From the NCBI GenBank assembly GCA_030149205.1, contig JASBSB010000007.1, positions 540,001 through 572,000 of the forward strand: a stretch of 32,000 nucleotides of DNA. Reading direction: 5' to 3'. The notes below the pieces were generated by a model that did no database searches, was not told where the DNA came from, and saw only the letters and a list, made by a program, of their open reading frames with translations. The DNA comes from Candidatus Heimdallarchaeota archaeon. Its GTDB lineage: Archaea > Asgardarchaeota > Heimdallarchaeia > Heimdallarchaeales > Kariarchaeaceae. This document shows positions 1 through 32,000 of this stretch, piece by piece (position 1 is the first letter of the stretch; every line of letters starts with the position of its first letter). A program made the position numbers and the translations under genes.

Positions 1-1377
1 TTAAAGCGAAAAAGTGAATCTCTTACCGTTAAAAACAACATTTTAGAGTCTTCAGTTCGCTCAAATTCTGAGGGAATAGGTATTAAAATTCTCTTTAATG
101 GGGGATACGGGTTTGCTGCAACTAATATAATTACAAAGGAGTCAATTGAGAAAACTGTTGAGAGAGCTATCAGAGTTGCAAAAGCAAGCTCTAGAGCGGT
201 CAAAAATCCTATTTCTTTGGCTGAAGAGCCAACTCACACCGCAAGAGTTCAAACTTACCAGTTGATTGACCCAAACAAAATACCGACTGAAGAAAAAATT
301 GAATATCTGATAGATACAACAAAAAACGCAGATATTAATGATAATCGAATTAAATCTAGAAGTGCGTATTATAATCACTGGACAGACCATACTGTACTTT
401 GGACAACAGAAGAAACAAAAATAGATCAAAAAATCATTGTGACTGGTGGTGGGGTCTCAACTTTGGCAGTTCAAGGTAGTGAGACACAGGTTAGAAGCAA
501 ACCCTCATCTTTTCGAGGTGATCTTGCAACTGCTGGTTATGAATTTTTCCAAGAGCTTAAGCTCTTTGAAAGTGCTCTTGAAGCAAGTCAGGAAGCAGTT
601 GAATTGTTAGAAGCTCCCCAATGCCCAGCCGATAACCATGCAACCATCATAATTAGACCTGGGCAACTAATGCTTCAAACACACGAGAATGGACATGGGT
701 TTGAACTTGACAGAGCATTGGATTATGAGGCTGCTTTTGCAGGAACAAGTTTCCTCAAACCTCATCTCAGAAATCAATTAAAGTTTGGGAATGAACTGGT
801 GACTATCCATGCAGATGCCACGAAACCTCGTGGATTAGGGAGCTTTTATTATGACCATGAGGGAGTCCAAGCCCAAAAAACAACACTTGTTCAAGATGGG
901 TTACTGACTGGCTATCTAACATCAAGAGAAACAGCACAGCAAATTGATGATCTGAGGTCTTCTGGATCAGCACGAGCCTCAGCTTATAATAGGATGCCAC
1001 TTATACGAATGACAAACATTAATCTGAAACCGGGTGACTGGAAATATGATGAAATTATTGAAGACACAAAAGACGGATATATTTTTGATACTAATGTTTC
1101 ATGGAGCATTGATGACCTGAGATTAAGCTTTCAATTTGGAACAGAAATTGGTTGGAGAGTAAAAGAAGGTGAGATTGTAGGATTAATTCGTAACCCAAGT
1201 TACACGGGAATCACCCCTCAATTCTGGAACTCAGTTACTGCAATAGCTGATGAAACAGACTTCAGAATGTTTGGAACGCCAAATTGTGGCAAAGGTGAAC
1301 CGGGGCAGGTAATGTATACTGGCCATGGATCAAGTACAACAAGATTCGAAAATGTGAGGATAGGTGTAGTGCAATGA
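1..1377 (+). CDS. tldD: TldD-family metalloprotease, catalytic subunit (5' partial; frame is open from base 1)
   Basis: Frame 1 is open from position 1 (LKRKSESLTVKNN...GIGIKILFNGGYGFAAT, a typical TldD N-terminus), so the true start is upstream of the window. Motifs QTHENGHGFELDR, YYDHEGV, PLIRMTNINLKPG and NCGKGEPGQ (C-terminal Cys ligand). Stop overlaps the next ATG (ATGA, 1374-1377). Confidence 0.93.
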   Translation, partial: LKRKSESLTVKNNILESSVRSNSEGIGIKILFNGGYGFAATNIITKESIEKTVERAIRVAKASSRAVKNPISLAEEPTHTARVQTYQLIDPNKIPTEEKIEYLIDTTKNADINDNRIKSRSAYYNHWTDHTVLWTTEETKIDQKIIVTGGGVSTLAVQGSETQVRSKPSSFRGDLATAGYEFFQELKLFESALEASQEAVELLEAPQCPADNHATIIIRPGQLMLQTHENGHGFELDRALDYEAAFAGTSFLKPHLRNQLKFGNELVTIHADATKPRGLGSFYYDHEGVQAQKTTLVQDGLLTGYLTSRETAQQIDDLRSSGSARASAYNRMPLIRMTNINLKPGDWKYDEIIEDTKDGYIFDTNVSWSIDDLRLSFQFGTEIGWRVKEGEIVGLIRNPSYTGITPQFWNSVTAIADETDFRMFGTPNCGKGEPGQVMYTGHGSSTTRFENVRIGVVQ

Positions 1378-2801
1378 GCGACCAATTTAACCCAAGAAAT
1401 ATTTTTAATATAAACGAACATGGTGATCCCTTTAGTACCATAGATCAAGGTATTGATTTTCTACAGAATAAAATTGAAAATGCCGGTGTAATTGGGTTAG
1501 TTTCAGCACAATACTTATACTCTGGAACAACCAGGTATGCAGTTAACCAAATAACACAACACACAGAATTCGGAGAAATCACTTTTACACTCTCACTTAA
1601 CGAAGGTAAACGACTAAGCAGGGGTTCCACAACAGTTACAACTGAAGAGGGACTGGAGGAGTTGTTTGACACTTTGCAAGATTCTCTAAAGAAATCACCA
1701 GAAATTGATTTTTATCAGGGTTTTCCGGAATCTAAACCGTCAGAATTAAAAGATTTATCCAGCCCAGAATGGTCTATTGAGGAGAGAACCGACACAGTAA
1801 TTGAAGCCATCAATTCATGTGAAGAGATTGAAAAAAATGTAATAGTTTCTGGGACTTGTTCAACCTCCAGAAACTATAATCGCGTGGTAAATTCATTTGG
1901 ACTTGATGTTGATCACTCTGGAAATTCTAACTATTTTAAAGTTAATGCAATTATTGAATCACCTGAGGATAGAAATCACAGAGGTTACGGACAGGAGGAT
2001 CTAAACTTTAGATTCGAAAAACCAAATGTTGATTCGCTCTCAAAATCAGCAACCCGTACAGCCAGAGAGACATTAACATTAATTGACCTCCCAGCACAGA
2101 GCTATGAGGTTGTTTTAGGTCAACAAGCAGTTTCCGATCTGTTTGTGTTTGCACAGTTCTCATTAGACCCAACCAGTTTTCATGAGACCAACAGTTTTGC
2201 CTCTGATAATCTTGGTGCTCAGATTTTTGATCCAAAAATTACAGTGGCTGATAAACCAAGAGACCCCCAATTAGCAAACTTGGTAAGGTTATTTGATTTT
2301 GAGGGTTTACCCTCAGAAGACAAACTCGTTGTTGATCGGGGAGTTCTGCAATCAATCCCATATGATTCATTCACTGCAGCAAAGTATCTTGGGGATAAAA
2401 ATCTGGCAACAGGTAACACTCTTGAATTCTTTGGAAATGTAGTTCCAATTTATGGTTCCTGTGTCTGGGAAAATGGAGATAACAGTACTGAAGATCTAAT
2501 CAATGAAATTGATGATGGACTTTGGGTGAAAAATTTCTGGTACAATCGATTTACTAAGAGACGAGAGGGTGGATTAACTGGACTGACACGTAATGGGCTA
2601 TATCAGGTTAAAAATGGTGAAATTGTGGGTGCTGTTAGAAATCTTCGATATACAGACAGCTTTGTAAGAGCATTTTCACCAGGAAATGTTCTAAACCTGA
2701 GCAGCGATCGTAGAATGTTTCAATTAAATACTACACCTTCAGTTCACCTGGAAACATTTAATTTTTCGAGTGTGGCTCATACCAATAAAATTGATTCTTA
2801 G
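1374..2801 (+). CDS. pmbA: TldE/PmbA-family non-catalytic partner subunit
   Basis: ATGA-coupled to tldD. Motifs FDFEGLP, VVDRGVLQ, GLWVKNFWYNR and LTGLTRNGLYQVKNGEIVGAVRNLRY. No HExxxH, as expected for the partner subunit. Confidence 0.85.
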   Translation: MSDQFNPRNIFNINEHGDPFSTIDQGIDFLQNKIENAGVIGLVSAQYLYSGTTRYAVNQITQHTEFGEITFTLSLNEGKRLSRGSTTVTTEEGLEELFDTLQDSLKKSPEIDFYQGFPESKPSELKDLSSPEWSIEERTDTVIEAINSCEEIEKNVIVSGTCSTSRNYNRVVNSFGLDVDHSGNSNYFKVNAIIESPEDRNHRGYGQEDLNFRFEKPNVDSLSKSATRTARETLTLIDLPAQSYEVVLGQQAVSDLFVFAQFSLDPTSFHETNSFASDNLGAQIFDPKITVADKPRDPQLANLVRLFDFEGLPSEDKLVVDRGVLQSIPYDSFTAAKYLGDKNLATGNTLEFFGNVVPIYGSCVWENGDNSTEDLINEIDDGLWVKNFWYNRFTKRREGGLTGLTRNGLYQVKNGEIVGAVRNLRYTDSFVRAFSPGNVLNLSSDRRMFQLNTTPSVHLETFNFSSVAHTNKIDS

Positions 2802-2832
2802 AACAATACTAAAAGTTCTCAATTGAAATTAA

Positions 2833-2840
2833 TTTAAATA
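2833..2840 (+). promoter_or_regulatory. Putative archaeal TATA box for nadB (leaderless-type spacing)
   Basis: TTTAAATA ends 18 nt before the GTG at 2859, and no Shine-Dalgarno motif is visible. The AT-rich background limits certainty. Confidence 0.4.
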
Positions 2841-2858
2841 TACAAATCAAACCAATTT

Positions 2859-4481
2859 GTGAATGATTTAATTGAAAGTGATATTTTAGTCGTTGGGAGT
2901 GGTATATCTGGGTTACTGTTCACATTACATCTAACTCAGAACACAAACTATACAGTCTCGCTTGTGACAAAACGTTCACTTACAGATACAAACACTGATT
3001 GGGCACAGGGAGGAATTGCTTCAGTGCTATCTCCAAAAGACACGTTCGAGAGCCATATTGAGGATACCCTGACCGCTGGAGATGGCTTGTGTAAACCAAC
3101 CGTAGTTAAAGAAGTTATCGAAAATGGGCCTGATCAGGTTCGTTTATTAGAATCCCTAGGGGTTCCCTTTGACAAGGTTAATGGGGAATTTGAACTAGGA
3201 AAGGAGGGGGGACATCATGAGAGAAGAGTCGCCCATGTCAAGGATTTCACGGGACATGCCATTCAATCCACTTTAACAAAGAGAATTCGAGAAACAAAAA
3301 ATGTTCAAATCTTCGAAAACCATATGATGATAGACTTAGTGACTGTTTCTGATAAAATCGCTGGAGCTTATGTATTTGATAAAGAAAAAAAGAAGGTACT
3401 CAGATTTCAATCCAAACTAACAGTTCTTGCAACAGGAGGAGCGGGGAAAGTTTTTCTATACACAAGCAACCCAGACACAGCCTCTGGTGATGGTATAGCA
3501 ATTGCTTATCGGGCTGGTGCAATAATTCGTAATATGGAGTTTTTTCAATTCCATCCGACCTGTTTATATCACCCATATGCAAAATCATTTCTAATTTCAG
3601 AGGCTCTTAGAGGTGAAGGAGCAATTCTTAAGACAATGGATGGTGATCACTTCACACCTCGATATCATGATCTTGCTGATCTTGCCCCGAGAGATATTGT
3701 GGCTCGAGCTATAGATAGCGAGATGAAGAAACGAGGTGATGATCATGTGTACCTCGATATCTCATTTAAACAGAAAGAGTTTATTCAGGGTCACTTTCCT
3801 CATATCGATTCAACTCTAAAAGAATATGGGATCGATATGACGTCTGAACCAATCCCTGTGGTTCCAGCAGCTCATTACACTATGGGAGGTATAGCATCAG
3901 AACTTAACGGTAAAACCAATATTGCAGGACTTCTTGCGATTGGAGAAACTACCAACACAGGGTTACATGGGGCGAATCGGCTAGCAAGCAATTCTCTTCT
4001 TGAAGGTGCAGTAATGGCAAAGAATGCATTTTCTTATACTAAGGAACTATTGGACAAAGGTATTCCAGAATATACCTTCTCCTCATGGGATGAGGGAACT
4101 AGTGTTGAGAGTGATGAGGCTGTGTTTGTGACTCATGCTTGGGATGAGATTCGTAGGGCAATGTGGAATTATGTTGGAATTGTGAGAACCGACGGTCGGT
4201 TGTTGAAGGCAAAGAAACGTCTCAAGTTAATTAAGGATGAGGTTCAGCAATATTATTGGGATTATAAGGTAAGCTCAAACCTAATTGAATTAAGAAATTT
4301 GATTGATGTTGCAAACCTAATTATTGAATCAGCACTCCTAAGAAAAGAAAGTAGAGGGGCTCATTACAGGCTGGATTACCCCATGCATTCTCCAGACGTA
4401 AGAGATACATTAGCTCACAAAATTTTAGGGGTATTCTTATCAGAAGATATACACATCGATGAATTCTCCCCTAAAATTTAA
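2859..4481 (+). CDS. nadB: L-aspartate oxidase (NAD de novo synthesis)
   Basis: FAD-binding VVGSGISG, TDWAQGGIA, EGGHHERRVAH, VLATGGAG, FFQFHPT, LISEALRGEGA, PAAHYTMGG, LHGANRLASNSLLEG and RKESRGAHYRLDYP. GTG start. Confidence 0.96.
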   Translation: MNDLIESDILVVGSGISGLLFTLHLTQNTNYTVSLVTKRSLTDTNTDWAQGGIASVLSPKDTFESHIEDTLTAGDGLCKPTVVKEVIENGPDQVRLLESLGVPFDKVNGEFELGKEGGHHERRVAHVKDFTGHAIQSTLTKRIRETKNVQIFENHMMIDLVTVSDKIAGAYVFDKEKKKVLRFQSKLTVLATGGAGKVFLYTSNPDTASGDGIAIAYRAGAIIRNMEFFQFHPTCLYHPYAKSFLISEALRGEGAILKTMDGDHFTPRYHDLADLAPRDIVARAIDSEMKKRGDDHVYLDISFKQKEFIQGHFPHIDSTLKEYGIDMTSEPIPVVPAAHYTMGGIASELNGKTNIAGLLAIGETTNTGLHGANRLASNSLLEGAVMAKNAFSYTKELLDKGIPEYTFSSWDEGTSVESDEAVFVTHAWDEIRRAMWNYVGIVRTDGRLLKAKKRLKLIKDEVQQYYWDYKVSSNLIELRNLIDVANLIIESALLRKESRGAHYRLDYPMHSPDVRDTLAHKILGVFLSEDIHIDEFSPKI

Positions 4482-4537
4482 TTATTATTGAGATTAATTA
4501 CTAGTAGTTTAATTAAGAATTGGAGTAATAATTATAA

Positions 4538-5011
4538 ATGGCAACTCAAATCTCACCCCTTGAACTAATCCTTATAGTAGGAGGGGTATCTGTGGTAACC
4601 AGCTTTATAGTGGGTTTTTTCATCTTTCCAAGAAAAGAAAGTAAACTTGAGCTACCAAAGGAAGAATTCAAAAAGGAGAGCAAAGATTTACCTAAACTTT
4701 TAAAATTTGATCTCTGGAATGCTGTCTCTAGCAAATTTAAAGACCAAAATATGAATGTATCTGAAAACTTTGAGAAACTCTCAGATCTACATCTTCTCAT
4801 TGAATCTAATGAGATTATCTTTAAAACCACTACTCACCAATTGATCGAAAGTCCAGTCTCACTAAAGGAGCAATTACATAGGTTTAGAAATCAAATTGAA
4901 CAAATAATAGTTGAAGACGACGGTAAAAATTATGATCTGATGAAGTTAGTGTACGATGTTTTTTTTGAGTGGTATACTGACGTAACAACTGAGCTTGATA
5001 AATTACTCTAA
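4538..5011 (+). CDS. Hypothetical protein with a single N-terminal TM helix
   Basis: 157-aa ORF with hydrophobic LILIVGGVSVVTSFIVGFFIF followed by a charged helical domain. The 3' end overlaps the convergent gene by 9 nt. Confidence 0.7.
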   Translation: MATQISPLELILIVGGVSVVTSFIVGFFIFPRKESKLELPKEEFKKESKDLPKLLKFDLWNAVSSKFKDQNMNVSENFEKLSDLHLLIESNEIIFKTTTHQLIESPVSLKEQLHRFRNQIEQIIVEDDGKNYDLMKLVYDVFFEWYTDVTTELDKLL

Positions 5012-6364
5012 CCTTGAATATAACTCATTTGAAGTATTAGTAAACTCTTTTATTGCATCATCCAAATTTAAGGTGGTCATATTTCTATCTTTCATAATCC
5101 ATTTTCCATTAACCATAGTGTGAGAAACATCATGACCTTTTGCCACATAAACCAAATGGGAAAGAACTGCATTTGCCTTGACAATTGGTAAGAATTGGGG
5201 CTGATTTAGATTTAACAGAATGAGATCTGCTTTGAAATCTGCTTTTAGGTCTCCTGTGTCATGCCAACCCATTGCCTTTGCACCAAGATATGTTGCCATT
5301 CTTAAGGCCTGAGGTGCAGGGACTCTTGTTGCATCCCCAGTGAAACCCTTTTGATTGAGTGCTGTCGCTTTTACAGTGCCGAACAGGTCAAGTGTATTAT
5401 TAGAACAGGCACTGTCTGTTCCCAACCCCACATTCATGTTTGCATCATAATACTCCTTTGCAGGAGCAATTGTGTTTCCTAATTTCATGTTGCTTTCGGT
5501 GTTAATAGCCACGTTCACTTTCTTTTCCGAGAAGGTTTTAATGTCTTCCTGGTCTAGTTCAATAGAGTGTGCAGATATAACATATTGATCTAAGACTCCT
5601 AATGAATTTAGATATTTCACTGGAGTGGTTAGTTCTTCGTTTATTTGGAAATCAGACCTTGAGGCAAAATCACGTATCACTTTCATTTCTTCTTTAGATT
5701 CTGCAATATGCGTGTGAACCATTAAAGCAGGTACATCAGATTCCTTTTTCTCGTTAAATCTCAGTGTATAATCATGAATTTTTTGATATTCTTCATCTGT
5801 AACAGTATATGGCGCATGAGGATTAAGGGAGATTCTAACTGAATCATCCCATTTCCCATGAAACTCCTTAACTAGAGAATCTGGGTACTCTAATTTTGCA
5901 ATTCCACTTAAGGTTGGTTGACCTGCTAATAGTTTCACTCCAACCTCACTAAATCCCTTTATTTCCTCGGCTGGATGCCAGTACTGTGAGTTAAACAACG
6001 TTGTACCACTTCTGGCTGCCTCAATTGCTGCCAATTTTGCACCTACCCTAATATCATCTGGTTTGAGTTTTGCTTCAGCTGGCCAAATATAATTGTTTAA
6101 CCAATCATGTAGACGCAGGTCATCTGCAAATCCTCTAAACAATGTCATTGCAGCATGAGAATGTGTGTTGACTAAACCTGGCATTGCGACATGATGGGGG
6201 TATTCTTCTAATGTGTCAGCCTTCTCCTTAATATTATGAAAAGTGTCAACTTGACGTATCAGATTACCTGAAATCAAGATGCCCGCATCTTCTATAACCT
6301 TAGGTGTAGAGTCAGACAGATTGGTGACTGCGTATTTTACTCGAAGGAGTTTAGATTCAACCAT
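5003..6364 (-). CDS. mtaD: Amidohydrolase, 5'-methylthioadenosine/S-adenosylhomocysteine (5'-deoxyadenosine) deaminase family
   Basis: PGLVNTHSHAAM (HxH), PHAPYT, HTHIAES, SAHSIEL, SNMKLG, LGTDSACSNNTLDLF and ADLILL. Exact substrate is inferred. Confidence 0.85.
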   Translation of the reverse strand: MVESKLLRVKYAVTNLSDSTPKVIEDAGILISGNLIRQVDTFHNIKEKADTLEEYPHHVAMPGLVNTHSHAAMTLFRGFADDLRLHDWLNNYIWPAEAKLKPDDIRVGAKLAAIEAARSGTTLFNSQYWHPAEEIKGFSEVGVKLLAGQPTLSGIAKLEYPDSLVKEFHGKWDDSVRISLNPHAPYTVTDEEYQKIHDYTLRFNEKKESDVPALMVHTHIAESKEEMKVIRDFASRSDFQINEELTTPVKYLNSLGVLDQYVISAHSIELDQEDIKTFSEKKVNVAINTESNMKLGNTIAPAKEYYDANMNVGLGTDSACSNNTLDLFGTVKATALNQKGFTGDATRVPAPQALRMATYLGAKAMGWHDTGDLKADFKADLILLNLNQPQFLPIVKANAVLSHLVYVAKGHDVSHTMVNGKWIMKDRNMTTLNLDDAIKEFTNTSNELYSRLE

Positions 6365-6466
6365 AATAACAGATTTTATTTTCCTTAAAAGAATTTGTTG
6401 TTTTGTCTAGACATTATTCCTCTCTATCGGATACTTTTAATATAAAATTGAGAAGTAAATCAAATA

Positions 6467-6934
6467 ATGGAAAATGATGAAGAACAGCATAATCATCCAC
6501 TCTTTCCACCGAAGGAACCTTCTCTATCTGAAACCACCGAGAACTATTTGAAACGTATTCTCTGGTTAATGGAAGACAAAAACTATGCTAAGGTCTCTGA
6601 AATTGCCGAACTAATGGATAGAAGTCTGAGCTCAACAACAGAAGCAATGAAAAGGCTGGAAGAACAAGGACTTGTAGAGTATCACAAACAGGGAAAAATC
6701 ACACTTACACAAAAAGGGGAAATTATAGCTACCAGTGTAAACCAGGCTTATAAAACTCTTGCAAATTTACTCTTACTGCTTGGTGTTCCTAAAGATTTGG
6801 CACATTTGGATGCCTGCAGCATGGAACACTCGATCACGCCAAAAACCATCACCATTGTTAACAGCTTTATAGACTTTATAAACTCGGATCCAGTTAATTC
6901 TGCACTACTTCAAAAGTTTAGAGATCAAAGTTAG
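6467..6934 (+). CDS. DtxR/MntR-family metal-dependent transcriptional regulator (two-domain, no SH3/FeoA)
   Basis: ENYLKRI, wHTH KVSEIAELMDRSLSSTTEAMKRLEEQGLVEY, ITLTQKG and DACSMEH. Confidence 0.9.
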   Translation: MENDEEQHNHPLFPPKEPSLSETTENYLKRILWLMEDKNYAKVSEIAELMDRSLSSTTEAMKRLEEQGLVEYHKQGKITLTQKGEIIATSVNQAYKTLANLLLLLGVPKDLAHLDACSMEHSITPKTITIVNSFIDFINSDPVNSALLQKFRDQS

Positions 6935-7012
6935 ACAAGTTAGACAGTTGAAAACAAAAAATTTTCAAATTTCCAACATATCCCTTAAGAATATTCCATT
7001 ATTCTTCATCTT

Positions 7013-7591
7013 ATGAGTTCTCCCGTTAATAAATTCTCAGACCACTTGTCAGCTTATGGTGATCCTGAGCAGATTCTAAAACGGCAAGATACAATTATAA
7101 GTCCATTTGGGGAGCTGAACTCATTAGACTTAAGCACTCTAAAAATCTCAAACTTAGAACCAAATGCATTTGTGGGATTTAGAAAGCTTTGGAAAATCAA
7201 ATTAGCTAATAATGCCTTAGAAGAGCTTCCCCAGGACATTTTTTCTAAGAATAGAGGTCTAAGAGAGATAGATTTGGGTCATAACAGATTGAATATCTTA
7301 CCTGAAGGATTGTTTCAAAACGTTGGACTTTTACAGATTCTGAAGTTAAATGATAATAAGTTATCAAAATTACCTTCAGAAATCTTCAGTCCAGTTAAAA
7401 ATCTTAGACAATTAGACCTTAGTCAAAATTTACTAAATACACTTCCCCATTCATTTTCAAAGTTAGAAAATTTGGCGATTTTGTCATTAACAGAAAACAG
7501 GTTTCAAGAGGATCTGAGCGTAGATTTAATTAACAAATCAAGTGTGGATCAGTTCTTGGAGAAACATATGAAACTACTGCTAGGAGGTTAG
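7013..7591 (+). CDS. Leucine-rich repeat protein (about 6 typical-class 24-aa LRRs)
   Basis: Tandem LxxLxLxxNxLxxLPxxxF units, e.g. LREIDLGHNRLNILPEGLFQNVGL and LQILKLNDNKLSKLPSEIFSPVKN. No signal peptide seen. Confidence 0.92.
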   Translation: MSSPVNKFSDHLSAYGDPEQILKRQDTIISPFGELNSLDLSTLKISNLEPNAFVGFRKLWKIKLANNALEELPQDIFSKNRGLREIDLGHNRLNILPEGLFQNVGLLQILKLNDNKLSKLPSEIFSPVKNLRQLDLSQNLLNTLPHSFSKLENLAILSLTENRFQEDLSVDLINKSSVDQFLEKHMKLLLGG

Positions 7592-7593
7592 GT

Positions 7594-8631
7594 ATGGAAT
7601 CACTAACTCTTTCCACCCAAAGATTCAGATTAAGTGATATTGAAATTTATTTATGGCTCATAAATTTTGTAGGTATTGCCCCAATCTTTATCTGGAAAAG
7701 TGGGAACCTCAACCTTACAGACCCTGTTTGGACACCCTATCTAAATTATGGGGTTGCCTTTGTCATATTGATTTATGTAATTACATTATCTATAGACCTC
7801 AGTAAAAAGTATAAGAAGTTTCCATTCTTTTTTAACGTTTCTGCTGGTGTTGGTGTACTTTCTATTCTTTTTGCATTCCTAGGTTTGACTAATGAGGTAT
7901 ATCACAGATTGGGGATATTCTTCCTCTTTTTATCAATTTTCATTATGGCTCCAACAGTTCATCCCAAGGTAATAATCAAAGATGTTAACCTAAGAAAAAA
8001 CGAAAGAGGCTTTGGGTCACTTCTTGTTCTTGGAGATGTTGGAGACGAGACAGACTTAACAGTTCCGTTAGATTTAGGACTTACTCATAATAATTCTCTT
8101 AGATTTCTTTTTGGAGACGTCTATTCAAAAAAACAAAGTACCTTTGCTTCTCAAAATATCCCATTTTTTATTATGACCTATCTGACAATCTGGGTTCCTA
8201 CAGGTACAAATTTTCCAAAAATGATTATGTTTGTTTCTCTTTATCTCTCAGCATATTTTCTCTCTCTGGTAATAAGATTTTATGTTGCAAAACAGCACAA
8301 CTTCAAACTGGTCGCGATAGAGGTACAACAACATTTGAAGTTAAACTGTAAGACGGAACGTCAGTTAAACACACTGAACAAAGGTATTTTAACATCTTTC
8401 TATTTTGCTCTTGTATTGTTTTCACTTGTTATCTTCCTTCCAGTTCAAACCAACAACTTTCCTAAACCCTTCCAACTTGAAAACTTTGATTGGTCTGTGT
8501 TTTGGGTTATACCAATCGTTGTTTTGATAATATTTATTCATAGATATTTTTGGAACCGCTTTGTCTGGAAAGGATTTGAAAAAATAGACGTAAAACGCAA
8601 ATCTATAAAATCCAAGAAAAAGAAACGATAA
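7594..8631 (+). CDS. Multi-pass (about 8 TM) membrane protein of unknown function
   Basis: Two blocks of about 4 hydrophobic segments separated by a ~60-aa polar loop, with a basic C-tail KRKSIKSKKKKR. GGAGGT Shine-Dalgarno at 7583-7588 lies inside the end of the LRR gene. Confidence 0.85.
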   Translation: MESLTLSTQRFRLSDIEIYLWLINFVGIAPIFIWKSGNLNLTDPVWTPYLNYGVAFVILIYVITLSIDLSKKYKKFPFFFNVSAGVGVLSILFAFLGLTNEVYHRLGIFFLFLSIFIMAPTVHPKVIIKDVNLRKNERGFGSLLVLGDVGDETDLTVPLDLGLTHNNSLRFLFGDVYSKKQSTFASQNIPFFIMTYLTIWVPTGTNFPKMIMFVSLYLSAYFLSLVIRFYVAKQHNFKLVAIEVQQHLKLNCKTERQLNTLNKGILTSFYFALVLFSLVIFLPVQTNNFPKPFQLENFDWSVFWVIPIVVLIIFIHRYFWNRFVWKGFEKIDVKRKSIKSKKKKR

Positions 8632-8698
8632 CCAAAGTGTTGGATTTCTTGTGGGACAGTGGATAATCTTCTTAAGTGTTGAAAATTTATAGTGTTTA

Positions 8699-16577: not shown

Positions 16578-17333
16578 ATGGGTTCTGAAGAAGTAATTTT
16601 GAAAGCAGAAACGTTGAAAATCTTTGAACATAAAAATGTTCCAAGAGAAAACATCCTCCCTTTGATTAAAAGTACAAGAGAGAGAGCCCTTAAGTCTCAT
16701 TATTACAGATCAATTGACACCTATGATTTTATCTTCCCAAGAATCTCTCTTAACCCCTTCCTCAAAAAGGTGATAAAGAAGAAGCCAATTTTAGACGTTG
16801 GATGTTCATTTGGAGTCGACCTCAGGTACCTAGAGACGCAGGGAGTCAATCCAACAAATCTCTATGGTGTTGAGAAGAACTCAGACTTTCTTCAACTAGG
16901 GTTTGATCTTTTCGGAGATTATTCCAATGGGATCACCTTCTACTGTGGTGACATACTTCATGATACACATTTTAAATCGGTTCAACCTGGAAGAAAGGAG
17001 TTAATTCTTTCCAAAACTGAGCTGGGATGTGTCCATTCAGGCTCACTTCTCCATCTACTCACAAGAGATGAAATCAAGCAGTTTTTTGCCAAGGCATACC
17101 AAAGTTTGTCCTCAGGTGGTTTCGTAATTGGAAGAACAGCTAGCTTTGAATCAACAATTCAAAACCCAAGCTCACAAATGAGAACTGTGTTAAGCCAATC
17201 TGACTTTGAGAGTCTTCTACAATCAAGCGGTTTTGTAGAAATTGAGAGCAATTTATCAATGTCTGGTGCTCTCCCCAAGAAAGGTGATGATCTTATCTTG
17301 AAATCCTTACATTTTATTGCAATGAAAGAATAA
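16578..17333 (+). CDS. Class I SAM methyltransferase resembling the fungal AusD/Trt5/AdrK family
   Basis: RERALKSHYYRSI...F...ISLNP, ILDVGCSFGVDLRYLETQG...NLYGVE...FLQLGFDLFGD, FYCGDIL, VHSGSLLHLL and VIGR. Start placed at ATG 16578; the longer 16470 frame adds an unlikely low-quality N-terminus. Confidence 0.75.
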   Translation: MGSEEVILKAETLKIFEHKNVPRENILPLIKSTRERALKSHYYRSIDTYDFIFPRISLNPFLKKVIKKKPILDVGCSFGVDLRYLETQGVNPTNLYGVEKNSDFLQLGFDLFGDYSNGITFYCGDILHDTHFKSVQPGRKELILSKTELGCVHSGSLLHLLTRDEIKQFFAKAYQSLSSGGFVIGRTASFESTIQNPSSQMRTVLSQSDFESLLQSSGFVEIESNLSMSGALPKKGDDLILKSLHFIAMKE

Positions 17334-17422
17334 CAGTTCTTTTTCGATAATTAACAATTTTTGCAAATGAAAACATAACTATTAAAATTAACTGAAGAAA
17401 CTTTGCTTACGGAATTTTAGTT

Positions 17423-18775
17423 ATGAGTTCAAAAGAGAAGAATAACTACATCCATGTTTCGAGAGCCAAAATTAAATTTACCTCATCCATATCCGGGATA
17501 ATAGAGGGTATAAACGAGTTTCCGAAGATGTATCATTCATATAAAGGAGAGCAATATCTAGCTATTGGTTCAACAGTTTCAATACAAGATCGAACTCATA
17601 ATTTTAAGCAACTCTCAAATGAAATTTTTTCATATACCTTTCCAGCTGATTTAAACACACCAGTGTGGTTTGGTGGATTATCCTTTTATCCAAAGCAAAA
17701 CGACGAAGAACATACATGGAGGGGTTTTTCAGCTCAACATTTCTTTATTCCAAAGGTCTTACTTAGAATTTCTACCACAAAATCAGAACTAATTGCATTC
17801 TCAAAAGAGTCCAAGGAGAAAGCTAAGGCAGTATTACAAACCTTTCAAAAAAAGATGATGGCTGTTCATAAAAATCAATCTGAGCCAACATTGGTTTCTG
17901 AAATCTCCGAGAGAACTGAAACAGACTTAATTAGTCTTGAACAATGGAAAAAACAAGTAAAGTTTACACTTGAGTCAATAGAGAAGAAAAAAATATCCAA
18001 AATTGTTCTGGTAAGAGGTAAAAGAATTAACATATCAAATTATGAATTTTCAATCTCTGAAACCCTGCACTCACTAAACAAGAAATTTCCAGAGTGCATT
18101 ATTTATGCCTTTCAGGTTGCCAAAAACTCAATTTTCTTTGGAGCAACTCCTGAGATACTCTTTGAAACGAGCTCAGGGTCACTTCAAACCATGGCACTAG
18201 CGGGTTCAATTAACAGAGGAAGCTCAGATCTTACTGATCAAATTCTCACCAAACAGATGTTTGCTTCTATCAAACTTTCAGAGGAACACAACATAGTAGT
18301 TAATTACCTCAAAAAAAATCTTAGTAAGCTATGTGATGAGATAGTAGTTTCTGAGAAGCCAGATGCACTAAAGCTCAACAACATACAACATCTCAGGACC
18401 AGACTCTCAGGTGAACTAAAATCTCAGAAATCAGTTTTTGACATAATTAAGGAGTTTCATCCTACTCCTGCAGTTGGGGGGATGCCTCCCAAAAAGGCTA
18501 TAACTACCCTCGGTATGCTTGAAACTTTCGACAGAGGTTGGTATAGCGGAACAATGGGGATAATCTCTCCAAACAATGATGCCTTGTTTGGTGTAAATAT
18601 TCGTGGTGCATTATCCTTGAATAATGGGGTTTGGATGTATGCTGGTGCTGGAATTGTAAAAAATTCTCATGCAGAGGATGAGTGGAAAGAGGTGGAACTA
18701 AAATTTTTAGCTGTTTATAACTCACTATATTATTATAAAAAGAATGAAGGAGAGCAGAATGAAAACACCTCTTAA
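17423..18775 (+). CDS. menF: Isochorismate synthase (menaquinone-specific type)
   Basis: MST-fold motifs KIVLVR, FFGATPE, TMALAGS, EEHNIVV, IQHLRT, FHPTPAVGGMP, DRGWYSG, FGVNIRGA and YAGAGIVKNSHAEDEWKE. Overlaps menD. Confidence 0.92.
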   Translation: MSSKEKNNYIHVSRAKIKFTSSISGIIEGINEFPKMYHSYKGEQYLAIGSTVSIQDRTHNFKQLSNEIFSYTFPADLNTPVWFGGLSFYPKQNDEEHTWRGFSAQHFFIPKVLLRISTTKSELIAFSKESKEKAKAVLQTFQKKMMAVHKNQSEPTLVSEISERTETDLISLEQWKKQVKFTLESIEKKKISKIVLVRGKRINISNYEFSISETLHSLNKKFPECIIYAFQVAKNSIFFGATPEILFETSSGSLQTMALAGSINRGSSDLTDQILTKQMFASIKLSEEHNIVVNYLKKNLSKLCDEIVVSEKPDALKLNNIQHLRTRLSGELKSQKSVFDIIKEFHPTPAVGGMPPKKAITTLGMLETFDRGWYSGTMGIISPNNDALFGVNIRGALSLNNGVWMYAGAGIVKNSHAEDEWKEVELKFLAVYNSLYYYKKNEGEQNENTS

Positions 18776-20450
18776 TTTAACGTATGCACAGCTCATCGTT
18801 GATGAATTGATAAGGCAAGGTGTGACCAGATTCGTATGTTCACCAGGGTCAAGGTCAACCCCACTTGTATTTGCGATTTCATTAAGAAAAGAGCATATCA
18901 AATATCATATTATTATAGATGAGAGGTCTGCTGGTTTTTTTGCCTTAGGACAGGCAAAGGAGACAGCTCAACCTGTGGCTTTGATTTGTACTTCGGGTAC
19001 TGCTGTTGCAAATTATTTTCCAGCAATTGTTGAGGCTCATTACACAAATATTCCAATGATTGTTCTTTCAGCAGATCGTCCACACAGTCTTCGAGATGCT
19101 GGAGCAAATCAAACAATCGACCAAATCAAAATCTTTGGTGGTTATGTTAACCATTTTGTAGATTTACCAACTCCACAACCTTCAATCACTGATCACGAAC
19201 GTAAGGTTTTGACAGGGATTGCGGCTAAGGCTTATCATGCATCCCTTTTTCCAACTAAAGGTGTTGTACACCTGAATCTTCCCTTTGTTAAACCTCTGGA
19301 ACCCACAGAAGAAGAAACTCTAGAAAATCTTAAATTCGTCAAAGGTTCAAAAATCAAATTTTTTCATCCTAGGAAACTAAACGGTTTTGAGAATGGGGAT
19401 GATTCATTTCAAGGAAAGGTTCTAATAATAATGGGAGCAATCATTCCTGATGATTTGGACTTGTTTGACCTTAAGGCTCTTTTAGAACAAAAAGGGGTTC
19501 CTGTGGTTGCAGATGTGTTGACCAACTTCAGATCCTTGGGTTGTTCAACTCTTATTCAATCATTTGAGGGTATTTTAAGTAGCTCTAATTTCGTTAAGCG
19601 GTTTGATCCTGACACAATTATCCTTATTGGAAAAAATCCCAGCTCAATTTCTGTTAACAAATTTCTCTATAAAACAAAGGCTCAAAAGATACAACTGAGT
19701 ACTAACTCTGATTGGAATGATGAGACCTACCAAACAACACTAAAGGTAGAATTGCCAGGCGAGCAAATCCCAGAGTTTTTGAATAACTCTATAACACAAA
19801 TAGATACAGGTTATCTTTCATTACTATCCAGTTTAGACAAAAGTCTTGATGATTCTCTTCCGCAATCATTCTCAGAAATAGGTGTAGCTAATAAACTACT
19901 TCAAATGCTGGAAGATTCAACTATTTTCTTAGCTAACAGTTCTGTAATACGTAACTTTGACATTGTGTATCGTTTCTCTCCTCATAAATCACTAAGATTT
20001 CTAGGGAACCGTGGAGTGAGTGGGATTGATGGGAACATTTCTACTGCCGTTGGTGTTGCACTCTCATCGGAAAACCGAGTTTACGCAATTATGGGTGATC
20101 TAGCCTTTCTTCATGACTTAAACTCAATGTCGATTGTACAAAAGTATAAACCTAAAGTTGGGATAATTGTCTTTAACAATTCTGGTGGAGGTTTATTTAA
20201 AAGACTACCCATTTTTCAACACAAAACAGTTTTTTCTGAGTTTTATTCAACCCCCCAAAACTTTAACATTAAAGACATTTGCGCTGCTTTTTCATTAGAC
20301 TATTATGAAGTAACAGCCATGGAATCCTTAAATCGTTTCAATTTCGCAGAGATGGAAACCCCCTTTTGTCTTGAAATCAAATTAATTTCAGACGCAGAGC
20401 CTGAAGCCTATTTAGAATACCTGAAGACATGTCAGAATAAAATGGCTTAA
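18759..20450 (+). CDS. menD: SEPHCHC synthase (ThDP-dependent)
   Basis: SPGSRSTPL, DERSAGFFALG, CTSGTAVANYFPAIVEA, LSADRP, NRGVSGIDG and ThDP motif MGDLAFLHDLN...FNNSGGGLF. Start ATG 18759 follows AAGGAGA and overlaps the menF 3' end. Confidence 0.95.
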   Translation: MKTPLNLTYAQLIVDELIRQGVTRFVCSPGSRSTPLVFAISLRKEHIKYHIIIDERSAGFFALGQAKETAQPVALICTSGTAVANYFPAIVEAHYTNIPMIVLSADRPHSLRDAGANQTIDQIKIFGGYVNHFVDLPTPQPSITDHERKVLTGIAAKAYHASLFPTKGVVHLNLPFVKPLEPTEEETLENLKFVKGSKIKFFHPRKLNGFENGDDSFQGKVLIIMGAIIPDDLDLFDLKALLEQKGVPVVADVLTNFRSLGCSTLIQSFEGILSSSNFVKRFDPDTIILIGKNPSSISVNKFLYKTKAQKIQLSTNSDWNDETYQTTLKVELPGEQIPEFLNNSITQIDTGYLSLLSSLDKSLDDSLPQSFSEIGVANKLLQMLEDSTIFLANSSVIRNFDIVYRFSPHKSLRFLGNRGVSGIDGNISTAVGVALSSENRVYAIMGDLAFLHDLNSMSIVQKYKPKVGIIVFNNSGGGLFKRLPIFQHKTVFSEFYSTPQNFNIKDICAAFSLDYYEVTAMESLNRFNFAEMETPFCLEIKLISDAEPEAYLEYLKTCQNKMA

Positions 20451-20513
20451 CCACAGACAGTCTCACTTCAAATAAATCAAAAATCTAATTAATCTTAATT
20501 TTAATTTAAATTA

Positions 20514-21005
20514 TTGATAGTCAGAGATCTACCTGTTGGAAGTATTAATATTGAATCTAAGGAAGTTAAGGTCATAAACCAAGTAAACTTTACCTGTCAA
20601 AGTAGCACAGAATGCTGCAGAAAGCATGATATTCCCGTTACACCAAAAGAGGTAGAAAGGATCACAGATAATGGGTTTGAACCAGATCAGTTTCTTATAA
20701 ATTTCACTCCGATCTTAATTAACAGTAAGACTGGGAAGAGTAAGATCAAAGCATACGTTCTCAAGAAGAAACCATTTTCTCATGATTGTGTGTTTCTAAA
20801 CGAGAAGAACCTCTGCTCAATACATGAGTTTAAACCTTTTGCATGCAAAATTTATCCGTTTACCTATGAAATAAAGGATACAGAAAATATTGAGGTTCGA
20901 GTACATCAAGATAGTGTGTGTAGCTCTGTCAGTGTTGGATTAAATGCTCCCTCGGATTCTATCAATATTATCAGAGATGTCTATTCCAAAGTTAAAATGC
21001 TCTGA
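20514..21005 (+). CDS. YkgJ-family (CxxCxxCC-like) cysteine-cluster, putative Zn or Fe-S protein
   Basis: FTCQSSTECCRKH...CVFLNEKNLCSIHEFKPFACKIYPF...C. TTG start. Confidence 0.85.
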   Translation: MIVRDLPVGSINIESKEVKVINQVNFTCQSSTECCRKHDIPVTPKEVERITDNGFEPDQFLINFTPILINSKTGKSKIKAYVLKKKPFSHDCVFLNEKNLCSIHEFKPFACKIYPFTYEIKDTENIEVRVHQDSVCSSVSVGLNAPSDSINIIRDVYSKVKML

Positions 21006-21100
21006 AGATTTTATTGATGACAAATAATAATTAGAGTCTGAATTTACTTCTCTAATATTTTTATCAACTATCTTTTATAGAATTAAGAAAATAAACGTCT

Positions 21101-21958
21101 ATGTTAATTGGGGTACATTGCTCAATAAGTGGAGGATTAGTAAATGCTCCTCTTGAAGCTCAATCATTGTCATGTAGCACTTACCAAATTTTTACCAGGT
21201 CCTCACGGTCTTGGAAAACACCCGAATTGAAGTCGGAACAGGTCGAACTATTTAAGAGAAAGAACAAAGAGTTAGGATTTAGTAATCTTGTAACTCATTT
21301 ACCCTATCTCCCAAATTTTGCTAATCCGGACAAAGAAATTTATAGTAATTCTCAACATAATTTAATTGAAGAGGCTAAACGATGTGACATCTTAGAAGTT
21401 TCTAACTTGGTGGTTCATATAGGGTCACATAAGGGCTTAGGTTCTAAAAAGGGTATTTTGACAGTGCAATCACATTTAGAAAAATTTATTCAGTCTGAAT
21501 TTAAGGTCAACATCTGTCTTGAGATTTCAGCAGGTTCCAAAAATTCAGTGGGGAGTACTATCGAAGAATTGCAGCAGATCCGCGATGGATTATCTGAAAC
21601 TTCTCAGATCAAAATCTGTCTTGATACAGCTCATGCTTTCGCCTCAGGATATGATTTTAGAAATAAAGAAGCTGTAGATACTTTTACTGATGAGTTTGAG
21701 TCTTTGATTGGATTCAAAAATCTAGCAGTTATTCATGTGAACGATTCTAAAGTTGATGTAGGTGGAAAGGTGGATCGTCATGAACATCTTGGAAAAGGCT
21801 ATATTGGAATGCAGGGCTTACAAAACCTCCTTAGGCACAAAAAAATTGTAGACCTTCCTATACCAAGAATTCTTGAGACACCTCGTGATACTAAAGAAGC
21901 GGATAAAATTAATTTAAAGATATTATCAGAAATTGTTAATGGGCCATGGCAGATTTGA
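21101..21958 (+). CDS. nfo: Endonuclease IV (AP endonuclease)
   Basis: GVHCSISGG, QIFTRS, HLPYLPN, VVHIGS, LEISAG, CLDTAHAF, HVNDSK, DRHEHLGKG and ILETP (tri-zinc ligands present). Confidence 0.95.
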   Translation: MLIGVHCSISGGLVNAPLEAQSLSCSTYQIFTRSSRSWKTPELKSEQVELFKRKNKELGFSNLVTHLPYLPNFANPDKEIYSNSQHNLIEEAKRCDILEVSNLVVHIGSHKGLGSKKGILTVQSHLEKFIQSEFKVNICLEISAGSKNSVGSTIEELQQIRDGLSETSQIKICLDTAHAFASGYDFRNKEAVDTFTDEFESLIGFKNLAVIHVNDSKVDVGGKVDRHEHLGKGYIGMQGLQNLLRHKKIVDLPIPRILETPRDTKEADKINLKILSEIVNGPWQI

Positions 21959-22026
21959 ACTGCCGACCTCACGGTTTCAAACAAAGTTATCAGCCGTGCG
22001 CTCTAACCAAGCTGAGCTAATAGCCC
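21940..22026 (-). tRNA. tRNA-Ile(GAU) with a 12-nt intron at canonical position 37/38 (intron 21976-21987); no encoded CCA
   Basis: Minus strand GGGCTAT TA GCTC AGCTTGGTTA GAGC G CACGG CT GAT A [ACTTTGTTTGAA] A CCGTG AGGTC GGCAG TTCAAAT CTGCC ATGGCCC A. All four stems pair; anticodon at 21991-21989. Confidence 0.95.
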
Positions 22027-22196
22027 ATTCTATTGGTGCTTACACCTGTAACCCTGAGTCCGTAGTCAATTGTTTAAAGATATCGGTTCTGACCCGTTTA
22101 CTAAAATAATTATTAACTGAAATTACTTTTGATAAAGCGAATCTAAATCCCGAAACCGAACTAGAATTTATTAAACCAAAAATCGATTATTATACA

Positions 22197-22895
22197 GTGA
22201 GCTTAGATAAAACCCCTCAAAAAATATCAAAACTTTTTGATGGAGTTGCCTATCGATATGATCTTTTAAATGATGTGATGACAGGCTTTAGTCATCGTAT
22301 CACTAGAAAGCTAGGGTTAAACTTAGTAGGGGTGAAACCAAATAGTAGGATTTTAGATGTTGCTACAGGAACAGGGGATTTCCCAATCCTGCTAACTAAA
22401 TCTCATAATGTCAAACAAGTTATTGGTATAGATATATCGGAAAATATGCTTCATTTTGCAAAGCTGCGTACTAAGAATCAGTCGAAAATAGTTTATGAAT
22501 ATGGAAATGCTTTAGAACTTAATTTTGAGGCAAATCAATTTGACTTAATAACGATAGGATACGGGATTAGAAATGTCCCCGATACCTTGAAAGTTCTTAC
22601 AGAGATGAATAGAGTTACGAAATCAGGTGGAAAACTGTTAATAGTAGAAGCTACACCCCCACAATCAAAATATCTTAATTTTCTCACACATTTTTATTTT
22701 AAATCGATTGTTCCACTGGTGGCATCTCTTTTAGCACATAATGGGGAAGCTTATAGATACTTTGCAGAAAGTGTTTATCAATTTCCCATTGCACCCAAAT
22801 TTTGTAAAATTATAAATTCTGCAGGGTGGGTAAATATCAAATATAAGCCTTTATACTTTGGAACAGTGACTATTTTTCTAGCAGAGAAACCATAA
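22197..22895 (+). CDS. menG: Demethylmenaquinone methyltransferase (UbiE/MenG)
   Basis: LFDGVAYRYDLLNDVMT, ILDVATGTGD, GIDISENML, GNALEL, FDLITIGYGIRNV, EMNRVTKSGG and AYRYFAESV. GTG start. Confidence 0.93.
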   Translation: MSLDKTPQKISKLFDGVAYRYDLLNDVMTGFSHRITRKLGLNLVGVKPNSRILDVATGTGDFPILLTKSHNVKQVIGIDISENMLHFAKLRTKNQSKIVYEYGNALELNFEANQFDLITIGYGIRNVPDTLKVLTEMNRVTKSGGKLLIVEATPPQSKYLNFLTHFYFKSIVPLVASLLAHNGEAYRYFAESVYQFPIAPKFCKIINSAGWVNIKYKPLYFGTVTIFLAEKP

Positions 22896-22954
22896 TTGGT
22901 AATTGACTTTTTCAGATAAGCCACCTTTTATTTAGGAATTGATGAAAATAGAAA

Positions 22955-24367
22955 ATGTTGCTTCGCTACCAGTATCGAAGATTATTCAAGGTTGTCTCGA
23001 TCTTCTTCCTAGTTACATTAATCTTGAGTTCACTCATTTTCTTTATTCCGCTTCTTTTCCCACCACCCACATACAATGTTTCCAATTACTTAATCAAGGA
23101 AACTCAAGATGGATTTGTTAGTGATGAGGTCTCGGGAAACAACACCATATATGTTTTAACAAAACCTGATTTGAATAACCTAACGATAAATAAGATTAAC
23201 GCCATCAACAAAAATGGGAAGCTTTTATGGTCATATCCTATCGCAGATCCATTTTCTAGCACACAACTACTTGCTGGATCAGACAACCAAGTGTTAGCTT
23301 TGGTTTATAAAAACCTCCTCCCCACAATCGAGCTTTATGGACAATTTGGGCAGGTATGGAACCTAAACATCAGTTCGCTTGTTCCTGATTCGCTGGTCTC
23401 TCTGGTTGTTGCTAATGCCATCTCAAGAGGGTTCGCTGTGAGTTTTGTAAGTGTAAGCAGAACGACAGATGGAAATATTGTGGAAGCCACATTAAACTAC
23501 TTTGAAATTGGAACTGCACCTAAAATTTTGAATACCCTGTCAATTAAAGCCCAAGGTGTCACAAAACTTGTAAGACCCACAGAAAAAGGTGACTCCGTTA
23601 AATTTGGGTATATTAGTAAAGGTGTATCAGAGCTACTCTACCAGTTCAATTCGACAACAAAGCGGGGGAAATTTCTACAGACTGTAAATTTTTCCAACTT
23701 TGCCTTTGGGAAGACGTACATAGGAAAAATAACAACAAAAGAAGGTGAAATCCGTGTATTTGGGACATTTAATCTGACTCAGATAGAATTTTGGAAAAAT
23801 GATCAGATGTTCGCAAGTATCGATAACTCAGTTGCGAAGATCTATCAATCATTTGCTCAAAAGGGCGATTCAATACAACATGTTGAATTTCTTCCTGGTA
23901 GGGTTCTTTTCACTGCTTACAGTGAGTTTAATCATTTCGCCCAATCATCATTTGGTGTAGTATTATTAAATCAAAATGGGTTGACAAAGATAACCAAGTT
24001 AAATCTCCCTGAAGCGGACCCAAACTTTCTGATCAGCTCTCGAGCTGTTTATTATATTAACTCAGAGGTTGTTATATTACAAGAACTGTTCAATCCTTTA
24101 AATAAGACCTTAAAATATCGAACAGTAATATCTACCCCTTCAACTACTAATCCAGTTGACTTTATTGATACCTTATCACTTTTGGAAAAATTCTCTTTAC
24201 CAATTTTTATTGGTATCCTATTTTCCGGGGTTACTGTCATAAGAACCAGAGGCCCAATTATTGATGAACATCTCTATCCTTCTGAGAATAAAAATTACAA
24301 AGAGTACGTTGAAAAACTAAACAAAATTGAGAAAATAGCTGATGAATCTGAAAATAATGATATTTGA
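22955..24367 (+). CDS. Membrane-anchored hypothetical protein (N- and C-terminal TM, beta-rich ectodomain)
   Basis: TM VVSIFFLVTLILSSLIFFIPLLF, then a beta-rich region including NGKLLWSYP (propeller-like), a second TM FSLPIFIGILFSGVTVI, and a ~40-aa charged tail. Confidence 0.75.
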   Translation: MLLRYQYRRLFKVVSIFFLVTLILSSLIFFIPLLFPPPTYNVSNYLIKETQDGFVSDEVSGNNTIYVLTKPDLNNLTINKINAINKNGKLLWSYPIADPFSSTQLLAGSDNQVLALVYKNLLPTIELYGQFGQVWNLNISSLVPDSLVSLVVANAISRGFAVSFVSVSRTTDGNIVEATLNYFEIGTAPKILNTLSIKAQGVTKLVRPTEKGDSVKFGYISKGVSELLYQFNSTTKRGKFLQTVNFSNFAFGKTYIGKITTKEGEIRVFGTFNLTQIEFWKNDQMFASIDNSVAKIYQSFAQKGDSIQHVEFLPGRVLFTAYSEFNHFAQSSFGVVLLNQNGLTKITKLNLPEADPNFLISSRAVYYINSEVVILQELFNPLNKTLKYRTVISTPSTTNPVDFIDTLSLLEKFSLPIFIGILFSGVTVIRTRGPIIDEHLYPSENKNYKEYVEKLNKIEKIADESENNDI

Positions 24368-24414
24368 CATCAAAATAGGCTAATTAATATAAATATCTCC
24401 TAAATTTATTAGTT

Positions 24415-24774
24415 ATGACATTAATAAAATCAATCCATCATGTGGTCATATATGTAACAAACATGAATGAAGCTATCAATTTTTACACAGAGATTTTAGA
24501 GATGAAATTAGGATACAAAAGTGATATGTGGACCGAAGTTTCATTTCTGACCCCAGGGTCTTATATTGGATTGCATTATACGAAGGAAGGAAATTCTAAA
24601 TCTATTGGAACTGAAGTCTCTTTTGAAGTAACAGACATCCATTCAGTGAGGGAAAGGTTACTCCAGAACAAAGTAAATTTTACGAGTGATGTGCTTGAAG
24701 CAGCACCTGGTAAATTAATTGCTAACTTCTTGGATCCATTTGGAAATCCATTATCTATCTATGAAACTATCTAA
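24415..24774 (+). CDS. VOC/glyoxalase-family protein
   Basis: IHHVVIYVTNMNEAINFYTEILEM, VSFEVTDI and FLDPFGNPLSIYE. Confidence 0.9.
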   Translation: MTLIKSIHHVVIYVTNMNEAINFYTEILEMKLGYKSDMWTEVSFLTPGSYIGLHYTKEGNSKSIGTEVSFEVTDIHSVRERLLQNKVNFTSDVLEAAPGKLIANFLDPFGNPLSIYETI

Positions 24775-26599
24775 CAAAAAATTTGAATTTAGAGCTTTTG
24801 CGTAAAATAATTAGAGCTAACACCATGGGCATAAATACATAAATTCCAGAATTGTTTTTAGATGTAGTTGGAATCCCTGTATTAGTGGCACTAGTCTTAG
24901 TGGCTGTTGATATATACTTCTTAACAAATGAAAGATCCTTAGTTGCAAAGGTCAAGTAAATTGCTTTGAAATAGAGTGCTGAGACATTGAATCTTCTTGC
25001 TTCAAATTCAGAATTTGCTAGTCCAAGTAATGAAAATGCCTGTTGAAAACTTGAATTATCCACAAATGTAGGTGAGATTTGATCTATCAGATTTTTATAA
25101 TAAAGGCTATAGAGTCTCCCAAGTTTGAAAAAATCATACTGGGAAAATCTGTTGCCGTTGGGAAAATACCCCATAATGCTGTCAACAAAATCAGAACCCC
25201 ACATATTATAAATGTTAAAAGGGTGGGGTAAACCCAAAGAATGACCAATCTCATGAGCCAGGACTTGTGACATCCCTCTGCTTTTGTTGATACCTTCATA
25301 AACTCGAGTTGGTTGGATCCCCTGTAATTGCCATCCCATTCCGCCTAATCCTGCAAACCTGAGGTCACCCCAACTAAATACAACCTTATCTAAGAGGAAA
25401 GTCAGACTTGGAAGGTTTGTGGTGTTTTTTTCATGCTGAATGAACAAGGGGAGAATGTTTGTTTCTAAGTAGGTTAAAAACCCCTTACTTACATCAAGCA
25501 GATATATATCTTCAGCAGGGATATAAGTCATAAAACTCTTCATCTCATTAACAAGGGTTCTGTAGTCAGAAAGATTGAACCATTGGGTTGATACATTAAA
25601 ATTCCACCAAGAGAAACTTTCAGATAGCAATTTCTGTATTCTTTTATCATGAACTACCCATTGAATGTCTGATTGGTTTGGATACAGTCTTGTCCAATTG
25701 TTAAAAATTATATTGTTCACTTGAATTGTATCTGAAGTGATCATCTGTCCCATCACAGGTTCACTAAATAGATTTTCCATATAAGTATTAATCACTCCAT
25801 TTATCCAGTTGTTAAACTCTGGGGAAGTAAAATTTGACCTGTTCCACACCCCCAACGGTCTGGTCAGTATGTTGTCATAATATCCATTTGATCCCCAAGC
25901 TGTGTTTATAAAATTCCCATACCATGTAACCGATGAGAGGTCCACAAACTGTAGGGGGTACTGTTGTATTCCACCCCATCCATTCGTTTGTCTCCCGAGA
26001 TTGAGACCTCCAGTTCCAGAAAAGAAAGAAGGGGTGAGTTTTTGAGTATCAATATCTTTTGGATACACATTAAACCAATGAGGGCCTGCTTTTGTTACAT
26101 CTGTCAGATTAAAGAGGAATAAGTTATAATCTGCTGTAGATATCTTTGTCTGAAACTTGTTATATAACCATTTTACAGTGTCAACAGCATTAAAGGACGT
26201 TCCTACCCTGGGAACAAAACTGTCATTTTTCAGACCTCCATTGAATGCAGTGGAGTTAAATGAGTAACCATTAGGTGTGCTAGTAGACTCATTTGCTACA
26301 AGTGCTTTAACTAAATCTTGATGATCTTTATCTGTAAAAGGTAAAATTTTTACTTGAAACTTATAATTTAATGTGAAACCCAAACCAGCTCTAGATCTAT
26401 CATATACTCGATTGTTATATGTCAGTAACCTGTTTTCAATGTTAATAGACGAGTCAAATTTGGAATCGACAAAAACATTCACCGTAATTGGGACGATTTT
26501 GTCAGCGATCGATGTTTGGTGATACATGGTGTCCCCCCCTACCCCCATTGTACTCAAAGTTAGTGAAAAAATGATAATTATGGTTATTTGAGTCCTCAT
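24767..26599 (-). CDS. Surface-anchored metzincin-type zinc metalloprotease
   Basis: Signal peptide, HEIGHSLGLPH (HExxHxxGxxH), Met-turn SIMGY, S/T-rich linker, C-terminal TM and basic tail RKSSKFK. Confidence 0.88.
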   Translation of the reverse strand: MRTQITIIIIFSLTLSTMGVGGDTMYHQTSIADKIVPITVNVFVDSKFDSSINIENRLLTYNNRVYDRSRAGLGFTLNYKFQVKILPFTDKDHQDLVKALVANESTSTPNGYSFNSTAFNGGLKNDSFVPRVGTSFNAVDTVKWLYNKFQTKISTADYNLFLFNLTDVTKAGPHWFNVYPKDIDTQKLTPSFFSGTGGLNLGRQTNGWGGIQQYPLQFVDLSSVTWYGNFINTAWGSNGYYDNILTRPLGVWNRSNFTSPEFNNWINGVINTYMENLFSEPVMGQMITSDTIQVNNIIFNNWTRLYPNQSDIQWVVHDKRIQKLLSESFSWWNFNVSTQWFNLSDYRTLVNEMKSFMTYIPAEDIYLLDVSKGFLTYLETNILPLFIQHEKNTTNLPSLTFLLDKVVFSWGDLRFAGLGGMGWQLQGIQPTRVYEGINKSRGMSQVLAHEIGHSLGLPHPFNIYNMWGSDFVDSIMGYFPNGNRFSQYDFFKLGRLYSLYYKNLIDQISPTFVDNSSFQQAFSLLGLANSEFEARRFNVSALYFKAIYLTFATKDLSFVKKYISTATKTSATNTGIPTTSKNNSGIYVFMPMVLALIILRKSSKFKFFVR

Positions 26600-26760
26600 A
26601 AAAAAATGATTCTTTTATAATTATTTTAACATTTCTCTTTTTTTAAATTAACTAATCTAACTCTTTTCAATTCCAGTTTAGTATACAGAGAATCCATAAT
26701 AACTATAAAACATCCAAATTATATAATAATATTTTTAGAGCTACGAAATAAATTAAACCA

Positions 26761-27816
26761 TTGAAAATTCTAGAAATAACTGAATCATTTCCAGATGCCC
26801 GGGTTGAAAAAACAATACAAAGTGAGCTAAAATTTGGTCATAAAGTGTCTGCACTAGGTATCAACCTTCATAAGAAAGAAGTTGTTCCTGATCAGCATGA
26901 GGTAAACGTAAGTACAAAAGAGATTGTTTTTAATACTAAAAAAGCAAATAAGAAAATTCAGGATAAAATCAAGGAGATCGATCCTGATCTGATACACGTC
27001 CATAATATCTTCTTTGCACAGTCGGTTGCTGAATTAAACTTCCCATTTATTTATAATGATCATGAAGCTTGGTCTCTTCAAGAAAGAGCAAATCACTCAT
27101 TAATTCTCCCTTGGAATAAAGAATTTTTGAAGAAAAAGTTTACTATGCCCTATCGGTACTTAAAGTTTAAACATTGGGAAAAGCGGATTTTTAAAAAGGC
27201 TAAGGCTGTCATTGTTGTTAACGTTAACCTGCAATCCATATATGAAACCAAGTGTAAAAATGTCATAACTATTCCGAACTGCCCACCCTTATCTGAGGTC
27301 AAACCAGTTTGGAAGAAAGCGTTAGAAAGTCAACGGGATTTTGATACAGTATATGTTGGAAATGATTTCAGAAAAAAATCTATGCCCATGCGTCAGAGCT
27401 TTGACGCGTACAAAGCCCTACAAAAGAGTAACCTTAAAGTTTTATTAGTTGGGGAAAAAATTGCAGGAAGAACAAAAAACTTTGAATCTGTAGGGTGGGT
27501 TGATCATTCTAAAATTTATGAATACTTGGTCAGAGCAAAAACAGGTTTGATACCATGGAAACACAATGATTTTCATAAGTACATCAACCCTAACAAATAT
27601 TATATGTATCTACACTCGGGAGCATTGCCCTTGCTTCCAATGGGGATGCAAACGCTCAATGATCCACTAAGTGTGAAAATCAATGACACAAAAAATATAG
27701 TTGAAATAATAAACCAAAATAAAAACTCTCATGAACCTGAAGATATGATCAAGATTGCAAAGATAGTGGGGATTTGGGAGAATTACGAAGATCAACTTAA
27801 AGATGTACTTTCCTAA
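26761..27816 (+). CDS. Glycosyltransferase, GT-B fold (GT4-like)
   Basis: IKEIDPDLIHVHN, YNDHE, AVIVVN, ITIPNCP, VYVG, VGWVDHSKIYEYL and GLIPW...NPNKYYMYLHSGALP (variant of PNKLFEYxAAGLP). TTG start. Confidence 0.8.
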   Translation: MKILEITESFPDARVEKTIQSELKFGHKVSALGINLHKKEVVPDQHEVNVSTKEIVFNTKKANKKIQDKIKEIDPDLIHVHNIFFAQSVAELNFPFIYNDHEAWSLQERANHSLILPWNKEFLKKKFTMPYRYLKFKHWEKRIFKKAKAVIVVNVNLQSIYETKCKNVITIPNCPPLSEVKPVWKKALESQRDFDTVYVGNDFRKKSMPMRQSFDAYKALQKSNLKVLLVGEKIAGRTKNFESVGWVDHSKIYEYLVRAKTGLIPWKHNDFHKYINPNKYYMYLHSGALPLLPMGMQTLNDPLSVKINDTKNIVEIINQNKNSHEPEDMIKIAKIVGIWENYEDQLKDVLS

Positions 27817-27981
27817 TCTCTTCTTTGCACAACAACCAGGCAAACAGAAAATGAATGTTGAAATTTAGGTTTGTTAAATCTTCCTAAAATTAATTAATTT
27901 ACAGGATATAACAACTGACGACCTAATTTAAAAGGTTTAATCATAATACTTTTATCCATAACCCAATTCGTAAATCATTGA

Positions 27982-28221
27982 ACATACAGCAGTTTACAAA
28001 AATCCTTATTGAACGACCTAGTAGTGGAAGATACCTATTACATTTCAGATAATGATTGGTCAATTAAATTTTTGAAATATGATAGAAGTCCAAAAGAGGC
28101 AGTTAAAAAGGATGAGAAGAAGGTTTATTTTCTCACTCACCCCGTATCATGGAATAATTCTTTGCTTAGAAGGCTTTCAATTAAAAACTACATTCGCTAT
28201 TGTGGTCAAGATAATGTCTAA
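27982..28221 (+). pseudogene. Possible C-terminal remnant of a polysaccharide-deacetylase-like glycan-locus gene
   Basis: Open frame from 27982 to 28221 with YYISDNDW and YFLTHPVSW, recalling the YxSDSxxxW / LxHPxxW end of NodB-like proteins found in glycan loci. No N-terminal domain and no ATG. Confidence 0.3.
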
Positions 28222-28235
28222 GGGTTTTGATCAGC

Positions 28236-28406
28236 TCAAATTAATAACTGTTCTATTGTTCTTTGATTTTTGAGGACTTCTAGCTCATAAATCAAATACT
28301 CAATTAGGCTTGACCGCTCATTTTCATCAAGACTTAGTGAGGTAAGCTCCTCCTTAACTATCTTAATAATATTGAGCATTGTAATAAATTTGTCTTTTTC
28401 GTTCAT
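28236..28406 (-). CDS. Small 56-aa helical hypothetical protein
   Basis: MNEKDKFITMLNIIKIVKEELTSLSLDENERSSLIEYLIYELEVLKNQRTIEQLLI has a protein-like amphipathic composition. The upstream 30 codons of the ORF-track call are AT-rich and unlikely. Confidence 0.45.
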   Translation of the reverse strand: MNEKDKFITMLNIIKIVKEELTSLSLDENERSSLIEYLIYELEVLKNQRTIEQLLI

Positions 28407-28470
28407 ACAAAATATATCCACATTGTTAATATAAAAAAATCTGAAACTCAGAGAGAATTGAAACTGAATT

Positions 28471-29043
28471 TTACGTGGTATATTCATATCTATCAACTAA
28501 TACAGACAAGATCTCTGCGGAATAATATGCATCGTCTACCGCACGATGTCCAACAAACTTATTTAATTCTTTTCCAGTAAGAAGTTTCCAAGCTTCCTTC
28601 AAACGTGGATACTTCAGTCCGTGATATCTATGCCTGATATTACATATTGGTGTGCAGAATTCCATGAGGCAGGGCTGGAGAATGATGCCCATTGATTCTA
28701 AGCTGAAAGGCTCATATCGAAGGAACTTACCTAGATCATAGGCAACATTATACATCGTCACTCTCTGTCCCGATAGCAGGGATTTTAACTCATTTACAAC
28801 TGTATTTATATCTGTGCCATTGTAAACATCACTTAGATCTAAGGATGAATGTTTAAATATCCAGGCATTTTTCTGTTCATCAGTTAGTTCTGCAGAATTG
28901 TACTTTATAACAGTATTATACTCTCTCTCAATTGCTCCAGTTTGGATATTATATGAGCATATACCCACTTCGAAAACCCTGTCTCGCGGAAAGCCATATA
29001 ATCCAGAAGTTTCTGTGTCAATCACATAAATTTTGTTGTTCAG
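28471..29043 (-). CDS. Stand-alone DEDDh 3'-5' exonuclease (DnaQ-like)
   Basis: ExoI IDTETSG, ExoII YNVAYD and ExoIII HRAVDDA. Frame extends to CTG 29043, 6 nt after AAGGGGGG; GTG 29025 is the alternative start. Confidence 0.88.
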   Translation of the reverse strand: MNNKIYVIDTETSGLYGFPRDRVFEVGICSYNIQTGAIEREYNTVIKYNSAELTDEQKNAWIFKHSSLDLSDVYNGTDINTVVNELKSLLSGQRVTMYNVAYDLGKFLRYEPFSLESMGIILQPCLMEFCTPICNIRHRYHGLKYPRLKEAWKLLTGKELNKFVGHRAVDDAYYSAEILSVLVDRYEYTT

Positions 29044-29180
29044 TATAATCCCCCCTTGGAGATAAAGTTTCTTCGGACTTCTAAGTTAAAATTGTTGCTT
29101 AATTTCAGTAGTAATTTAATAAATTTCTGAATATAATTAGATCATTATTAGAGAAATAGTGTAAAAAATGTGGGTTTATT

Positions 29181-29816
29181 TCACAGGGTGTTAAAGGCCC
29201 TGTCTCCTGCATCTCCAAGTCCTGGGACAATGTAGCCATGATCATTGAGGATGTCATCGACAGCTCCTGCATAAATTTCAATATCTGGAAAAGCCTTCTC
29301 CAGTCTCTGAATACCAAACTTTGCTGCAATAGCGCAAAGTATGATCACTTTCTTAGGTTTATTGGCCTTTATCTCAGCCATTGCAGAGAGTAAGGTAGAC
29401 GCTGATGCCAACATAGGGTCAACAAGGAATACAATGTGATTTTCAATTGGTGGTATCTTAGAATAATTTGTCAGGATCTCAAAATTCTTTCCATTTTCAT
29501 CTAACATCTTTCCCCTTGAAGCAGAAATAAGGCCAATATGGGAGGCAGGAAGCTCTTCTACAACCCCGTCAATCATTGGAAGCGCAGCTCTTAAAATACC
29601 CACAACGGTTATCTGATCCGCTAATTTGTTATAAGTCGCGACCCCTAGAGGTGTTGTGACCTGTTCGCTCTTGACATCAATGGATGTCACTGCTTCATAA
29701 ATCAAAAACCTTCCTAATTTGAATAGAAAGTAACGAAAATCCTGTGGAGGTGTATTTTTATCCCTCAACCTCGCCACTATAGTCGATGCCAGTGGATTTG
29801 ATAAAATTTTGTACAT
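29181..29816 (-). CDS. upp: Uracil phosphoribosyltransferase
   Basis: LRDKNT...FR, VTTPLG, GILRAALPM, DPMLASAST and GYIVPGLGDAGDRAF. Confidence 0.95.
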   Translation of the reverse strand: MYKILSNPLASTIVARLRDKNTPPQDFRYFLFKLGRFLIYEAVTSIDVKSEQVTTPLGVATYNKLADQITVVGILRAALPMIDGVVEELPASHIGLISASRGKMLDENGKNFEILTNYSKIPPIENHIVFLVDPMLASASTLLSAMAEIKANKPKKVIILCAIAAKFGIQRLEKAFPDIEIYAGAVDDILNDHGYIVPGLGDAGDRAFNTL

Positions 29817-29991
29817 TATGTCGTCTGTAAATTAAGGACTTTGAATATTTCTGTTGATTTTGTGGATAAATGTGTTTTAACTTTATTGATTTAAGGAAAG
29901 GCAAATTATCTGGTTTCCAGATCCCCATTCATAAGCTATACAAATAGAAATTACAACATCGTTGTACTTTTTAGATTTATATCTCACCTAT

Positions 29992-31365
29992 CTACTGTTC
30001 TGAAAGGTTCATGATCAATTTTGCAGTTGATACAACCCCAAATTTAAAAAAATTTAGATCCAAATTCTCATTAGGTGCGTGATTGTTTTCGTCTGGCAAA
30101 GCGTAAGGAACCAAAAAGCTTGGGATTTTGAGGTGTTCTGGAAACAGATAGATAGGAAGTGACCCCCCTAACCGTGGTACAATCAGGGGTTCCACTTCGA
30201 ATCCACTCCTCACAGCATCAACAATGATATTTAGGTAAGGTGAACTGAGTGTAGAATTAACCGCCTCCATTGGTTGTTCCCACTCTATGCTGAAACTTCC
30301 CTCTTTAATTTCGTGTTCTCTTTGCCAATTTGTGATAAAGGTCGAAATTAGTTCTTTCACCTCAGAAGACCTAAGATTTGGTACAAGCCTACAATCTATA
30401 CTTGCCGTCACTTCAGAGGGTATAATGGTTCTTCTATCTAATTCCACTCCACCACCTCTGATTCCATTGATATTGAAAGTGGGTAAAAATTGATTCATTT
30501 CCATCAAGCTTGCAGCTCTTATTGGTCTAGCCCTGTTGATACCTTTTTCCTCGATTATTTTGTCATAAATTTCTTTCAAATTCCTCAAAGCCTCCCTCTC
30601 CTTACTGGTGGGTGGCAAAACCTTATCGTAAAAACCATGTATCTTAGACTCACCATCTGGATTTATCATATCTGTTAAGAGGTCAAGCATAGTTCGAATA
30701 GATGATCTTGCCAAACCACCGAAATTACCTGAATGTATATCTTCCCTATTTAATTTCAATTTGATCTGAAATCCAAGAATTCCTCTGACTGATCCAACGA
30801 CGCTTGGCTTATCCATACTTAGAGAAGGGCCATCCGAAATATAGACAAAATCAGCATGAAGCAGGTCACCATGATTGGCAAAGAAGTGTGGGAGTGAGTA
30901 ACTCCCCACCTCTTCGTCACCATCTAAAACAAATTTTATGTTTATCTTATCAAAAACCTCAAGATATTTTTCATTCAGAAACCTAAGTGCTAAGATATGA
31001 GCATAATGTTGACCTTTGTTATCTGCTGACCCTCTCCCAAACAATTTGCCATTTTCGTCCCACGGAACAAATGGATCTTTTTTCCAAAGTGATAGATCAC
31101 CCTCAGGTTGTACATCATAATGACCATATACCAAAATAGTTGGGTTCTCAGGTGACGAAAGCCTTTCACCAAAAACCACAGGGTTCCCATTCGTCTCATA
31201 AAGCCTAGTCTTAAGATTACAACTCTCTAGTAATGATTTAGCATATTTAGCACATTCTAAGACTTCTTCTTTATGTTTGGATCGGCTTTTCAATTTGATA
31301 TATGTTTTTAATTCCTTTTTATATTCCGTTTTATCTATCCATTCAAGCACTTCTTGTCTAAGCAT
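29992..31365 (-). CDS. M20-family metallopeptidase (ArgE/DapE-like, dipeptidase type)
   Basis: LVYGHYDVQP, GRGSADNKGQ, DGDEEVGS, ISDG, HSGNFGG, GGSLP and NHAPNEN. Confidence 0.92.
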   Translation of the reverse strand: MLRQEVLEWIDKTEYKKELKTYIKLKSRSKHKEEVLECAKYAKSLLESCNLKTRLYETNGNPVVFGERLSSPENPTILVYGHYDVQPEGDLSLWKKDPFVPWDENGKLFGRGSADNKGQHYAHILALRFLNEKYLEVFDKINIKFVLDGDEEVGSYSLPHFFANHGDLLHADFVYISDGPSLSMDKPSVVGSVRGILGFQIKLKLNREDIHSGNFGGLARSSIRTMLDLLTDMINPDGESKIHGFYDKVLPPTSKEREALRNLKEIYDKIIEEKGINRARPIRAASLMEMNQFLPTFNINGIRGGGVELDRRTIIPSEVTASIDCRLVPNLRSSEVKELISTFITNWQREHEIKEGSFSIEWEQPMEAVNSTLSSPYLNIIVDAVRSGFEVEPLIVPRLGGSLPIYLFPEHLKIPSFLVPYALPDENNHAPNENLDLNFFKFGVVSTAKLIMNLSEQ

Positions 31366-31494
31366 ATACTCTCAGAGTAAGAGAATTTTATAATTCTTCT
31401 GCATTGGCTAATATTTGAAAAAAAATGCAAATTTAGAGAAAGAGAAACGGTTAAATACTGGCATAAAATACTAAACCATCATATAGGTGATACT

Positions 31495-31869
31495 ATGGAT
31501 GAGGAATGTTATTCAGATCATTTAGAATTTCCAGTAACAGATATTCTTGAAGCTAAGGAATTCTATTCAGAGGTTTTTGGATGGGGAGACAAGATGCAGG
31601 ACTGGGGAGATGAATATGTACTTGTAACGGTTAAACCTGACACCCCAAGTTTTGGAATTGGTCTGGTGAAAAAGATGCCTAAAGAGAAAAATCAGGTGAT
31701 AATAGTTATGCGAACACCAGATATTGAGGAGACCCTAAAGAGGGTTAAAAAAGCAGGTGGCAAGATCACTCGAGAAAAGTTTGAGATTGATCCGGAGGTT
31801 GGGCATGGTGCTTATTTTGAGGATATCTTCGGAAATGTCTGGGGGCTTCATTCACCCCCAAAACAATAA
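31495..31869 (+). CDS. VOC/glyoxalase-family protein
   Basis: HLEFPVTDILEAKEFYSEVFGW, DIEETLKRVKKAGG and AYFEDIFGNVWGL. Confidence 0.9.
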   Translation: MDEECYSDHLEFPVTDILEAKEFYSEVFGWGDKMQDWGDEYVLVTVKPDTPSFGIGLVKKMPKEKNQVIIVMRTPDIEETLKRVKKAGGKITREKFEIDPEVGHGAYFEDIFGNVWGLHSPPKQ

Positions 31870-32000
31870 GTGGTTGTCAACTATAGGAAATTATCAGAAA
31901 AATATGCCTTGATTAAGTGAGTTTAAAAATTCATCTTATCTCAGACTCGTAATGCTATCTGACGTCACAGAAGTTTGGAAACAAATTCAAATAAATTTTA

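What the first reader, a model, noticed from the sequence alone, without database searches (positions are those of the whole stretch)
16578..17333. Fungal meroterpenoid-type (AusD/Trt5/AdrK-like) methyltransferase in an archaeon
Seen: ordered motifs R-x2-A-x5-Y-x2-I, LDVGCSFGVDLRYL, NLYGVE, FLQLGFDLFGD, HSGSLLHLL and IGR. Known, from memory: the fungal family reads R..A...YPCI, LDLGCCFGQDIRKL..DG, NLYGSD, F..LGYELFRD, H.SSFFHLF and VGRQ; characterised members methyl-esterify carboxyl groups of prenylated aromatic intermediates. I know this family mainly from eukaryotes. Inference: either a new eukaryotic-signature enzyme or a eukaryote-archaea transfer. The two family Cys positions read Ser here.
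Basis: partly seen in the sequence, partly recalled or inferred. Interest (0 to 1): 0.72.

Follow-up and report, generated by a model that had tools for sequence, protein, structure and literature searches.

The report
Eukaryote-type methyltransferase in Asgard quinone cluster
An Asgard archaeon carries a small-molecule methyltransferase whose labelled relatives outside its own archaeal family are all eukaryotic (fungi, amoebae, algae and others), paired with a second methyltransferase beside vitamin-K2 (menaquinone) genes, so it probably tailors a quinone-pathway compound, though no activity is shown.

Summary
Observation confirmed. Window 16578-17333 (+) encodes a 251-aa class I SAM methyltransferase with every listed motif. 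The two family cysteines are serines (S45, S77).

The genome is archaeal, an Asgard of family Kariarchaeaceae (inferred).

Family membership:
- A profile built only from 27 named eukaryotic members hits this ORF at E 3e-38; the next methyltransferase in the genome scores 4e-4.
- A profile of their N-terminal 75 residues alone finds only this ORF (E 2e-6).
- The AF2 model (pLDDT 94) superposes full-length on fungal PF27593 'NvfJ_N' clusters (TM 0.85-0.86), against at most 0.61 for PDB chains.

It therefore belongs to the NvfJ/AusD/Trt5-type family. That family's named members span fungi, Capsaspora, Cavenderia, Cyanophora and Rhizaria, not fungi alone.

Among 400 Asgard genomes, full-length homologues occur only in Kariarchaeaceae (11/12). 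They form one clade (98/93) outside the fungal clade. The backbone is unresolved, so the direction and age of any transfer cannot be told.

New here: the gene is half of a conserved pair with a prokaryote-type methyltransferase (14678-15442). The two are fused in seven relatives. In this genome and one metagenomic relative the pair sits in the classical menaquinone cluster (menF-menD-MT1-MT2-menA), near a UbiD-family decarboxylase.

The function, methylation of an aromatic-acid or naphthoquinone intermediate, is inferred and not shown.

The parts
16578..17333 (+). MT2 = the finding (P0001, 251 aa): class I SAM methyltransferase of the NvfJ/AusD/Trt5-type family, with C45S and C77S
14678..15442 (+). 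MT1 (254 aa): prokaryote-type small-molecule class I methyltransferase. It is the partner of MT2 and is homologous to the N-terminal half of the ~500-aa fused proteins of relatives
15435..16079 (-). 214-aa ORF on the opposite strand between MT1 and MT2. It has hydrophobic ends and many N-x-S/T sites and matches no family. It separates the two halves in this genome only and is probably not part of the unit
   Evidence: It is absent between MT1 and MT2 in L002, G054 and the fused forms
12362..13612 (+). UbiD-family (hydroxy)aryl-acid decarboxylase. It lies about 0.5 kb from MT2, convergent, in two same-genus genomes
   Evidence: TIGR00148, 351.7 bits, cut-off 244.85
17423..18775 (+). menF, isochorismate synthase. 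It starts 90 nt after MT2 on the same strand
   Evidence: TIGR00543, 298.8 bits
18744..20450 (+). menD, SEPHCHC synthase. It overlaps menF by 32 nt
   Evidence: (TIGR00173, 380.8 bits)
20514..21005 (+). CxxCxxCC (YkgJ-like) Cys-cluster protein, 63 nt after menD. It is kept near menD in same-genus genomes
22197..22895 (+). Canonical UbiE/MenG demethylmenaquinone C-methyltransferase. This shows that MT1 and MT2 are additional to, not substitutes for, the standard methylation step
   Evidence: TIGR01934, 217.9 bits

Best explanation
Window 16578-17333 encodes a real, probably active SAM-dependent small-molecule methyltransferase (MT2). It belongs to the family whose characterised fungal members (Trt5, NvfJ and relatives) methyl-esterify the carboxyl group of prenylated or cyclised aromatic acids.

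In Kariarchaeaceae (Asgard, Heimdallarchaeia) MT2 is one half of a two-methyltransferase unit. Its partner MT1 (14678-15442) is a prokaryote-type methyltransferase. The two are one ~500-aa fused protein in most genera and split in this genus.

In this genome MT2 is co-directional with menF-menD. In a related metagenomic contig both genes lie inside a menF-menD-MT1-MT2-menA operon. A UbiD-family aryl-acid decarboxylase is a neighbour.

Most likely mechanism (inferred): MT2 binds SAM through the retained motif I (LDVGCSFG) and E99. Together with MT1 it methylates an oxygen function, a carboxyl or a ring hydroxyl, of a chorismate-derived aromatic acid or (prenyl)naphthoate or naphthoquinol made by the men pathway. 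This would give a modified naphthoquinone or a side product alongside ordinary menaquinone.

Shown: the gene, its family membership, the pairing and fusion, the phyletic restriction and the gene neighbourhoods. Inferred: activity, substrate, and any physical contact between MT1 and MT2.
For: Family membership:
- The eukaryote-only full-length HMM scores E 3.3e-38 (130.7 bits); the next genome ORF scores 3.7e-4.
- The eukaryote-only N-terminal HMM hits only this ORF among 9,192 ORFs (E 1.8e-6).
- Language-model features and fold both point to fungal PF27593 clusters (0.98; TM 0.85-0.86 over residues 1-251).
- Profile A1 retrieves named Ascomycota proteins carrying PF27593.

Likely activity: all nearly invariant family residues are retained except C45, and the AF2 model is confident (pLDDT 94).

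Pairing with MT1:
- The N- and C-terminal halves of the ~500-aa proteins match MT1 (37-39%) and MT2 (32-35%) respectively.
- MT1 and MT2 are found in the same 11 of 12 family genomes.
- They are fused in 7 genomes, adjacent in G054 and L002, and 1.1 kb apart here.

Quinone link:
- L002 has menF-menD-MT1-MT2-UbiA with gaps of 57, 6 and 54 nt, and its UbiA is 53% identical to this genome's MenA.
- Here the order is MT2-menF-menD.
- In G053 and G055 MT2 lies within 10 kb of menD and next to UbiD.
- In 400 Asgard genomes both menD and full-length MT2 occur only in this family.
- The genome also has menB, menA and menE.

Chemistry of characterised members: Trt5 gives the DMOA-derived methyl ester and NvfJ methyl-esterifies a carboxyl (PMC8235479; PMC6030086).
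Against: - No biochemical data exist for any archaeal member.
- Linkage to men genes is seen only in this genus and in L002. In the seven fused-form genomes the gene is on a different contig from menD, and two longer fused-form loci (L015, L016) show no quinone genes nearby.
- The co-distribution of menD and MT2 is a single clade, so it counts as one event.
- A canonical UbiE/MenG is present, so no known menaquinone step needs these enzymes.
- MenA normally removes the DHNA carboxyl, so a methyl ester has no place in the textbook route.
- The two family cysteines are lost, and the archaeal clade is not inside the fungal clade that carries the characterised chemistry.
- P0001 has no recorded PF27593 hit.
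Confidence: 0.45

Rival explanations
1. The MT1-MT2 unit is a two-domain N-methyltransferase for an osmolyte or head-group pathway. It would resemble the two-domain plant/nematode phosphoethanolamine N-methyltransferases, or the glycine-sarcosine plus sarcosine-dimethylglycine methyltransferase pair. Its position beside men genes in one genus would be coincidental.
For: - The fused ~500-aa two-methyltransferase architecture resembles the two-domain plant PMTs. These are the best PDB sequence hits of the family profile (5wp4, E 3e-12, both domains matched) and top the fold list.
- The family's invariant H159 aligns with the His of the PMT '...ILHL' motif.
- MT1's solved relatives include glycine N-methyltransferase and archaeal GSMT. 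Its best NCBIfam hit is glycine/sarcosine N-methyltransferase.
- Fused forms are not next to men genes.
Against: - All these similarities are at generic class I level: 37-49 bits; TM 0.56-0.61 against 0.85 for the NvfJ-type clusters; the NCBIfam GSMT hit is 41 bits against a cut-off of 350.
- In the HMM alignment, the PMT segment that I recall as carrying phosphate-binding Tyr/Arg residues falls in an 8-residue insertion absent from the archaeal profile (the residue roles are from memory).
- P0001 hits no NCBIfam model, including the SDMT model.
- The L002 operon places both genes between menD and menA with 6-57 nt gaps.
Confidence: 0.2
2. Evolutionary reading A: the gene entered the Kariarchaeaceae ancestor by one ancient horizontal transfer from a eukaryote, possibly an early fungus, and was then fused to a resident archaeal methyltransferase.
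For: - Among 400 Asgard genomes in 33 families, full-length homologues occur in one family only.
- The family is broad in eukaryotes and its GCC-motif form is essentially absent from 185,579 prokaryote genomes.
- In the ML tree the archaeal clade sits among eukaryotic lineages. An AU test does not reject it as sister of the Ascomycota-type clade (p 0.48).
- MT1, by contrast, is of prokaryotic type.
Against: - The backbone is unresolved, with supports of 4-57.
- An AU test equally fails to reject the archaeal clade branching outside all eukaryote-type sequences (p 0.48, delta lnL 0.12).
- The archaeal clade is deep (about 25-35% identity within it) and its GC content is native.
- A weaker archaeal sister family exists (f14/f15 genomes, E 1e-26 to 1e-30; Methanobacteriota cluster, TM 0.74), which would also fit an archaeal origin.
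Confidence: 0.45
3. Evolutionary reading B: the family is an Asgard-eukaryote shared ('eukaryotic signature'-type) family. Either it was inherited vertically and lost from other sampled Asgard lineages, or it was donated from a Kariarchaeaceae-like archaeon to early eukaryotes.
For: - The distribution is Asgard plus eukaryotes, with no confirmed bacterial member among labelled hits.
- Eukaryotic members span Opisthokonta, Amoebozoa, Archaeplastida and Rhizaria, suggesting great age.
- The sister position is not rejected.
- A second prokaryote-like contig with an Arf-family GTPase carries a PF27593 protein (P0013).
Against: - Restriction to one family out of 33 sampled needs many losses.
- Most metagenomic hits are unlabelled, so bacterial members cannot be excluded.
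- The origin of the P0013 contig is unverified.
Confidence: 0.3
4. The resemblance is a chance or convergent match of a generic prokaryotic methyltransferase, or the ORF is eukaryotic contamination of the assembly.
For: Pfam gives only generic Methyltransf_25/11 hits (E 1.7e-6). There is no NCBIfam hit and no recorded PF27593 hit for P0001.
Against: - There is a 110-bit gap between P0001 and every other methyltransferase of the genome against a eukaryote-only profile.
- The N-terminal, non-Rossmann region matches on its own.
- The gene lies in a 633-kb contig between archaeal-genome genes.
- It has orthologues in 10 other genomes of the family and native GC content.
Confidence: 0.02

Closest known systems
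Fungal meroterpenoid methyltransferases Trt5 / AusD / AdrK / NvfJ (Pfam PF27593 NvfJ_N plus class I core; I recall the PANTHER 'ausD' family from memory)
   Same: - Same family by a full-length profile built from named eukaryotic members, mostly fungal proteins that carry PF27593 (E 3e-38; the characterised enzymes themselves were not in the profile).
- Same N-terminal helical region (R-x2-A-x5-Y-x-[CS]-I...F-x-P-R).
- Same post-motif-I signature (G-x-D-x-R) and same invariant His in 'GSxxHL'.
- Same predicted fold over all 251 residues (TM 0.85-0.86).
- Like the fungal enzymes, it is encoded near a UbiA-type prenyltransferase pathway that starts from an o-hydroxy aromatic acid.
   Different: - It is archaeal and lies in a separate clade from the fungal sequences.
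- Both family cysteines are replaced (S45, S77).
- It has no recorded PF27593 hit.
- It is partnered or fused with a second methyltransferase, which I did not see in any eukaryotic member.
- Its context is primary respiratory-quinone genes, not a polyketide cluster.
- The substrate is unknown, and the characterised enzymes themselves were not available to align.
UbiE/MenG demethylmenaquinone C-methyltransferase (PF01209, TIGR01934)
   Same: Class I SAM methyltransferase encoded in a menaquinone gene neighbourhood.
   Different: P0001 gives no PF01209 or TIGR01934 hit. The true UbiE/MenG lies at 22197-22895 (194 and 218 bits).
Two-domain phosphoethanolamine N-methyltransferases (plant PMT1/2, PDB 5wp4/5wp5) and Plasmodium PMT
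   Same: The fused relatives have the same tandem two-methyltransferase layout of about 490-510 aa. These are the best, though weak, PDB sequence and fold hits, and the His in the 'xxLHL' motif aligns.
   Different: Similarity is only generic (37-49 bits, TM up to 0.61). The N-terminal 55 residues match nothing in the PDB, and the phosphobase-binding insertion is absent from the alignment.
Futalosine-route late steps (MqnP UbiA-type prenyltransferase, MqnL/MqnM UbiD/UbiX decarboxylase, MqnG methyltransferase); recalled from memory
   Same: A UbiD-family decarboxylase, a UbiA-type prenyltransferase and methyltransferases are grouped around naphthoate chemistry.
   Different: Here the early genes are the classical menF/menD/menE/menB. 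The UbiD homologue scores only 127.6 bits on the menaquinone-decarboxylase model, whose cut-off is 495.9.

Membership tests
NvfJ/AusD/Trt5-type methyltransferases (PF27593-bearing family) | Class I SAM-dependent Rossmann core with motif I and an acidic residue after beta-2 | tested here: met
   PF13649 E 1.7e-6 over residues 71-181. LDVGCSFG and E99 are present. The AF2 model has alternating beta/alpha elements and pLDDT 94.
NvfJ/AusD/Trt5-type methyltransferases (PF27593-bearing family) | Family-specific N-terminal helical region preceding motif I | tested here: met
   An HMM of the 75 residues before motif I, built from 21 named eukaryotic members, finds only this ORF in the six-frame ORF set of the genome (E 1.8e-6, 26.7 bits). 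The fold match covers residues 1-251.
NvfJ/AusD/Trt5-type methyltransferases (PF27593-bearing family) | Hit to Pfam model PF27593 (NvfJ_N) itself | tested here: inconclusive
   The local Pfam copy lacks this model. The precomputed list for P0001 shows PF13649 only. Family members outside the Kariarchaeaceae clade, P0007 and P0013, carry PF27593, and P0162 carries it faintly.
NvfJ/AusD/Trt5-type methyltransferases (PF27593-bearing family) | Whole-length profile similarity that separates it from other methyltransferases | tested here: met
   The eukaryote-only HMM scores 130.7 bits (E 3.3e-38) over model positions 25-243. The next ORF in the genome scores 19 bits.
NvfJ/AusD/Trt5-type methyltransferases (PF27593-bearing family) | Signature residues: Y-x-C-I, LDxGCCxGxDxR, invariant His in GSxxHL, and G-R after beta-5 | tested here: inconclusive
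   Ten of the 11 nearly invariant columns are kept. C45 is Ser, and the second Cys of GCC is Ser. These two positions also vary in the other Kariarchaeaceae sequences.
NvfJ/AusD/Trt5-type methyltransferases (PF27593-bearing family) | Placement inside the fungal clade that holds the meroterpenoid enzymes | tested here: not met
   The 21 Kariarchaeaceae rows form their own clade (98/93), outside the supported clade that contains all named Ascomycota sequences. The characterised enzymes were not in the data set. This bears on 'fungal meroterpenoid-type', not on family membership.
NvfJ/AusD/Trt5-type methyltransferases (PF27593-bearing family) | Carboxyl O-methylation of a prenylated or cyclised aromatic acid | not testable with these tools
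   The chemistry is known only for the fungal enzymes (PMC6030086; PMC8235479).
UbiE/MenG (PF01209, TIGR01934) | Score above the family cut-off | tested here: not met
   P0001 gets no hit. The gene at 22197-22895 scores 194.1 and 217.9 bits.
Phosphoethanolamine N-methyltransferase | Specific sequence similarity and the phosphobase-binding segment | tested here: not met
   Only 37-49 bits to PMT chains, no better than to unrelated methyltransferases. The PMT-specific 8-residue segment aligns to a gap.
Glycine-sarcosine / sarcosine-dimethylglycine N-methyltransferases | NCBIfam equivalog score | tested here: not met
   P0001 hits no NCBIfam model. MT1 scores 41.3 bits on NF051855, whose cut-off is 350.

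The most novel reading that the evidence does not exclude
The NvfJ/AusD-type methyltransferases are an Asgard-eukaryote shared family. Their archaeal form is a fused two-methyltransferase enzyme that tailors a respiratory naphthoquinone or its aromatic-acid precursor next to a UbiA-type prenyltransferase. The fungal meroterpenoid trio (aromatic acid, UbiA prenyltransferase, carboxyl methyltransferase) would then descend from a quinone-pathway module. Kariarchaeaceae would make a so far undescribed methylated naphthoquinone or naphthoate.
Probability: 0.15. Interest if true: 0.78.

Novelty: new variant of a known kind. Interest (0 to 1): 0.55.

Why it matters
If the reading holds, it adds three things.

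1. A concrete candidate for the small set of metabolic enzyme families shared only by Heimdallarchaeia and eukaryotes, or a clear case of ancient inter-domain transfer. It has a testable phylogeny.
2. A hint that the oxygen- or nitrate-respiring Kariarchaeaceae, for which menaquinone use has so far only been predicted from genomes (bioRxiv 10.1101/2024.07.04.601786), decorate their quinone or divert a pathway acid with two extra methyltransferases.
3. A possible evolutionary source for the carboxyl methyltransferases that gate terpene cyclisation in fungal meroterpenoid pathways.

The fused two-methyltransferase protein is also a compact target for expression and assay.

Tried and rejected
- A word-indexed homologue search with P0001 alone found only the protein itself.
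With P0001 alone it found nothing.
- PDB searches by sequence and by fold gave only generic class I methyltransferases. No structure of this family is solved.
- tblastn against 72,556 plasmids gave no match.
- Complex prediction for MT1 with MT2 scored 0.00. The tool's verdict was 'no answer', so this is neither support nor evidence against binding.
- Sequencing runs: no RNA holder is listed. The stretch is held by a sediment metagenome (the probable source) and partly by a hydrothermal-vent metagenome.
- An Atlas search with the Arf-like protein of contig L030, meant to identify the host of P0013, gave no usable hit.
- Contexts of three stand-alone MT1 homologues (L035-L037) showed neither MT2 nor men genes.
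- AU tests could not decide the position of the archaeal clade: sister to everything else, p 0.48; sister to the Ascomycota-type clade, p 0.48.
- The PMT-like and GSMT/SDMT-like functions were considered and ranked lower, as set out under the rival explanations.
- The idea that MT2 replaces MenG was rejected because a canonical UbiE/MenG is present.
Full report
**1. What is at the coordinates**

The + strand ORF 16470-17333 is open. Homologues, and the gene as called in the public protein collection (251 aa, on a 633,630-bp contig), begin at the ATG at 16578. I call this protein P0001, or MT2.

Pfam sees only the generic class I SAM methyltransferase core (Methyltransf_25, E 1.7e-6, residues 71-181). 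NCBIfam sees nothing. GC content around the gene (0.335) lies within the window's range of 0.329-0.394.

**2. The host**

The genome (3.3 Mb, 12 contigs, 93.5% complete) has an SSU rRNA that scores 1198 bits on the archaeal model, the best model of its clan.

In the anonymous genome set its family is 'f1'. Two public proteins tie f1 to named assemblies:
- P0154 is 100% identical to the protein of genome G045, on a contig of identical length (39,853 bp) in GCA_024280435.1.
- P0156, from GCA_015522385.1, is 88% identical over 486 residues to the protein of f1 genome G052. A 2026 paper calls GCA_015522385.1 a Kariarchaeaceae species (PMC13700489).

I therefore infer that f1 is Kariarchaeaceae (Heimdallarchaeia, Asgard). 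Earlier notes of this scan say the same.

**3. Is it really the 'AusD-type' family?**

Four independent lines say yes.

(a) An exhaustive HMMER scan of 1.84 billion representatives gave 438 hits at E of 1e-3 or better. About 16 close hits at 26-35% identity come first. They include a dozen proteins of about 500 aa with two methyltransferase domains, and all of them fall in the Kariarchaeaceae clade of section 5. After them comes a long list carrying the motif LD[IL]GCC[FM]G[TQ]D[LI]R.

(b) A profile of 50 of these hits, searched against the named collection, returned mostly Ascomycota proteins annotated with Pfam PF27593 'NvfJ_N'.

(c) Protein-language-model features place P0001 nearest to fungal PF27593 clusters (score 0.98). 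Its AF2 model (pLDDT 94, pTM 0.91) superposes over residues 1-251 on those clusters at TM 0.85-0.86. That compares with 0.74 for an archaeal 'type 12' methyltransferase cluster and at most 0.61 for any solved structure.

(d) I made my own controls.
- An HMM built only from 27 named eukaryotic members scores the P0001 ORF at 130.7 bits (E 3.3e-38). The next best ORF of the whole genome gets 19 bits.
- An HMM of only the 75 residues that precede motif I in 21 named eukaryotic members finds exactly one ORF among the genome's 9,192 six-frame ORFs, this one (E 1.8e-6).

The similarity is therefore not just the Rossmann core.

Caveats:
- The local Pfam copy lacks PF27593.
- The precomputed annotation of P0001 lists only PF13649.
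- I had no sequences of the characterised enzymes themselves.

**4. The family is eukaryotic, not just fungal, and I found no bacterial member**

Look-ups of hits spread over the tree gave these sources:
- Capsaspora owczarzaki, where the domain is fused to a threonine-synthase-annotated protein
- Cavenderia fasciculata
- Cyanophora paradoxa
- Lapot gusevi
- the foraminifer Nonionella stella
- the mucoromycete Chlamydoabsidia padenii

One further hit lies on a contig with spliceosomal and RhoGAP-type genes.

A scan of one genome from each of 185,579 prokaryote species for GCC[MFL]GTD[LVI]R found 17 stretches and one confirmed relative. That relative is on a 5-kb contig of a Saccharimonadales MAG. 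The match there is split between two reading frames about 135 nt apart while the query residues run on. That looks like an intron, and so like a mis-binned eukaryotic contig.

Plasmids gave nothing.

Limits: most metagenomic hits carry no label, and members without the exact motif would escape the motif scan. 'No bacterial member' therefore means 'none found'.

**5. Distribution and tree within archaea**

I searched 400 genomes of the phylum (33 families) with a profile of the 12 closest sequences. Full-length matches (model positions 2-250, E below 1e-50) occur only in the window's own family, in 10 of 11 other genomes plus this one. A second tier (E 1e-26 to 1e-30) in two other families covers only positions 51-231. 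The rest is generic core similarity.

In a careful ML tree (77 rows, LG+C20+F+G4 by PMSF):
- The 21 Kariarchaeaceae-type rows are one clade (ultrafast bootstrap 98, SH-aLRT 93).
- That clade has two subclades that follow genera (98/95 and 100/98).
- The named Ascomycota sequences all lie in a separate supported clade.
- The backbone has supports of 4-57.

AU tests reject neither the archaeal clade branching outside all eukaryote-type sequences (delta lnL 0.12, p 0.48) nor the archaeal clade as sister of the Ascomycota-type clade (delta lnL 1.3, p 0.48).

What is solid: there was a single archaeal acquisition or retention at or before the family ancestor, and no recent transfer from a modern fungus. 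What is open: the direction and the age.

**6. A partner gene and a fusion**

The ~500-aa relatives have two methyltransferase domains. Their N-terminal half matches the window ORF 14678-15442 (MT1) at 37-39%. Their C-terminal half matches P0001 at 32-35%.

MT1 and MT2 are found in the same 11 of 12 family genomes. Both are missing from one 1.4-Mb, 80%-complete genome. Their arrangement varies:
- one open frame of 493-584 codons (stop to stop) in seven genomes
- adjacent genes in G054 and in the metagenomic contig L002
- 1.1 kb apart in this window, with an unrelated 214-aa ORF on the other strand between them
- on different contigs in G053 and G055

MT1 is the better conserved half (47% against 41% mean column identity). 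By language-model features it belongs with bacterial and archaeal clusters. By fold it belongs with small-molecule methyltransferases such as CcbJ, CypM, PsmD and GSMT (TM 0.7-0.77).

The unit therefore joins a prokaryote-type and a eukaryote-type methyltransferase. Whether the split halves touch each other is unknown.

**7. Gene neighbourhood**

In the window the order on the + strand is:
- UbiD-family aryl-acid decarboxylase (12362-13612; TIGR00148, 351.7 bits)
- a TPR protein
- MT1
- the reverse-strand ORF
- MT2
- menF, starting 90 nt after MT2
- menD, overlapping menF by 32 nt
- a CxxCxxCC protein
- nfo
- canonical ubiE/menG

Elsewhere the genome has menB, menA and menE above their curated cut-offs.

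The best outside homologue, P0002 (35% identity), lies in menF-menD-MT1-MT2-UbiA with gaps of 57, 6 and 54 nt. That UbiA is 53% identical to this genome's MenA.

In same-genus genomes G053 and G055, MT2 lies about 0.5 kb from the UbiD gene, convergent with it, and about 10 kb from menD.

Across the 400 Asgard genomes, menD is found only in this family, in 10 of 11 other genomes. This is the same distribution as MT2, but it is one clade and so counts as one observation.

Against the link: in the seven genomes with fused forms, menD is on another contig. Two longer fused-form loci show no quinone genes nearby.

**8. Mechanism**

Characterised fungal members methylate a carboxyl group.
- Trt5 yields epoxyfarnesyl-DMOA methyl ester.
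- NvfJ methyl-esterifies a later intermediate. The authors suggest the ester protects a beta-keto acid from decarboxylation (PMC8235479; PMC6030086).

Those pathways start from an o-hydroxy aromatic acid that a UbiA-type enzyme prenylates. The men pathway likewise delivers an o-hydroxy aromatic acid (DHNA) to a UbiA-type enzyme (MenA). The UbiD neighbour also acts on aromatic carboxyl groups (established family knowledge).

P0001 keeps the SAM-binding residues and all nearly invariant family residues except C45.

My best reading, at about 45%, is that MT1 and MT2 methylate an oxygen function of a men-pathway aromatic acid or naphthoquinol. A carboxyl is the first guess. This step would be additional to the MenG step.

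The main rival, at about 20%, is an unrelated N-methylation pathway of PMT or GSMT/SDMT style. The tandem architecture and weak PDB hits suggest it, but the supporting similarities are only generic.

**9. Novelty**

I found no paper describing this archaeal clade, the fusion, or its men context. The searches covered Kariarchaeaceae with menaquinone, and Asgard with menaquinone biosynthesis. A 2026 structural survey of Asgard-eukaryote homologues does not mention it. Menaquinone use by Heimdallarchaeia has been predicted from genomes.

The enzyme class and the family are known. The archaeal clade, the two-methyltransferase fusion and the quinone-cluster setting are new. I rate it a new variant of a known kind, with interest 0.55.

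Noticed in passing
window 12362-13612 (+): UbiD-family decarboxylase (TIGR00148, 351.7 bits). Its nearest specific model is VdcC hydroxyarylic-acid decarboxylase, not UbiD or the futalosine-route decarboxylase. It is 76-77% identical in same-genus genomes, far more conserved than its neighbours, and there it sits next to MT2. A UbiX partner was not looked for.
   Followed up: partly
window 15435-16079 (-): A 214-aa ORF with hydrophobic N- and C-termini and many N-x-S/T sequons, matching no family. It lies between the two methyltransferase halves in this genome only and overlaps the MT1 stop by 8 nt.
   Followed up: no
L031:3178-3919 (contig JAZQPT010000011.1 of a Saccharimonadales MAG): The only 'prokaryotic' genome hit to the GCC-type family motif is split over two frames about 135 nt apart, like an intron-bearing gene. 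The 5-kb contig is probably eukaryotic DNA mis-binned into the MAG.
   Followed up: partly
P0048 (Capsaspora owczarzaki XP_004345195.1, 741 aa), residues 464-741: In Capsaspora the family domain is the C-terminal part of a protein annotated as threonine synthase. This is an unexplained fusion.
   Followed up: no
L030:7001-7834 (Logan contig, 23 kb): P0013, a PF27593-positive member with motif GACMGTDLR, lies on a gene-dense contig with HAMP, MFS and a 327-aa Arf-family GTPase gene. It may be a second Asgard lineage carrying the family. The host was not identified.
   Followed up: partly
G000:C4:979594-983227: A 544-codon open frame with a weak MenA/UbiA match (E 3e-10) lies just upstream of menE. 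Together with the two extra methyltransferases and UbiD, it suggests a non-standard quinone.
   Followed up: no
window 22955-24367 (+), 24767-26599 (-), 11053-12300 (+): Three long ORFs (470, 610 and 415 aa) flanking the quinone genes have no Pfam or NCBIfam match. The 610-aa one has a 35%-identical homologue near the fused methyltransferase of G045 (L015:4199-5767).
   Followed up: no
genome G048 (same family, 1.4 Mb, 80% complete): G048 has menD but neither MT1 nor MT2. It is the only family member where the pair and the men pathway are uncoupled, but the genome is small and incomplete.
   Followed up: no

What the first reader, a model, noticed from the sequence alone, without database searches (positions are those of the whole stretch)
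17423..22895. Classical (men) menaquinone genes in a non-halophilic archaeon, with the middle of the pathway missing locally
Seen: overlapping menF-menD and a nearby menG, but no menH, menC, menE, menB, menI or menA in the window. Known: among archaea the classical route is chiefly associated with Halobacteria, while several other lineages use the futalosine route. Inference: quinone-based respiration in an Asgard-like lineage through a bacterial-derived pathway, with the remaining steps either elsewhere in the genome or replaced.
Basis: partly seen in the sequence, partly recalled or inferred. Interest (0 to 1): 0.6.

Follow-up and report, generated by a model that had tools for sequence, protein, structure and literature searches.

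The report
Scattered vitamin-K2 pathway, Heimdall-group archaeon
This non-halophilic Asgard (Heimdall-group) archaeon carries an intact bacterial-type vitamin K2 (menaquinone) pathway; the steps missing from the window lie elsewhere in its genome, so the pathway is ordinary, but among 400 sampled Asgard genomes only this one family has it.

Summary
menF (17423-18775) and menD (18744 or 18759-20450) overlap, a UbiE/MenG methyltransferase lies at 22197-22895, and all three score above curated cut-offs.

The "replaced steps" idea is refuted. MenB, MenC, MenE and MenA are found above cut-off on contigs C7, C4 and C10 of the same genome. A hotdog thioesterase next to menC is a MenI candidate. Only MenH is unassigned. 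No futalosine genes (MqnA/D) are present.

The host is an archaeon with an Asgard marker:
- archaeal SSU rRNA;
- a VPS28 homologue on the window's own contig;
- a non-acidic proteome with 35.5% GC.

It also encodes quinol-using enzymes: cytochrome b, cytochrome bd and three heme-copper oxidases.

- **Distribution:** of 400 sampled genomes of the phylum, true MenD occurs only in the window's family (11 of 12 genomes).
- **Layout:** relatives keep a menF-menD-menB-menA-menE cluster, so the scattering here is derived.
- **Origin:** in the MenD tree the family groups with Ignavibacteriota/Balneolota. One origin is not rejected (AU p 0.57). A shared origin with haloarchaea is rejected (p 0.02).

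Prior art exists: the Eme et al. 2023 supplement, a 2020 preprint, and earlier notes of this scan on another piece of this genome. I rate it a new member of a known kind, of modest interest.

The parts
17423..18775 (+). menF, isochorismate synthase (chorismate to isochorismate), first step of the classical menaquinone pathway
   Evidence: TIGR00543 298.8 bits (cut-off 224.75) and PF00425 at 1.5e-65. The best solved relatives are plant ICS1 and bacterial MenF. K193 and E244 and all other fully conserved residues are kept. It is adjacent to menD in all 10 family relatives that have MenD.
18744..20450 (+). menD, SEPHCHC synthase (thiamine-diphosphate enzyme); an alternative start is at 18759; overlaps the end of menF by 17-32 nt
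   Evidence: TIGR00173 380.8 bits (cut-off 244.2), PF02776 and PF02775. It keeps the 47 invariant alignment columns. AAGGAG precedes the ATG at 18759.
22197..22895 (+). ubiE/menG-type C-methyltransferase, probable demethylmenaquinone methyltransferase (last step)
   Evidence: TIGR01934 217.9 bits (cut-off 158.35), PF01209 194 bits. It is the only gene of this family above cut-off in the genome. Within the family its distribution is mutually exclusive with the men-cluster-linked methyltransferase type.

Best explanation
The window holds the first two genes (menF, menD, translationally coupled) and the probable last gene (ubiE/menG) of a complete classical, chorismate-derived menaquinone pathway in a non-halophilic Heimdall-group Asgard archaeon. 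The remaining genes are dispersed over other contigs: menB on C7; menC on C4 with a hotdog thioesterase beside it (a MenI candidate); menE on C4 beside a geranylgeranyl-reductase-family gene and the archaeal-type shikimate genes; and menA on C10 near an alpha/beta-hydrolase. Inferred route: chorismate, isochorismate (MenF), SEPHCHC (MenD), SHCHC (MenH, unassigned), o-succinylbenzoate (MenC), its CoA ester (MenE), DHNA-CoA (MenB), DHNA (thioesterase), demethylmenaquinone (MenA), menaquinone (UbiE/MenG). The quinone would feed the genome's cytochrome b complex, cytochrome bd and heme-copper oxidases. The pathway most likely entered the ancestor of this one family as a bacterial men operon, separately from the haloarchaeal acquisition, and was later broken up in this genome's lineage. 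The gene identities, their locations and their distribution are shown. The product, the electron flow and the transfer history are inferred.
For: Gene identities above curated cut-offs: MenF and MenD, MenB 413 bits against 343, MenA 231 against 102 and NF004751 318 against 264, MenE 347 against 330, MenC 303 against 201, UbiE 218 against 158. A 4HBT hotdog thioesterase lies 56 nt upstream of menC. MqnA/D is absent from this genome and from all 83 genomes of the class. Quinol users are present: three COX1 genes, cytochrome b and CydA. Host: archaeal SSU rRNA at 1198 bits; VPS28 on the window's own contig, found in 0 of 14 control genomes; median pI 6.7. Family trait: MenD above cut-off in 11 of the 12 family genomes and in none of the other 388 sampled genomes of the phylum; MenB in family f1 only within the class. 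The clustered layout in relatives includes menF-menD-menB-menA-menE in G048. MenD tree: the family lies in a set with SH-aLRT support 98 together with Ignavibacteriota and Balneolota. One clade for the family is the best tree found (p-AU 0.57). Family plus haloarchaea as one clade is rejected (delta lnL -63.5, p-AU 0.021). The complementary distribution of the two methyltransferase types supports the window gene as the acting MenG.
Against: No MenH reaches its cut-off (best 71 bits). The candidates rest on position only (C10:373-1230) or on weak orthology (C7:360898-361632). The MenI candidate rests on fold and position only. Window-type UbiE also occurs in sister families that lack MenD and MenB, so its ancestral role was not menaquinone methylation. 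MenD and MenF are very divergent (38% identity or less to anything else), although their catalytic residues are intact. The trees use quick searches, midpoint roots and only the 80 most similar named bacterial loci. Two family genomes carry a second MenB type, so the history involves more than one transfer. No chemistry or expression data exist.
Confidence: 0.85

Rival explanations
1. The men genes are bacterial contamination or chimeric assembly in a metagenome-assembled genome, not archaeal genes.
For: MenB is 87-92% identical to Bacteroidota MenB. Its GC content is 43% against 36% in the flanks, and its neighbours are not syntenic among relatives. MenA sits on a short 11.9 kb contig.
Against: The window lies on a 634 kb contig that also carries a VPS28 homologue and a TrpRS/TyrRS-family gene (PF00579) 60-67% identical across the family. 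In G055 that gene and menD share one contig. MenD, MenB and MenA recur in 10-11 of 12 independently assembled family genomes. MenB is about 90% identical across several bacterial phyla too, so the high identity reflects slow evolution. GC content of menF, menD, menG, menA, menE and menC is 34-39%, like the genome.
Confidence: 0.02
2. MenF and MenD are real, but the window's UbiE-type gene is not the menaquinone methyltransferase. It serves another (benzo)quinone or unrelated pathway shared with the sister families, and this genus makes demethylmenaquinone or uses an unrecognised methylase.
For: Orthologues at 37-50% identity occur in 14 of 22 f5 and 2 of 2 f6 genomes, which have no MenD or MenB. 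The gene is 1.7 kb from menD, separated from it by unrelated genes, and was not near menFD in the 18 kb G055 locus examined. It also scores 145 bits on the methyl-plastoquinone MpqE model, below that model's cut-off.
Against: It is the only TIGR01934 member above cut-off in the genome. The five family genomes that have it are exactly those that lack the men-cluster-linked methyltransferase, and the other seven are the reverse. From established knowledge, UbiE enzymes commonly accept both demethylmenaquinone and benzoquinol substrates (E. coli UbiE).
Confidence: 0.15
3. The family's men genes were assembled by several independent transfers into different genera rather than by one ancestral operon acquisition.
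For: MenD identity within the family is only 31-49%, against 60-67% for a TrpRS/TyrRS-family gene. The free MenD tree does not recover one family clade. G046 and G051 have a different MenB type. Two methyltransferase types exist.
Against: Constrained trees with a single family clade are as good or better for MenD (p-AU 0.57) and for the main-type MenB (p-AU 0.51). The menF-menD pair is conserved in all 10 relatives that have MenD, and the accessory TPR and UbiA-fusion genes recur beside men genes in several genera. This argues for a shared ancestral cluster with later replacements.
Confidence: 0.25
4. MenF and MenD feed a different isochorismate-derived product (salicylate, a siderophore or another metabolite) rather than a respiratory quinone.
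For: Isochorismate synthases serve several pathways, and MenH is not identified.
Against: MenD, MenC, MenE, MenB and MenA are all specific to the naphthoquinone route and all are present. In relatives they form one cluster. No DhbC, EntC or salicylate synthase model reaches its cut-off.
Confidence: 0.03

Closest known systems
Classical bacterial menaquinone pathway (E. coli / B. subtilis menFDHBCE, menA, menG/ubiE)
   Same: The same enzyme families in the same chemical order. The menF-menD adjacency is the usual bacterial layout, seen in 58 of the 80 named loci fetched (68 of 90 with the family's own loci). Relatives of this genome keep an operon-like cluster.
   Different: In this genome the genes are dispersed over four contigs. 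MenH is not recognisable. menE sits beside archaeal-type shikimate genes (ADH synthase) and a geranylgeranyl-reductase-family gene. MenD and MenF are unusually divergent.
Haloarchaeal classical menaquinone pathway (Zhi et al. 2014, PMC3914697)
   Same: An archaeal lineage that holds the bacterial-type Men pathway through horizontal transfer, linked to aerobic respiration, with Chloroflexota among the nearest bacterial relatives in that study. In my MenD tree the haloarchaea group with Anaerolineae.
   Different: The host is a different phylum and is not halophilic. A joint clade of this family and the haloarchaea is rejected (p-AU 0.021), and the family groups with Ignavibacteriota and Balneolota instead.
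Reports of quinone biosynthesis genes in Heimdallarchaeia (Eme et al. 2023 supplement, PMC10307638; Liu et al. 2020 preprint 10.1101/2020.02.20.957134; menaquinone assumed in Appler et al. 2024, 10.1101/2024.07.04.601786)
   Same: The same lineage and the same general claim that menaquinone-type quinones serve its electron transport chain.
   Different: In the text held here, those papers speak of Heimdallarchaeia as a whole and do not separate head-group synthesis from generic UbiA, UbiD or UbiE homologues. Here MenD and MenB are confined to one family, and MqnA/D is absent from all 83 genomes of the class.
Futalosine (Mqn) pathway, the usual archaeal route
   Same: The same end product class.
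   Different: No MqnA/MqnD (PF02621) in this genome or in any of the 83 class genomes, while the control genomes were detected.

Membership tests
Classical (Men) menaquinone pathway | MenF isochorismate synthase with the catalytic Lys/Glu pair | tested here: met
   TIGR00543 298.8 bits against 224.75. K193 and E244 are invariant in 69 of 69 MenD-linked MenF proteins.
Classical (Men) menaquinone pathway | MenD SEPHCHC synthase (thiamine-diphosphate enzyme) | tested here: met
   TIGR00173 380.8 bits against 244.2. The invariant E60, R112, Q123, S399, R403, R423 and GD...NN motif are kept.
Classical (Men) menaquinone pathway | MenH SHCHC synthase (alpha/beta-hydrolase) | tested here: inconclusive
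   The best TIGR03695 hit is 71 bits against a cut-off of 208.55. Only 3 of the 7 control genomes that have MenD reach this cut-off either. The candidates are C10:373-1230 near menA and C7:360898-361632, which is 30% identical to the cluster-linked hydrolase of G047.
Classical (Men) menaquinone pathway | MenC o-succinylbenzoate synthase | tested here: met
   TIGR01928 302.6 bits against 200.65 at C4:570025-571143.
Classical (Men) menaquinone pathway | MenE o-succinylbenzoate-CoA ligase | tested here: met
   TIGR01923 347 bits against 330 at C4:981827-983263. It is 32-35% identical to the MenE inside the men clusters of G045, G047 and G048.
Classical (Men) menaquinone pathway | MenB DHNA-CoA synthase | tested here: met
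   TIGR01929 413 bits against 342.7 at C7:440400-441242. It is 87-92% identical to named bacterial MenB.
Classical (Men) menaquinone pathway | MenI / DHNA-CoA thioesterase (hotdog fold) | tested here: inconclusive
   A 142-aa 4HBT/4HBT_2 protein lies at C4:569541-569969, directly upstream of menC on the same strand. Its specificity cannot be told from sequence.
Classical (Men) menaquinone pathway | MenA DHNA polyprenyltransferase | tested here: met
   TIGR00751 230.6 bits against 102.15 and NF004751 318 against 264 at C10:2113-3024.
Classical (Men) menaquinone pathway | MenG/UbiE demethylmenaquinone C-methyltransferase | tested here: met
   TIGR01934 217.9 bits against 158.35, the only such gene in the genome. 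Substrate specificity is inferred from the complementary distribution with the cluster-linked type.
Futalosine (Mqn) pathway | MqnA and MqnD (PF02621) | tested here: not met
   No match in this genome (93.5% complete) or in any of the 83 genomes of the class. The control genomes were detected.
Asgard (Heimdall-group) archaeal host, not a haloarchaeon or bacterium | Archaeal rRNA, a eukaryotic-signature protein, and a non-acidic proteome | tested here: met
   RF01959 at 1198 bits. VPS28 at 53 bits on contig C8, with 0 of 14 control genomes matching. Median pI 6.71 and GC 35.5%. COX1 open frames of 790-850 aa in the family match the CoxA-CoxC fusion that Appler et al. report for Kariarchaeaceae.

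The most novel reading that the evidence does not exclude
Within Asgard archaea, a recognisable route to the naphthoquinone head group exists only in this one family (probably Kariarchaeaceae). It was gained as a bacterial men operon from an FCB-group or Chloroflexota-like donor, independently of the haloarchaea. The other oxidase-bearing Heimdallarchaeia, including the large-genome family f5 (possibly Hodarchaeales, the proposed closest relatives of eukaryotes), have terminal oxidases, a MenA-like prenyltransferase and a UbiE homologue, but neither Men nor Mqn head-group enzymes. They would therefore make their quinone by an undescribed route, salvage it, or lack menaquinone altogether, contrary to current electron-transport models for these archaea.
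Probability: 0.35. Interest if true: 0.6.

Novelty: new member of a known kind. Interest (0 to 1): 0.35.

Why it matters
It identifies the probable membrane electron carrier, and its biosynthetic genes, for the Asgard family that most consistently carries heme-copper oxidases. That makes a quinone LC-MS prediction concrete: menaquinone, perhaps with a partly saturated side chain.

It adds a second archaeal lineage, after the haloarchaea, that took up the bacterial classical pathway together with an oxygen-linked lifestyle.

The distribution also narrows a general claim in the eukaryogenesis literature. Menaquinone synthesis is not a trait of Heimdallarchaeia as a whole, which leaves the quinone source of the other oxidase-bearing families an open and testable question.

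Tried and rejected
- **Single-protein scan:** the scan of named genomes with the window's MenD alone found nothing, because the protein is too divergent. The alignment-based scan worked.
- **Full AU test:** the AU test on the 97-row mixture-model tree did not finish in two 300 s runs. I replaced it with a 48-row LG+G4 set.
- **Promoter and terminator scan:** it gave no more sites than shuffled sequence, and the sigma-70 model does not apply to archaea.
- **SdhA idea:** I suspected the FAD-binding gene at 2859-4481 was a quinone-linked SdhA/FrdA. It is NadB, L-aspartate oxidase, at 702 bits against a cut-off of 629.
- **MenB identity:** I considered that the 92% identity to Bacteroidota MenB meant contamination or a very recent transfer. 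I rejected this because MenB is about 90% identical across several phyla and across most family members.
- **Quinone head group in family f5:** gene contexts were uninformative, and HPPD (homogentisate synthesis) covers only 2 of 22 f5 genomes.
- **Literature gaps:** the supplements of Appler et al. are not held. One search was ineffective because of whole-word matching.
- **Methyltransferases next to menF:** those at 14660-15442 and 16470-17333 have no counterpart near men genes in the four relatives' loci examined, so I do not count them as part of the pathway.
Full report
**What is in the window.** The window is G000:C8:540001-572000, on a 634 kb contig of a 3.31 Mb, 12-contig genome that is 93.5% complete with 2.8% contamination.

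- ORF 17423-18775 (+) is an isochorismate synthase: TIGR00543 298.8 bits against a cut-off of 224.75.
- ORF 18744-20450 (+) is MenD: TIGR00173 380.8 bits against 244.2.
- The two overlap by 32 nt from the first ATG. The overlap is 17 nt if the ATG at 18759, preceded by AAGGAG, is the true start.
- After an unrelated CxxCxxCC protein (20514-21005) and endonuclease IV (21101-21958) comes a UbiE/MenG-family methyltransferase at 22197-22895: TIGR01934 217.9 bits against 158.35.
- None of the other 27 large ORFs of the window belongs to a Men family.
- MenF keeps K193 and E244, invariant in 69 of 69 MenF proteins encoded next to a MenD, and every other fully conserved residue.
- MenD keeps all invariant columns of a 24-sequence alignment.

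**The rest of the pathway is elsewhere in the genome.** Whole-genome profile searches found four more steps, all above curated cut-offs:

| Step | Place | Score against cut-off |
|---|---|---|
| MenB | C7:440400-441242 | 413 against 343 bits |
| MenA | C10:2113-3024 | 231 against 102; NF004751 318 against 264 |
| MenE | C4:981827-983263 | 347 against 330 |
| MenC | C4:570025-571143 | 303 against 201 |

- A 142-aa hotdog-fold (4HBT) thioesterase lies 56 nt upstream of menC on the same strand and is a reasonable MenI candidate.
- MenH is the only unassigned step, with a best hit of 71 bits against a cut-off of 208.55. That model also misses its cut-off in 4 of the 7 control genomes that have MenD.
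- Two hydrolases are MenH candidates. One is two genes upstream of menA. The other is 30% identical to the hydrolase inside the men cluster of relative G047.
- MqnA/MqnD of the futalosine route are absent.
- menE lies between a geranylgeranyl-reductase-family gene and ADH synthase, the archaeal entry to chorismate synthesis. The bacterial-type genes are thus embedded in archaeal metabolism.

The "replaced steps" idea is refuted.

**Who the host is.**
- The genome has an archaeal SSU rRNA: RF01959, 1198 bits, the best of its clan.
- It has a VPS28 (ESCRT-I) homologue on the window's own contig. None of the 14 control genomes, four archaea among them, has one.
- The proteome is not acidic: median pI 6.71, (D+E)/(K+R) 1.04, GC 35.5%. 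From general knowledge, this excludes a salt-in halophile.
- A TrpRS/TyrRS-family gene (PF00579) in the window is 60-67% identical across the family. In G055 it shares a contig with menD.
- The MenD of family member G050 is identical to NCBI protein MCH8905849.1, whose organism name is cut off at "Candidatus ..." or "Candidatus He...".
- Earlier notes of this scan call the genome Heimdallarchaeia/Kariarchaeaceae.
- The family's COX1 open frames of 790-850 aa match the CoxA-CoxC fusion that Appler et al. report for Kariarchaeaceae.

Contamination is very unlikely.

**Is a quinone needed?** The genome encodes three heme-copper oxidase subunit I genes, a cytochrome b and a cytochrome bd subunit I. 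That menaquinone feeds them is inferred, not shown.

**Distribution.**
- Of 400 sampled genomes of the phylum (33 families), MenD above cut-off occurs in 11. All are in the window's family f1: G000 and 10 of its 11 relatives. Every other hit is below 90 bits, the acetolactate-synthase-like range.
- Within the class (83 genomes), MenB is found in f1 only and MqnA/D in none.
- Strong MenA (188 bits or more) is found in f1 and in two f4 genomes. Other families have only borderline MenA-like prenyltransferases.
- COX1 occurs in f1 (10 of 11), f4 (2 of 3), f5 (9 of 22) and f6 (2 of 2).

Several oxidase-bearing lineages therefore lack both known head-group routes. I checked gene contexts and 4-hydroxyphenylpyruvate dioxygenase without resolving this.

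**The layout here is derived.**
- All 10 relatives that have MenD keep menF next to menD.
- G048 has menF-menD-menB-menA-menE contiguous on one strand.
- G047 has a hydrolase, a UbiA-fusion gene, a small ORF and a UbiE-like methyltransferase running divergently from a TPR::menF fusion, followed by menD, menA and menE. G045 is similar.
- Same-genus G055 has menF-menD and, 4.6 kb away, the CxxCxxCC-nfo pair that abuts menD in the window.

An ancestral cluster later dispersed in this genome is the simplest reading.

**The "menG".**
- The window gene is the only TIGR01934 member above cut-off in the genome.
- Its orthologues occur in the window's own genus and in genus g6 of the family, but also in f5 (14 of 22) and f6 (2 of 2), which lack MenD and MenB.
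- The other seven family genomes instead carry a different UbiE-like methyltransferase, 55-67% identical among themselves, only 23-29% identical to the window type, and often beside men genes.
- The two types are mutually exclusive: 7 genomes have one and 5 have the other.

This supports the window gene as the acting methyltransferase here, by displacement. It also shows that the gene was not part of the transferred cluster. These genomes are related, so the pattern reflects only one or two evolutionary events.

**Origin.**
- The window's MenD is 38% identical or less to any other protein among 5.8 billion, and 33-37% identical to its family orthologues. This is fast divergence with catalytic residues intact.
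- In a 97-row tree with 80 named loci, all family MenDs fall in a set with SH-aLRT support 98 together with Ignavibacteriota, Balneolota and one 'Bacteroidetes bacterium' MAG. Its sister group (support 91) holds Anaerolineae, a Gemmatimonadaceae sequence and two haloarchaea.
- On a 48-row subset, constraining the family to one clade gives a better likelihood than the free tree (+5.15, p-AU 0.57).
- Joining the family with the haloarchaea costs 63.5 log-likelihood units (p-AU 0.021).
- MenB is uninformative. It is about 88-92% identical among Bacteroidota, Chloroflexota, a gammaproteobacterium and most family members.
- The eight main-type family MenBs can form one clade (p-AU 0.51). G046 and G051 carry a second MenB type, so some replacement has occurred.

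Limits: the tree searches were quick ones, the roots are midpoints, and the bacterial sampling is biased towards sequences similar to the query.

**Literature.**
- Zhi et al. 2014 (PMC3914697) found the classical pathway in archaea only in Halobacteriaceae, acquired from bacteria, with Chloroflexi among the nearest neighbours.
- A 2026 survey notes that overviews of archaeal quinones are more than a decade old (PMC13386864).
- For Asgard archaea, the Eme et al. 2023 supplement states that ubiquinone/menaquinone genes are "near complete in Heimdallarchaeia".
- A 2020 preprint lists phylloquinone/menaquinone genes in Heimdall MAGs.
- Appler et al. 2024 assume menaquinone as the carrier.
- No paper in the library combines "isochorismate" with "Asgard". 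"Futalosine" with "Asgard" returned only papers with single passing mentions of Asgard.
- Two earlier notes of this scan, on the C4 region of this genome, had already found the pathway spread over the genome. My searches agree with them independently.

**Verdict.** The feature is real and the pathway is ordinary. It is essentially complete, but dispersed, in a non-halophilic Asgard archaeon. It is best filed as a new archaeal member of a known pathway, partly anticipated in the literature. The added value lies in four points: the restriction to one family, the derived scattering, the separation from the haloarchaeal acquisition, and the open question of what quinone the other oxidase-bearing Heimdallarchaeia use.

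Noticed in passing
class-wide searches; examples L148:7405-8409 (G071 MenA-like UbiA) and L149:6550-7272 (G071 UbiE): Sister families f4, f5 and f6 include genomes with heme-copper oxidase (2 of 3, 9 of 22, 2 of 2), a MenA or MenA-like prenyltransferase and, in f5 and f6, a UbiE orthologue. They have no MenD, MenB or MqnA/D. The source of their quinone head group is unexplained.
   Followed up: partly
L144:6282-7016 (G047) versus window 22197-22895: Two UbiE-like methyltransferase types are mutually exclusive within the family. The men-cluster-linked type is in 7 genomes (genera g2-g5) and the window type in 5 (g1 and g6).
   Followed up: yes
L009:10400-11242 (G000 menB); L033 and L157 (G046, G051 menB): MenB is about 88-92% identical between most family members and Bacteroidota, Chloroflexota and a gammaproteobacterium. 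Its GC content is 43% against 36% in the flanks. G046 and G051 carry a second MenB type only 57-61% identical to the others.
   Followed up: partly
L144:7178-9307 (G047); L138:1214-2083 (G000 C10): A TPR domain is fused to the N-terminus of MenF in G047 (709 aa). In G000 the homologous TPR protein is a separate gene between an alpha/beta-hydrolase and menA.
   Followed up: partly
L139:2133-5388 (G000 C4:977133-980388): A 542-aa protein with no family match and a 544-aa protein with a C-terminal MenA-like UbiA domain lie upstream of a geranylgeranyl-reductase-family gene and menE. The UbiA fusion recurs close to men genes in G045, G047, G049, G052 and G054. An earlier scan note reads the pair as a quinone-salvage module.
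   Followed up: partly
window 11053-13612: A UbiD-family decarboxylase (12362-13612) follows a 415-aa ORF that has no Pfam match. It could be the archaeal mevalonate-pathway decarboxylase or a quinone-related enzyme. This was not tested.
   Followed up: no
window 2859-4481: The gene with the fumarate-reductase-like flavoprotein domains is L-aspartate oxidase NadB (NF006567, 702 bits against a cut-off of 629), not a succinate dehydrogenase subunit.
   Followed up: yes
window 22955-24367 and 24767-26599: Two large ORFs (470 aa directly downstream of the ubiE gene, and 610 aa on the minus strand) have no Pfam or NCBIfam match.
   Followed up: no
window 20514-21958; L146:2274-3626: The CxxCxxCC (PF03692) and endonuclease IV pair is conserved in same-genus G055. 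There it lies 4.6 kb from menD instead of abutting it.
   Followed up: partly
G000:C2:103797-105122, C8:413685-415052, C2:435999-437357: There are three heme-copper oxidase subunit I paralogues in one Asgard genome: one at 443 bits and two divergent ones at about 210 bits.
   Followed up: no
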